Positions 1 to 55,470 are shown, counted from the stretch's first letter. The stretch: DNA of 55,470 bases from a virus (IMGVR_UViG_3300045911_000113:1-55470), one strand, 5' to 3'. Made by a program: numbers and translations. Notes: generated by a model not told the origin, from the sequence alone.

Positions 1-93
1 ACCGGTTTCAATGAAAGGCTCTCTAGCGGGACCAATGAGATCCACAAATCGATGAATCAATAGTGCATGCGTCTTGTCAGTGTTTTTTGCCAT
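1..93 (-). CDS. 5' end of hypothetical protein (runs off window start)
   Basis: ATG at 93 (MAKNTDKTHALLIHRFVDLIGPAREPFIETG), GAGGA RBS and TATTTAT motif upstream; frame open to position 1. Confidence 0.6.
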   Translation of the reverse strand, partial: MAKNTDKTHALLIHRFVDLIGPAREPFIETG

Positions 94-138
94 TTGAGTT
101 CCTCGGAAAGTTATAAATAAGGTAATTAGTGTTAAAAT

Positions 139-2223
139 TTATGTCAAGGGGTCGGAGCTGACCATAAGTTTATTGAGTGTGCGAGCAATGCTGGTAATGT
201 TGGTCGGATCAATGAAATGTGCATCTTGACCATACATCTTACGAAACCCCACATGTTCCTCCTTGCTATGACCGATGTAATAACTCATTACCTGAATGCC
301 ACTGGCACGGAACTCCTGCATCATACGACGGGTGTGCGTGTATGCCGATTCGCCACGGTATGAGTAGTGACGACCCTTCCACTGAAATCCGTGAGCGGGC
401 TCACCGTCCGACAGATTGATGAAATACTTCTTAGCGCCCTTGCTCGTCTTGAGAATTTCTTCCTTGACGGCTTCAAAGCACAGCGCTTCCGGTGTTCCGC
501 CCGTCGCATCCAGGTATGGCACTACATCACGAACGCGCTGGAACTTGTGGCGCTTGCTGTCATAGATGATCGCCAGATGGGCGTGTGTCAAGTCACCGTC
601 ACGAACCGCAATCGTGCAATTCATTTTGCGATTCTTTTCCGCTGCGTAGGCAATAGCCACCGCAAGTGTCATCGCATTGCGGAACTTATCACCCGCCATC
701 GAACCGCTGAGATCGATATCAAGCCACACATCAACGGGTTGACGCTGTTCGGTAACAATATGATGGAACACCTTTTCGTTACCATATCCAAATCCCGAAA
801 TCAGTCGCTTATCAATACGCCCAGTTTCCTGACGGGTGAACTTCATAGGCGACTCGTCCTGCACCACGGAAATACGGGAGGCAAGAACCTGACCCATACG
901 AATGCCATCGGCAAGCGCACGCTCGGCATCGGGGTTGCGGTCACTATTGCGACCATAACTATGCGTATGGAATCGCATCGGGAACGAATTGCGTTGCACC
1001 GTCTGCTTGGTAACTTCCCGATAAATGATAATCGGACACTTGATGTCTCGGCCAAGAAAATTACCCTCAATCGCCTTGAACTCTGCCTTGGAATCCTCAA
1101 GCATCTGGAGATCTCGCATAATCCGATTTGGCAGCGTCTCCTTTTGTTCATTGAGCGCCGAGTGGTCAAGGAACTTACGCTGCTTGTTGAGCGCGTCGTC
1201 GAGTTCTTTACCGGACACGGGACGATATTCGACTTCACCGTCGCTGTTTTCGTTTGTCGGCGAAAAGTCCATATTCGGCATATCAGTAACAACCGTCTTG
1301 ACATTTTGCAACTTCATATCATCCGGCCGACCATTCTCACTTGTGACCGACTTGCTATTACGGACGATGATTTCCGCAATACGAAGCGCATCCGCAAACA
1401 ACAGAGGCAGATGATCGTGATTGACCGTGCCCAGACCAGCCCACCGACGCCATCCGAGATCCTCATCACCACGCGCAAACAAACCCTTGCGCGTGAAATT
1501 GATAATATCACGAATCTTGTCAAGATCTGGAAGTGCCGTAATATCGAAATGCTTGTTCGTCATATTGATAACGAACAATTCGTAATTACGAACGGATGGA
1601 TCGCGGAACTTGGGATCGCGCAGCGCATTATCAATCTCCGCACTGTGCCAGTATGCGTTATACAATGCTTGATAATACGGACGATACCCGCTCGCATTCT
1701 CGTACATCCACAGATCAATACGGCGATCTTCCATATAATTCATCATCATCTGAATGAGCTGATGAACATCTCGTTCGTTCATGCCGATCTTGGATGCATC
1801 CTCCAGAATCGTACTCTTGCCGACAAGATCACAGAAGTTCTTTTCCATCTTCGGAAGAAATGCCAACGACGCATTACTGAGAAGACAGTGCGAAGCTTCG
1901 TGCAGCGCCACACCGACCTGTACGTCAATTTTCAACGGATCAAGATCAGCGGAAATCACGACCTGCTTGCCGTCGGTGTAACTGAGCTGGCCACTTGAGA
2001 AAATCACGGGGATATTACGTCCCGTGACAATCTGAACGAAATTGCCGATGGCACGCTGCACGATGCGAAGCCGCCGCAAGTGTTCGGGCGAACCTATTTC
2101 GCACTGCGTCATCATTTCTTCGGCTTCATCGCCGAGCCAATAAACGCTGTGCTGTTCACGAGCCTTGGCAATCCGTTCTTGGATGCGCTTCTGAACGTAT
2201 GGATTCTGAATAGTAGTAGTCAT
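139..2223 (-). CDS. vWA-domain protein with N-terminal HExxH metallopeptidase-like domain (CobT-like partner of MoxR ATPase)
   Basis: VALHEASH and EDRRID motifs; C-terminal MIDAS DLSGSM...GGTP...LSDGEP; adjacent to MoxR AAA. Confidence 0.85.
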   Translation of the reverse strand: MTTTIQNPYVQKRIQERIAKAREQHSVYWLGDEAEEMMTQCEIGSPEHLRRLRIVQRAIGNFVQIVTGRNIPVIFSSGQLSYTDGKQVVISADLDPLKIDVQVGVALHEASHCLLSNASLAFLPKMEKNFCDLVGKSTILEDASKIGMNERDVHQLIQMMMNYMEDRRIDLWMYENASGYRPYYQALYNAYWHSAEIDNALRDPKFRDPSVRNYELFVINMTNKHFDITALPDLDKIRDIINFTRKGLFARGDEDLGWRRWAGLGTVNHDHLPLLFADALRIAEIIVRNSKSVTSENGRPDDMKLQNVKTVVTDMPNMDFSPTNENSDGEVEYRPVSGKELDDALNKQRKFLDHSALNEQKETLPNRIMRDLQMLEDSKAEFKAIEGNFLGRDIKCPIIIYREVTKQTVQRNSFPMRFHTHSYGRNSDRNPDAERALADGIRMGQVLASRISVVQDESPMKFTRQETGRIDKRLISGFGYGNEKVFHHIVTEQRQPVDVWLDIDLSGSMAGDKFRNAMTLAVAIAYAAEKNRKMNCTIAVRDGDLTHAHLAIIYDSKRHKFQRVRDVVPYLDATGGTPEALCFEAVKEEILKTSKGAKKYFINLSDGEPAHGFQWKGRHYSYRGESAYTHTRRMMQEFRASGIQVMSYYIGHSKEEHVGFRKMYGQDAHFIDPTNITSIARTLNKLMVSSDPLT

Positions 2224-2229
2224 ACTCTG

Positions 2230-2285
2230 AATCTAACGACTTGAATTGTAAAAATCAAGTCTGGTTGTGTAACAAGTTTGTAACA
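2230..2285 (-). promoter_or_regulatory. sigma70-type promoter TTGATT-N17-TAGATT with upstream TGTTACA-N4-TGTTACA direct repeat; likely leaderless mRNA
   Basis: -10 at 2230-2235, -35 at 2253-2258, repeats at 2268-2274 and 2279-2285; -10 lies 6 nt from the ATG. Confidence 0.7.
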
Positions 2286-2321
2286 CCGAAATTACCGATT
2301 TTTGTATTTTTTCGTAATTGA

Positions 2322-3515
2322 TTATTCCCAGGGAAGGCTCTCGCCGTTTGGATCGTTCAGCGTGAACGGGCTCTTCACATCATCGAGACGAGTCGGCATG
2401 TGCTTCTGTACGATACTCTTGACGAATGTGCGTTCGCTATCCGTGCCGCCCGCATCGCTGAACGCGGGATACACCGTAACTTCCACTGCCTCGTCGAGCG
2501 TGAAACCATCATGCAACAGCTCGGCGATTTCGATGGTCATACGAGTGCTGACGATGTTGCTAACCTTGGGGTCATTCGACTTCGCATCGCGGCGAATATC
2601 ATTGGCGATATTGACCACCGCCTGAATCAGACGATCATTGACCTCAGGGAAACGTTCCTTGAGTAGATTGTATTCGTCGTCACGATTGAGCGGCTCCACT
2701 TCGATAACAGTGAAACGATCAATAAGTGCCGCGTCGAGCGTTCGCGTTGCCGTAAACGAGTGGCCGATGTTTGCCGTGGCGATAAATGTCACGCCGGGTG
2801 CCACTGCGATGGTCGGCGTATCGGGCGCTTCATCAATACGAAGGAAACGCTGCTTGTAGTCGAGCACGGGCATCAACAGGTTCCACGCATCGGGGTGAGC
2901 GCGAGTCAACTCGTCCAAAAGAACGATGGCATTTGGCGTCTTAATCGCATTTACGAAATACGATTCGGCCACGAACGTACCTTCGCCTTCCCGGAAATGC
3001 GTGTTACCAACAATCACGCTGCGGGGATCCTGTGTGGAACCGAGCGGAATATTGAAAATCGGACGATTGAGCACTTCGGAAAGTGTGAATGCGAGCACGG
3101 TCTTACCACAACCCTGCGGACCAGTAATCATCATATTCTTGCCACGAATTGCGGCGCGGATTGCAAATCGCCACTTGAGGTCGCTCATCTTGTACGATTG
3201 TGGCCGAATTGCGGCTGCGTTCGTGATGAACTTGACGATCTTGTTGTGATCCATTTCCAGATCATTGAAATTTCGGGTGGCATGATTCTTAGCCACTGCC
3301 TCATACTCGGCCATGCTGACCTTACGCCACTGCAAACCGTTCGCAGCTTCCGTGGCCTTGAGCGCCATATTTGCCTCGAATGCCCTGGCCATCTGATAAC
3401 TCTCGAACAGATCGGTCAAATCATCACCGTTCGTATTCATCGCATGATAACGGCTGCCATCCTTAGTGATCTTGACAATGGTTCCGACGAGATTCTTGTT
3501 TACGGTAGCGTTCAC
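2322..3515 (-). CDS. MoxR/CobS-like AAA+ ATPase
   Basis: Walker A GPQGCGKT, Walker B LLDELTR, ATAN sensor, LDAALIDRF, STR sensor 2. Confidence 0.9.
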   Translation of the reverse strand: MNATVNKNLVGTIVKITKDGSRYHAMNTNGDDLTDLFESYQMARAFEANMALKATEAANGLQWRKVSMAEYEAVAKNHATRNFNDLEMDHNKIVKFITNAAAIRPQSYKMSDLKWRFAIRAAIRGKNMMITGPQGCGKTVLAFTLSEVLNRPIFNIPLGSTQDPRSVIVGNTHFREGEGTFVAESYFVNAIKTPNAIVLLDELTRAHPDAWNLLMPVLDYKQRFLRIDEAPDTPTIAVAPGVTFIATANIGHSFTATRTLDAALIDRFTVIEVEPLNRDDEYNLLKERFPEVNDRLIQAVVNIANDIRRDAKSNDPKVSNIVSTRMTIEIAELLHDGFTLDEAVEVTVYPAFSDAGGTDSERTFVKSIVQKHMPTRLDDVKSPFTLNDPNGESLPWE

Positions 3516-3553
3516 GGTAATTCCTCGGTGGTTGGTCTTATGATTACAACTTA

Positions 3554-3598
3554 AAACTACTCAATAACAACGAAGAAGTCAATCCCCTATATGTAACA
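3554..3598 (-). promoter_or_regulatory. sigma70-type promoter TTGACT-N17-TAGTTT with TGTTACA box 9 nt upstream of -35
   Basis: -10 at 3554-3559, -35 at 3577-3582, box at 3592-3598. Confidence 0.7.
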
Positions 3599-3626
3599 AA
3601 AAAACCCGCTTTTAGGCGGGTTTTGT
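3598..3626. terminator. probable intrinsic (possibly bidirectional) terminator
   Basis: aaaacccgc-ttttag-gcgggtttt hairpin flanked by A/T runs, overlapping the stop of ORF 3612..3863. Confidence 0.7.
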
Positions 3627-3863
3627 TACAAATCGTTGAATTATATTATCTACTTGAATTTCTAATTGTTTTTGTTGAATTGGATCGTATACGCCGAAAC
3701 TTTCCCACGATGAAATCGTTTCATGTTCCATTCCCGGCGACCATTCTCGCGTTCCATCGGGTTTTACAACACACACAATCTTGCCATTTGATGCATATAA
3801 ATATGCACCGGTACGTTTCACATCCAATGTAGGCCACTCGGCGTGTTCATCATGCTCGTGCAT
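3612..3863 (-). CDS. hypothetical protein
   Basis: ORF overlaps upstream gene in operon-like fashion. Confidence 0.6.
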   Translation of the reverse strand: MHEHDEHAEWPTLDVKRTGAYLYASNGKIVCVVKPDGTREWSPGMEHETISSWESFGVYDPIQQKQLEIQVDNIIQRFVTKPA

Positions 3864-4323
3864 TTAACTCACTCAACGTATCGGGGTCATACATGTCATA
3901 TAATTGCTTTGCTAGACTTTTCGTTTCTCGAATCGCAAAGTTCATGTCTCGATAATTGACTACATGTGCTTGGTCGATACGTTTTGGTTTGAAGTCATGT
4001 TCACCCATAAAGTGGAATCCAATCCACCAACGGCGGATCGGCGGATTGAAAAAAAGATCTTCACTGGGTGCGATGCCCGCGAAACTTACACTATTATGAA
4101 CATCAACAAATTCAAATACGGTATGTGTTTTATTGGTCAAGTAAACAGGATGTTGTGGTGGAATACCTACAAAGGCACGCCAGGCACCACATTCGGGAAT
4201 TCGATGCATAACACAGGCAAATGATGTCGTTTCGTCTATCCAACGAACACAATCAGGTTCCTGTTGCCACGGTCCTGGTAGCCAATCCTCCTTGTCGTAT
4301 ATCTTCAGTTGGTACATACCCAA
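3850..4323 (-). CDS. hypothetical phage protein
   Basis: 157 aa ORF with W..GPW..EPD N-terminus; GAGGAG RBS. Confidence 0.65.
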   Translation of the reverse strand: MGMYQLKIYDKEDWLPGPWQQEPDCVRWIDETTSFACVMHRIPECGAWRAFVGIPPQHPVYLTNKTHTVFEFVDVHNSVSFAGIAPSEDLFFNPPIRRWWIGFHFMGEHDFKPKRIDQAHVVNYRDMNFAIRETKSLAKQLYDMYDPDTLSELNARA

Positions 4324-4840
4324 TCTCCTCGCAAATCAGTTCGATAAGAGTATCTTCACCTAACTCATCATAATAGACAAATGGGATTTCATAAAGTTCT
4401 AGCAGATTGATAATTTGATTATCAATACTTACACTCTCGGTAAGAGAATGTATGCGTCCCATCATTGAGTGTGGATAATTACCATCACGACGAATAAAAA
4501 CGTTCATATTATTCAGTCGTTTGTGCTGTTCCAATACCAGTTTCACAAGATGCTCAGAGGTATTTGGATTATAAATAGCCGATAACAATAACGGGCTATC
4601 TATCACGGCGACCCGAGTATTTTTGTAAGCACACTGAACACGATACAACTGATTGGCAAATACATAGATTTGATTTGCTAATGCAGTTTTATTACCTTCG
4701 AGCACCAAGTCTTTTGGAAACTCAGCAACCAACTCGGTGTCTACATGTAGCTTCTTGAGCTTAACAAACAACGACGCGGCAGCCGTACTTTTGCCATTTC
4801 CCGGACCGGAGAAAAAATTTACACATATGCGATCTATCAT
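4253..4840 (-). CDS. P-loop kinase/ATPase (AAA_28/NadR-like)
   Basis: N-terminal GPGNGKST, AVIDSPLL. Confidence 0.75.
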   Translation of the reverse strand: MIDRICVNFFSGPGNGKSTAAASLFVKLKKLHVDTELVAEFPKDLVLEGNKTALANQIYVFANQLYRVQCAYKNTRVAVIDSPLLLSAIYNPNTSEHLVKLVLEQHKRLNNMNVFIRRDGNYPHSMMGRIHSLTESVSIDNQIINLLELYEIPFVYYDELGEDTLIELICEEIGYVPTEDIRQGGLATRTVATGT

Positions 4841-4965
4841 ATTAGATTTTTTGAATTGCGAGTTTGCGTTCTTTTTAAAAATGTCAGTGATTGGTTTCGT
4901 AAATTATCATAGCGACCTCCACCAATACTAATAATTAGTGTGGACCGCTATAAAGATTGACACCT

Positions 4966-5142
4966 CTATTTACGCCGCATTATTGCACGATTTTCTACTC
5001 GTTTTAGTCTTGCATCGAGGTGGCGAAATTTCATTTCATAGTCTCTAACAATTTGTTCAAGTTTACGAATACGTTTTTCTTTTTCAACCGATTCTCGTAT
5101 TAATTGTTCTATTTGTACTTTTTCTGGATCAAGTCGCATCAT
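4966..5142 (-). CDS. small coiled-coil hypothetical protein (58 aa, below ORF-track cutoff)
   Basis: MMRLDPEKVQIEQLIRESVEKEKRIRKLEQIV...; start overlaps thyX stop. Confidence 0.55.
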   Translation of the reverse strand: MMRLDPEKVQIEQLIRESVEKEKRIRKLEQIVRDYEMKFRHLDARLKRVENRAIMRRK

Positions 5143-6002
5143 CATACCTTATGATTATCAGGCACCCATTCGCTGATGCCATCAACGACAGCGTTGAGTT
5201 TGAAGTCACTAAAATAAGTTGGAGCAAGTGGTCGAACCACCGTAAACAAAACATCAGCCAACTGACGAATTTCAGGTTCGGCATGACGATTGCTTCGTGC
5301 CTCAATGAACCAACGAAGCGCTCGATAGTTCATTGTCCAAGTGCCTCGCGTCTCTAATCCATGTGGTAGAATGTTACGAGCCTTACCACGAGCCCACTTA
5401 CGCAAATCAAATCCCGTGAGATCGTTGGGATTTAACATTTCAAGATCAGCCACCTGTTCTGCATACAACTTGAATGCTCTTTCGGCTCCATCAAGGTATT
5501 CCTTGACCAAAACCACTTCAGGGATCAAGTCGTCATCCGTGACTTTCTTAGCAGGCATCCATCCACGGACGGGATCACGCGCGAACTTATGCTTACGAAA
5601 CAGATCAGCATAATATGGTTCAAGCACAATAGCACTATCTTCTTCTTTAGTATATCGCGTTGAACGTTGACTGATTGCAAATGGACGGTGACGATTCAAT
5701 TCAAGAGAAAGACCGCGAGTGATACCTTCAATGAAAAAACTCACGGTGGCGTGTTCAAGAACTGATCCATGACCATGCTCAAGAATTGCGGTTTGATTGT
5801 CGGTATTACTGCGGCCGTGCTTTCCACTGCTATCATAGCACACTTTTGCGGCAAAACTACCCAGTTTCTCAGCATCTGTGCCGTCCTCTGGAATTTCAAA
5901 TCTGTCTGTTGGGTAGAACTTAGTGTGTGCTACTATAGTAACCCTGGGTTCCAAGATGACCTTCATGCATTCTCCCGTTTTAGTTTCAATCATTTGTTCC
6001 AC
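5142..6002 (-). CDS. thyX: flavin-dependent thymidylate synthase
   Basis: GHGSVLEHA, RHR...SQRSTRY signature, AR.ILP, HAEPEIR. Confidence 0.92.
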   Translation of the reverse strand: MEQMIETKTGECMKVILEPRVTIVAHTKFYPTDRFEIPEDGTDAEKLGSFAAKVCYDSSGKHGRSNTDNQTAILEHGHGSVLEHATVSFFIEGITRGLSLELNRHRPFAISQRSTRYTKEEDSAIVLEPYYADLFRKHKFARDPVRGWMPAKKVTDDDLIPEVVLVKEYLDGAERAFKLYAEQVADLEMLNPNDLTGFDLRKWARGKARNILPHGLETRGTWTMNYRALRWFIEARSNRHAEPEIRQLADVLFTVVRPLAPTYFSDFKLNAVVDGISEWVPDNHKV

Positions 6003-6028
6003 GACCCGTTGATTGTGGAAACTACTTC

Positions 6029-6057
6029 AAGTTACTATGTGGAGTTTGTTTTGTCAA
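6029..6057 (-). promoter_or_regulatory. sigma70-type promoter TTGACA-N17-TAACTT (thyX)
   Basis: consensus -35 and 17-nt spacer. Confidence 0.65.
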
Positions 6058-6058
6058 G

Positions 6059-6820
6059 TCAGTTCTGCGGCGGAACAATGCGATAACCCATACCACGAAC
6101 ACTTTGTAGCATTCCGCCCGCAGGTCCGAGGCGCTTTTTTAGTCGAGCCACATGCATATCCACGGTACGTGTCTGAACATCGGGGGCGGCACCCCACACT
6201 TTATCAAGAAGTGTTGATCGAGATACAACTTTATTCTGATTACCAGCAAGATAAGTGAGCAACTTAGATTCCGTCTTTGACAATTGTAGCGGTTCGCCAT
6301 TTAGAGTAACACTGCCTTCCTTGGGATCAATGGATAACGGACCCACATCTACGGTCAATTTCTTGGGTTGACCGCGTTCGATAGGTACCACGCGCAACTT
6401 AAATCCGTCAGGACCGGATTCAATGCTAATACTGGCATCTTTGTGTTTTTGCATGAGTGTTTTAATCATGCCAGGCAACTGACGAGCAGCGTCCTTATGC
6501 TTGATTTCATATTCACCTTGGCCGGTCGATAAACGTTTATTAATTTTATCCGGTACAGCATTAACCCGTGAGTCTGGTCCAATCATTTGATTTGGATCAC
6601 TCGGTTCCGTGTTTGTTGCTTTCTTTACATCGTTCGGCTGCAAGGCAACAAGTTTACCATTCTTGGTCTTGTGGGTAACTTTACCATCCTTACCCCAACG
6701 GCCAAAGCTCATATAATCCAAACCAAGCTTCTTTGCATCTTCGCTTGCCTTGCTTTCCATACGAACGTTAACGCGGCGAAGCTTCTCTCGGAGTCGTTGT
6801 CGAATTTGTTCGTTAGTCAT
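6059..6820 (-). CDS. phage protein with C-terminal OmpR/PhoB winged-helix DNA-binding domain, no receiver domain
   Basis: LSKTESKLL..L..N..KVVSR..LL..VWG...TRTVDMHVARLKKRLG...SVRGMGYRI (Trans_reg_C pattern). Confidence 0.85.
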   Translation of the reverse strand: MTNEQIRQRLREKLRRVNVRMESKASEDAKKLGLDYMSFGRWGKDGKVTHKTKNGKLVALQPNDVKKATNTEPSDPNQMIGPDSRVNAVPDKINKRLSTGQGEYEIKHKDAARQLPGMIKTLMQKHKDASISIESGPDGFKLRVVPIERGQPKKLTVDVGPLSIDPKEGSVTLNGEPLQLSKTESKLLTYLAGNQNKVVSRSTLLDKVWGAAPDVQTRTVDMHVARLKKRLGPAGGMLQSVRGMGYRIVPPQN

Positions 6821-6824
6821 GGTA

Positions 6825-7379
6825 TTAATTCGCGTAAAATGTAACGTGACCTTGACGATATTCTACAAGGTGACGGTCATTGGTGTGTTTAACATTGTTG
6901 AGGAAATATAACATGAGTTCATTGATTTGAACTTCAAGCAGTTCGGCAACGGTATTGATGTGCATACGCTTTTCCAGGGCTGGTCCAAAGCTATTACCTT
7001 GTTCACGAACGCGCTTGAACATTTCTGTAAAACATTCCTTACGAATTTCTTCTAGACCTTTTTCAATTTTTTTGTTGGTCTTTTCAATTTCTTCCTGCAA
7101 CTTTGCGTATTCTTCTTTAATGATACGCTTGAGGTCACTACGACTTATAGACTCCGACTTCATAGCCTTACTAATCGCGTTTCGACGGTTCTTGAGATAG
7201 GCGTCAGAGCTATCCGTGTCACCATCGTTATCTACGTCATCGTCTTCCTGTCCTACGGGGTCAAGATCCTCAGACTTTAGCCCTAATGCACGTTCTGTGT
7301 TCTGGACCATTTCTTGAAACGCGCTTGGGTTTCCATTGATGGGCTTCAGATCTACCAGCCCGAGCATACGAATAGGCAT
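6825..7379 (-). CDS. hypothetical protein, likely internal head/prohead core-type
   Basis: LDPVGQEDDDVDNDGDTDSSDAYLKNRR acidic motif familiar from large T4-like phages; several L/I-x-E sites. Confidence 0.6.
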   Translation of the reverse strand: MPIRMLGLVDLKPINGNPSAFQEMVQNTERALGLKSEDLDPVGQEDDDVDNDGDTDSSDAYLKNRRNAISKAMKSESISRSDLKRIIKEEYAKLQEEIEKTNKKIEKGLEEIRKECFTEMFKRVREQGNSFGPALEKRMHINTVAELLEVQINELMLYFLNNVKHTNDRHLVEYRQGHVTFYAN

Positions 7380-7422
7380 ATTATATCTCTCAAAAAGAGG
7401 TGATTCTGTAATAAATAGTAAC

Positions 7423-8109
7423 TTATAGACTATTCAACATCTGAATGAGTTCTTTCTGTGGAAAACAATCAAACTTGTCGGGTCGAACTGAAGTGTGTGA
7501 CCAAACACCTGGATCTCCACGTAATGCCTCAGGGCAAATGTCAAAAATACGGTCACCCTTGTATTTGACGGGAATGTTCCATCGGTTCCCAAGGAAACGA
7601 ATGAGGTCACGGGTATTCTCCAGCTGAGCGTCGGTATACTTCTGGTAAAACTTAAATCCTTTATATGGACGATCAAGTTCTACGACCTGGTCATCAGGAA
7701 CTCGGCCGCCGGCGTAGTTAATGAATCCCTTATCGGTCTGTTTCAACTGACCCCAATTGCAGATTTCAATACCAATGCTTTCGCGATTGAGTTGTGTATT
7801 GGATAATGCGTTGGGTCCACCTACACGGAGATGTACTTGTTTCAATCCTAAATGCCATGCCCATCTACTACTATTAAATAGTTGAATGATATCCCCATCC
7901 TTCCATCGAGTTGAAGTACCAGGATGTCCCGCAATAATAAAACTGGTTGCTACGCGCTCGGGCGTGCTTTCCCACCATCGAATTACACCATATGGGTCAG
8001 GAGAACTTGCAGTGTGATGAATGTAAATTTGCTTTTTGGTTGTATTTTCGTTGATGTAGTGTTGTGTTCCAAATGGCACCATAGTAATCTTTTTTAATAT
8101 ATCAGACAT
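7423..8109 (-). CDS. N-acetylmuramoyl-L-alanine amidase (Amidase_2), endolysin
   Basis: IYIHHTAS, WAWH, SIGIEICN, WSH..VRPDKFD; start moved to MSDILKK after AAGGAG RBS. Confidence 0.85.
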   Translation of the reverse strand: MSDILKKITMVPFGTQHYINENTTKKQIYIHHTASSPDPYGVIRWWESTPERVATSFIIAGHPGTSTRWKDGDIIQLFNSSRWAWHLGLKQVHLRVGGPNALSNTQLNRESIGIEICNWGQLKQTDKGFINYAGGRVPDDQVVELDRPYKGFKFYQKYTDAQLENTRDLIRFLGNRWNIPVKYKGDRIFDICPEALRGDPGVWSHTSVRPDKFDCFPQKELIQMLNSL

Positions 8110-8111
8110 GA

Positions 8112-10172
8112 TTATCTCCTTTTTATTTTCATCTTTGCGTCGTTTTGACATGGGTTGCCATTTCTAATATTCGCGCGCGTGGCCGGCACCGTGAACGCAT
8201 TAAGTTCTTGGTTCGGCATTTTATTACCATCAGGTAAATCTTTTAAATTTTTATAGAATTTGAACTTTGACGCACTTAGTTTTGATAATCCGTCCGCAAT
8301 ATGAATTGCACCATTTTTCTTATAAACGTGCGTAGAATAATTTTGAAAGTTTACCATTTTATTGTGTACAGCATCTGTGGCATACCCCAACACACTCCAT
8401 AGTTGCCACGATTCGGCATTAGCTGGATTGGTATTAAGTGGCGCTGCTAATTCAGGTGCCGCAACGGGCGATCCGTTGGGACCACAAATTGGTGGTTTGC
8501 CGGTACTCAATAATTTTACAATGTCTTTTGTTTCAATATTTCTATCCAATCCATAGTAATCAGCAATAATGTCTTTATAGTTTTCGACAAATGAAAATAT
8601 TTGTGTTTTGGAATCTCGGAATGGTTGTGATTCTGTCTTACTGAATAAACTTTTTCTAAGTTGAGACACAGCCAATAGATCGCTTTTTACATTAGTATAT
8701 TTTTTACCACTATAATCGGTATAAAATTCTGTTTCTTCATACTTGGTATAATTCGAACTTGCACTGCCTTCGCCTAGCTTAGTAGATACAGAAATTTGAT
8801 CAAGATCAAACTCGGGCTCAATATCTTCTGTATCTACCAATACAAAACTAATTTTATTAGCCAATTCTATGGGATTTTTGGTTGGAGTATCACTGCCCAA
8901 TCCAATCATGTCTACTAACTTGTATGAATCATCTGCGGGAATAATAACTTCACCTTTAGTGTGTACTTGGTGAATGGCCGAGAAAATTTCTGACACATAG
9001 GGTAACGCGGCTGACATTTCCGGTGGTGCATTATTAATGAATTTGGCATACGATTTAAAAAGATCTTTCACGTCCTTTGCATAAAAGATATCATTAACAA
9101 TAGCTCTGAGCATTTGAAAGTCATCATCATTTGTTGTATTATTACGAATGGCATTTATTAGTGCTGTAGTAATTTGCCTTGCGCCTTCAGTACCAGTAAA
9201 CCGGTATGCAGGTAAATCTTGAATTTGTTTGAGTTTTTCAATTTTATGTTGATGTATCTTTATTGAAGATTCTGCAATATTACGTGCTTCTTTTAATTGT
9301 TCCGCCGTTGCGTTTGGATGATTTTTACGAGCTTCTTCCATAACAAGGTCAATAAAATTCTGGGGATATTTTATTTCATAGAATACACTACTACCAATTT
9401 TTACTCCACCGTCAAATCCTTCGGCTGAGATGAGTTGTACGGCGTCTTTGCCAAATAGATTTGTGGCTTTAAACGCTTCTTTACCCTTCTTTTTGCTAAC
9501 TGCGGAAGCATCAAGATCTTTAGCTGGAATGTCTACACCTAAATCACGGATTGCTTTTGCTACCAAACGACCGAATTCTCGCCCGGCCGGACTTTCACCG
9601 AATGGCTTGCGCTCGGCATCTCCGGAAGTAGCTTTTCCCATAATTGTACCAACATACAACTTGTTGTTATTAAACATCATATTGTACGTGTCTTGCAAGT
9701 ATTGTGCGGAAGCCTTGGTTGGATTCTGGAGAAACTTCAAAAATATCGGATCTTTACGGAGCGGATGATTTTTGGGACCAGGCACCTTGTCAATGTTTAT
9801 ATTGATAGCTTGTACCTTTCCGGCGTTAGTCTTTGCGGTTGGCTGGACGGTCGGGGTCGGTTTAGCTGCTTTGGCTGCTAACCGTGATGCCGGCTTCTTC
9901 GTTGGTGTTACCTGCGCATCATAATCCCTTGCAGCTTGTTGTTTTTCTTTTGCTGTGAGCGGAACAATCTTTCCATCAACGGATTTGTGGGTAGCTGGAA
10001 CCTTACCACGCTTGCCTTTAGGACCGTAGTATATGTTTCCGTAGTGTTCAAGACCCTGCGATGCGGCTGCTCTACTTAAACGCAAATTTGATGCCGGTGC
10101 CTCGGTTAGAGACTCGGACAACAATAGAAATTTATTGACAAAATTTACGATTTTCTTTGAGCGTACAAACAT
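8112..10172 (-). CDS. large hypothetical protein, likely virion-internal; possible PD-(D/E)xK-like domain
   Basis: LLLSESLTEA leader, motif shared with 6059..6820, K/P/A-rich linker, KLVD...ISVSTK.G.G.ASS segment. Confidence 0.6.
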   Translation of the reverse strand: MFVRSKKIVNFVNKFLLLSESLTEAPASNLRLSRAAASQGLEHYGNIYYGPKGKRGKVPATHKSVDGKIVPLTAKEKQQAARDYDAQVTPTKKPASRLAAKAAKPTPTVQPTAKTNAGKVQAININIDKVPGPKNHPLRKDPIFLKFLQNPTKASAQYLQDTYNMMFNNNKLYVGTIMGKATSGDAERKPFGESPAGREFGRLVAKAIRDLGVDIPAKDLDASAVSKKKGKEAFKATNLFGKDAVQLISAEGFDGGVKIGSSVFYEIKYPQNFIDLVMEEARKNHPNATAEQLKEARNIAESSIKIHQHKIEKLKQIQDLPAYRFTGTEGARQITTALINAIRNNTTNDDDFQMLRAIVNDIFYAKDVKDLFKSYAKFINNAPPEMSAALPYVSEIFSAIHQVHTKGEVIIPADDSYKLVDMIGLGSDTPTKNPIELANKISFVLVDTEDIEPEFDLDQISVSTKLGEGSASSNYTKYEETEFYTDYSGKKYTNVKSDLLAVSQLRKSLFSKTESQPFRDSKTQIFSFVENYKDIIADYYGLDRNIETKDIVKLLSTGKPPICGPNGSPVAAPELAAPLNTNPANAESWQLWSVLGYATDAVHNKMVNFQNYSTHVYKKNGAIHIADGLSKLSASKFKFYKNLKDLPDGNKMPNQELNAFTVPATRANIRNGNPCQNDAKMKIKRR

Positions 10173-10181
10173 AAGATCACC

Positions 10182-10229
10182 AAAAAAAGAACCCCCGATA
10201 TCCACCATCATAAATAGTAGATATCGGGG
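10182..10229 (-). terminator. intrinsic terminator with promoter motif inside the stem-loop
   Basis: CCCCGATATCTACTAT/ATGGTGGATATCGGGG stem followed by GTTCTTTTTTT on minus strand. Confidence 0.75.
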
Positions 10230-10251
10230 ACTCTGTTGCGAAAATCAAAGT

Positions 10252-10428
10252 TTATCGTGTATACTTTGATTCATGCACCTTTTGGGATTCTCGACGAATT
10301 CGTCCCTCTTGACGACGTTTCTGGGATTGTTCGTCTATACCTTTCACTGCTTTTGGTCGATGTTTGATACGTTCAAAAGAACTTACTTCGTCTTGCCAAT
10401 CATCATCGAGATATTCTAAGCCGCGCAT
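10252..10428 (-). CDS. small hypothetical protein
   Basis: MRGLEYLDDDWQDEVSSFERIK..., GGAG RBS. Confidence 0.6.
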   Translation of the reverse strand: MRGLEYLDDDWQDEVSSFERIKHRPKAVKGIDEQSQKRRQEGRIRRESQKVHESKYTR

Positions 10429-10441
10429 TTTTGCTCCGTTA

Positions 10442-10801
10442 TTATACGGTTGGAGGAGGTGGAGTTTTCTTCTTGAGGCCGGCCGCACGTAAGCCCACTG
10501 CGGCAGTTGCGGTCAATACGACATTGACGGTATCTGGGTTCCAATCAAGTGGATTATCTGGCAGTTGGAGGCCGAGAAAGGTTTCAACCTTGACGACCAA
10601 AAATGCCAAAACCGCGATAATGGCGAGCTTCACTACTTCTGGCAGCTTTGCCACCAATTCAGAACCGCGTTCGAGTAACTTTACTACGCTGCCGACAAGA
10701 GCGCCAACACCAAGAGACACTAAGTAAAAAACAAGTTCTACACCTGTTGTTGGGGTCGGGATTGCCGGAACTGTATCGGCAACTACCTGTAATAATAACA
10801 T
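10442..10801 (-). CDS. small membrane protein, putative holin
   Basis: 2-3 hydrophobic helices, basic C-terminus, near amidase. Confidence 0.55.
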   Translation of the reverse strand: MLLLQVVADTVPAIPTPTTGVELVFYLVSLGVGALVGSVVKLLERGSELVAKLPEVVKLAIIAVLAFLVVKVETFLGLQLPDNPLDWNPDTVNVVLTATAAVGLRAAGLKKKTPPPPTV

Positions 10802-10847
10802 TGAAAATCTCCTCGGGAAGTGACTGAACCAACTACTCTTATAAATA

Positions 10848-11585
10848 TCAGTTTACTGTTACAAAACTACGATCCAACGATATAATAGTAGGTAATTCAG
10901 TTACACTCTTCAAGCGATATCTTGGCAAATGATATTGGTTCTCATACGCCCAAGTCCCTGTGGCATCTTCAATGAGAATATTGTTGATACCCAGCATTTG
11001 AGCCGAACGAATATCATCTCGTAAACTATCCCCAATGACCACGGTTTCGCTTGCGAGTAGTTCGTGATCGTTCAAGATTTGAGCGAGTTCTGCCGGAGTC
11101 TTTTGTGGATTTATATAAATCTTGTCATGATCAAAAATATTGTCAAGACCATTGTTCACGATTTTCCGCATTTGTATTGTGTAATCACCTTTAGTCAAGA
11201 TGAACATATTAAATCCAGCCGATTTATATGCGTGTAGTGTGTCTATTACACCATCGAATAAATCGTATGGTTCATTGAATACACTATCGCCAATGAACCA
11301 ACTGCGTTCTGCGGCTTCGTCATCTATGGGATTACCCATCATGATGTCAAGTGTAGCACTTGCGGCGGCAAAAGCTCGAGGAAAACGATTCTTGCTGAAC
11401 CCTTCCGGAGTTTCCGTGAATATGACATCAATACTTTTAAGCAAATTGAGACAGAATTGTTCTGTGTGACCCGTGCGTTCGAATTGATATTTCGCAAATT
11501 CGTTCTGCTTTTGTTTGTAAAAGATTGAACAATTACAAATAGTATTATCGAGATCAAAAATCAAATTCTTTGTTCTGGTTAACAT
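10848..11585 (-). CDS. HAD-family hydrolase
   Basis: FDLDNT, LTKGD, IGDSLRDDI. Confidence 0.88.
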   Translation of the reverse strand: MLTRTKNLIFDLDNTICNCSIFYKQKQNEFAKYQFERTGHTEQFCLNLLKSIDVIFTETPEGFSKNRFPRAFAAASATLDIMMGNPIDDEAAERSWFIGDSVFNEPYDLFDGVIDTLHAYKSAGFNMFILTKGDYTIQMRKIVNNGLDNIFDHDKIYINPQKTPAELAQILNDHELLASETVVIGDSLRDDIRSAQMLGINNILIEDATGTWAYENQYHLPRYRLKSVTELPTIISLDRSFVTVN

Positions 11586-11586
11586 A

Positions 11587-12135
11587 TCAGTTTACATTCG
11601 TATCAAGAAACCGACGAATCTGCGATTCTAGGTCTTGATCGGGGTCGTTGTTTATGAAGAAGTCAAATTTAGTATATGTGTCCAGAGCCGTTTCACTGAT
11701 GTGTAATCGAGCCTCTACAGTCAGAGAATTATTTTCTGAACGGGTGGGAGCAATAACACGAATGACTTGACCTCCGAAGCGGCTTTGAATGAATTCGACT
11801 TCATTTGGAAATCTACAATCGGTTATGCAAAACTTGTTTATGCCCCAAGTTTTTGAAAGATGGTGCATCCATGTTGCAGCAGTTTCTAACCAAACATTTT
11901 CTCCATATATGTTACGGCCTTGTTCAGTTCCATTAATTTGTAATGCTTTACGTACATGAGGCGGTTTTGTATGAAACACTTCATCATAAGTTGCTTGACC
12001 CTTACCCACAGTCCAAATTTTGAAGTGATCGGCCAACGCCCAACGATGATACCCCCGTGGTCGCAGGTAATTCTCATAGATGTAATCTTTACCAGAACCC
12101 GCTTTTCCGCTTAATGCAATAACCTCAATATCCAT
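11587..12135 (-). CDS. deoxynucleoside monophosphate kinase (T4 gp1-like)
   Basis: SGKAGSGKD, LQ..GTE.GR, ITDCRFPNE, HISE; start at MDIEVIAL after AAGGAG. Confidence 0.85.
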   Translation of the reverse strand: MDIEVIALSGKAGSGKDYIYENYLRPRGYHRWALADHFKIWTVGKGQATYDEVFHTKPPHVRKALQINGTEQGRNIYGENVWLETAATWMHHLSKTWGINKFCITDCRFPNEVEFIQSRFGGQVIRVIAPTRSENNSLTVEARLHISETALDTYTKFDFFINNDPDQDLESQIRRFLDTNVN

Positions 12136-12161
12136 GCGTATCTCCTTAGAGTTCAATATGA

Positions 12162-12190
12162 ACGGTAATGCCACGCATAATTTTTGTCAA
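12162..12190 (-). promoter_or_regulatory. sigma70-type promoter TTGACA-N17-TACCGT
   Basis: consensus -35 and 17-nt spacer. Confidence 0.55.
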
Positions 12191-12226
12191 CCCCAATTTT
12201 CTTTGAACAAATGTGTATATAAATCT

Positions 12227-13054
12227 TTATATACCTTTTCCGATGCCCCGATAATTACCATCGGGAAGCTTTCGGTTGGTACCAGGTTGATTGTGTGGGA
12301 GAAAGCCCCATTTCCACTCAAATTCGTTAAAGGCTTGAGATTCCCTATCCCTAAATTGTTGTGATTCTGCATTTTTTCTGGTGGCTACAGATCCAAAGTG
12401 ATAAAGTCGGAGTGCTCGGGTGCGTGGAAATCGAAAGTCAAGTAACTCATACTTTAACATGTGATCCCAATCACACACATTAGGACTGTTGTAGAATGTA
12501 TCAAATCCGCCCACCGCCATATAATAACGTTTGGCTACCACGAATGGAAAAATATGACCGTCTTCGGCTGTGGGTTGGTCGCCTTGTCGCGCCAATTCAA
12601 TTTCCAGAAAACGTTCATAGTCGAATGTTTGTAGGTCTTGACCGATATCCACTACTGGGAAATGAAACATACCTGGTCCTGTGGGTTCTATTTGATCCAC
12701 CGTCAATACAAATCGGTCGCCATATGTCTCGGTGACTTCCCGAATCTGTTCTTGCAGGCGACGGTCCCACTCCGTAGGAAACACATTATCATCATTAACA
12801 ATGAATACAAATGGGTTACTTGCTTGCATGACACCGGCATTCAAGGCAAATTGCATACCTCTGTTTGCGCCAAGATCAAGATACAATATTTCGCTATACT
12901 TCTCTAATACTTCACGACTTTCTTCAAAGAAGCCATCAACAACAACAAGAATTTCGGTTTCTGGATCTTTGCTATTCTCCACCGCAGATCGCAAACACAA
13001 ATCAAGATACTTGGGGTTACGATATGATGGAATGATTACGCTAACATTATTCAT
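12227..13054 (-). CDS. glycosyltransferase family 2
   Basis: SVIIPSY, VVVDG, IVNDD, VGGFD. Confidence 0.85.
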   Translation of the reverse strand: MNNVSVIIPSYRNPKYLDLCLRSAVENSKDPETEILVVVDGFFEESREVLEKYSEILYLDLGANRGMQFALNAGVMQASNPFVFIVNDDNVFPTEWDRRLQEQIREVTETYGDRFVLTVDQIEPTGPGMFHFPVVDIGQDLQTFDYERFLEIELARQGDQPTAEDGHIFPFVVAKRYYMAVGGFDTFYNSPNVCDWDHMLKYELLDFRFPRTRALRLYHFGSVATRKNAESQQFRDRESQAFNEFEWKWGFLPHNQPGTNRKLPDGNYRGIGKGI

Positions 13055-13056
13055 AT

Positions 13057-13458
13057 TTAATGACCGAGTCGTTTTACGAGTTCTGATCTAGGTACCCACT
13101 CCAATTTTATTTTATACCCTTGTCTTAGCATGTCATTCATTTTTTTAATTGCTTGTTCATAAAGATAAACAAGTCTTTTATTTTTAACTTTCCATTTTCC
13201 CGTAACCTGCGACACCACAAGTTGACTGTCCATTCTAATTGTCGCTTGTTTGTGTTGATGTTCTTTCAAAAAGCTGAGACATTCGACGAATGCCAAATAT
13301 TCGGCCTCATTGTTGGTAGTAAAGTTACCTGTTTCGCTAATACGCTTTGCTACAACCGGCCGGCTATGATTTTCGTCATAGACCGACCAGTAAATACCGG
13401 CGAACGTTTTACCGTTCTGTCCCAGTGTTCCGCCATCGGCGTAGAGTATTTGTGTCAT
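13057..13458 (-). CDS. ribonuclease HI
   Basis: LYADGG, TNNEAEY, DSQLVV.QV.GKWKV, WVPR; start at MTQILYADG. Confidence 0.85.
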   Translation of the reverse strand: MTQILYADGGTLGQNGKTFAGIYWSVYDENHSRPVVAKRISETGNFTTNNEAEYLAFVECLSFLKEHQHKQATIRMDSQLVVSQVTGKWKVKNKRLVYLYEQAIKKMNDMLRQGYKIKLEWVPRSELVKRLGH

Positions 13459-13505
13459 AATCAAGTCTTGCGTATAGTTCTTGAATTCGTTGTTCGCTCT
13501 GAAGA

Positions 13506-14540
13506 TTACACATGAACTGGCATCTTCCAGTATCCATCTTTGAGTGCCGCTGGCTTCCAATATTCATAGAGTCCTTTGTCTAATTCATATTCTTTCCAAA
13601 TAAAGCGTTCGCGCTTGGGTTGTGTTTTTGCCCACTCCCACATATTTTTTATGCCTTCGTATATATCGGTCTTGTGTTCAAATCCAAGAATCTCCACCGA
13701 CTTCTGATATGTTGGGTATGCGTGTCGCACTTCGTGCCGAGGCGGCAAGTGAATGATATTCACGCCAGACAATTCCTTTACGATTTCAGCAACTTCTAAA
13801 ATTGTAGTCTCTTTGATACCACCGAGATTGATGATTTGTCTACTAGCTTTGGCATCAATTCCCGCAATCCAAAGTGGTTCCAAACTATCGGTCATTTCAC
13901 TAAATGCCCGTGTTTGCAATCCATCGCCGTATACAGTGATTGGATCGCCCACCAATCCTTTGTAAATAGCTATGCCGCCGAAGTTCCGATAACTATCCCA
14001 AATGTTTTGATTGCGGCCATAAACATTGTGCGGACGAATGATGCACCAGTCAAGCCCGTGTTGTTCTCCTGCAATCTCAATATCGCGTTCCGCTGCCGCT
14101 TTAGCTACGCCATATGGGTCCACAGGATTACGCATCATATCTTCGTTGAATGGTGGGGTACTGTCTCCATATACAGCCATACTGGAAGTGAACACAAGTC
14201 GCTTGACACCATACTTGATGGACGCATTGATAATACTGGCAGTGCCTACCAAGTTATTGATATAGTTGAATCTACGAATGAACGGACTTACACACTCGGC
14301 AGCATATGCAGCAAAATGATACACGATATCAATTTCATTTGTTTCAAAGATTCTATCAATACTCTCGGGCTTATTTGCGATGTCATACCTGTAAAATATG
14401 ACACCTTCCGGTACATTCTCAGCATATCCACCAGAGAGATCGTCTACTCCAATCACGGTGACACCTGGTTTATTTTTGAGAATGTATTCGGCTAGTCGTG
14501 AACCTATCAATCCTGCGCAACCTGTGATCAATACCTTCAT
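13506..14540 (-). CDS. NAD-dependent nucleotide-sugar epimerase/dehydratase
   Basis: GCAGLIG, TSSMAVYG, YGVAK (YxxxK), RPHNVYG. Confidence 0.9.
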   Translation of the reverse strand: MKVLITGCAGLIGSRLAEYILKNKPGVTVIGVDDLSGGYAENVPEGVIFYRYDIANKPESIDRIFETNEIDIVYHFAAYAAECVSPFIRRFNYINNLVGTASIINASIKYGVKRLVFTSSMAVYGDSTPPFNEDMMRNPVDPYGVAKAAAERDIEIAGEQHGLDWCIIRPHNVYGRNQNIWDSYRNFGGIAIYKGLVGDPITVYGDGLQTRAFSEMTDSLEPLWIAGIDAKASRQIINLGGIKETTILEVAEIVKELSGVNIIHLPPRHEVRHAYPTYQKSVEILGFEHKTDIYEGIKNMWEWAKTQPKRERFIWKEYELDKGLYEYWKPAALKDGYWKMPVHV

Positions 14541-14590
14541 ATGTTCCTCCAACAAAAGTTTCATTATAAATAGAAGTTCAATACCAAGTA

Positions 14591-14806
14591 TTAACCATGA
14601 AGAATTTTCTTTCCTGCAATGTGTGGAGGAATTTCTGTTTTAGGAGATTGATCTGATAAAAGTTTACGAAGTTCTTCATTCTCTTCAGTAAATTTCTTGT
14701 TTACTTCTTTCAACAACTTAATTTCAATTCGGTTCAAGATAAGTAGAACCACGACATAGATCGCGATGCACGATAGTATAATTTTAGCAAAAAGATTCAC
14801 AGTCAA
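14591..14806 (-). CDS. small membrane-anchored coiled-coil protein
   Basis: N-terminal TM helix; promoter TTGACT-N17-TATCTT at 14830-14858. Confidence 0.55.
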   Translation of the reverse strand: MTVNLFAKIILSCIAIYVVVLLILNRIEIKLLKEVNKKFTEENEELRKLLSDQSPKTEIPPHIAGKKILHG

Positions 14807-14878
14807 TTCTCCGTAGTATAATTTTATTAAAGATAATAGACCCTCTCAACAAAGTCAAGAGGGGATAAAATGATATTT

Positions 14879-15877
14879 TTATACGTGAACCAAATTATTC
14901 ACAAATGTTTGTGTAGTCGATACCCAACTAAATTTTTCTGCTGATCTAACCACGGCTTCCCGATCCAGTTGCATGGCAGGTCTGATATAATCCCCCAGCC
15001 GTTCCGTGGGATGGACCAAATATCCATTGACACCATGTTCTATGATATCCGGCGCAGCGCCGGTGTGGTAAGCAATGACAGGTGCGCCCGACGCGAGTGC
15101 TTCTAACATTACAATACCGAAGGTATCTGATAAGGACGGAAATACAAATACCGATGCTTGATGATATTCTGCAATGAGTGCATCACCACACTTTTTACCG
15201 ACGAATTTTGTATTGTTGTGTGTTCTTTCATCGAGGTCAATTAATTTTAATAAATGTGGACCATCACCTACTAGATGCTTTTTCATTCCTTCGGGTGGAA
15301 CTATCCGGATGAATTCATCCAGATTCTTTTCTTTCGATACGCGACTCACACACAAAATAGTATTTCGTATAGTAAACTGTGTTTTGCGGAATTTATTGTG
15401 ATCTACTCCACGACCCCACACCACGGTATTACAATCAAGATGGTTTTGTGCATCTCGACTGGGAACTAACACCACTGATGCGGGGCCGTGAAACCAATTC
15501 AAATATTTTCTAATGTGGTCTGGTGCGACACCCCACCACATATTTGCATATGATGCAAAATCGGTATGATACGAAGTAGTAAACTGTAATCCGCGTTGTA
15601 AGCAATATCTTCTTGCAGCAATACCCAATGGACCCTCGGTAGCAATATGAATATGCGTAGGATCAACACGACAAAATAGTTCCGGAAATTTCCACAAGTT
15701 TAATGATATGGAAATTTCTTTGTAAAATGGCAACCGAATGCAACGAAAGTTCTGAGGAGAAATGATGTGAACTTCCCATTTCATGTGTTCCATTTCGCGG
15801 ATAGTGTTCTGAAATGTAGTAACCACGCCATTTACTTGGGGTTCCCACGCATCAGTAACCAGTAATAATTTGTTCAT
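14879..15877 (-). CDS. glycosyltransferase family 4, Agt-like (diacylglycerol glycosyltransferase type)
   Basis: LVTDAWEPQVNGVV, IHIATEGPLG, FTTSYHT, DTFGIVMLEALASG. Confidence 0.8.
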   Translation of the reverse strand: MNKLLLVTDAWEPQVNGVVTTFQNTIREMEHMKWEVHIISPQNFRCIRLPFYKEISISLNLWKFPELFCRVDPTHIHIATEGPLGIAARRYCLQRGLQFTTSYHTDFASYANMWWGVAPDHIRKYLNWFHGPASVVLVPSRDAQNHLDCNTVVWGRGVDHNKFRKTQFTIRNTILCVSRVSKEKNLDEFIRIVPPEGMKKHLVGDGPHLLKLIDLDERTHNNTKFVGKKCGDALIAEYHQASVFVFPSLSDTFGIVMLEALASGAPVIAYHTGAAPDIIEHGVNGYLVHPTERLGDYIRPAMQLDREAVVRSAEKFSWVSTTQTFVNNLVHV

Positions 15878-15930
15878 AATTTTGTCCAATGGATATTCTC
15901 ATACGACATCGGTTGTGGAGTTCGAAATTC

Positions 15931-16677
15931 TTACTTAGTCCAAACAGACGCGAAATTGTAATTACCATATAAACAAGTCAATCCCGATTGCCGTAAGTTG
16001 TTATGAACTGCTTGGATATCACAGTTGTAATGCATCGGCATATCATCGGTGTGTCCCGATAAATCAACGATCATATACAGCAATCCACCCACATTCAACG
16101 CATTTGCTAATTTCGTTCCATAAGAAATTTGCTTATCGGGAGGCAAGTGCTCCCATACAGCATCAGTAAATAGCATATCATATGTTTGTTTGAATTCGAA
16201 ATTCTCTTGAGGAATTATATGCATCGTAATGGGTAATTCGTATTTTTTGATACGCCACCGAGCAAACTCGGTAATGTAACTTTCAATATCAATATAATGC
16301 ACTTCCACATCAGGACGAAGTTTTGTAATGATATCGCAAAACACGCCCGTCCCGGCGCCAAAATCAGCAAAGGTTTTACCTGGATGTTGATGTATATTTT
16401 TTAGTCCATTGGGTATAAACTTATTAATTTTATTGGCCAGCCCTTGTAAATTTGAATTGGCTGTCAAGATATCATAAATATATGTTTTCGAATCGCTATA
16501 AAACCGTTCCAATGATTCATGTGATTTTACATCCACGGCATTAAGAGATCTATGCATTCGCATTTTATCAGAGATTTCCCACAACTCTTCACCGCTGAAT
16601 TCAGCAAAATCTTTTACAACACTACAATTAATTGTTAGCATCGGTTCTGGTTTAAAATTGAAAAAATCATATTCCAT
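15931..16677 (-). CDS. class I SAM-dependent methyltransferase
   Basis: ADFGAGTG, DAVWEHLP, LNVGG. Confidence 0.8.
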   Translation of the reverse strand: MEYDFFNFKPEPMLTINCSVVKDFAEFSGEELWEISDKMRMHRSLNAVDVKSHESLERFYSDSKTYIYDILTANSNLQGLANKINKFIPNGLKNIHQHPGKTFADFGAGTGVFCDIITKLRPDVEVHYIDIESYITEFARWRIKKYELPITMHIIPQENFEFKQTYDMLFTDAVWEHLPPDKQISYGTKLANALNVGGLLYMIVDLSGHTDDMPMHYNCDIQAVHNNLRQSGLTCLYGNYNFASVWTK

Positions 16678-17600
16678 TATAACGCCTCGATTCTGTCGAT
16701 AATTTGTTGACATAATTCTTCATCGTTTAAATAGGGGTTGAGATCTACGTGATTCACGCCGGTATACTCATAGAATCGTGGCCCCAGTTGCGGTTCAGGT
16801 AAAACTTTACGAATTACTCCGTTTGGTCCATAGAGTTGCCATACAAATGCACTGTCTAATATTGTGGGACATCTCACACCATAAGCAATATTAGCCAATC
16901 CACCTTCGGCCCCTACAAATGCGTTGGAATTTTTTATAATTGCAGCATCAATTTCCAGAGAATTAATATTTTGGATGCTTAGGCTATCATATTGATTTAC
17001 TCCGTCTGGTAATCCTACGGGAATAACACAGAATTGTTCCGATAAAGTATCTATAATCTTTGGTATATTTCTGAGTCGTCCGCCATAACCTTTATAGGGT
17101 ACATCTATCCCTCTCCAATATTCCTCTTCGGTAAAACTGAACGCTTTGGACTGCCAATTAGACATCACGGTAATAATAGGCGTTGTAGGTGAATACGACT
17201 CATTTCGTAAATTTATCATTTGTTCCAATACCATATCGTTAATTTCTGGTCTTATATAGGTTGTAAAACCGGCATCTAATGTTTTACAGCCCGCCATACG
17301 TTTTACTTGTAATGGTGGTGGTTCAGTGAAATCAAATGTTCCCAATCTAATAATAGCGTCGTATCTATCATTAATATTTTTTATGTTATAAGTCGGAGTG
17401 GGGCCGGGCGTATTTGACACATACACGTTTCTTATGAATGGATTATTATTCATCAATTGTTGCATTTGGGGAAATCCTATGACAAAATCCACATATTCAT
17501 ATTGTCCGTCAAGCACGAATCGTTCGGCTATACTAGAAGCAAATAGTATATCCCCGAAAAATCCATGAGTAACTACTAGAACCGATTTAGTATTAACCAT
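16677..17600 (-). CDS. GT-B glycosyltransferase, GT9-like
   Basis: HGFFGDILFASS, NNPFI, FVGAEGGLANIA. Confidence 0.6.
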   Translation of the reverse strand: MVNTKSVLVVTHGFFGDILFASSIAERFVLDGQYEYVDFVIGFPQMQQLMNNNPFIRNVYVSNTPGPTPTYNIKNINDRYDAIIRLGTFDFTEPPPLQVKRMAGCKTLDAGFTTYIRPEINDMVLEQMINLRNESYSPTTPIITVMSNWQSKAFSFTEEEYWRGIDVPYKGYGGRLRNIPKIIDTLSEQFCVIPVGLPDGVNQYDSLSIQNINSLEIDAAIIKNSNAFVGAEGGLANIAYGVRCPTILDSAFVWQLYGPNGVIRKVLPEPQLGPRFYEYTGVNHVDLNPYLNDEELCQQIIDRIEAL

Positions 17601-17614
17601 TTTTTTCTACTAAT

Positions 17615-18283
17615 CTATGATTGTCGAATAATTTGATATGGAATATGAATGAGATTCATTGGTATATTTCTTTCCATCATATGATGATAAAGTAAAATCT
17701 CATCACAGAACGGTATATTTCTATTATACAAATTATCCATATTGTTGTATAAATCACCATAGTGCGACATTACTTTGGAATTTCCAAATCCAAATTGATC
17801 ATTGATGCTATTGTCGTGGGGAGAATCATCGGGACAATTAAGCGCAGAGAGTTCAAAATCTACAACTTCAACAGGTATTTGTATGCCCCAATCAAAACGA
17901 ATACGAATAATACAGTCATATTGATACGGCAAAGCTAAATTTATAGATTCGAAAACCGAATATCGTTGACTAATACTATTTTCAGGTTTTATACCTGGAT
18001 ATTTTCTCTCTTCATACCGAGAGCCATCAAAATGTTTTTGTGGCTCAAAAATATATTTTTTAGGATTATATAAATCCAATATGATTTGATCAATATTTTG
18101 TGGAATTATGTTGCTGGCAATGAAATTACCCGAGTTAATGAACGGTTTTCCCACAATATCTTCACTGATCCACGAATGAATGAAAACATCTGCATTATTT
18201 GGTTCAATTAGATTTTCGTAAATATATGGGTATGTGTATTGGACATTACGCGGTTGTCCACTAATACATAAAGCTACTTTCAT
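17615..18283 (-). CDS. hypothetical glycan-related protein (MKVALCISGQPR family)
   Basis: ALCISGQPR, VFIHSW, YD.IIR.RFD, NDQF pattern seen in viral glycan clusters. Confidence 0.6.
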   Translation of the reverse strand: MKVALCISGQPRNVQYTYPYIYENLIEPNNADVFIHSWISEDIVGKPFINSGNFIASNIIPQNIDQIILDLYNPKKYIFEPQKHFDGSRYEERKYPGIKPENSISQRYSVFESINLALPYQYDCIIRIRFDWGIQIPVEVVDFELSALNCPDDSPHDNSINDQFGFGNSKVMSHYGDLYNNMDNLYNRNIPFCDEILLYHHMMERNIPMNLIHIPYQIIRQS

Positions 18284-18325
18284 GGTCTGATAATCTTATA
18301 TGGAATGTTATTTGGCTTATATCGT

Positions 18326-19228
18326 TTATGGGGTCTGCGTCTGCCTATCAGCAACGATACTAGTATCCAATCCAACCTTACTCCTGAATTCTGTATACAA
18401 CTTTTCCCCCAATCCGTCCATCTGTTCAAAAAATGAAATGGTAAGATTATGATTCTTCGTATCTACAGTTACGAGGTCATTTGCGTAATCACCTTCAATG
18501 ACCATCGGTTTCCAAAGTGCATTGAATTCAACATATTCTTGCTCTGTCATACTGTCAAATACCCGAGCGCCGATGGTCGGAACTGTACCCGCCTCCACCG
18601 AACGACGTAGGCCGTCAAAAGTACGCATACTACCGGCAATAATAAACTGATTTCTATCAAACGCACCGTAACGTTGATTCACAAATCGAAGGTGCTGGTC
18701 GGAATTGATCCCTACCTCCTCCATTCGACCCGGAATAATACTGACATAAGTTACACTTGGATACGAGAAGCACCGAAGTGCTGTTGCTGCATCACTTACA
18801 CCTGTAACATTAATCTGTGTCGTTTCATTGAGTCGGAGTTGTGTAACTTGATCGAGGATGTGCTTGTATGGCGGTATCTTCATACCAATATGAGTACGAC
18901 CATCCCCAAGACGCTTGAGTAGATGTACCCATGTGAATAGTTCCGTACCAGTCGCTTTGCTATTGGGAAGTTGAAAATATACTACACCACTTCTATCTCC
19001 ACGAATATCAGTCGTGAGCTTTGTGAGCTTATAAGCCAACAACTCTAGCTTTTCTAAATTATCACATTCAACCTTAGCTAGTGCATTGGGATTGGTCGTA
19101 ACACCCAAGAATGATGATGGCTGCACACCGTTCTTGAGCAACTTGTCCCAAGTACGCTTGATGTAGTCAACATCGGCGGTATCAATAAAAAACTTTGGCA
19201 TTTTTTGAATTGTTTGTAACATAATCAT
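18326..19228 (-). CDS. transaldolase/fructose-6-phosphate aldolase family protein (divergent)
   Basis: FIDTAD, GVTTNP, Schiff-base MKIP, INVT, GR and SMR phosphate-binding Args. Confidence 0.8.
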   Translation of the reverse strand: MIMLQTIQKMPKFFIDTADVDYIKRTWDKLLKNGVQPSSFLGVTTNPNALAKVECDNLEKLELLAYKLTKLTTDIRGDRSGVVYFQLPNSKATGTELFTWVHLLKRLGDGRTHIGMKIPPYKHILDQVTQLRLNETTQINVTGVSDAATALRCFSYPSVTYVSIIPGRMEEVGINSDQHLRFVNQRYGAFDRNQFIIAGSMRTFDGLRRSVEAGTVPTIGARVFDSMTEQEYVEFNALWKPMVIEGDYANDLVTVDTKNHNLTISFFEQMDGLGEKLYTEFRSKVGLDTSIVADRQTQTP

Positions 19229-19231
19229 ATA

Positions 19232-19678
19232 TTAATTGTCCTCGGAACTTTTATTGTGTGTCAGATCTTTCTGCATACTGAACAATTTCTTTCGAGATTC
19301 AGAGCTTCTGATTCCGCCACTTTGAATTATGGAGTCAACCAACTGTGTCGTATGTTCCCAGTTACCCGGAACATGATTAATTGCAGCATCATTAATGAAT
19401 ATATCAGCATGTGGAGCGGACCACCATATTTCATCATATGGAATTTCAAATTTGTCCAACCAAGAAAATAAATTCTTTGCTTGTTTAGCTAAAACTTTTC
19501 CCTGGTTACCATCACAAGTTTTCATATGACGAGCAGTATATAAAATGATATAATGTCCTTCCGCCTTCCAGCGTTTTATCGTTTCAACTGCTCCTGGTTG
19601 GGGCCGTTCATTACCATATTCTTCGTCGGATGATTTACAGAAATTTATTGTATCATCAATATCTAAACATATTCTCAT
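19232..19678 (-). CDS. HAD phosphatase, capsule-biosynthesis type
   Basis: CLDIDDTI, GHYIILYTARHM, IPYDEI. Confidence 0.8.
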   Translation of the reverse strand: MRICLDIDDTINFCKSSDEEYGNERPQPGAVETIKRWKAEGHYIILYTARHMKTCDGNQGKVLAKQAKNLFSWLDKFEIPYDEIWWSAPHADIFINDAAINHVPGNWEHTTQLVDSIIQSGGIRSSESRKKLFSMQKDLTHNKSSEDN

Positions 19679-20448
19679 ACTTGAAACCTCTGAACATCTT
19701 CAGGAGTTCCTAATGGAACCACATCGGTAATCGTGTGAACAAATACAGGCCGGCCTTGTTTTATATGTGATCTTGGCACTTGACTTATGAAAAACTCTTC
19801 TCTTCCAGGCCAACCAGTACGTTCACCGCTTCTGAGAATTTTATCTGCATGATCCATAAACTGATTTGTATTATGAAACCAAAATGTTCCAACCAACGGC
19901 TTGCCACCTCTATCCAATGCCGAGACATCTTTTTCACAAATCTCAATTGCGAGATTACCTTCGGCGATCACAAATGACCATTTATCGCTGCGGTCTTGTG
20001 GTTCAAAACAAGTTACAACCATGCTATCATCAAAGTCATAAGCTTCAGATATCGTATTGAGAAAACCTGTTCCATCATACTTGTTGTCGCTATCCAGCAC
20101 TAATAGTGGATCGTCTTCGTTGTCTATCAAGGCAGCCACAAAGTAGGCGGTTTCCAAATTACCACGAGTACTTTTCTTGAAACTGACGATATTGATGTCA
20201 CTACCATATACACGCTTGAGATAGTCTGACATTCCATATTGTTCATGTTCTTCTCGGATTGCAAAATAAAGTTGCTCAGAGTAGATGGGAACATCTATGG
20301 TCTGATCCATATGTTGAATAAACGGCAGTGAACGAGTCGTCCATTCTAAAATGGTTTTGTTGTTGACTTCTACCAACGGCTTCGGCGTGGTGATTCCAGC
20401 TTCGGTAAACCTCCGCCCTTCACCGGCCATCAATACAATAATGTTCAT
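19675..20448 (-). CDS. sugar-phosphate nucleotidyltransferase
   Basis: MAGEGRRF...PKPL, LDSD, LGTPED. Confidence 0.85.
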   Translation of the reverse strand: MNIIVLMAGEGRRFTEAGITTPKPLVEVNNKTILEWTTRSLPFIQHMDQTIDVPIYSEQLYFAIREEHEQYGMSDYLKRVYGSDINIVSFKKSTRGNLETAYFVAALIDNEDDPLLVLDSDNKYDGTGFLNTISEAYDFDDSMVVTCFEPQDRSDKWSFVIAEGNLAIEICEKDVSALDRGGKPLVGTFWFHNTNQFMDHADKILRSGERTGWPGREEFFISQVPRSHIKQGRPVFVHTITDVVPLGTPEDVQRFQV

Positions 20449-21413
20449 AGTTCCAGTGCTTCGTTGAGTAATCGAACGCCCGTAGCATACATCACAGTTT
20501 GTCGAGCCAAACTATCATAATGACGAGCACACATACCGATGTAAATACAGCCTTGAAGAATCTTGATTTCTTTCTGATTATATTTTGGAAAGAAATGTTT
20601 CTCGAATTCTCCTAAGGCCCGTTCTGCTTCTTGCCACCGATGGAATTTTAGTTCTAGATCGGCACCGTGAGTTGTAACAGTAAACCTATCATTGATGATG
20701 AAGTCATACATTCCATCTACAGAATGATACAGCTTCGCAATATCGTACCGACGGTCGCCATATATACCGAGTTTTCCAAAACTACCGCGAGGATCAATGA
20801 AACGTACCATCCCGTCCGAATAAAAAATATTACTAAAACAACAATCACCATGAATGAGTACAGAATCATAGTCCAACATATGTTGTTCTATATAATCACG
20901 TATCTCGGGCCAAATAATATGAAAATTTGAGTATGGACGATTATTGATACTAATGGCGGTTTCATCGAATAAATTACCAATCTGATCCGACCAACCATAC
21001 TTGAATTTATTATACTCGCTTTGTGTTTTTGTGATATACATTTCACGAGCATAATCTTTCTTACCTGACTGTGGATCCTTCACGGTGTCCCATTCATTCA
21101 TCACGCTAGACAAATCGCGAAACACATTATCCCACCAAATCAGATGTTCAATCTTACCTAGAACGAGATCCGACAGGGTGGGATAACAAAGATATTCGAG
21201 CGAAAACCAATATTCATCACCAGCATCCGATGAACGAGTGCCGAAATCAACAAATCGCGGAAAATACACGGCCTGATCAGGACAATCCCGATTGATAGCA
21301 ATATAGTAACCACGTTCATCACGAAGGCGCGGTTCCTTGCTTATCTTCGTGATGATTCCTTTAGGAAAACTCGTTTCAAATCGGTTGTAAGCGCGAGTAA
21401 CCAATTGCGTCAT
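20445..21413 (-). CDS. APH/choline-kinase-fold sugar kinase (capsule-cluster type)
   Basis: TRAYN, IHGDCCFSNI, FIDPRGSFG, GD.RYDIAKL.HS. Confidence 0.82.
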   Translation of the reverse strand: MTQLVTRAYNRFETSFPKGIITKISKEPRLRDERGYYIAINRDCPDQAVYFPRFVDFGTRSSDAGDEYWFSLEYLCYPTLSDLVLGKIEHLIWWDNVFRDLSSVMNEWDTVKDPQSGKKDYAREMYITKTQSEYNKFKYGWSDQIGNLFDETAISINNRPYSNFHIIWPEIRDYIEQHMLDYDSVLIHGDCCFSNIFYSDGMVRFIDPRGSFGKLGIYGDRRYDIAKLYHSVDGMYDFIINDRFTVTTHGADLELKFHRWQEAERALGEFEKHFFPKYNQKEIKILQGCIYIGMCARHYDSLARQTVMYATGVRLLNEALEL

Positions 21414-21416
21414 AAT

Positions 21417-22070
21417 TCAGATAGCTAGTGAAGTTTCGATACCATATTTATCAAGATATTCAATAATCTCGTCAATAGAAATCATAGATAGTTGCCATCT
21501 CTCCGCATATGGCACTAGATCAGGCACCCGAGCCATACTACCATCGTCGTTCATAATCTCACAGATAATAGCAACAGGCTTGAGACCAGCCAAAATACAA
21601 AGCTGAACTGAAGCTTCGGTATGTCCTTGTCGTTCACGTAGTAGGCCGGGTCGTGGACGAAGTGGAAATAAATGACCGGGATATGCAAGTTGATCAGGCT
21701 GTGTTGTTGGATCAAGAACTAATCCTATTGTAACCATACGATCATCCACGGAAACGCCAGTTGTCACACCGTCTTTGGCATCAATACTCACCGTAAATGG
21801 TGTACTAAACTTATCGTTGTTATTACTGGGACTCATTGGAATTTGTAGTCGGTCGAGAATTTCACCGGCTGTTGGGATACACATGATTCCACGAGCTTCC
21901 TTTGCAATAAATGCCAGCGTTTCTGGTGAGGCTTTTTCCGCCGCAATCATTAGGTCGCCTTCATTTTCCCGATCATAACTATCTACGATAATAAGCGGTT
22001 GGCCGAGGTGAATGGCGTGCAACGCTTTTGATATTTTATTGTCAAGTTCCGAACCATCCGAAAAAAACAT
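21417..22070 (-). CDS. ribB: 3,4-dihydroxy-2-butanone-4-phosphate synthase
   Basis: DRENEGDL, FTVSIDA..G.TTGVS..DR, PGHLFPL, GHTEAS, CEIMNDDG. Confidence 0.92.
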   Translation of the reverse strand: MFFSDGSELDNKISKALHAIHLGQPLIIVDSYDRENEGDLMIAAEKASPETLAFIAKEARGIMCIPTAGEILDRLQIPMSPSNNNDKFSTPFTVSIDAKDGVTTGVSVDDRMVTIGLVLDPTTQPDQLAYPGHLFPLRPRPGLLRERQGHTEASVQLCILAGLKPVAIICEIMNDDGSMARVPDLVPYAERWQLSMISIDEIIEYLDKYGIETSLAI

Positions 22071-23536
22071 TATAAAATCCTCTTAAAAATTCTATTATGA
22101 CCGACCGCAAAAACTTCAACAAATCGAGAATCTTTTTCCAACACATCTCGGGTGGCTTGAGATACATCTTCTAAGCCCTTCCAATTGGCTCGAATTAAGT
22201 TATCTGGAATGTTCAGATAGTTACTGGAGTCGTCAACAACAATATGTCCATTAATAGTAACCATCTCTCTATAATTAGTCAAGTCTGACACCACTACATC
22301 GTAATCATGACATCCATCTACAAAGACTAAATCATATGGTGCTGAATTGCGAACCGAACCGATGATGTCCGAATCATTACTATATCCTTCTATTAAAACC
22401 AAATCACTGGCATCCAGACCAAATTGAGCATAAATGGTAGCAATGGCTTCTTCATAGTCAATATCGGGGTGTGTTGCATATTTGTCACCTGACTTATTCA
22501 GTGGTGTGACGGCATACACGGATCCGTTTTTTCCGAGTATTTTGTTTAAAAGTGATATCAGACTAATTATCTGACCCTTGAATACGCCAATCTCAAGAAA
22601 CTTAAAGTTTTCAGGCGCTTGTCGTACTAGTATATACCACATCCAGTGAAATGCTCGATTGCCATATCCCCAGTTGTTATTGATTACAAAATCTCTATGA
22701 TCTTTTAAAAATGTGGTATTGTTTACTAAATTCTTCATATTTCGCCAGATATATTCGTGTTTCTCAGGCGAATCTTGATAAAACTTAGAAAGTTCTTCGA
22801 CACTACATAGCGGACGAATTTCTTCTGTAAACACCAGCAAATTACGAACTTTAATATGCCGTAATGAATCCAGAGATGTCCGAACGGAAACCGATGTAAG
22901 ATTTTGTGTATTTACACCAGAGAACAAATAATTTCTCCAGTTGGAGAATATCATTTGATTTCTTTGAAAATTCTCGTCTTCTAGACCTGGATTGGAATCG
23001 GGATGTGGTAGTGCTTGAAATGTTCCGTCATTACGACTCACTGATAATCCATAATGTTTGATGCGCTCTCTTAGGTCGGCATCTTCAAGTCCCCACCCGT
23101 TATATAACGAGTTGAAACCATTAATTTTGAAAAATGCCTCCTTGCGAAATACTGTCACCGCACCATAAAAATCATCGTCTACACTGTTTTTGAAATGTCG
23201 GTATCCGGTTGGAATATCTGACTCGGCGCGCGGTGTTCCATCCATATTGATGAAATTGACCCGTTTAACCGGTTGAACCACATCGGTATCACCGTAATAA
23301 CAATCCACCGATTCCGGTAGATAATCTACATCATGTAATGCAACGAGATCATATTTCGCAAGTTTTACACCTTCATTCAATAATACGCCTCTCTTAAATC
23401 GTTCTTCATCGTCCTGTTCCACGATAATAATTTCATGTTTAATATCACTAAATAATGATGTAATATGTGGAACGAACCGTCGAAGATGATCTTCGCGATT
23501 TCTATAACATACAATTATACTAATTGGTTGATTCAT
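22070..23536 (-). CDS. fusion: GT7 (beta-1,4-galactosyltransferase-like) + class I SAM methyltransferase
   Basis: YRNREDHL, F.RG.LLN.G, HDVD, GWGLED; then LEIGVFKG, FVDGCHDY. Confidence 0.82.
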   Translation of the reverse strand: MNQPISIIVCYRNREDHLRRFVPHITSLFSDIKHEIIIVEQDDEERFKRGVLLNEGVKLAKYDLVALHDVDYLPESVDCYYGDTDVVQPVKRVNFINMDGTPRAESDIPTGYRHFKNSVDDDFYGAVTVFRKEAFFKINGFNSLYNGWGLEDADLRERIKHYGLSVSRNDGTFQALPHPDSNPGLEDENFQRNQMIFSNWRNYLFSGVNTQNLTSVSVRTSLDSLRHIKVRNLLVFTEEIRPLCSVEELSKFYQDSPEKHEYIWRNMKNLVNNTTFLKDHRDFVINNNWGYGNRAFHWMWYILVRQAPENFKFLEIGVFKGQIISLISLLNKILGKNGSVYAVTPLNKSGDKYATHPDIDYEEAIATIYAQFGLDASDLVLIEGYSNDSDIIGSVRNSAPYDLVFVDGCHDYDVVVSDLTNYREMVTINGHIVVDDSSNYLNIPDNLIRANWKGLEDVSQATRDVLEKDSRFVEVFAVGHNRIFKRIL

Positions 23537-24435
23537 AAAAACTTTGACTCTACAATTTGTTTGATCTCAGGCACCCGATCCCACTGATGAACGATGTGAA
23601 ATGGTTTTTCATACGGCATACTCAATACTACACCGTTTACAACCCTAGGTTGTGTATCTACAAGATAAGGAACATAATGTGCCTTTTCCGGGTCTAGCAC
23701 TGTACCACACTGGCATGCCCATCCGTCAGAATGTTGCGTCTTTAGAAAATTCCTCGGCATTGTTTCATTGACAAGAATGTTGTAAGCTGACTGATCACTG
23801 GGAATATAACGCCCGACGGTCATGTTGTAAAGAGTCAGGAATAACCCCATCATATCCCGTGACTTACCCACCACTACACCAACATTATAAATTGTCCAAT
23901 CTTTTGCGGTTTCTAATACAATGGGACCAAATCCGTTTAACATATTATCGGCTCCCCACGGTTCATCACCATATTTGATGCCTTCACTTGATGCAATGAA
24001 CGACTGTGCTGTAAATGAATGATCGAGACGACTCACGCCATATTTGGGGGTAAGCCATTCTTGTGGATTTTTTTGAAACCAGACATCTCGAACATCGGTG
24101 ATCATTACATGTGTATAATTTTCCCAGTTGTTACCTTCATTGAGAAATTGCCATGCATGAAAGAATCGCATCTGATGGGCCTGCGTGTCTCGGCCACGAC
24201 TATTGTGCAAAATTGCTTGACCGAACGAATCGTGGCCGATTTGATATACTTCAATTCCCAACTTTTCACAGTTTTCTATAACATCGGGCTGGATGCGATA
24301 TGCCAACAATATCACATCACCGGTAAATCCACTTTCCTTGATAGAACGTGCCCACACTTTAATTTGATCCCAACCATACAAATCGGCGGCACCAATGAGT
24401 AGATCGGGTTTATTATTTGGCGACATTAATAACAT
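23533..24435 (-). CDS. putative glycosyltransferase (TDVRDV.FQ family)
   Basis: MITDVRDVWFQKNP, DQSAYN, IVHQWDR. Confidence 0.65.
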   Translation of the reverse strand: MLLMSPNNKPDLLIGAADLYGWDQIKVWARSIKESGFTGDVILLAYRIQPDVIENCEKLGIEVYQIGHDSFGQAILHNSRGRDTQAHQMRFFHAWQFLNEGNNWENYTHVMITDVRDVWFQKNPQEWLTPKYGVSRLDHSFTAQSFIASSEGIKYGDEPWGADNMLNGFGPIVLETAKDWTIYNVGVVVGKSRDMMGLFLTLYNMTVGRYIPSDQSAYNILVNETMPRNFLKTQHSDGWACQCGTVLDPEKAHYVPYLVDTQPRVVNGVVLSMPYEKPFHIVHQWDRVPEIKQIVESKFL

Positions 24436-24527
24436 CTATAACCTCTTGTAAATTTTGTGTTTCTTTAATTCTTAAAAATTTACATCCAAGAAACGATTCG
24501 ATTTCTGCCTCGCGGATATGTTTTTTT
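24436..24527 (-). pseudogene. C-terminal remnant of a DUF559/Vsr-like endonuclease
   Basis: start-less frame reads HIREAEIESFLGCKFLRIKE...*. Confidence 0.45.
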
Positions 24528-25241
24528 TCATACTTTAGACCAATCAATCAAGGGACTTGCCCATAAAGGTTCACAGTGAGTAGATAGACCCGGAATAGGC
24601 GTAATTAAGGATCTACCGCGTTCTCTTAATTTTAAAAATGCGGCGAAGTCGTTTGGATGTGATCCCATAGTAAATTGTTCCCAGATCGGTCTATCTTCTA
24701 TAAGTGTGTTCATTGTTGTTGCAAATGTCATAGTTGTAGAATTCGTTAGACGCCAATGTGTAGAGTTTGTAAGAAACACTTTCGTAAGTTCGCCACCATC
24801 TTCGTCGATGAACGGATTACCACCTTTAGATGCAGGAATATACTTGTCATTATGGTCGTAGAGACTCACATAATCAGCAATCTGGATCCCTTCTAAAATT
24901 GCCTTTTCGGAACCTGACAAGTGAAGATAGTCGTCTTCAAGGAAATATACAATATCGTCATCGTTGAAATTTTGAAGAGCGTAGTTGAATACGTGACGCC
25001 AACTACCCGCCGAACTACCACCTACATAATAGTTTAAATCGCCGAAGAATCGCGATAGATCAATTTCTTCTATAGCCTTTCGGGTGGTATCTAGAAGATT
25101 GGTCTCGTCTACAAACAAATGTACATTGTTAACGTCGAAATGTTCTAGACAATTTTCCAAACAATGAATCTTAGTTGCATTAGGAAATTTGACCTTGGCG
25201 TATCCATTATCACTGAGTCTATATACGACATTTACACTCAT
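24528..25241 (-). CDS. putative GT-A glycosyltransferase
   Basis: VYFLEDDYLH, VSLYDH.DKY, STTMTFA. Confidence 0.7.
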   Translation of the reverse strand: MSVNVVYRLSDNGYAKVKFPNATKIHCLENCLEHFDVNNVHLFVDETNLLDTTRKAIEEIDLSRFFGDLNYYVGGSSAGSWRHVFNYALQNFNDDDIVYFLEDDYLHLSGSEKAILEGIQIADYVSLYDHNDKYIPASKGGNPFIDEDGGELTKVFLTNSTHWRLTNSTTMTFATTMNTLIEDRPIWEQFTMGSHPNDFAAFLKLRERGRSLITPIPGLSTHCEPLWASPLIDWSKV

Positions 25242-25639
25242 AGTTCTCCATGACCTCGTTCATCAATTTGGTAGTCAAGTCGGCGAAGCCTTTGTATCTT
25301 TTCTAACTTATATGTTCTGTAGCAGTCAATTTTTTTGATGGTGTTGGTATCCAAGACCAGTTTGTAAAAATCTTGCGCGTTGTCTCCAACTTTTCGCTTT
25401 GATACAACTTCTACCATCAAGTCTCTTCTATTGATGACATTCATAGCCAGTCCATGCAGCAACTTATGCCAGGCAGGATTGACCACAAACACAGTGCGCT
25501 CTTCTCCGTCGTATAAAAATCGAATAACATCGCCCGGAAGTACCATACTTATATCTATTTTTCGTTCATTCGATAGATACGAGCGATGACTTGGTAGTTC
25601 GTCACGAGTTTTAGACAGTTGGTTGGATAGATTCTTCAT
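25238..25639 (-). CDS. hypothetical protein (weakly reminiscent of T4 gp2 DNA-end protector)
   Basis: LHGL and CYRTY motifs; resemblance is weak. Confidence 0.45.
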   Translation of the reverse strand: MKNLSNQLSKTRDELPSHRSYLSNERKIDISMVLPGDVIRFLYDGEERTVFVVNPAWHKLLHGLAMNVINRRDLMVEVVSKRKVGDNAQDFYKLVLDTNTIKKIDCYRTYKLEKIQRLRRLDYQIDERGHGEL

Positions 25640-26939
25640 TTACAACTTTCTTCGTAATTTTGTTTAGTTTAGGCAATACTACTGGAGCCGGAACGGCCAT
25701 CTTCGGTACATACTTTTCAAGTAAATCTTTAGTACGATCCTTGATCACTGCATAATTGAACTTGTCACGAACGGATTTTGCCAACTGCTTAGCTGGCAAA
25801 ACGAGATTATCATACTTCCTGAATGCAAAAAGCATTGCACTGCCCGCTGCATCAGGATTGACATTAAACCATTGTGATTCTGGGATGATGACATTTTCCC
25901 AGACCGCGCTGGCGTCTACATTTTTGAGTTCACCGGGCAACAAGATACACTTTTCCTTTTCTAAGAAGTCAATAGGACCTGACCAACCAGAGGCAATTAT
26001 TGGTTTGCCGCTTTGTGTGGCTTCCAACAATGGGCGTCCGAATCCTTCGCCTTTAGTCAAACTGATATGTACCTTGACCTTGGGATGATTGTAAAGACTA
26101 TTCATTTCTGCTTCGGTCAATTCACCGTGAATTAAGTATACATTTGGACAGTTTGGACCAATGCTAGATCGAATGTCTTTGATTTTTCTGAGAATATCTT
26201 CTCGGTCTAACAAACTAAATCCAGCACCAGAAGTCTTGAGAATTAGTGCTGGTTTGTTTGTTGATACTGTATCCTTGAACGCTTGACAAAAAATGCTAAC
26301 TAACAAACCCACATTTTTTCGGTCTTCACCGATATTACCCTGCAACCAGTGTCCAACAAACAAGAATGCAAATTTTTCCTTTACCTTAGTAAACATCTCA
26401 CGAACTTTTGGTTCAATAAGTTCCGGTGGTATTTTCTTGAAAATTTCCGTATTGATACAGTTATGCAACACCTCAACCGGTACAGTAACCTTATGATTGG
26501 CTATGGTCCGTCCATCAGGGGTACGTTCTTCTATGCCCGTGGATTCAATGACTAATTTTGAATGTTGTGAAATAGTCCAGACCGTATTCATGCGGTTACA
26601 TCCTTGTACCCACGGTAGGCTAATTGCCGTAGTTTCAATGCCGGCGGTGATACCAATATTGTATTTACCGACCGGTTGGAATTCATTAGGTACACTAATT
26701 TGGATAAACAACTCGGGTTGACGTGGAAGTTGAACCGGATGCGGCACTATACGCTTAATCAACTCAGTGTCTTTTTCTGGGTCGAGTGCATTCATCGGTG
26801 TCATACCCCAACCCATACTCACTAATTTCACATCATAAAGATCAAGTTCAATGATATGACGGCAAATGTCTCGTGACATGTCTCCATATCCAGAACGAGT
26901 TTCAAGTGGGCTCTGAATAACACACATTGGCTTTATCAT
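25611..26939 (-). CDS. glycosyltransferase family 4
   Basis: TRSGYG, GITAGIET, FLFVGHWL, GEGFGRPLLEA. Confidence 0.85.
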   Translation of the reverse strand: MIKPMCVIQSPLETRSGYGDMSRDICRHIIELDLYDVKLVSMGWGMTPMNALDPEKDTELIKRIVPHPVQLPRQPELFIQISVPNEFQPVGKYNIGITAGIETTAISLPWVQGCNRMNTVWTISQHSKLVIESTGIEERTPDGRTIANHKVTVPVEVLHNCINTEIFKKIPPELIEPKVREMFTKVKEKFAFLFVGHWLQGNIGEDRKNVGLLVSIFCQAFKDTVSTNKPALILKTSGAGFSLLDREDILRKIKDIRSSIGPNCPNVYLIHGELTEAEMNSLYNHPKVKVHISLTKGEGFGRPLLEATQSGKPIIASGWSGPIDFLEKEKCILLPGELKNVDASAVWENVIIPESQWFNVNPDAAGSAMLFAFRKYDNLVLPAKQLAKSVRDKFNYAVIKDRTKDLLEKYVPKMAVPAPVVLPKLNKITKKVVNEESIQPTV

Positions 26940-26942
26940 CTA

Positions 26943-27205
26943 TTACCTCTTTGGTCCATATAACGGTTCAATCACAATAATGACATTAGAATTTTTTTGT
27001 AAGGCGGGATTGAATGGCAACTCAGATTTCATACGATTTAAATATTGAGTGCCGCTCTCACCGGTATGTGGATGTCTGAAGTCTTCCCACTTCAATCGCC
27101 ACAATTGTTCGTCAAACTCTTCCTTTTTATACTCTCGCAATACAAGGTCCGTAACAGAGGTATTCGAGATGATTTTTCTGACTTTCGGATCTTCATCCGG
27201 CGGAA
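26943..27205 (-). other. start-less ORF segment, possible gene remnant
   Basis: ~85 open codons filling the gap between two GT4 genes; only start lies inside the upstream gene. Confidence 0.3.
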
Positions 27206-28744
27206 TTACTCCGCTTTGAAGATGCCTACTCGATCTCTTGGTTCCCAATTTTCGAAACACTCGTCAAATGCCTCCATAAATCTACGACTCATTTCATCTG
27301 TGGTCATACCTGCTGGACCCATTGCAAACTCTCGTCCCAACTTTCCACGCCGAGCACGTTCTTCCGGTCCCATGTCATACACTTGTCGCAATGCCTTTGC
27401 GGCATCACGATAGTCACAGCGGTCATCAAATATGTATGGCGTTGGTGGAGAACCAATGAGAGAACGATTATTCGGGAATACCGGTACAACCCATTCCCCG
27501 TGATTCTTGTAACGACCATCAGCATTTGTGCCCCACTCGGCATTAAAATGCTTGTCTTCCCTAAGTAATTCACCATTCTCGTCGCGGAAGCCCATCTGGT
27601 CTTGTAGTCCACCTGTAACATTGGCAATGATCATTCGTTCTGACATCATTGCTTCCAGTGTACCAATACCAAATCCTTCATTTGATGCAATATTGATGAC
27701 AACATCAACATTGTTATAGATGTCCACCATCGAACGGGGATCGAGTCGTGCCGTTGAAAACACAGCATTAACTTCCGGGGCCACGTCACGAAGCACGGCA
27801 TACAAATCGGTACCATTATCGTCTACAGGTGCGGTATGTAATAGCAGTCGGCACTCGGCCCGCATCTTTTCTGGTAGTCCCAATAAAAAGTCACGATAGG
27901 CGAGAATAACATCACTAGTCATCTTACGACGAATATTTCTGTTATTATAAAACACTACAAACTTAACCGTGTCAGCCTCTTCGCCAAACATGTTCTTTCT
28001 GATTTGTGCAACGCGGTCAAGGTCTTCTTTTTCGGTATATCGCTTCCAAAGATTTGGGTTTACACCGTGTGGAATATATTTGACTTGCCACGGCTTTGGG
28101 GGGTCTTTCTTCCACACTTGTTGTACTATGTTATATGTCTGTTTGGAAATTGCATAAATGGCATCACAACTACGATAGAAATTTTCGTTATACTTTGGAT
28201 ATGGGGTATCATCCCACACATGATAAAATAATAACGGTGTGGTATCGCGGAACTCATGCTCCATTTGATATAACCAAACCCAAAATCGCGGGTCGGTAAA
28301 ATGCATGATGGCATCGGGCCGTTCATTATTAATCAACCAACGTAGAATAGGTGGATCGCCATATCCATTATATGGGAAGATACGAACATAAGGATCTTTG
28401 ATACCATATTCCGTTTCTATGGAAGCACTGATATCAATTCCTCGGCCGGCTTCTGGATGATTGATAGCGGCTCCCAACTGGACCCAATTGATTCGATGCG
28501 CCGTTCCTAACACAATTTCACGAGACATAACACCGACACCAGACGGCATTCGAAGATCATCAGATAGCAGTAAGATCTTTTTACGTTGATCTTTTGGAAT
28601 CCAACCATCGCGTTGTTCATGACTACCAACAACTTGATTTTTGATGTCTTCCATTGCACCTGACTGTAGTGTTGTTATTCCGTTCGAATCAAACCGACCG
28701 GTTCCTGCTACTTCTGATTCTTGTAGTAACGTGTCCGTCATCAC
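27206..28744 (-). CDS. glycosyltransferase family 4
   Basis: KILLLSDDLR..SGVG, NRNIRRK, SNEGFGIGTLEAM. Confidence 0.88.
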   Translation of the reverse strand: MMTDTLLQESEVAGTGRFDSNGITTLQSGAMEDIKNQVVGSHEQRDGWIPKDQRKKILLLSDDLRMPSGVGVMSREIVLGTAHRINWVQLGAAINHPEAGRGIDISASIETEYGIKDPYVRIFPYNGYGDPPILRWLINNERPDAIMHFTDPRFWVWLYQMEHEFRDTTPLLFYHVWDDTPYPKYNENFYRSCDAIYAISKQTYNIVQQVWKKDPPKPWQVKYIPHGVNPNLWKRYTEKEDLDRVAQIRKNMFGEEADTVKFVVFYNNRNIRRKMTSDVILAYRDFLLGLPEKMRAECRLLLHTAPVDDNGTDLYAVLRDVAPEVNAVFSTARLDPRSMVDIYNNVDVVINIASNEGFGIGTLEAMMSERMIIANVTGGLQDQMGFRDENGELLREDKHFNAEWGTNADGRYKNHGEWVVPVFPNNRSLIGSPPTPYIFDDRCDYRDAAKALRQVYDMGPEERARRGKLGREFAMGPAGMTTDEMSRRFMEAFDECFENWEPRDRVGIFKAE

Positions 28745-28814
28745 AACCTCTTATTTTGAACTAAGCGAAATTTCATTGGTTACTTCTTCTAACTCGAATA
28801 CACTGAGTCATATA

Positions 28815-29294
28815 TTACCTCGGTACGGCGCTACCCGATGTACTACCTGATACAGCTTGGAGAAACAAATTTTCGATGAATCGACCGATCTTATAACCTT
28901 TACGATTACAAAAATCAGTTACTTGTTCTTTGATATCATTTCTAATTTGAATTGTGGCATATTCAGACCTTATAATTTTTGACTTTGGCTTATCTTTTGC
29001 TAAAACATTGGTCAATATGCCGCCGACATCTTTTGTTGATCGACCATACTTTTTGATAAGATCGGCTTCAAAATTAATAGCTTCTTCCTCGGAAAGATTC
29101 TTTGCCACTATCTTTACTTCTACTGATTGTCCAGAAAGCTTTATATCTTCCAGTATTACTCGAGTATGTGACGTTATTCTTGAATCTTGTTTGTAATATT
29201 CTTTAAAACGATCACCTATACCCTTACCAACATAAAATGGCTTGGATGTTCTTGGATCTATTAACTCGTAAACATAAAAATCCGATCTAGCCAT
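28815..29294 (-). CDS. GIY-YIG (LEM-3-like) nuclease domain fused to C-terminal ribbon-helix-helix-like domain
   Basis: FYVYELIDPR...FYVGKG..DR, E..LI..YGR, LTN; tail YATIQIRNDIKEQV..FC..KGYKI.RFIE. Confidence 0.7.
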   Translation of the reverse strand: MARSDFYVYELIDPRTSKPFYVGKGIGDRFKEYYKQDSRITSHTRVILEDIKLSGQSVEVKIVAKNLSEEEAINFEADLIKKYGRSTKDVGGILTNVLAKDKPKSKIIRSEYATIQIRNDIKEQVTDFCNRKGYKIGRFIENLFLQAVSGSTSGSAVPR

Positions 29295-29384
29295 GCGACT
29301 CTCCTAAAATCTACTATCAGAAAAACGACTCTACTATAAGTAGTAGATGTTTGGTAGAAAAACGAAAATCCCTCAAGATTTCTG

Positions 29385-29654
29385 CTAATCTACTTGTTTC
29401 ATCAGTTCTCGGTATCGTGCTTGAAGAAGAATCTGAACATGTTGTTCTTTTTGACTTAGATGTTCACGTAGTTCAGATTTTTGTTCATCAGACACGGCAA
29501 TAAAATTTTCTTCTCCAAACAGCGACAATTCTCCACAGTAAAAACACATACTGATGTCTCCGACTTGTGGAGTAATGTTTTCATCATTTGAGGCGGCGTC
29601 AAGAATATTTGCACAGTATGGACATTGCCGCTTGTTAAATCGAACAGTATTCAT
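29385..29654 (-). CDS. small zinc-ribbon protein
   Basis: CPYC...CFYC. Confidence 0.6.
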   Translation of the reverse strand: MNTVRFNKRQCPYCANILDAASNDENITPQVGDISMCFYCGELSLFGEENFIAVSDEQKSELREHLSQKEQHVQILLQARYRELMKQVD

Positions 29655-29724
29655 TTTACGAACTCAATGGTTAAAATTTGGATTGTTCTTTCTGTTGAAA
29701 TTCCTTAGAATAGAAATCAACATA

Positions 29725-30651
29725 TTATCCTCTACGGATGACCTTCTTTTTATTTGAGGGCAAATACCAAGAAAATGAACACAACGATGCATCATTCCTA
29801 AAGGGACACCACTTGCAGTTCTTCTCGGAGGGAGTGGCCTTCTGTTCGGGGCGAGGATTGCCTTCTTCGTCGAACGCTTCATTAAGAAATTTTTGAAACC
29901 GCGCGGCAGCACGATTCATGCTAACCTTGCCGTGACTAGGTTCAAATCCCGCTACATGTTTTATCGGAAAATCAGAATTTTCGGGCAGTTTACGCTTAAG
30001 AATAATGAATTTAACAATGATATTGTCTACAGGCACACCGAACAAATCAGCATAGAATCTCTTGTATAGTATGAGCTGATCAGTTTTGTTAACATCCGTT
30101 TTCTCGTATGACCAACCACGGGTGCTGGTCTTAAAATCATAAATGTAATACGTCTTGGTGGCCTTGTGATACATCACCACGTCAATGTAACCACGAAATA
30201 AAATTCCTTTTTCCAATTCTTTCTCAAGAGGCACTTCTACACCAATCAATTCTCGATTGGGTGGAAACCACTCTTTGTGGTGTTGACGGATATGTTCGAG
30301 AATATTACATCCATCAGCATAAAACTCAGCTACTTCTTTCTGCGTAGTCAGTGGTTCACGACCTTCGAGCATGAGTTCATCTCTGACCAATTCTATGAGT
30401 TGCTCCTTGAGCATCGCGTTCATATCGAAAACACGAGCCTTGAGTTTATCGTCACCATACAAAAGACCAAGCCAATGTTGAATTACATTGTGCATGGCCG
30501 TACCAAAAACCAGATTGATACCGGAATCTTGTTTATGGCCGTCTACATATTGCAATTTCCACTGATGCGGACAAGTCATCCACTTCGTATATTGCGAATA
30601 TGACACAGAGCGCTTCTTTTCAATGACTTGTTCTTCCTTTAGATCTTCCAT
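29725..30651 (-). CDS. PD-(D/E)xK exonuclease (Cas4/RecB-like)
   Basis: SYSQ...CP, FGTAMH, GYIDVV, DFKTS, QL.LY, C.WCPF...C. Confidence 0.88.
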   Translation of the reverse strand: MEDLKEEQVIEKKRSVSYSQYTKWMTCPHQWKLQYVDGHKQDSGINLVFGTAMHNVIQHWLGLLYGDDKLKARVFDMNAMLKEQLIELVRDELMLEGREPLTTQKEVAEFYADGCNILEHIRQHHKEWFPPNRELIGVEVPLEKELEKGILFRGYIDVVMYHKATKTYYIYDFKTSTRGWSYEKTDVNKTDQLILYKRFYADLFGVPVDNIIVKFIILKRKLPENSDFPIKHVAGFEPSHGKVSMNRAAARFQKFLNEAFDEEGNPRPEQKATPSEKNCKWCPFRNDASLCSFSWYLPSNKKKVIRRG

Positions 30652-31165
30652 TATTGAGTTTCTCTAAATAACTGTGAAATTTGTTCCAGTCGAAATGTTC
30701 GCCTGGGTCATTTTTTCTACCTCTAGGCCACGCTACATCGGAATGACCTATAATGGGTCGGCTCCTACTATCAGGATAACGCTTTTGTAATTGAAACACA
30801 AGCCACGATAAACGGTCGTATTGAATTTCTGTGTAGGCTTCTGGTGGACTATTTTGCAAACAGATGCCTATACTGACTTTATTCATGCGCCAGTGACCAT
30901 CATAATATGAAAGACCGGCATGGCCGGCCTCATATTTCGGGTCAACGAGCCGGTATATAGTACCGGTGCGACTAATGTAGTAGTGATACGAGTTTTGCTT
31001 GCGCCGCAACCACCGAAACGTGGTATTTGGGTCAGAACTACTATCATTGTGAATTACAATATAATTGATCGTGGTATCTCTACGATCACGGGCCGGAAAT
31101 GGTCGATTGACAATACGTGGTTGTGCGACTACTGATAACCATAGTGCTGCCGTAATTGTCAACAT
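30620..31165 (-). CDS. N-acetylmuramoyl-L-alanine amidase with N-terminal signal-like segment
   Basis: IVIHND, SYHYYI, AGHAG, SIGICL, GHSDVA..RK.DPG. Confidence 0.85.
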   Translation of the reverse strand: MLTITAALWLSVVAQPRIVNRPFPARDRRDTTINYIVIHNDSSSDPNTTFRWLRRKQNSYHYYISRTGTIYRLVDPKYEAGHAGLSYYDGHWRMNKVSIGICLQNSPPEAYTEIQYDRLSWLVFQLQKRYPDSRSRPIIGHSDVAWPRGRKNDPGEHFDWNKFHSYLEKLNNGRSKGRTSH

Positions 31166-31173
31166 ACTATCTC

Positions 31174-31959
31174 CTAATCTTGATATCTCACAAGTTCCAT
31201 TGTTCCATCAAAATGCTCAGCTATTGCTGTTCTGTTACCGATCCAGTCTCCGCAGTTTAAATATAATACGCCGTCAATCATTTTACAAGCCGGAGTATGA
31301 ATATGACCTGTAATAACTCCATAACAGTTTCGTTCCTTGGCGCGGTCTACAATAATGTTTTCAAAGTGGGTAATAAACTTAACAGCATCTTTTACGCGGT
31401 GTTTAATGAATTCACTGAAGCTCCAATGCTTCATTCCCAGAAATGATCGTAGTCTATTAATCTGGATATTCATTATGATTAAAAGTTCATATGCAATTGT
31501 GCCCACAAGTGCGAGACGCGGATGAAGAGTAACTACACCGTCGGCTTCGTCACCATGAGTAATATAGTATCTCTTACCATCGGCAGCCACAAATATATCA
31601 TCGCGCTTAATGGCGATTTCACCAAATGGAACACCAACAATTTCACGAAATTCTTCATCATGGTTTCCTGGAATAAAAATAACAGGCACCTTATTCGACC
31701 GCTTGAGAATCCAACGAATGAGATTATTGTTGTTTCGGTTCCATCTCATTCCACGCCCAAGCAATCGGAGGTCAATGATATCACCAACAAAATAGTATTG
31801 TTCAGCCGGATTGTGTTTCAGAAATTCCAGTAGATCCCCCGACCGGCAACCCGCCGACCCGATGTGAACATCGCTGATAAATAATGTTCGATACTTCGCG
31901 GTCTTCTGTTCTTTTATTAAAGATTCTTTCCCAGTTTGATTCATATGTTTCTCGATCAA
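31174..31959 (-). CDS. metallophosphoesterase, PlcP/LpxH2-like (phospholipase C type)
   Basis: FISDVHIG, VGDIID, PGNHDE, THGD, GHIH, NCGDW; start uncertain. Confidence 0.82.
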   Translation of the reverse strand: MIEKHMNQTGKESLIKEQKTAKYRTLFISDVHIGSAGCRSGDLLEFLKHNPAEQYYFVGDIIDLRLLGRGMRWNRNNNNLIRWILKRSNKVPVIFIPGNHDEEFREIVGVPFGEIAIKRDDIFVAADGKRYYITHGDEADGVVTLHPRLALVGTIAYELLIIMNIQINRLRSFLGMKHWSFSEFIKHRVKDAVKFITHFENIIVDRAKERNCYGVITGHIHTPACKMIDGVLYLNCGDWIGNRTAIAEHFDGTMELVRYQD

Positions 31960-32002
31960 TTAGAATCGGTCGTGGCTTACTACCCTTTCCATTTTGCGTC
32001 AT
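31802..32002 (-). CDS. small phage protein (GKGSKPRP...YE.NWERIF family)
   Basis: motif in first ~30 aa; ATGA-like coupling region with gp62 stop; tail overlaps next gene. Confidence 0.5.
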   Translation of the reverse strand: MTQNGKGSKPRPILIDRETYESNWERIFNKRTEDREVSNIIYQRCSHRVGGLPVGGSTGISETQSG

Positions 32003-32445
32003 AACTTTGCCCTCTTAATTTTTTTGGATTCTAATCCATATCCTTCAAGAATAGACCTGAGTTCTTGGCGTCCTTTATCGGACTTGTAAAATACCCGAAG
32101 ATACGAAATGGCTTCATCCTTAGACACACGAAAATGTTGTGCTACTAACTCGACAAGCCACGGTTCATAGTCTTCAACTTTTTTACCCTTGATCCACTTA
32201 TTGAACTGCTTACCTTTGGGGAGCAACTGACTGTAAAATAAGTATACTTCACGCGGACCCATTTGATCCCAATACTTGTTGACTTCATTGACATATAGCA
32301 AGAAGTCAGGATTCATACTAATCCCCATATTGATGACGTATGGCGTGAACGTTTTACGGTCAGCCTCACTTAGTTCATCATAATAGCCGATTTTCTGACT
32401 AGTAAAAATTGCATTGATGTGATCAAATGGTGTCTTGGGGGGCAT
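31999..32445 (-). CDS. clamp loader small subunit (T4 gp62-like)
   Basis: PFDHINAI, PYVIN..ISM..D, F.KWIK; position in replication module. Confidence 0.75.
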   Translation of the reverse strand: MPPKTPFDHINAIFTSQKIGYYDELSEADRKTFTPYVINMGISMNPDFLLYVNEVNKYWDQMGPREVYLFYSQLLPKGKQFNKWIKGKKVEDYEPWLVELVAQHFRVSKDEAISYLRVFYKSDKGRQELRSILEGYGLESKKIKRAKL

Positions 32446-32448
32446 GGT

Positions 32449-32742
32449 TTAGTATTCTGCGGGGATAAATGTTTCGTGCTTTGCACCGACAGGAACGCTC
32501 TGGGTTCGATCCATAACATTAGCAGCATCGGCACAATTTTTGTACATGACAGATACCATCATATCGCCGTAATTTGGTGAACTTCCTACTTTTACAAATG
32601 GCATTAGTGCTCGTTCTAGTTCGTTGACCCGAGCAACTAATACACTAATATGCTTAACCGCAGTAGCACTGTCAAGTCCATCCGGATATCCTTTACGGAT
32701 AATGTTTTTGATTTCGTCGGCGGGTTGTGAATAATTTGCCAT
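32449..32742 (-). CDS. hypothetical protein
   Basis: 97 aa ORF, GAGGAG RBS. Confidence 0.6.
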   Translation of the reverse strand: MANYSQPADEIKNIIRKGYPDGLDSATAVKHISVLVARVNELERALMPFVKVGSSPNYGDMMVSVMYKNCADAANVMDRTQSVPVGAKHETFIPAEY

Positions 32743-32753
32743 TATGATTCTCC

Positions 32754-33056
32754 TCAGATTAAACCGAGTTTGGGTTTTTCTGCGTCCGCAGAAGTTGTGT
32801 TGGCACCGGTGCGCCCCAATGCTTCATCACGAATGAATGGCGGGATAACCTGGTCAGGTACGGCTCCGCAAGCGTTACACGCAAATGACATCATGGGAAT
32901 GATGGCATCCTTACCGTTGGGTGATAACAATGCAGGAAGAACTCGAAGAAAACTAATCTGTGTAAAAGTATGGTTTCCACACTTACAGACTAGAGCCTTT
33001 GTTTTTCCTATATCAATAGAAACTTGTCCGGCGTCGGGACTAACAATTTTACTCAT
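32754..33056 (-). CDS. zinc-binding hypothetical protein
   Basis: CKCG...F...LLSP.G...FACNACG. Confidence 0.7.
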   Translation of the reverse strand: MSKIVSPDAGQVSIDIGKTKALVCKCGNHTFTQISFLRVLPALLSPNGKDAIIPMMSFACNACGAVPDQVIPPFIRDEALGRTGANTTSADAEKPKLGLI

Positions 33057-33166
33057 GTATACCTCTATTAGTAGGTTTCTACTATAAGTAGCTGGTTAGT
33101 TGCTTTTGGTAAGCTTTGAACCAACCCAGATACCAATTACAAAAAAATAGCGCCGCTGTGATCATA

Positions 33167-34522
33167 TTACCCTATTGTTTGTAGAATGTTGATAATCGTT
33201 GCCATCATATTAATTTCCTTGTTGACCACCTGCGCGTCGTATTTCTGACCCTCAGCAATGTGTAAAATTACTTGACTAATATTTCCTTTAGCGTAGGTAT
33301 CTACATTGGAGTATAAAAGACTATAAAATTCAGTAAAGTCACGAATACCAGCATCAGCGAACAGTTGACGAATTTCCGTGAATCGCTTCTTAGCATCGCC
33401 CTTCTGTCCAAGAAGTTCAATGACACGAAGTTTAATATCAGAAGCAACTACTTCCTCGGCATCAATTGACAATTTCCCGTCATTAACGGCCAACGAAGCT
33501 TCACCGATAATCTTACGAATATCGGGATAATAAGCATCTACGAGCAACTTGATGTCGTCCGGCTTATACGACACGCTTTCCTGTTTCAAGATACCAGCGA
33601 GGTGCTTGGCTACCTCAATCTTATTCGGCGGAACTACGTGGAACTGCTGAGTTCTGCTGATGATCGGGTCAATAATGCGTTCTACATAATTACAAGTCAA
33701 GATGAATCGGCACGACCGACTAAACGTTTCCATAACGTTACGAAGTGCTGCTTGTGCGTTCGGCGTCATATAATCACAATTATGAGTCAATGTTTGTGTC
33801 CGTCCAATAAAAAAGTTATGATTTCCTTGAACGGATAAATCATATACACGTCTTTGTACGTCGAGTTTTTTTATTTTCGTAATTTTGACAGTTTTTAATT
33901 CCACTTCTGGGGATAGTATGTGGGAATAAGCGTCCAATTCTGATGTTTTAACCACTAGTATCTCGCCTGTGTCTGATCGAACATACCATTTGTGATCCGC
34001 CGTACAGATTACGACCTCACCGTTCTCTAACTCAAGTTCATACACATCTTGTAAACCTTTATCAAATTTATCAAATTGTCTCCACTCAATTCGATTGTGG
34101 ACTGTATTCCACGATTTCACTAAATCCGTCAACGGATTTACATCTTTTATAGCCACTGCGGTTTCTGACCCCTCACGAAGTACCCACACCAATGTATTTT
34201 CGTCCAAACACTCATCTAAAATGATGACTTTGAGATCTGTAAACCCCACGGTCGAGGCAAATCCCCTTATCTTGTTTCGGACGGTATCTACATTGTTCTC
34301 ATCGGACGCATTGATATACAAGCTTTCACACTCAATGTTCTTGACAATAATCTTGGCCACTGTGGTCTTGCCTGTTCCTGGTGGTCCACTCAACAAGATG
34401 TGTGGAACATCACCCTCGGCAATAAACTTGCCAACCTTGGCCTTCATGCTATCGTTGCCGATGTAATTATCAAGTGTGGTAGGACGATATTTTTCTACCC
34501 ATATACTGTGTGTAGCGTTCAT
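33167..34522 (-). CDS. clamp loader large subunit (gp44/RFC-like) with intein; mature ~307 aa
   Basis: WVEKYRP, GPPGTGKT, NASD, IILDE|CDY, FILTCNY. Confidence 0.93.
   Translation of the reverse strand: MNATHSIWVEKYRPTTLDNYIGNDSMKAKVGKFIAEGDVPHILLSGPPGTGKTTVAKIIVKNIECESLYINASDENNVDTVRNKIRGFASTVGFTDLKVIILDECLDENTLVWVLREGSETAVAIKDVNPLTDLVKSWNTVHNRIEWRQFDKFDKGLQDVYELELENGEVVICTADHKWYVRSDTGEILVVKTSELDAYSHILSPEVELKTVKITKIKKLDVQRRVYDLSVQGNHNFFIGRTQTLTHNCDYMTPNAQAALRNVMETFSRSCRFILTCNYVERIIDPIISRTQQFHVVPPNKIEVAKHLAGILKQESVSYKPDDIKLLVDAYYPDIRKIIGEASLAVNDGKLSIDAEEVVASDIKLRVIELLGQKGDAKKRFTEIRQLFADAGIRDFTEFYSLLYSNVDTYAKGNISQVILHIAEGQKYDAQVVNKEINMMATIINILQTIG
33779..34210 (-). mobile_element. cis mini-intein (144 aa) at Walker B of clamp loader
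   Basis: CLDENT...CTADHKW...VYDLSV..NHNF...THN|C; no endonuclease domain. Confidence 0.92.
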
Positions 34523-34577
34523 ATTATTTATACCATTTTCGTTGATTTTCTAGCCACGGAATCATTAACTGTATGAT

Positions 34578-35747
34578 TCATCTCCCTACCTGTGCGATAT
34601 ATTTGGTTTTGAATTCTTCCCAACCCAAAGAAATAGCGTCATTATAAAACAAGATATCTGGATTGACGCGATTTTCTTCCACCAACTTTCGATATCTATT
34701 TTCTGCTTTGTTTTGCCACCACGATACAATATCCGTAAGGTCATTACGAAGATTATCTTGTAGAACTAACGAGTCTGCTGAAATTTCTTGACGAAGAAAT
34801 TCCCGTGTATTCTTATACACCGGCGCAAAATACACACCGCGCTTGAATCCATGCTCGTATTGCGTTGTAGTAAGACCACAATCCTTGTAAATCATATCTA
34901 TAATATTTTGTTTTTTGTTGGTGGAGTAGCCGTCTTTCATTGTCACCACGTTATAATATTCTATGGGATACTTTTTCTTGATAAAATCATGCATAATATC
35001 ATAGTAGTCTTTGTTAGGCTTGAGACTGACTTTGCCTGCTGTCTCGCCTAACGACTTCCACCATTTGATGCCGTTATACATACTACCATCACCGTATAAT
35101 GACATAGTAGTAAATCCCACCAATACATTACCATATTCGCGTTGCCATATATCACGAACATATTTTGATATTAACAATGATGCTATCAACTTACCACCAA
35201 GAAAGTTGTAACCTAGTGGTTGTGTAGGAGCAATGGTAGTAGCAACTGCGGTATAATTGAGCATACCCGATTCTTTTTGTATATCTGTCCATCCAATCCA
35301 ACGGTCACGAGCACCAAGATTCATTACATCACTTGATAAACTCGCAAATCCTAAAATTCGGCCATCTTGGTCTTCCGCGACGAATCGTAAAAAGCGACCG
35401 GGATTTTTATCAAAGTCAGCGGTATGACCAAACACGCGCAGAGTTCTCCACATATCAATACCTTCTCGGTCATCTTTTTCAATGAATCGAATACGTGGTT
35501 GTATGTGGAGAATTTCCTGCACAGTTTGATCTACATTCATTATATCGGTAGGACGCCAAATTCTGGCTTTGACACAGGACGCTCGATTGTACCACGTCTT
35601 ATAAAAACTCTGTATTTCTTGATGTTTCTTGTACAAGGTCAGTTCTCTCACATCCATAGATTTTAACATATCCATATGTGCAAGAAACGCGGAACGCTTG
35701 TCATCAAATGTTTCTTCTTCTACATCAAAGAAATCAGAAATTGGCAT
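34578..35747 (-). CDS. DruA/DUF4338-like protein (Mom-related GNAT fold)
   Basis: PGR.LRF, LG..SL.SD...L..RD.WIGW, P.QPLG.N.LGGKL.A, TTMSLYG..SMYNG, W..LGET.G. Confidence 0.75.
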   Translation of the reverse strand: MPISDFFDVEEETFDDKRSAFLAHMDMLKSMDVRELTLYKKHQEIQSFYKTWYNRASCVKARIWRPTDIMNVDQTVQEILHIQPRIRFIEKDDREGIDMWRTLRVFGHTADFDKNPGRFLRFVAEDQDGRILGFASLSSDVMNLGARDRWIGWTDIQKESGMLNYTAVATTIAPTQPLGYNFLGGKLIASLLISKYVRDIWQREYGNVLVGFTTMSLYGDGSMYNGIKWWKSLGETAGKVSLKPNKDYYDIMHDFIKKKYPIEYYNVVTMKDGYSTNKKQNIIDMIYKDCGLTTTQYEHGFKRGVYFAPVYKNTREFLRQEISADSLVLQDNLRNDLTDIVSWWQNKAENRYRKLVEENRVNPDILFYNDAISLGWEEFKTKYIAQVGR

Positions 35748-36472
35748 TAGTCTTCAAGCTGAATAACTGGAAGATAATATGTGACAGAAAAATCAACGAT
35801 TTCAAATGTTACACGAGCAATACCCTGCGATGATACTTCAATCTTACCCTTATCTGCTTCCTTGTTTGCTACAAGAATATCCTTGAGATATCGGGCGTGG
35901 AAGTTGATGGGTTCAATCTTATCCATCGTTGATGCCGGCAGAGGTAATGTGACACGATTGGTATTCATCTTACTATGACCAATAACAATCTGTGCCGACT
36001 TACCATCACACAACACCGTAAACGTTTCTACATCGGGCAATGCGTTCTTAGCCTTGATGAATCGTTCCACGAACACCTTATCGAGAGTGGACACGACTTC
36101 AAAATTTGGCATGGCCTTCTTGGCGACAGGCGCCCTTGGAATGTTATCTTCAGACGCCAACACAAAGTTGGTCTTTACGCCGCTGTTGTCACTAAACGAC
36201 AACGATGTATTCTTACCATTCACGGTAACAACCTTGACCGTGATATCCTCGTCCAATACACCGAGCATACTACGAAGCTGTGGCGTATCATATACAGCAT
36301 ACGAGCCTGGGTCCATCTGTAGTTGTGTGGTGCTGACTTCGCCTACCACGCTCTTGTCGTCACTGATAAAAGTCGTGGATAGACTCTTACCATCGGACTT
36401 GAGAATGACAGCATTAGCCACGCCACCAAGATTATACTTGGAAATAAACCGTTCAAGAATACTTTTCTTCAT
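35747..36472 (-). CDS. DNA polymerase sliding clamp (gp45-like)
   Basis: 241 aa, FI.KY.L.G start and .YYL end, between clamp loader and polymerase; start at MKKSIL after GAGGA. Confidence 0.72.
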   Translation of the reverse strand: MKKSILERFISKYNLGGVANAVILKSDGKSLSTTFISDDKSVVGEVSTTQLQMDPGSYAVYDTPQLRSMLGVLDEDITVKVVTVNGKNTSLSFSDNSGVKTNFVLASEDNIPRAPVAKKAMPNFEVVSTLDKVFVERFIKAKNALPDVETFTVLCDGKSAQIVIGHSKMNTNRVTLPLPASTMDKIEPINFHARYLKDILVANKEADKGKIEVSSQGIARVTFEIVDFSVTYYLPVIQLED

Positions 36473-36491
36473 TGTTTCCTCTGTAAAAGTG

Positions 36492-36533
36492 AGAACACCA
36501 TATAAATGTAACATCTATATGGTGTTCTGTCAA
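36492..36533 (-). promoter_or_regulatory. sigma70 promoter TTGACA-N17-TACATT overlapped by a 37-bp near-perfect palindrome
   Basis: agaacaccatata-a-atgt-a-acat-c-tatatggtgttct at 36492-36528. Confidence 0.75.
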
Positions 36534-36536
36534 GGG

Positions 36537-37181
36537 TTAGTATCGCGTTATCTTGGGATCGGTAAGCTTCGATCCCAATGACATAGATTTGATGGAATTG
36601 AACAATTGTGTCTTCAATTCTAGTGACGGATCATACCCATATCGGACGTATTTGATCATACGATTGAATACAGCATCAGCATTAAATTCTTTGTGGCTAT
36701 CATATCGAAGAATTTTTTCATTAAAATCCGAAAAGAACATCGGATGATAGACCAGTCTATATTCGCCATTTTCAACTATTGCAGCGCACTTGACCACCGT
36801 AAAGTCGAAATCACTCAAAACGTGTTCAGGCGTACCGTAATCTCGCATAATTAAGTCAATGTTGACCTTAGTTTCTACGTTTTGGTACGATATGGTATTT
36901 GCATTTGCATGCGAATAAACATACGGAGGATTTTCTTTTTCAGATAGCTCTGTAAATCTCGTCATCATCCGTGTATGTTCGGCGTCGTTGTAAAAGAATA
37001 CGTCAATATCCTTGGGGCTAAAATCTTCGCCAGGTGCAAATACCGTCTTAAATACCCCACCGGCTACGAACGAACGATTTTCAAATACAAGCGGCTTGAT
37101 TAATGACAACTTATGTCGTATGTGTTTTTCCGAAATGTTCTTTACATCGAGTCTTAGATACGATGGTAGTAGTGAGCTCAT
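36537..37181 (-). CDS. Pol-beta-type nucleotidyltransferase (tRNA NTase/polyA polymerase head-like)
   Basis: FVAGG, KDIDVFF, FDFT, R..KY..YGY. Confidence 0.68.
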   Translation of the reverse strand: MSSLLPSYLRLDVKNISEKHIRHKLSLIKPLVFENRSFVAGGVFKTVFAPGEDFSPKDIDVFFYNDAEHTRMMTRFTELSEKENPPYVYSHANANTISYQNVETKVNIDLIMRDYGTPEHVLSDFDFTVVKCAAIVENGEYRLVYHPMFFSDFNEKILRYDSHKEFNADAVFNRMIKYVRYGYDPSLELKTQLFNSIKSMSLGSKLTDPKITRY

Positions 37182-37235
37182 AACCGTGATAGTGTTCAGA
37201 CAATGAATAGTCGGCTATTGAAAGCATGGGGCGAT

Positions 37236-37523
37236 TTACTTGAGTTTCACAACGCCTTTTGTGAATCCACCCTTGAGCTTACGCTTGGCCTTTCGTTTGG
37301 TGTCTAGTTCTTTCGTATCAATTTTGTATAATTCAATAATCCCATCCAATACGTCAAGCACGTCTCCGATTTCTTCTATAAGATTATTATGATCCATCGC
37401 CACCAAAACCTCCGAGGCTTCCTCAACTAATTTTGCACGGAGCAAAATCTTAAATTCTGTTTCCGATTCTGTTTTTCGACTCTTTAGTCGTTCGGGATCA
37501 TAATTGTCTCTTACAAGTTTCAT
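37236..37523 (-). CDS. MazG-like/PRA-PH nucleotide pyrophosphohydrolase
   Basis: MKLVRD, KLVEEASE, EEIGDVLDV, KGGF. Confidence 0.82.
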   Translation of the reverse strand: MKLVRDNYDPERLKSRKTESETEFKILLRAKLVEEASEVLVAMDHNNLIEEIGDVLDVLDGIIELYKIDTKELDTKRKAKRKLKGGFTKGVVKLK

Positions 37524-37545
37524 ATATTATCTCATTGTGTTGTAA

Positions 37546-37830
37546 TTACACCTCGACAATTTCCCATTCACTTTCGATAAATGTGTTAAGTCGTGATACC
37601 AACCACGGGTACAGTGCTGTTGACGAGGGATGTACGTCAAGATGATTCCAAAATCCCCCACTAATATATTTGAAGCTAGGCCGATTTTGATAGACCTTGC
37701 CGGTCTTGCTTAGATTACTCTTGACATAATTGTTGAACTTGCGACCGTCTGTGGGCCGCGTCCACGTTCCTTTGATTTCACGCGACGGACAGAAATACAG
37801 ACCCGTGGGTTTGTGTAGTAGTTTATACAT
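37546..37830 (-). CDS. hypothetical phage protein
   Basis: MYKLLHKPTGLYF...SNLSKTGKVY...WEIVE; start uncertain. Confidence 0.6.
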   Translation of the reverse strand: MYKLLHKPTGLYFCPSREIKGTWTRPTDGRKFNNYVKSNLSKTGKVYQNRPSFKYISGGFWNHLDVHPSSTALYPWLVSRLNTFIESEWEIVEV

Positions 37831-37886
37831 CGTCATCCTCATGAGGCAGATTTTATGTCGATCCCCGTATGTAACAATGTGTAACA

Positions 37887-38561
37887 CTACGGAATTGTAA
37901 CTATTTTTACACTGTCTTTGAAAATTCCGCTATTGGTAGTCCACGATATTGCAAACCAATTTGGATTGCTTCTGAGTGTATCACGAAATACGAGTTGACC
38001 CGTATTACCTTCCATCAAAACCGATTGAATTAAGGAATAGTCGGTAAATGAGTATGTGAATCGTGGTGCTGATACGATTACTCCAGAGCTAGTTCGTGCA
38101 TATGCACGGAATAATACAGTATCGCCGGATCGGGCCACGGTATCCGTCACCATCAATAAGGCTTGCTGTCCAGGTCGCCACGGTAGTGGTGCCGGCCGTT
38201 CAATAAATCTCACTCGTATGGAATCACGAAACACCCCACTTAGAGTTTGCCACCTAATATGAATGGTTGCTTGACGATTTGTGCTCTGACTGATCAGACC
38301 AACGCTGTTACCTGTAAATAACGCCGTTGCTGTGCTATCAAACACAATGTTCCACCGGAGAAGCGGATTTGTCACCGGAACACCGGCGCTGGTGCGTGCA
38401 TAGCCGTTGAATATAACCGTATCTCCGATTGGAATGGAGTCTGGTCGCGGCCAAATAAGAACTTGTTGCCCTCTCTGCCAAGTCTGTGCCTCAGAAGTTG
38501 AAAAAGCCGCGAAGAACGCGAACAGGAGAGAGAATTTTAGTATTTTGGATAGTTGTGCCAT
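37887..38561 (-). CDS. secreted protein with two Ig-like (Big-type) repeats
   Basis: signal peptide ending SEA|Q; duplicated W..GQQ.L...GDTV.F.(G/A)YARTS.GV...GxF.DS. Confidence 0.7.
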   Translation of the reverse strand: MAQLSKILKFSLLFAFFAAFSTSEAQTWQRGQQVLIWPRPDSIPIGDTVIFNGYARTSAGVPVTNPLLRWNIVFDSTATALFTGNSVGLISQSTNRQATIHIRWQTLSGVFRDSIRVRFIERPAPLPWRPGQQALLMVTDTVARSGDTVLFRAYARTSSGVIVSAPRFTYSFTDYSLIQSVLMEGNTGQLVFRDTLRSNPNWFAISWTTNSGIFKDSVKIVTIP

Positions 38562-38635
38562 TGTTTTATTATTTGTTAAGGGTTGTGGGTGATTGGTGGT
38601 ACTTTGTCTGTTGCAGTTGTTCATTTATTGATCGA

Positions 38636-38874
38636 TTAACTCGTCCGAGGATGAACTTTTTTACCCTCATCTGTGATATACAAGTCGGTCCCGATATAAC
38701 GGCATCAGAGGAAATTACTTGCTTGGTAGACATATCCAGGCTTCCCCAATATACCGTTTTTCCAAGTAAAGAAAACTTTACATGGGGGTGTATTGGTTTT
38801 GAGGAAAACCGACTCCTTATTTTTTGGCGTATATTCTTACATATAGGCTTTATTGTGAATTTTGTGATGTCCAC
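38636..38874 (-). pseudogene. degenerate Mom-like gene (frameshift, internal deletions, stop)
   Basis: VDITKFTIKPICKN, then shifted frame PKNKES...KVFFTW.NG.LGKPGYVYQASNFL*...ITDEGKKVHPRT, collinear with the intact Mom-like neighbour. Confidence 0.7.
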
Positions 38875-38922
38875 TCGTCTGGCCTCCACTCACCTTTGAG
38901 ATAGTATATTTTGTGAAAAACA

Positions 38923-39723
38923 CTACTTTTTACGTTTCCATCCGGTGTCTTCCCCTTGCAATACCTCAATCTTTTCAACTTCACCATCTTTTACATACAC
39001 CTTTCTAATAACCTGTGTCGGATGTTTGATTTCGGAATATGGTAGTATAGGCAACTTTAGCATTTTTTTGAGTCGTTTGGTTTCTCGTTTATCTGTAAGA
39101 AAATAAATATATCTATGCTTAGATGAATCTTCCTTTTGCCAGAACGTGTGACCAATTCTTTTAGCGAGACTCTTGATGTTTTTATTACCGAATTTTGACG
39201 CAACACTACGACTATGAATCCACTCGCCATCTTCGGTGAGCTTGATGCTATAGTCGGGCATGAGTTTACTGATTCCGCACCCTTGATATAGCCAGTTTGT
39301 TGCTCTATAGATGCGGCCTGTATGTCCGACTTCAGGATCGGCATAACTAATTAAGACCTTCACCTTGGGGTCGTTTGCACGTAACCATTCAAAACTCTGT
39401 CCAATTACAAAGCTTTCAATGTTTTTATCATTGGGAAGATCTTTTACATATAGTCTAACCAGTTCCAACACTTCGTCGTTTTTTAAAATTGAAGGTCCAC
39501 AAATACTATCAACTGTTTTATTACTTACCGGATGTGCATATACTATAACCCCCACCAATTCTTCATCGATATCAAAGAATCCATTAGTAGAAGTTTTATA
39601 ATACACACCCAACGCATATTTACATCCATTGAGATTTTTAGTATAGTGATATTTTCGTATCATATCACGAGCAACATCATTAGAAATTCGTCTAATTGAT
39701 ATTTTTGTTTTGTCTATGAACAT
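38923..39723 (-). CDS. Mom-like DNA adenine modification protein (GNAT fold)
   Basis: I.K.HY, ELVRL, N.ESF.I, LISYADP..GHTG.IY.ATNW.Y.G. Confidence 0.82.
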   Translation of the reverse strand: MFIDKTKISIRRISNDVARDMIRKYHYTKNLNGCKYALGVYYKTSTNGFFDIDEELVGVIVYAHPVSNKTVDSICGPSILKNDEVLELVRLYVKDLPNDKNIESFVIGQSFEWLRANDPKVKVLISYADPEVGHTGRIYRATNWLYQGCGISKLMPDYSIKLTEDGEWIHSRSVASKFGNKNIKSLAKRIGHTFWQKEDSSKHRYIYFLTDKRETKRLKKMLKLPILPYSEIKHPTQVIRKVYVKDGEVEKIEVLQGEDTGWKRKK

Positions 39724-39770
39724 TGGCGACCAGTTTGCAAAATGTTTAGTTTCTTAAAAATGAGTTGTTA

Positions 39771-42404
39771 TTAGAACTCGAAGAACTTACTAGCAGATTG
39801 GTTGACATCGGTTGGTAATTTACCCCATTTTAATGCTGAATAGAAATCTTCGATCTTGTTTTTCAACTCGTTTTCAAACAAGGCATCGTAATCTATGTAC
39901 TTGTTAACAAACTCGACCAGTTCTGGTGGGTCGTCATATCCCTTCAATGCCATCGTATCAATACCGAGATCATTCTTTTTCAGATAGGTCCACTTGATTT
40001 TATCACCATCTTTGATGACTTCATAGCTCTTATCCAGATTGTGGTGACGTAACCACCGATTGTATGCAATACTAGCTTTAACGTGCGCCGGCGTACCCTT
40101 ATCAAAGATTTTGAATCCCTTGACCTTCTTGTTATCGAATTCACTGATGTTCTTGACTCCGGTATTACGTGCCACCGCCTCAAACGGCATGGTATTCAAT
40201 ACAGAACGGAAGTTCAAAATCATATCATCGAGTGTGACCTTATCCTTCTTGTTTAGAATGGCGTCCAAGCACTCTGACATGGTCTTCTGAAAAGCCGGTG
40301 GAAAACTTGACCGAACCGTATCTAATCCTTTTACGACCAGTTTCGCCTTTTCTAAGTCAATACCACTTTCAAGGTCATATACTTTCTTCATTGCGTATCG
40401 CTTTTTGGTTACCCAAAACGCGGTTTCACACACAGCTTCACCCTTGATTACAAATCGGTGGTTTTCATTACAGAAGAACAATTTACGCGCCATTGTATCG
40501 TAAAACTCGTTGAGTTGACGTTCCATATCACGGGCCAACTCTAAAGTGAATTGTTTCATATCCGATACATTCTTTCCCACAGACATAGCCGAGAAATACA
40601 CAGAATCAGTGTCAATATAAATACAATGATCATTGGGACTCATCAACTTATCCGCTTCTTCACGAGTCAGTCTACCTTTTTTGACTTCTGTATCCAAGAC
40701 TTCTTTGTATTCAAACAACCACGATTCCGACTTGGGTTCTGCTCCCATCTTTACATACTGATTCGAAAGAAATCTCGCACTGGTTTTGATTACATCTTGA
40801 CCCGTAGCCGTCACTGCCAACGCATTGTCCAAGTCGTAGAATCGAAAGAGGGGCAGACCCAACGCGCCGTAAATAGAATTCAGAAGAATTTTTTGTACGT
40901 GCTGGCGTCGATCATAATAGTCAGCCAGTTCATCATTACCTTCCTTCTTGTACTTCTTCATCAAACCCTTGTATTCGACACGTTGCTTGAACCAGACATC
41001 AAGAATTTCTGGAATTACCCCGGTCTTGTCTGCACGATATAATACACCGTTGGAACTCAACATAAAACGATTAGTTTCCATAAAATCCGCGAACTCCTCA
41101 CGGTTCATGCTTACTTCCACATCATCAATTTTAAGTTGAAGATCCATCAAGGTGTTCTTCATAAACTGTTCGACGTTCCAATTTGTGACATACCCCATCT
41201 TTGTTTCTGGGCTAATGTTCAACGTCATAATGATTGACGGATACAGACTCTGCAAGTCGAGATTATATACCCAATCATACAGACCCGGCATCGGCGGCTT
41301 TACGAACGCGCCGGCGAAACCTTCATCATCATCCTCGAGCTTCTGGTCAAATTCTTCACGACCCTCGGGACGCTTGTTTGGCACTACGATATTCTTACGA
41401 TGTAGGTATACCAGAATGGTCCCTTCGATATACTTGGAACTATACTTGTAGTCTTCGTATTGCGTATGACCAACGTGACTAATGTTCTTGACCAAATCAA
41501 TGAGTTTCATCTTTCGGTCGAGCGCCACTACGATACGCACGTCTTGCAAGTTGTATTCAATGAATTTTTCAAGATCACTTGCGTATAGATCATCAAGTGT
41601 TCCTTCATATTCAATCTTACCCATACCAACTTCATACATACCAATAGCATCAAGTCGATAACTTGGACGACGAGCAAACGTAAACTTCTGATACATTTCC
41701 AAGTAGTCGAGACAGCTCACGCCCGCCAACTGATACTGACGACGAAGCTTGCTATACTTTATCATACCAATAGGACTCAACATATTTGCAGTGTCGTCAT
41801 CAAAAATTACTGACAGACGACGATACAAATATGGAATATCGAACTGCGAAATGTTCCATCCCGTGAGAATAGTTGGCGCGTAGTCACTATAATAAGCCAT
41901 AAATGCTTCGAGCAATTCCGCCTCGGAAGCAAAGGTCACAACGGTTTCGTTTTTGACTTGTCGCCGGTTATCCATACGAGAATCACGATCCAGCAAAAAT
42001 ACTACATATTCATCCTTGGCCTGTGCGTAGCAGCCGATAGCATTAATTACGCCATCGGCACGTTCAATATTTGCAAACTCACCGTTGACCTTTTCTACCT
42101 CAATGTCAAAAAATAATACACGATGATTTTTTGCTACCTCATCGCTGTCTTGGTATAAATCTGTCAATACGCGAGTTTCACGCGGGACATCGCTCTCAAA
42201 GATACCGGGCTGACCTTCTTTCCAACGAAATGTTTTTGATACACGATCACCAAAAATTGTTACTTTGTCTCCTTTAGGATCAAGTCTGTATGCATAATCA
42301 AAATCAGCATACGGATAGGTGACGAGTCCGGCGTTGTCATCCCAAATATATACCGTTGCAGGACTGTCTTCAGTTTTATTTGTTATGAATATGTTCTGGT
42401 ACAA
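39771..42404 (-). CDS. family B DNA polymerase (gp43-like)
   Basis: exo FDIE/GWN..FD/YN..D; DLQSLYPS, K..LNS.YG, YIDTDS, KKRY; C-terminal SKFFEF. Confidence 0.96.
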   Translation of the reverse strand: MYQNIFITNKTEDSPATVYIWDDNAGLVTYPYADFDYAYRLDPKGDKVTIFGDRVSKTFRWKEGQPGIFESDVPRETRVLTDLYQDSDEVAKNHRVLFFDIEVEKVNGEFANIERADGVINAIGCYAQAKDEYVVFLLDRDSRMDNRRQVKNETVVTFASEAELLEAFMAYYSDYAPTILTGWNISQFDIPYLYRRLSVIFDDDTANMLSPIGMIKYSKLRRQYQLAGVSCLDYLEMYQKFTFARRPSYRLDAIGMYEVGMGKIEYEGTLDDLYASDLEKFIEYNLQDVRIVVALDRKMKLIDLVKNISHVGHTQYEDYKYSSKYIEGTILVYLHRKNIVVPNKRPEGREEFDQKLEDDDEGFAGAFVKPPMPGLYDWVYNLDLQSLYPSIIMTLNISPETKMGYVTNWNVEQFMKNTLMDLQLKIDDVEVSMNREEFADFMETNRFMLSSNGVLYRADKTGVIPEILDVWFKQRVEYKGLMKKYKKEGNDELADYYDRRQHVQKILLNSIYGALGLPLFRFYDLDNALAVTATGQDVIKTSARFLSNQYVKMGAEPKSESWLFEYKEVLDTEVKKGRLTREEADKLMSPNDHCIYIDTDSVYFSAMSVGKNVSDMKQFTLELARDMERQLNEFYDTMARKLFFCNENHRFVIKGEAVCETAFWVTKKRYAMKKVYDLESGIDLEKAKLVVKGLDTVRSSFPPAFQKTMSECLDAILNKKDKVTLDDMILNFRSVLNTMPFEAVARNTGVKNISEFDNKKVKGFKIFDKGTPAHVKASIAYNRWLRHHNLDKSYEVIKDGDKIKWTYLKKNDLGIDTMALKGYDDPPELVEFVNKYIDYDALFENELKNKIEDFYSALKWGKLPTDVNQSASKFFEF

Positions 42405-43137
42405 TTATTTCTTCCCCCGATAACGGCTTGTTTAACTTGCTTTTCCAATCTTTTGTGAGTGGTTTCACGAAAATCAACTTCTGTGTGCTATCGGTGACGA
42501 CATAATGTTCTCGACCAACTGCATATTTGGCAATCGCAGCTTTTGGATCAGTTCTGGCCAATTCGCCTCTAGCGCTGGTTTCCTTTTGCCATAACAACAC
42601 CGGTGCTTTTTTTACGCTGTTGCCAGAGGTTCGTCCCACAAAAGTCCAGTTATCAGCCAAATACACGGCCCCATTTCTCTTATTATCTGAACCGTCGATC
42701 TCGGGTTGAACATAAGTTTCTAGTAATACAAGTTCATCACCATACTTTTCTTGCCAACGACGAGCGCCGTTCTCACGCAATAATCTTAAACTCATAGTTC
42801 CAAGATTTTTTACACCACTGTTAGGTATTAAACAAAACCGATAGTTGTTAGCAACATTGTTGCTATGAAGCAATCGCGTCGTTGCGTCCCATCCTATATA
42901 TCGGTCGCGATCACCGACGGCCAATACACAACTACTAAGTCCCACCGCACCCAACAAATCACCGCCATCACTTTTATAAATGAGCCAGTTAATTCTGCGT
43001 TGAGGAACACACTTAAACTTTACATAACTGTGATATCTATTTATGGTTTTGGCAAATAATCTGTTTTGCGCAGAGGAAACACATTCCTCGAAGAATATGG
43101 GATAATTGTATAAGTCTCTGTAATCGAAAAATGACAT
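42376..43137 (-). CDS. DruA/DUF4338-like protein (Mom-related GNAT fold)
   Basis: RYHSY, LGAVGLSS, RDRYIGWD, ANN.RF.L.P, W..KYGD.L.LLETYV, G..Y.ADNW..VG.TSG. Confidence 0.8.
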   Translation of the reverse strand: MSFFDYRDLYNYPIFFEECVSSAQNRLFAKTINRYHSYVKFKCVPQRRINWLIYKSDGGDLLGAVGLSSCVLAVGDRDRYIGWDATTRLLHSNNVANNYRFCLIPNSGVKNLGTMSLRLLRENGARRWQEKYGDELVLLETYVQPEIDGSDNKRNGAVYLADNWTFVGRTSGNSVKKAPVLLWQKETSARGELARTDPKAAIAKYAVGREHYVVTDSTQKLIFVKPLTKDWKSKLNKPLSGEEIIVPEHIHNK

Positions 43138-43141
43138 ATGA

Positions 43142-43651
43142 CTAAATTAAATTTAGATGTTTGTAGAGTTTCTTTCTTGAAGCGGTTTTATTATTTTCAG
43201 TAATTATCCCATGCTGTTTTAAAGAAATTACTTCATCCGTAGTAAGAAATACAAATTTCCATACATTATAATTTGTATAGTCTACCAAACACCATAGATC
43301 AACATTTTGTAATTTTTTTTCCCATCCACCATCGGTGTACTTCCTTCCCTTACCTACTTCATTTGATGGTGCAAATGAAACGCGATCATACATTGATCGA
43401 ACTTCAATCTTAAGGCCGTCGGGCGAGACATTATCGTAAGAACAATTCTCATTTCCGGCCCGCTTACCTATTCCAAGAGATTCAATAATAAACTCTGCAT
43501 ATCGGCCAACTATACGACCATCATTAAAAAATTTACTAAGCAGTTCGACCGACAAACCACCATTTACCGATGCCATAGCCGGTATAGATACATCGTATTC
43601 AAAGTTTTTCGGCTTCATCAGTATAACTCCTCGATAATCCCTAAAAATCAA
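43142..43651 (-). CDS. hypothetical protein, possible restriction-endonuclease-like fold
   Basis: DGR..G..AE, YD....G.KIEVRS pattern. Confidence 0.45.
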   Translation of the reverse strand: MIFRDYRGVILMKPKNFEYDVSIPAMASVNGGLSVELLSKFFNDGRIVGRYAEFIIESLGIGKRAGNENCSYDNVSPDGLKIEVRSMYDRVSFAPSNEVGKGRKYTDGGWEKKLQNVDLWCLVDYTNYNVWKFVFLTTDEVISLKQHGIITENNKTASRKKLYKHLNLI

Positions 43652-43652
43652 G

Positions 43653-43952
43653 TCACTCTGAGAGTGTTACACTTTCGTTACAATTGATCTCAATAATTTT
43701 TAACAATTCAGTTGCACGGTCTTGACCGATCCAATGGATTAGCTCAGACTTAAATCTATCGTCTGTTTTATTTTCTGTCAAGACCATTTCAAATGCAACA
43801 ATTTCGTCTATTCTACTTCCAAATGCTCTAGGCATTCCGACCCAGGAAACACCACCGTCCGCAGACACCAAAAGATCATAGGTGCCCCACGGACGGATGT
43901 TGTTTCGTTTGAATTGGAAGTTTTGTTCGTTAATCCAATCAGTTAATGTCAT
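43653..43952 (-). CDS. hypothetical protein
   Basis: 99 aa ORF in operon context. Confidence 0.55.
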   Translation of the reverse strand: MTLTDWINEQNFQFKRNNIRPWGTYDLLVSADGGVSWVGMPRAFGSRIDEIVAFEMVLTENKTDDRFKSELIHWIGQDRATELLKIIEINCNESVTLSE

Positions 43953-44016
43953 ATGTTGGTTTTATGAGATTGTATGTCTGGACCGTTCAGCCACTTTAAA
44001 TATTCATTATAGATAT

Positions 44017-44451
44017 CTATCTGCCAGTTGAACCAAACCCATCTAAATTTCTATCAGTTTTACCAGAAAATTCAAAAATTTCAATAGGTTCTACAATAAT
44101 ACACTCTTGAAGAACCATTTGTGCAATCTTATCACCTGGCAAGAAATGAATTTTTGTATCATTTGGGTTGAAGAACGCCACAATAATCTCGGCCCGATAG
44201 CCTGGATCAATCACGCCGGCAACGGTAAACACTTCTTTCTTCGTAGCCACACTAGAACGATCCTTGATAATCCCACCGACATTCTCTGGAAACTGCACCG
44301 CAATGCCCGTCCGTACCTTGGTAACCACGCCGGGTTCCAATGTCACCGATTCCAATGTGTGTAAATCAAATCCCAAATCATCTTTATGTGCTTTACTTGG
44401 AATTGTTGCTCGACTATCTAGCTTACAAAAACCAATTGTGAGTTTGTTCAT
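44017..44451 (-). CDS. dut: trimeric dUTPase
   Basis: GFDL, DRSS, GVIDPGYR, GDKIAQ, R..DGFGSTG. Confidence 0.93.
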   Translation of the reverse strand: MNKLTIGFCKLDSRATIPSKAHKDDLGFDLHTLESVTLEPGVVTKVRTGIAVQFPENVGGIIKDRSSVATKKEVFTVAGVIDPGYRAEIIVAFFNPNDTKIHFLPGDKIAQMVLQECIIVEPIEIFEFSGKTDRNLDGFGSTGR

Positions 44452-44457
44452 ATATCC

Positions 44458-44778
44458 TCAGAATGTTAACATGTTGAGTTTCTTTTCAATAGCTTCTACC
44501 GTGGTATCACCGTAGATAAACTGCGATGCTCGACCATCACGATAGAATACTGTCATTGGTATGGCTTTGATTCGAGCACGTTCCTTAAACTGGAACAGTG
44601 TGACCTCAGTTTCGCCACCTAATTCAGCATTTCAACGTAATACACCAAACTGTTCATTGATGCCATCTACGGTCTGCTTTTCAATGCGTCTCATTGAACC
44701 TGAACGGTCAATGACTAATGCTACATACGTCTTTTTTTCGTTCTTCTTGACCTTCTTGGTCTTTTTTGTTGTAACCAT
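44458..44778 (-). pseudogene. chimeric pseudogene: vWA N-terminus (with internal TGA) fused in frame to thioredoxin C-terminus
   Basis: TYVALVIDRSGSM...LR*NAE...VTLFQF then RIKAIPMTVFYRDG...IEKKL*; TGA at 44632-44634. Confidence 0.7.
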
Positions 44779-45008
44779 TATCGTACTCCTCCGTATGTGA
44801 AGCCTAATTTTTCAAGACTGTCATACGTGAAGCCTAATTTTTCAAGACTGTTTTGTTTTTTTGTTGTGGTAACTGTTATGGTTGTGGTGGTTTCTGGGAG
44901 GGGGACAAGTCCAATCCATCGTGGACGACACCAGTAACACGAATGACAGCATGAATTACAAGAGTGACAGCATGAATTACAAGAGTGACAGCACATATCA
45001 TACTCCAC
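44778..45008 (-). CDS. small Cys/His-rich protein with internal tandem duplications
   Basis: (CCHSCNS)x2 and (SLEKLGFTY)x2; stop/start coupling with neighbours. Confidence 0.5.
   Translation of the reverse strand: MEYDMCCHSCNSCCHSCNSCCHSCYWCRPRWIGLVPLPETTTTITVTTTKKQNSLEKLGFTYDSLEKLGFTYGGVR
44797..44851. repeat. 25-bp direct repeat, 30-bp period
   Basis: gtgaagcctaatttttcaagactgt at 44797 and 44827. Confidence 0.9.
44944..44993. repeat. 21-bp tandem repeat (~2.4 copies)
   Basis: tgacagcatgaattacaagag x2 + tgacagca. Confidence 0.9.
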
Positions 45009-45552
45009 CGGGTTTCATACCCAGCTTATCGAAAATGTTTGTAGGTGTTGTCTGCGACACGGAGTTTGCGAGGGTGATTAATCCCGATACACCAAGACTT
45101 CTAACCATTGATGAAACTTGTGGTGATACCCAAATAGCATTTGCAGTGCCAAATGGGATGTTGGGATCTACTGATTCTACTTTGGCCGAGAATGAACCAG
45201 TAAGAGCACCTCCTGTGAGTACACAACTATAGTTTTGAGCTCTTGCAAGTACCACTAGGTCTTCTCTGGAAAGGCCGGTACGAGCACTGTTTTGATACAA
45301 TGTCGTACCGGAAATACCATCCACGCCTTTCCAGTTTGGGTTGTTTTCGCCAACGCGAGTTTTTAGTTGGCAACCACATGACGTAGAACGACCTTTGACC
45401 AATGAGTATACATCGGCACGTTTTACACTACCACATACACACTGTACATCCATTTGAGCAGGACTGTCGTAAATGACTCCATCCACTACAGTCCATGACC
45501 CAAATGTATCACCGGCTTTGAATTTTCCTACGTACTTTGGTTTTCTACCCAT
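44998..45552 (-). CDS. phage HNH-associated protein with apparently degenerate nuclease site
   Basis: FG.WTV, C.CG...L..G.STSCGC, GENNPNWKG, Q..C.LTG; ESVD where DRID is expected. Confidence 0.6.
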   Translation of the reverse strand: MGRKPKYVGKFKAGDTFGSWTVVDGVIYDSPAQMDVQCVCGSVKRADVYSLVKGRSTSCGCQLKTRVGENNPNWKGVDGISGTTLYQNSARTGLSREDLVVLARAQNYSCVLTGGALTGSFSAKVESVDPNIPFGTANAIWVSPQVSSMVRSLGVSGLITLANSVSQTTPTNIFDKLGMKPGGV

Positions 45553-45633
45553 ATAACCTCCTGGCAGACATCTATAAGTAGTGTCGTTTTTCGTAAAACG
45601 CTTATTCTGCCAGAAATCATTGTTCGAATTATC

Positions 45634-45755
45634 CTAGATTGTACAACCACCGGCCACACATGCAAGATTTTCTGCTAGAGCCGTATCATCCTCGGTTTCA
45701 ACAACCTTGGTGAGATCAAGTGTATGTAGGTGTGCAAATAGTTCTTCATATCGTT
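45634..45755 (-). pseudogene. orphan alternative 3' end of the RNR gene
   Basis: RYEELFAHLHTLDLTKVVETEDDTALAENLACVAGGCTI* versus true end ...KVIETEDETELQQTVACSGGACEIV*. Confidence 0.85.
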
Positions 45756-46514
45756 AGCAACATAAGTCTTCTTCGCCGTTGATTTCTTCGGCAACTTGAC
45801 CTTGATTTTCTTTACCGCCATATAAACCTCTTACTTTTGAAAGGTATGTTTGTAAACATCCATCACGGCTTGTAATCCGTTATCAGTGATGTCTCTTGTG
45901 CCTATGCCGGCAAAGTGTTTAGTTCTCAACTTCGGTATTCCTGTGAATATGGAGAACCTACCGTTGTGATGGTCATATTCATACCATGATTCTGTGGGCT
46001 GGTCGTAAAAGAATATCGGCTTTCCGTTATTTACGGCCATTTGAACGGCCCAACCTGTGCCACCATCAACGCGCGTGTATGTATCGTCGTAAAATTTACC
46101 AATGGCAAAGATAGTCTCTCCATTTTTCACTTGATACCAATTTCTACTGATTAAACACTTGGTATATCGTGGCGCGGATAGGAGATTTCGTTTGAATTGC
46201 ACATTCACATCTAATGCATGTGCCAATCCTTCATGTAATTCAGCATCTGATAAGATGACGGGATTTTTTCCATACTGTTTGTGACCAGAGAAAGAATAGG
46301 CGTATGTCACCACGCCGTATTCTTCTCCAGCAGTTTCCCATGCCATATCAGCGCCAGGACACCCGCCACTGTGACATACATAACCCATATTAGACTATCT
46401 CACAAGCTCCACCGCTGCAAGCAACGGTTTGTTGTAGTTCAGTTTCATCTTCTGTTTCAATAACCTTGGTGAGATCAAGTGTATGTAGGTGTGCAAATAG
46501 TTCTTCATATCGTT
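45703..46514. repeat. 53-bp exact direct repeat (45703-45755 and 46462-46514)
   Basis: aaccttggtgagatcaagtgtatgtaggtgtgcaaatagttcttcatatcgtt in both places. Confidence 0.92.
45831..46388 (-). CDS. SLOG/DprA-like Rossmann-fold phage protein
   Basis: HSGG..GAD..W, RNW.QV, V.GGTGWAVQMA, FAGIGTR. Confidence 0.68.
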   Translation of the reverse strand: MGYVCHSGGCPGADMAWETAGEEYGVVTYAYSFSGHKQYGKNPVILSDAELHEGLAHALDVNVQFKRNLLSAPRYTKCLISRNWYQVKNGETIFAIGKFYDDTYTRVDGGTGWAVQMAVNNGKPIFFYDQPTESWYEYDHHNGRFSIFTGIPKLRTKHFAGIGTRDITDNGLQAVMDVYKHTFQK

Positions 46515-47073
46515 CCTTGGTAATGTCTTGGAACGGCGCCTGGATATAAGTGTGGTCGTCGTGTGGTAATACACTCAATGCGGTGTAGTTCTCTCGATTC
46601 GCCCACATCCACTCAAATACATCCTGCCACTCATCCTTTTTAATAGATACTGTGGTGGATACGTTGTTAATGTTTGCACCCTTACGATGTCCTACCTTGA
46701 CCCATTCCTTCCACACCTTACCTACGCGCTCAAGGAGGTCAAGAGCAGATTCATTGCGGAGAATAGCACCGTCTGGCGCCTTTTGTGGTACACTGATTAC
46801 CGCAGTCTTGTGTGGAGCAAAGAAATCGTCTTCCAACAACTCTGGATGTGCTTGTTGGAGATATCCATACACAGCTTCATTCTTGCCAACGCGGATGGTA
46901 CGAACGTAGTAGTCGTTGTGCCATGCGTGAATACCCGAAGAACTGCCTACTACAAGTGAGGTGGTGTTATGCACGACCGCGCCGTTCTTTAGTTGATAGG
47001 TATGTGTTCCCGACACCTCAATATCTACAGTTATTTTTTTCTCGGGATTCTTTCTAATTGTTTTGATTCTCAT
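46390..47073 (-). CDS. nrdJ: class II ribonucleotide reductase part 3 (IntC 36 aa + C-terminal extein)
   Basis: MRIKTI...VDIEV...VVHN|TTSL..GSSSGIH, Y.QAP, ACSGGAC; own GGAG RBS. Confidence 0.9.
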   Translation of the reverse strand: MRIKTIRKNPEKKITVDIEVSGTHTYQLKNGAVVHNTTSLVVGSSSGIHAWHNDYYVRTIRVGKNEAVYGYLQQAHPELLEDDFFAPHKTAVISVPQKAPDGAILRNESALDLLERVGKVWKEWVKVGHRKGANINNVSTTVSIKKDEWQDVFEWMWANRENYTALSVLPHDDHTYIQAPFQDITKERYEELFAHLHTLDLTKVIETEDETELQQTVACSGGACEIV

Positions 47074-47129
47074 TTATTTTCTCCAAAAGATATTGATGTG
47101 TTCCATCTTTGTTGGTAATATAATATTAC

Positions 47130-47924
47130 TCAGTAAGAAATTATTTCGTCGGTTTCCACCAACTCATCGGCACGAACCCAACCACGAGCAGTCAAGAATT
47201 TGTGATTTGGTGTTACCGATACTACCAACCCGTCTTCCATTTCAATATCCCAAACTTCAGATACACCATTGACATAAAGAGATATAATCTTTTGTTCTTG
47301 ATTGTTTTCATCCAAGACGGTAACATCTCTATCAAATGGAATAAACGTCTTTTCTTCAATTTGTGATGGATCAACACCAATCATATCAAACAAACTTTTC
47401 AATGTTACTGATCCGTTTGTTGTCTTCACTTCTGTTTCAGGCACCACGCAGCCTTCGGGCTTGACCGTAGTAGTACGAGCGGCTTTGTTGATACCCAACA
47501 TTTCAGCAACACGAGCATTTTCTTCCTTGACAATCTTTGCTGCTTCGGCAAGATTGAGATTCAACACTTCACCAGAAGCAATACCCGTCATAGATACACC
47601 GATCAATGCTTCCTTCTCAGTGGTCTTCTTCCAAATATCACGGAGATAGTGGAAATTCGTGTAAGTTGCCTGCAACGTACCAATAAACGAGGCAACACGA
47701 GCACGAAGGTTGAGGTCGTTTTGATCAACAATATCCGATGCATTAATTGTTGTCAAATTACAGAACTGATTGGGGCGAAGACTAATTTCTGCGCAATTGT
47801 GTACTAATAGTCCGTTTGCAAAGAAGTTATGATTTTTTCTTATGGTCAAGTCATAAACATCTTCATTTTCCCTGATTGTCTTTTTTACGATTCTAGATTT
47901 AACAATCTGTTTTGCTTCCACCAT
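47130..47924 (-). CDS. nrdJ: class II RNR part 2 (IntC 43 aa + extein + IntN 106 aa)
   Basis: VYDLT...HNFFANG.LVHN|CAEI..FCNL...TTVKPEG|CVVPET...VTPNHKF...DEIISY*. Confidence 0.92.
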   Translation of the reverse strand: MVEAKQIVKSRIVKKTIRENEDVYDLTIRKNHNFFANGLLVHNCAEISLRPNQFCNLTTINASDIVDQNDLNLRARVASFIGTLQATYTNFHYLRDIWKKTTEKEALIGVSMTGIASGEVLNLNLAEAAKIVKEENARVAEMLGINKAARTTTVKPEGCVVPETEVKTTNGSVTLKSLFDMIGVDPSQIEEKTFIPFDRDVTVLDENNQEQKIISLYVNGVSEVWDIEMEDGLVVSVTPNHKFLTARGWVRADELVETDEIISY

Positions 47925-48694
47925 TTTAATTCCCCCAAGTATGTATTTCCATCCAAAAACGGAGTAATGTTATCTATTAAACAAAACTCAACGTTTTTTA
48001 AAGATGGGTCTTTTTTAAGTTCTTCAAACTTCCACACCCTATTTTTGAAATATCCCTTGACTTCTATTATCTTTACAAGTTTTCCGGCTTCATATATAAA
48101 AAAATCAGGTCTATATGATTCTGCCCCTAACATCCATTGTTGAGATTCTACATCCCAATCAAATTTATTTTTATCTAACCATTTGGCTAGAATATATTCA
48201 TATGTTGACCGAAGCCATACATATTTTTGTCTTGATTTGTTAAAGAAGTAACCTGTAACCCCACGTTCTGTGTTCTTATTCTTGGTTCGTCTGTTTCTCC
48301 AACCGCCAGATTTTATTGCATTTTCACTTCTAACTCGTTTTAGATTTTCTGTAACAACATTATATCCTTTACGAATTGGTATGTTTATATATTCTAGGAG
48401 CCTACGCATTTTTGTGTAGCTAATGTTTAGTTCTCTTGCCATTAACTTTAATCCAACTCCGTCATGTTCATACTTTTGGCGCACCGATGATACAAAATAA
48501 TTCCACTCATCTGCATAAACTTCTTGGAGTTTTTTTCTAATAAAGGTTTTCTTTACAAACCCTCTAGCTCCGTTTCCATACAATTTATACTGCTCTTTAA
48601 AAAATTCTCGGTATTCTGTTTGCCACTCGTTACGAATGTCACGATACCCATCCAACTCTATAAACTTACGATATAAGGTATTCAAGTCTAACAT
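47885..48694 (-). CDS. free-standing homing endonuclease (PD-(D/E)xK, TnsA-N-like) between split-intein halves
   Basis: WLRSTYE...WLD...YRPDFF...IIEVKG; start at MLDLNT. Confidence 0.78.
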   Translation of the reverse strand: MLDLNTLYRKFIELDGYRDIRNEWQTEYREFFKEQYKLYGNGARGFVKKTFIRKKLQEVYADEWNYFVSSVRQKYEHDGVGLKLMARELNISYTKMRRLLEYINIPIRKGYNVVTENLKRVRSENAIKSGGWRNRRTKNKNTERGVTGYFFNKSRQKYVWLRSTYEYILAKWLDKNKFDWDVESQQWMLGAESYRPDFFIYEAGKLVKIIEVKGYFKNRVWKFEELKKDPSLKNVEFCLIDNITPFLDGNTYLGELKWWKQNRLLNLES

Positions 48695-48698
48695 AGGG

Positions 48699-48744
48699 TT
48701 CCCCGCAATAGGTTCTACATATAAATAGTGTCTATTGTGGGGAA
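48699..48744 (-). promoter_or_regulatory. RBS-sequestering hairpin with CTATTTATA motif in the loop
   Basis: arms 48732-48744 and 48699-48711 (TTCCCCACAATAG / CTATTGCGGGGAA); motif at 48720-48728. Confidence 0.75.
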
Positions 48745-48756
48745 ACAACCCATATG

Positions 48757-50472
48757 TTATTTAATATTCACCAAAATATCTTCTTCGGTCAATTGAGCGG
48801 CCTCCACCCAACCACGATTTTCAGTAAATACCTTGTGGTCCGGAGTTAGCTTTAGAGTCTCACCAGTATCAAGGGTCAATTCAATAATTGATGTCTTTTC
48901 GCGGGTAAGAGCAGCATTATCCAACACATCCCACTCCAACTGCTTTAGCTCTGTATTATACGAAAGCACCATTGGTGGTAATGTAGTGGTTTCGTAGAGT
49001 TCTACGAGCTGTTTAAGTGGAATCTGATATACTCCGCCTTCTGCGACAACTTCACCGTCGGAGATGATATCGTGATCTCTGACTGTAATGAGAGCATCTC
49101 CGGTAATGCATGGGTTGAGTCCCCATTCCTTGTCATTCGTCATAAAGAAGCCAGGTTCACCAGAACCCGATGCTTCAATCTTCTTCCATAGATCATAGAA
49201 GGTTTCCTTATCAATCTTGTGACGAAGAATGGTGGCGCTATTATTAGCACGTTGTCTCTGTGGATTCAATTCCCAGAAATTACCAAACTTACAAGTCAAC
49301 ATTTCTTCATCATCAAGATCGAATAGACTGATCATTGCGGAACGACGAATACCACCAGCTAATACCGCATCAGCAATATAACAGTTGATGTCATGTACAT
49401 CAATTGGCTCTAGTTGTTCGCCGTCTTCCTTACGTTCAAAAATCTTCTTGATGTTGTGTAACGCATCATTGAGAGGTTCTGGTCCCGGTGCCTTACCGCC
49501 AGAAGTGATAAGCTTTGCACCTTTGGGACGTATATCACGAAAATCAAAATCAGGTATAGGCTTGCCTTCAAAATAGGCACGAACAAGTACCTTTACTGCG
49601 TCTGACCATCCTTCAATACTATCTCCTACAACAAATCGACGAGTCTTCTTATTCTTACGAATAGCTGGTAGCTGTTCAATGTGATGACGCTGAACTGAAT
49701 ATCCTACTCCCACACCAGATAACAACAAGAACATGAGTTCGGAAAATGATGCGGGGTGGTTCATTGGCAAAAATGAACAGTTCCCTGTAACTTCCCCCGT
49801 TGCCAATACAAAGCTGCGATCATCTTCAACTTCTAAACACCACACCGGTTCCTTTCCAGATGGTACGATACTCTTGACAACAAAGCTCATATTCGTTTCA
49901 GGAGTAGATTCTTCATAGATAAATTGATCAAAGATTACCGGTGCAGATGCTAACTTATCTCCAACTTTTAGTGAAGTAGTTTCTGTTCCGTCCTTAAGAA
50001 TCCACCGATGATTCGATGTGGCTCTGGTCACATGTGAATGTCGTCCCCGAATAATCGTAATATCATACAACTCATCAACACCGTAGTTTCGTACTGTGGC
50101 CTTCTTCCAATTACCTTTGTGGGTAAGAACGTATGTGGTATCACCATCTGTAAAATCATTAAAAGATTTTACACCATCTCTCGTAACGAAACGGGTATCG
50201 GCGCTTAGACAATTGTAAATTCTAGCAGGGTTTAACTCAATCGGCTTTCCAGCAAATTGTAACGAACGCATAGACGGCAAAACCTTACGTTCAAAAACTA
50301 ATTTGTAAGCTTCACGAATTTCCTGTTCAAGTGCAGGAAATTTCTTGATGTGCATATCCATATTACGTGTGACTACTTCATCCCATGTCTCACGACGTTG
50401 GAGTTCTGGAATGAACTTGGCATATTTCATATGCACCGTGAGATCTGACAAAATTTGGGTGCTAAGTTCCAT
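48757..50472 (-). CDS. nrdJ: class II (B12, monomeric-type) RNR part 1 with cis intein and terminal IntN
   Basis: RETW, PSMRSLQF, YN|C...GN|CSF, GVGVGYS, GGIRRSAMI, GEPG, LNP|CITGD...LTPDHKV...DILV*. Confidence 0.93.
   Translation of the reverse strand: MELSTQILSDLTVHMKYAKFIPELQRRETWDEVVTRNMDMHIKKFPALEQEIREAYKLVFERKVLPSMRSLQFAGKPIELNPARIYNCLSADTRFVTRDGVKSFNDFTDGDTTYVLTHKGNWKKATVRNYGVDELYDITIIRGRHSHVTRATSNHRWILKDGTETTSLKVGDKLASAPVIFDQFIYEESTPETNMSFVVKSIVPSGKEPVWCLEVEDDRSFVLATGEVTGNCSFLPMNHPASFSELMFLLLSGVGVGYSVQRHHIEQLPAIRKNKKTRRFVVGDSIEGWSDAVKVLVRAYFEGKPIPDFDFRDIRPKGAKLITSGGKAPGPEPLNDALHNIKKIFERKEDGEQLEPIDVHDINCYIADAVLAGGIRRSAMISLFDLDDEEMLTCKFGNFWELNPQRQRANNSATILRHKIDKETFYDLWKKIEASGSGEPGFFMTNDKEWGLNPCITGDALITVRDHDIISDGEVVAEGGVYQIPLKQLVELYETTTLPPMVLSYNTELKQLEWDVLDNAALTREKTSIIELTLDTGETLKLTPDHKVFTENRGWVEAAQLTEEDILVNIK
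48760..49110 (-). mobile_element. split intein N-half (117 aa) inserted before the thiyl-radical Cys
   Basis: CITGDALI block A, LTPDHKVFT block B, then stop. Confidence 0.9.
49780..50211 (-). mobile_element. cis mini-intein (144 aa), Gly-Asn C-terminus
   Basis: CLSADT...ATSNHRW...VWCLEV...VTGN|C. Confidence 0.9.
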
Positions 50473-50578
50473 CTTTTACATCTCAAATCAAAAAGGTTGA
50501 ACATGGTAGGTAAAGAATAAGTAGTCCTTCAAAGCGCACAATCGCGTTTCTGTGAAAGACTACTATTGTTCAATTTAA

Positions 50579-52021
50579 TTATCCTAAATCAATATCATCT
50601 AATGTATCTTCTCTCAATGCTTTATTGGTGGACATGGGATCGAGTAGTCGTTTTCTTAACATGGCATTCACCTTGCCAGCGCCATTCTCCATCTGGTTCT
50701 TGACACGGAGACCATCTGGTGAATTTTCATCATATACTTCAATTTTGCCGTGACTTAAATCCATATATGCTGGAAACGTCATGCCGTCAGCCCCGAAACG
50801 ATTCTTGATAACGTGGAATCGTGCCGTGTTGCTCATCTTGTCAGCAAGTTTACGACTTACCGACGCAACGAAATCCGCCACGAAAATCTTTGAATACGCA
50901 CCGGCAATTTTATCGGCTTCTACAACATCATCCTGCAAAGCCGAGCGCTGACTTTGTGAGGCCGTCCATCCTGGAATCTTGAGTTCACCTAACATACCAC
51001 GAATATCTTCATAAATGAAGCCCAGTTCTTCGTGACGAGCATTTGACTTTTCCGTGGACCGCATAAGGTCGGCATAGTCAATGATGACCAAATCAGGCTT
51101 ATAACCCAATTGTGTCATACGATTGATGTGAGCCGACAAATGATTTACTGATGCGGTGCGAGTTGGAAAATATTTGATGATTAGTTCTCCGTCAATTTGA
51201 TCAATCGCAGCACGAACCCGTTCTTTATTCTTACAAATTTCTCTGCTTTCTATGCCGGTAAAGATGCTATCATATCGTAGACCAACATAATTTTCTGACA
51301 ACTCAAACGTATAATCTACGACGCGCTTACCTCGCCGCAATGCTTCAGCAGCAATAGCACGAAGCACCCACGACTTACCAATACCAGACGGCGCAATAAT
51401 ACAACCCAGTTCCCCTGGTCCAAGGCCACCATCAAGCAATTCATTGATACACGGCCATGGTGTCGCCACCGTATCACGTGCGATCTTCGACAATCGAACA
51501 TCAATCTCGTTGACCCAATCGTGGCCGAGATTACGTTCTTGTCCGGCACGCATGGCACGATCAATCATACTCTTGATTTCTTCGTATTTACCCTTCTGAA
51601 CAAACTCTGCGCCCCTCAAGATAGCATTCTTGATGGCCTGATTTTTACAGAAATCTAAGAACTCCTTCTTGTGATATGCAAGATCGGTAGCCTTGGTATT
51701 CTTGTAAATAGACTTGAGCTGTTCTACCACCGACACGCGAAGCAAGTCCGCTTCTTTGTTACCTTGAAGCTTATCGCTCTCCCGCTTGAATACGTCTGGT
51801 GTGGGAATATCTCGATATTGTGTATAGTGCTCAAGAATCTTGTTTACAATCCACTTATTCGGTTCACTCTCAAAGTAGTGAGGCACAACAATATCAAATG
51901 TCTGTTCAAGAAATGTTTTATCCGTGAGCATAGACGCAATGGCCTTACTCTGAAATGTGGAACCATATTTCTGTAAAGTGTCAAGATTGTCTTTATCAAG
52001 ATCTTGTTTTACATCCGTCAT
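50579..52021 (-). CDS. replicative SF4 helicase (gp41/DnaB-like)
   Basis: GGLGPGELG..APSGIGKS, IIDYADL, WTASQ, KNRFG.DG. Confidence 0.93.
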   Translation of the reverse strand: MTDVKQDLDKDNLDTLQKYGSTFQSKAIASMLTDKTFLEQTFDIVVPHYFESEPNKWIVNKILEHYTQYRDIPTPDVFKRESDKLQGNKEADLLRVSVVEQLKSIYKNTKATDLAYHKKEFLDFCKNQAIKNAILRGAEFVQKGKYEEIKSMIDRAMRAGQERNLGHDWVNEIDVRLSKIARDTVATPWPCINELLDGGLGPGELGCIIAPSGIGKSWVLRAIAAEALRRGKRVVDYTFELSENYVGLRYDSIFTGIESREICKNKERVRAAIDQIDGELIIKYFPTRTASVNHLSAHINRMTQLGYKPDLVIIDYADLMRSTEKSNARHEELGFIYEDIRGMLGELKIPGWTASQSQRSALQDDVVEADKIAGAYSKIFVADFVASVSRKLADKMSNTARFHVIKNRFGADGMTFPAYMDLSHGKIEVYDENSPDGLRVKNQMENGAGKVNAMLRKRLLDPMSTNKALREDTLDDIDLG

Positions 52022-52022
52022 A

Positions 52023-53093
52023 TTAAGATTTCTCGCTGTATCGCGTTAGTGGAACAAAGGTTGTAGTCAACCACTCGTCTAAGTTTGTAAACCCTCCTAG
52101 CAATCTATGCTTGACGAACAGTTGTGTCAAGTTCAACTTGTTTAGACTGTTTATAGGCGCGTCAAATTGCTCTAAAACCTTGATACGAGTATGACCGCTC
52201 ATATGTTGTTCGTCCAATCGCATGAGTGTCATATTACGTTCAATAATTTCTTTATTATCTAAAATGATCTGACACGCCACATTTTTCTTTTTAACTTGTT
52301 TCGCGGCTTCAATTTTTTCTTCGCACTGCGAATAGATGTGCGCCCACGGAATTTGTTTATCCGTGGCAAGCTCAGGAAAGTTTTTAATTAGAGTTGCCGG
52401 TCCTACACCTTTAACACCAGGAATGTTATCACTGCTATCACCATCAATCGTGCGAAAAATCATAAAATTTGATGGGTGAATGCCGTATTCTTCCACTACG
52501 GCATCTTCGGTATAGATTTTCTTTTTGGTGGGATTGTAGACACGAATTTTCGTATCTACAAGTTGTAAGAAATCTTTGTCGTTTGACATGATATAAGCAT
52601 CGCCGCCACGCTCGGATACAAGTTTTGCCAAATAGGCAAGCACATCATCGGCTTCTACGTTATCAACAGAAATCACTGTGAGTGGGAGAAACGTCATAGC
52701 CTCTACGAGCTGAATCAACTGACGTTTCTGATTTTCTAATTCAGCTTCTTTCGTGTCAAAATCATATGCACGATTGAGCTTCGTCATAGACTTGCGATTT
52801 TCTTTATATTCACTGAATATTTCTCGGCGTTTCTTACTGCCGCCACGACCATCGAATACTACCACACACCGTGACGGACGAATAATACGAATGGCTTGGC
52901 CGATGGAACGAAGAAATCCCGTGAATCCACCGATATGTTCTCCATTATCATTTAGCGTTGGGATAGCTGCAAAACAACGTATAAATACGTTGAGCTAAAG
53001 CCCATCAATTAATAGAACTTTACTGTCTCTATTAATGACGGGCGATTCCTCCATATTTTTTTGAAATGTTTTTAATTTCTCAGCTAAGTCCAT
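52023..53093 (-). CDS. 5'-3' exonuclease (T4 RNase H/Pol I 5' nuclease-like) with in-frame TAG at codon 33
   Basis: ATG at 53093 with GGAG RBS; VLLIDGL*LNVFIRCF, VFDG, EADD, SNDKDF.QL, GD.SDNIPGV.G.G; ORF track begins only at 52865. Confidence 0.85.
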
Positions 53094-53157
53094 GTTTGAT
53101 ATTCTCCAAAACTTCGGCATTTTTTGCTAATTGTATAATTCCACGTGATCCATAACA

Positions 53158-53200
53158 AACTCCCCACTACTAAACAGTTATTTATAAGTGGTGGGGAGTT
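53158..53200. promoter_or_regulatory. hairpin enclosing a TATAAATA/CCACTTAT motif upstream of exonuclease
   Basis: aactccccactact...agtggtggggagtt inverted repeat. Confidence 0.6.
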
Positions 53201-53251
53201 GCGGTGAAAGATCGTATATAAAGATGATTCGTCATTAATGGTTCAGAATCA

Positions 53252-53485
53252 TCAATCTTCTGAAATTAGACACACCGCATCTTCCGAACCATCAATATTG
53301 ATATTTTCATCGTCAATCAAGTCGTCTTCACTGACAAAATCAGTTGCTCCTGACTCGTCTTCAATCCAATACCCCACAATGAGTTCATCAAGTGGTGAGA
53401 TTCGTGTTTGACTGGCGTTTGATAGAATTACTACTGCTTGAGGATTACATCCCGAAAGTATATCAATAAGTTCTTCAACTGTCAT
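53252..53485 (-). CDS. small highly acidic protein
   Basis: 77 aa, ~20 D/E, one Arg, no Lys; ATGA coupling to recA. Confidence 0.6.
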   Translation of the reverse strand: MTVEELIDILSGCNPQAVVILSNASQTRISPLDELIVGYWIEDESGATDFVSEDDLIDDENINIDGSEDAVCLISED

Positions 53486-54726
53486 TCTTCAACTCCCACC
53501 GAAACTTCGCGGTCTTCCGAAGATAGTGATTCTGATGAATAGCTCATAATATGTGCGGCTGCCATCTTTTCATAAATTTCCGACTGGAGTTCTGGATTTG
53601 TCTCCAACCAATTACGCCACTCCTTGCTCTCCATTCTATGATCGGTGCCTTCATTATCTGTATATGTGATATATGCACCACCAGTGCTGACAATGTTTTT
53701 GGCCTTACAATAGTCTTTCCATGATGTCAGATCATCAATACCGCGATCAAAGTATACATCAAACTCAGCAGTGCGGAATGGTGGACCAAGGCGATTCTTA
53801 ATCACCGATGCCTTGACGTTCACACCAAGCACTTCCTTGTTCTTGTTAGTAATCTTCCCCGTAACAGACAAACGCAAACGAGTTGAGGCGTGGAATGCAA
53901 TTGCCTTACCACCCGAAGTCGTCCAAGGATCACTAAATGCCGGAGCATTCAATTTCTGGCGAAGCTGATTGGTGAATACTAGTGCAATCTTTTGTTTAGC
54001 AATGAGTTGAGTGACTTTACGCATCGCCTTGCTCAAGATAATAGCCTTGCCTGTTGCATATCCGTCTTTATTATAGTCGGATTCAAGTTCAGCGGCAGTT
54101 GGTACACCAGCAACAGAGTCCACTACAATAATGACCTTCTTATCCGCGTTACCGCCTTTACGTACCGTTTCAATGATCTTTTCGATCATTATGAAAATGT
54201 CTTCTAAAGTTTCTGGTTGAGCATATACCATCTTATTGAAGTCAAGACCAATGGCTTCATAAAATTCTGCGTTGACGGCATTTTCTGTGTCAATTAACAC
54301 AGATACACCACCTTCACGTTGAACATTTGCCATCATATGTGCTGCCAACAAACTCTTACCTGAATTGTGATTTAACATGCCATTACCAAAATACGCATGT
54401 TCATCATCATCCACAGTAATATCTACAATTGGATATTGACCGATAAATTCTACGGACACAACTTTAGAATATGTCCCATCATCACATAAAACCGAGTGTA
54501 ATCCAACTCGTAAATGTTGTGTTTCAACCCAACCAGCATTTGTGAAAAACTTATGTTCTTTTGATGTTTTTATGGAATAGGAATTTTCTAGAGTAACCAA
54601 AAATGTATCAAGTATTCCTTTCTCTATGTAGTTAGAAATTGGTGAATATGTACCATTTCTAGTTTTTACCTTAACCGTCTTTCCTTCGGATAACAGTTTT
54701 TTAACTTCTCGGATTTCAATTATCAT
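53482..54726 (-). CDS. RecA/UvsX recombinase C-terminal part preceded by a 121-aa IntC
   Basis: ...KTSKEHKF...VDITV...NHN|SGKS, IDTE, VVDSVA, FTNQLR, TSGGKAI.FHAS.R, KNRLGPP. Confidence 0.9.
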   Translation of the reverse strand: MIIEIREVKKLLSEGKTVKVKTRNGTYSPISNYIEKGILDTFLVTLENSYSIKTSKEHKFFTNAGWVETQHLRVGLHSVLCDDGTYSKVVSVEFIGQYPIVDITVDDDEHAYFGNGMLNHNSGKSLLAAHMMANVQREGGVSVLIDTENAVNAEFYEAIGLDFNKMVYAQPETLEDIFIMIEKIIETVRKGGNADKKVIIVVDSVAGVPTAAELESDYNKDGYATGKAIILSKAMRKVTQLIAKQKIALVFTNQLRQKLNAPAFSDPWTTSGGKAIAFHASTRLRLSVTGKITNKNKEVLGVNVKASVIKNRLGPPFRTAEFDVYFDRGIDDLTSWKDYCKAKNIVSTGGAYITYTDNEGTDHRMESKEWRNWLETNPELQSEIYEKMAAAHIMSYSSESLSSEDREVSVGVEE

Positions 54727-55470
54727 ATGTTTTTTATTAGTCGAGTGTAATTTTTTTCACTGATTGCTAACTTATTCTGAGATATTAATTCATCGATCCA
54801 CTGAATAGTTAGTATTGGTAAATTGTATGTATGTTCTGTTATGAAGTCTGCGAAAAGATTTCGTTCACGACAGTAATTTTGCAATGCAATAAATTTTGTT
54901 TGTACTTCTTCATTAGAAGTTAATTTAGATGGCTTTATTTCATATATTGTATTGTCAATCACTATATCAGGACAATAGGTTCTATCTGCTTCTTTATATG
55001 AATATGGTATTCTATGTGTAGATAATACAAACCGAATATTATTTAAATCTAAATACAAATATACTCGTAACTCTAACATACTTCTAAAATGTACTTTATG
55101 ACCGTTAATAAGTATCCACCCAGAGATTCCACTTCCCGCCGACAATGCTGGACTGCGGCCGTACATAGAATTTAAATTTCCCGTTTGTGGATTTTCGTTT
55201 GGTACTCCTATTAACTTACAAAGTTGATAATATTTTCTTTCACCATATCCAAATACATTTTGTAATTCTTTACGAATTTGCCATTTGTATTTACCGGCGT
55301 CAATTTGTTCTTTAAACCAAGTTTGGATATCGGAAGACAGTGGTTTTAGTTCAACGGATTTTAATACATCGGAAGATTTTTTACCATTAGTCTTTGCTAT
55401 ATGTGATCTTTTAATTTTCCAGTTGTAAGAAACTTTATCATACAAATTATAAAATATTAGATATGATTTT
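54723..55470 (-). CDS. homing endonuclease (TnsA-N-like) between RecA split-intein halves; 5' end outside window
   Basis: G..N.MYG, FRS.LELR, Y.PD, YEIKP; frame open to window end. Confidence 0.75.
   Translation of the reverse strand, partial: KSYLIFYNLYDKVSYNWKIKRSHIAKTNGKKSSDVLKSVELKPLSSDIQTWFKEQIDAGKYKWQIRKELQNVFGYGERKYYQLCKLIGVPNENPQTGNLNSMYGRSPALSAGSGISGWILINGHKVHFRSMLELRVYLYLDLNNIRFVLSTHRIPYSYKEADRTYCPDIVIDNTIYEIKPSKLTSNEEVQTKFIALQNYCRERNLFADFITEHTYNLPILTIQWIDELISQNKLAISEKNYTRLIKNI

Follow-up and report, generated by a model that had tools for sequence, protein, structure and literature searches.

How can one ribonucleotide reductase (RNR) be obtained from a gene that lies in three pieces? 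The question is raised by an nrdJ-type gene on the minus strand of a stretch of viral DNA of 55,470 nucleotides, which is called the window here in its full length. The phage is from a hot-spring microbial mat.

Layout of the locus

The gene comprises three ORFs with four extein segments of 87 + 223 + 115 + 191 = 616 amino acids (Table 1). It is interrupted by a cis mini-intein, by a split intein related to NrdJ-1 (intein 1) and by a second split intein with Thr as its +1 residue (intein 2). The three-ORF layout had been described in an earlier note on this DNA, of which all coordinates and counts were reproduced base for base. Both the sequence and the comparison with relatives supported further statements made there: the two split inteins are unlike each other and accompanied by one cis intein, the middle chain carrying an IntC at its N-terminal end and an IntN at its C-terminal end, and intein 2 has Thr at +1. 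The interpretation that the note had built on this layout was, as a whole, partly supported. Upstream of the P2 start codon, a GGGGG stretch is present at 7 nt, the same distance as that of GGAG from the ATG of P3; P1 has a weak Shine-Dalgarno (SD) sequence.

Table 1 Positions of the RNR pieces, inteins, and associated elements in the window
Feature	Start	End	Strand	Description
P1 ORF	48757	50472	-	571 aa: extein segment 1a, cis intein, extein segment 1b, IntN1; stop TAA 48757-48759
Extein segment 1a, N-terminal	50212	50472	-	87 aa, end RIYN; colinear with intein-less homologues
Cis mini-intein	49780	50211	-	144 aa; Cys1, block B TSNH, end TGN, then Cys +1
Extein segment 1b	49111	49779	-	223 aa, end GLNP
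IntN1	48760	49110	-	117 aa, block B TPDH; then stop TAA
Predicted RNA hairpin, P1 stop to endonuclease start	48689	48759	-	-30.2 kcal/mol, z -5.69; 0 of 200 shuffles as stable
Cassette	47934	48774	-	841 nt; missing from the near-identical allele L001 (blastn)
Endonuclease-like gene	47885	48694	-	269 aa from ATG; overlaps P2 start by 40 nt
P2 ORF	47130	47924	-	264 aa: IntC1, extein segment 2, IntN2; stop TGA 47130-47132
IntC1	47796	47924	-	43 aa, end VHN; +1 Cys is the Cys of NPCAEI
Extein segment 2	47451	47795	-	115 aa, CAEI...KPEG
IntN2	47133	47450	-	106 aa; then stop TGA 47130-47132
P2/P3 spacer	47074	47129	-	56 nt; GGAG 47081-47084, 7 nt before P3 ATG
P3 ORF	46390	47073	-	227 aa: IntC2, then extein segment 3; stop 46390-46392
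IntC2	46966	47073	-	36 aa, end VHN; then Thr +1
Extein segment 3, C-terminal	46393	46965	-	191 aa, TTSLV...CSGGACEIV

The host enzyme and its junctions

The junctions can be read directly from intein-less relatives. Of the 80 related IMG/VR loci, 43 encode the enzyme as a single uninterrupted homologue, in which the counterparts of the four extein segments are joined precisely where the junctions had been predicted. Removal of the inteins restores a colinear host protein with respect to these 43 loci and, across all three sites, in the alignment of the intein-less homologue L042 with the RNR RTPR (PDB 1l1l). L042, itself 616 aa long, aligns end to end with 1l1l (E 4.6e-32). The insertion points in this alignment are C119, the NPC Cys (408 by count from C419) and KPSG/T, the slash marking the junction here and below. 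The Cys residues at 119 and 419, the NPC at 406-408 (by count) and the C-terminal CxxxxC pair are all kept, and the same residues are carried by the exteins of the window; the equivalents of C408 and C419 in extein segment 2 were located via L042. We take the RTPR Cys residues, the motif NPCxE and the Cys pair at the C terminus to be active-site elements.

RTPR is the best family for the RNR pieces and their sole PDB match, P1 aligns with 1l1l at E 3.3e-20, and P3 aligns with its residues 551-738 and with positions 624-723 of the TIGR02505 profile. Extein segment 1a has a weak match to RNR_Alpha of Pfam. The TIGR02505 equivalog cut-off of 340.05 is reached neither by L042 (260.1 bits) nor by the pieces of the window (122.7, 46.0, and 46.3), and the enzyme is therefore called RTPR-like and not a certified equivalog. 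The alignments support an RTPR-like class II RNR of the adenosylcobalamin (vitamin-B12) type, cut into three polypeptides.

The three inteins

Each of the inteins has the residues of class 1: Cys, TSNH, Asn, and Cys in the cis intein, Cys, TPDH, Asn, and Cys in intein 1 and Cys, TPNH, Asn, and Thr in intein 2. All four half-inteins score above the curated NCBIfam cut-offs (intein_Nterm, intein_Cterm), with 40.7 for IntN1 and 33.8 for IntN2 on TIGR01445 (cut-off 24.5) and 37.2 for IntC1 and 21.9 for IntC2 on TIGR01443 (cut-off 15.6).

The cis mini-intein was missed by Pfam and PDB sequence searches. Its insertion is exact relative to homologues, and the +1 Cys that follows it aligns with C119 of RTPR. 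A total of 138 relatives, located in NrdJ and NrdD proteins, share the signature N/C...T.NHRW...VWCLEVEDDHSF...TGN/C. The residue before the terminal Asn is Gly instead of His, which is typical of this family since all 16 aligned mini members end with TGN. In its AF2 model (pLDDT 91.9), the element folds as a HINT domain: HINT/intein structures occupy all of the first 50 Foldseek rows, with Npu DnaE at TM 0.75/0.77 and the Npu DnaE, gp41-1, and DnaB inteins at E 1e-6 to 1e-7.

IntN1 resembles the NrdJ-1 intein (8ubs, E 1.8e-13), and IntC1 aligns with the NrdJ-1 IntC. The site of intein 1 reads NP/C...HN/CAEI, so that extein segment 2 starts with Cys, and N43 and C44 of P2 are invariant in the 31 middle pieces compared. 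[quoted passage not shown] Among 35 related loci that bear an intein here, the NrdJ-1 point is used in 23 and that of the window in 12. Given the clear sequence similarity, intein 1 is a relative of NrdJ-1 at a shifted site.

The best PDB relatives of IntN2 are DnaB inteins (E 2e-5). C159, T238, and H241 of P2 are invariant (31 of 31 middle pieces), as are H35 and N36 of P3 in 48 of 48 C pieces, 47 of which have Thr at +1. A complex model of IntN2 with IntC2 gave an ipSAE of 0.75 (0.71-0.79 in three runs), against 0.00 for the best control, with a contact agreement of at least 93 % and a partner pLDDT of at least 71. Among 80 solved complexes, 58 attain the mark reached by this pair, compared with 2 among 110 mismatched pairs; as split-intein complexes have already been solved, the result may only mirror likeness to these. 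No endonuclease gene and no significant RNA structure (z -0.94) were found in the 56-nt spacer between P2 and P3. Relatives of intein 2 occur in several states: with a Vsr-like endonuclease (L002), with a GIY-YIG endonuclease (L023), with a remnant of the latter (L045), without an endonuclease (L001, L003, L008, and L009) and as a contiguous intein (P0070).

The endonuclease cassette and the two alleles

The interval between P1 and P2 measures 832 nt and houses a free-standing endonuclease-like ORF; an alternative TTG start at 48748 would lengthen its product to 287 aa. Neither this gene inside intein 1 nor the contiguous intein 1 of a near-identical allele had been noticed in the earlier note. 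In all 13 homologues, an E...PD...ExK motif (E166, P196, D197, E211, and K213) is conserved without exception. Profile matches are weak, namely to HSDR_N (Pfam, E 0.004, below cut-off) and to a phrog endonuclease, and so are the best Foldseek rows for the AF2 model (pLDDT 85.7; E of 0.07 or higher), which are Bax1, TnsA, AF1548, XisH, and VRR_NUC. The gene is described here as that of a putative PD-(D/E)xK-like homing endonuclease, located between the halves of intein 1. The 62-nt spacer that separates it from P1 contains a predicted hairpin, the 3' arm of which covers the SD and AUG of the endonuclease; for such endonuclease genes, 5' UTR hairpins are mentioned in the excerpt of Dassa 2009 (PMC2677866). 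The layout around intein 1 is that of a fractured gene: IntN, a spacer with a hairpin, endonuclease, and IntC, all on one strand.

An 841-nt cassette contributes the stop codon of P1, the endonuclease gene and, for P2, the SD and ATG. In a contig of approximately 99 % nucleotide identity (L001), the cassette is missing, intein 1 is contiguous and P1 and P2 are fused. Mismatches between the two alleles cluster at both edges of the cassette. The cassette-less joint (47933 to 48775, skipping 841 nt) is also present in runs X5 and X9, and the runs listed for one sample include both alleles. The allele with the endonuclease may stem from a recent invasion and may splice in trans less well than the cis form does in cis. 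Against this argues that L004-L007, the inteins of which are 83-88 % identical, retain the same split form of intein 1.

A proposed route from three ORFs to one enzyme

The reading that we favor, with a probability of roughly 0.8, is that an RTPR-like gene was invaded by three independent inteins at active-site motifs and that its product is restored to a 616-aa enzyme by cis splicing and two trans-splicing reactions. The insertion sites would be YN/C (C119 of L. leichmannii RTPR), NP/C (C408), and KPEG/T. The first intein would be a contiguous mini-intein, the second, related to NrdJ-1, would have been cut by a free-standing PD-(D/E)xK-like endonuclease gene landing in its loop, and the third would be naturally split with no endonuclease left. 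Each of P1, P2, and P3 would be translated from its own ribosome-binding site, after which P1 would excise its cis intein. Pairing of IntN1 of P1 with IntC1 of P2, and of IntN2 of P2 with IntC2 of P3, would then lead to the two trans-splicing reactions by which NPCAEI and KPEGTTS are restored. All three reactions are inferred to take place, and to do so efficiently, without cross-reaction between the two pairs and with an active enzyme as the product.

The gene could instead be less fragmented than it seems, the P2/P3 gap or the P1 stop being an assembly or sequencing artefact. The gap is merely 56 nt long, and P1 and P2 are fused in the endonuclease-less allele. The gap is, however, identical in the independently assembled contig L001 (0 mismatches), which as a feature of both alleles is not an assembly error, and it is spanned without an indel or base difference by Logan contigs of 4 of 4 runs. 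The contigs of these four runs and the approximately 99 % identical sister contig agree that the stops are real. In addition, 84 of the best 120 P3 relatives start with Met directly at IntC2. The endonuclease-bearing form is found on contigs of 25.5 kb (X1) and 1950 nt (X3), although runs X1 and X3 may be the window's own source. An artefact is largely refuted. More probable, albeit still unlikely, is a gene under destruction by selfish elements, in which at least one intein is dead, the pieces are dead or marginal and the phage leans on the RNR of its host. The window is rich in mobile elements, with one intein in a clamp loader and one in uvsX besides the three in nrdJ, and with endonuclease-like ORFs at 47885-48694, 44998-45552, and 54723-55445; phage RNR genes that seem to degenerate under intein load have been described (Dwivedi 2013, excerpt). 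Against degeneration, all catalytic intein residues and all aligned RNR active-site residues are intact, the exteins are free of frameshifts and internal stops, and ribosome-binding sites are present. Pieces of the same types are found again at 44-84 % identity (the range of the 31 middle pieces) with invariant catalytic residues, which argues for purifying selection.

It is also conceivable that the pieces assemble noncovalently into an active enzyme, the intein halves serving as docking domains and no peptide bond being formed. There is a precedent for phage RNR fragments that come together without splicing, namely Aeh1 NrdA (PMC3045599, excerpt), whose fragments are held in place by what remains of a mobile element, and the IntN2/IntC2 complex model supports docking as such. 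The breaks, however, interrupt two active-site motifs, NPC and KPxGT, in which approximately 150 aa of intein would remain lodged. Distant relatives show no variation in Cys1, TxxH, the terminal Asn or the +1 nucleophile, a conservation that serves chemistry and not docking. Assembly by docking is therefore considered very improbable, and restoration of the enzyme by splicing remains the preferred reading.

Relation to known systems

Among the closest known systems are the NrdJ-1 fractured genes (Dassa 2009, PMC2677866). They, too, represent a phage-type nrdJ interrupted by a split intein; IntN and IntC flank a free-standing endonuclease gene of the same orientation, which is preceded by a hairpin, and the coding frames overlap. 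Those genes are fractured in two, whereas there are three pieces in the window and four in L003 and L045. The insertion of intein 1 one residue before the NrdJ-1 point, at NP/C, makes the NPC Cys itself the +1 nucleophile. The E...PD...ExK motif of the endonuclease between P1 and P2 differs from the GIY-YIG (L023) or Vsr-like FDGDYWH-type (L002) motifs encoded between intein 2 halves in relatives. Intein 2, with its SD-containing 56-nt spacer, resembles gp41-7 (Dassa 2009), a split intein that also lacks an endonuclease between its halves, although the two differ in their host gene, in their point of insertion and in the intein family. At least three segments have been joined by different split inteins in engineered tandem trans-splicing (Pinto 2020, PMC7090010; Angew 2025, PMC12707363), in which the middle segment carries an IntC at one end and an IntN at the other. 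Orthogonality was measured in these man-made systems, whereas it is deduced for the natural one in the window. In Aeromonas phage Aeh1 (PMC3045599; also PMC3653736), the large RNR subunit NrdA is split by the free-standing homing endonuclease mobE and must still be assembled; unlike in the reading favored for the window, this requires neither an intein nor a new peptide bond. Literature searches found no description of the multi-piece RNR layout, nor of any natural gene that carries two or more split inteins; Supplementary Table S1/Figure S1 of Dassa might list locus details.

Pair specificity and spread

The earlier note had regarded the two split inteins as a co-evolved orthogonal pair. Among the 80 loci, 28 have the intein at the thiyl-Cys site alone, 2 have intein 2 alone, 5 have both, 43 have none, and in 2 the sequence is cut at the thiyl-Cys site; owing to this independent occurrence, co-evolution is unsupported, and inteins 1 and 2 look like separate mobile invasions. 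The two pairs may nevertheless be orthogonal, judging from their sequences: between inteins 1 and 2, sequence identity amounts to 28.7 % for the N halves and 43.8 % for the C halves. Electrostatics cannot discriminate the cognate pairs, as both IntN have a net charge of -13 and the two IntC of +3 and +4. Cross-pairing may occur and could lead to a product without extein segment 2 or to circularization of this segment.

Middle pieces flanked on both sides by half-inteins account for 30 of the best 120 P2 relatives (protein clusters), and free-standing ORFs of IntC2 and extein for 84 of the best 120 P3 relatives. The IntC of the latter are 34-55 aa long (34-36 aa in 80 cases), and all 84 end with HN, followed by Thr in 83 and Ser in 1. 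At least two split inteins are present, besides the window, in L002, L003, L023, L039, and L045, and three in 2 of the 80 IMG/VR loci. The multi-piece RNR layout is not a one-off; it is common to many uncultured phages.

Organization of the fractured nrdJ gene

The class II ribonucleotide reductase gene nrdJ appears to be encoded in three pieces, P1, P2 and P3, that carry three inteins, a reading that is well supported by the sequence, by comparison with related loci and by independent assemblies. All numbers in the earlier note, which a model had made from the sequence alone, were reproduced: an ORF listing and a script cutting the ORFs at the motifs used there gave identical ORF coordinates and segment lengths, with every feature on the minus strand. 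Intein 1 is split over the end of P1 (IntN1) and the start of P2 (IntC1) at NP|C, intein 2 over P2 (IntN2) and P3 (IntC2) at KPEG|T, and a contiguous (cis) insert interrupts P1 at YN|C. Together, the extein segments (ext) amount to 616 aa. A Shine-Dalgarno (SD) sequence is located 7 nt upstream of the ATG of both P2 and P3, and a weak one precedes P1. The 832 nt separating P1 and P2, left undescribed in the earlier note, contain an ORF that runs into the start of P2.

Features of the window discussed in the text
Feature	Position	Strand	Description
P1	48757-50472	-	571 aa: 87 aa extein, 144-aa insert, 223 aa extein, 117-aa IntN
Cis insert in P1	49780-50211	-	144 aa
Cassette missing from L001	47934-48774		841 nt
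Endonuclease-like ORF	48694 (ATG)		269 aa
P2	47130-47924	-	264 aa: 43-aa IntC, 115 aa extein, 106-aa IntN
P2/P3 gap	47074-47132		
P3	46390-47073	-	227 aa: 36-aa IntC, 191 aa extein
DprA-like gene	45831-46388		
70-nt direct repeat	46445-46514 and 45686-45755		97-100% identity
Stretch missing from L001	44487-45637		1151 nt
HNH-endonuclease-like ORF	44998-45552		phrog_374, E 1.8e-9
uvsX/recA-like ORF	53482-54726	-	residues 1-121 HINT
PD-ExK-like ORF	54723-55445	-	240 aa
Clamp-loader gene	33167-34522	-	451 aa
Weak cobalamin biosynthesis protein match	139-2223	-	694 aa; PHROG E 1.7e-5

P1 and P3 match one solved enzyme only, the ribonucleoside-triphosphate reductase of Lactobacillus leichmannii (1l1l; E 3.3e-20 and 3e-3, respectively). 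Since ext2 by itself had no match in the PDB, a natural intein-less homologue of 616 aa (L042), colinear with the four window extein segments at 64-83% identity, stood in for the joined pieces in the alignment, which covered 1l1l residues 30 to 737 (E 4.6e-32). The top NCBIfam model for this homologue, TIGR02505 (RTPR), reached 260 bits, below its cut-off of 340, for which reason the enzyme is named RTPR-like here. The alignment places the cis insert immediately before the Cys at chain position 119, intein 1 immediately before the NPC Cys, 11 residues ahead of C419, and intein 2 within KPSG|T. In RTPR, the catalytic roles of such residues are those of the thiyl radical, the redox pair and the C-terminal pair.

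Evidence that the inserts are inteins

The four extein segments are contiguous in one frame, with zero extra codons, in 43 of 80 IMG/VR loci, the best 80 of 223 confirmed relatives obtained in a scan with P2. Each of the three inserts begins with Cys1, contains a TxxH block (TSNH in the cis insert, TPDH in intein 1 and TPNH in intein 2) and ends in Asn, with Cys, Cys and Thr, respectively, as +1 nucleophile, and all four split-intein halves pass the curated cut-offs of TIGR01445 (intein N-terminal region) or TIGR01443 (intein C-terminal region).

Both halves of intein 1 match NrdJ-1, a split intein of solved structure (8ubs; N half E 1.8e-13), and its sequence clearly marks intein 1 as a NrdJ-1 relative, inserted one residue away from the NrdJ-1 site. 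In contrast to NrdJ-1, it is located at the earlier site, NP|C, so that the NPC Cys would be its +1 nucleophile; among 35 related loci with an IntC next to ext2, 12 have it at the point used in the window and 23 at the NrdJ-1 point. Intein 2 is without a close solved relative: its best PDB matches are DnaB inteins (E 2e-5), and IntC2 alone compares with the C-half of Npu DnaE at E 0.7. The predicted complex of IntN2 (P2 residues 154-264) with IntC2 (P3 residues 1-48) scored 0.75 (0.71-0.79 in three runs; controls, best of three, 0.00), with a contact agreement of at least 93 % and a partner pLDDT of at least 71. Of 80 solved complexes, 58 reach the mark that this prediction passed, as do 2 of 110 mismatched pairs; as split-intein complexes have already been solved, the pass may reflect no more than likeness to these.

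The cis insert was not recognised in Pfam and PDB sequence searches and its hhalign comparison with a contiguous form of intein 2 was moderate (probability 52.7), so that its identity was settled by fold search. The top Foldseek matches of its AF2 model (16 sequences; pLDDT 91.9, pTM 0.84) are exclusively inteins or HINT domains, such as Npu DnaE (TM 0.75/0.77) and gp41-1 (TM 0.71/0.80). It has 138 relatives at E <= 1e-3, sited in NrdJ and NrdD proteins. The Cys1...Asn region is intact in 110 matches, 16 of them mini forms (131-163 aa) and 94 larger, mostly of approximately 300 aa. Because all 110 share the signature N|C...T.NHRW...VWCLEVEDDHSF...TGN|C, the penultimate Gly of the cis insert is a trait of the family. 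Members occupy Cys sites of class II (NrdJ) and class III (NrdD) reductases (proteins P0122-P0240), and one sits in a protein with isocitrate-lyase-type Pfam domains. The forms of approximately 300 aa, which are the majority, carry an inserted domain.

The putative endonuclease between the halves of intein 1

The ORF between IntN1 and IntC1 starts at the same ATG as its relatives. An E...PD...ExK motif is invariant in thirteen homologues, all of which are flanked by IntN and IntC at the same site in nrdJ. Weak matches were obtained with Pfam HSDR_N and two PHROG nuclease families. The AF2 model (pLDDT 85.7) gave weak Foldseek matches, all with E >= 0.07, the leading ones being PD-(D/E)xK nucleases (Bax1, TnsA, AF1548, XisH and VRR_NUC). 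Dassa et al. (2009; PMC2677866) describe GIY-YIG and Vsr-like endonucleases in fractured genes, whereas the window's endonuclease shows neither motif. The stretch from the P1 stop to the ATG of the endonuclease contains a hairpin (-30.2 kcal/mol, z -5.69) in which the SD and start codon of the endonuclease are buried; it matches those drawn by Dassa et al. in the 5' UTRs of such endonuclease genes.

Two alleles of intein 1

The sister contig L001, a separate IMG/VR contig that is 98.6-98.9% identical to the window across 7.3 kb, lacks the cassette, which is the source of the endonuclease gene as well as of the stop of P1 and of the SD and ATG of P2. P1 and P2 are fused in it as one 834-aa ORF with a contiguous intein 1 of 158 aa, and the allele junction is GGAGTTAAAGTGGTGGAA in L001 as against GGGGGAATTAAAATGGTGGAA in the window. 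Mismatches between the two are concentrated at the cassette edges (7 in 48784-48805 and 3 in 47909-47930, compared with about 1 per 100 nt elsewhere), which looks like a co-conversion tract.

Ten public hot-spring or microbial-mat metagenome runs contain the stretch, and no RNA dataset is among the runs listed for it. Four of the ten (X1, X3, X5 and X9) were compared, as assembled Logan contigs rather than raw reads. The endonuclease form was found in X1 (on a 25.5 kb contig) and X3 (on a 1950-nt contig), and these two runs may be the window's own source. The direct joint 47933->48775 was present in X5 (depth 19.8) and X9 (depth 14.2; on a 24.9-kb contig), and X5 additionally contains a 561-nt piece of the endonuclease at depth 4. 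X1, X3 and X5 share one sample filing.

The earlier note had considered that the P2/P3 gap might be an assembly error joining two pieces. That explanation is ruled against by L001, which keeps the gap with 0 mismatches in 59 nt and 0 in IntC2, and by the contigs of the four runs, none of which has an indel or base change within the gap. An intron or a structured bypass element in the 56-nt spacer between P2 and P3 was rejected as well, the RNA fold being insignificant (z -0.94). A scan for sigma-70 promoters was uninformative, with 16 sites found where 16.3 were expected. The assemblies indicate that the stops are real and that intein 1 exists in two states.

Occurrence of multi-piece nrdJ genes

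The best 120 clusters for P2 comprise 30 middle pieces of the type IntC-extein-IntN, 77 singly fractured forms (IntC-ext2-ext3), 12 of ext2-IntN2 with another N end, and P0070, in which intein 2 is contiguous. The best 120 clusters for P3 comprise 84 ORFs whose initial Met opens an IntC of 34-55 aa (80 of these IntC measure 34-36 aa), 35 proteins without intein 2 and 1 of another kind. The IntC ends in HN in all 84, and the next residue is Thr in 83 of them and Ser in the remaining one. The protein hits numbered 1605 and 2587. As the 80 loci and both sets of 120 clusters were taken from the head of rankings in which similarity to the query counts, fractions among them are not population frequencies.

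Both sites are free in 43 of the 80 loci, the thiyl-Cys site alone is occupied in 28, intein 2 is present alone in 2, both are present in 5 and 2 are cut at site 1; the two inteins thus come and go independently, which leaves the notion of a co-evolved pair, put forward in the earlier note, unsupported. L002 and L023 carry the same two split inteins as the window. The IntN2-IntC2 interval is gene-free (56-170 nt) in L001, L003, L008 and L009. In L002 it is occupied by a Vsr-like gene, in L023 by one of the GIY-YIG type and in L045 by a 42-aa GIY-YIG remnant. With three split inteins, the nrdJ genes of L003 (2045-6606) and L045 (2449-6936) are divided over four ORFs, the extra sites being LLLGG|T and GGIRR|S; a 75-aa zinc-finger ORF (2667-2891) lies between the halves of the first intein of L003 and overlaps the 3' end of the IntN. 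In L039 (1247-6077) the gene comprises three ORFs; of its two split inteins, one occupies LLGG|T and the other the NrdJ-1 point, and a separate endonuclease gene accompanies each of them (Vsr-like and PD-ExK-like).

The nrdJ locus had no megablast match in 50,697 phage records. Since 0 of the 210 records matched by P2 in tblastn cover at least 80 % of the query, this middle piece was not encountered in the deposited phages. Some tblastn rows of P3 span residues 1-227; the one followed up, in Methylophilales phage MEP402, was rejected as a deposited P3, as this phage has a single intein-less CDS of 620 aa and the alignment is a read-through.

Predicted orthogonality of the two split inteins

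The middle piece has the topology IntC-X-IntN, which serves for peptide cyclisation, and crossing of the two pairs would therefore be costly. This argues that selection would act against crossing but does not show that crossing is absent. Identity is 28.7% between IntN1 and IntN2 (27 of 94 aligned positions) and 43.8% between the two IntC (14 of 32). Both N halves have a net charge of -13 and the C halves of +3 and +4, so charge steering would not separate the pairs. According to Pinto et al. (2020; PMC7090010), gp41-1, gp41-8, NrdJ-1 and IMPDH-1 form a mutually orthogonal set; given the low identity and by analogy to this set, cross-reaction of the two pairs would be unlikely.

Other elements in the window

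The uvsX/recA-like ORF begins within an intein (block B TSKEH) that ends in NHN|SGKS in the P-loop. It matches gp41-1 (1.6e-5) and, from chain residue 27, VidaL (4.5e-4) in the PDB, and resembles the VidaL UvsX intein. A sister contig (L081 3536-5245) has a 91-aa ORF consisting of the UvsX N part and just 13 intein residues before a stop; the uvsX intein is thus atypically split, with a very short IntN, and its N piece lies beyond the end of the window. The full PD-ExK-like ORF between the uvsX pieces is reduced to a 55-aa remnant in the sister contig, and the nrdJ endonuclease and the uvsX-associated ORF are not significantly similar in BLASTP (E 6.5). The clamp-loader gene contains a contiguous mini-intein of approximately 143 aa (...LDE|C...LTHN|CDY; Pfam Intein_splicing, E 6.7e-12), by which the window has at least five inteins in three replication/nucleotide-metabolism genes.

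L001 also lacks a 1151-nt stretch that includes the HNH-endonuclease-like ORF, and has 820 nt of its own (7776-8595) that are missing from the window. The 3' end of nrdJ P3 recurs as a direct repeat downstream of the DprA-like gene, which may have been inserted with target duplication; the contigs of all four runs break or fork, with loose ends, at this repeat. The weak match of the 694-aa ORF, which has no Pfam match, to a cobalamin biosynthesis protein may be relevant to a B12-dependent reductase.

Significance

A known kind of arrangement, that of fractured genes and protein trans-splicing, would here be multiplied within one gene, and two further points stand out: the natural cis/trans allele pair of intein 1 and the large uncharacterised Thr+1 split-intein family to which intein 2 belongs. 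A literature search that was short on subscription journals and supplements turned up no natural gene carrying two or more split inteins; among the supplements, Supplementary Table S1 and Figure S1 of Dassa et al. (2009) could bear on the matter. Taken as a whole, phage nrdJ would be a natural family of multiply fractured genes of three to four ORFs, needing two to three split inteins side by side on the same polypeptides, a reading to which we assign a probability of roughly 0.55. It includes the proposal that two alleles of the same intein, with approximately 99 % nucleotide identity, are present in the mat community, one splicing in cis and the other, invaded by the endonuclease gene, in trans.

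Split inteins are workhorses of protein engineering, NrdJ-1 being among the fastest, and multi-segment ligation requires pairs that do not cross-react, sets of which have to date been assembled by screening. If the reading is true, these phages hold naturally selected, mutually non-interfering sets that include an abundant uncharacterised Thr+1 split intein at KPxG|T. An enzyme whose formation depends on two or three split inteins acting on shared chains would offer pairs preselected for compatibility in one cytoplasm, one of them very common but unstudied. The allele pair would be a direct snapshot of the birth of a split intein. As near-isogenic alleles of intein 1, contiguous and endonuclease-split, coexist in runs filed under one sample, the 'gene-breaking' model of Dassa et al. 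becomes directly testable: whether a cut intein works in trans at once, and what the invasion costs the phage.
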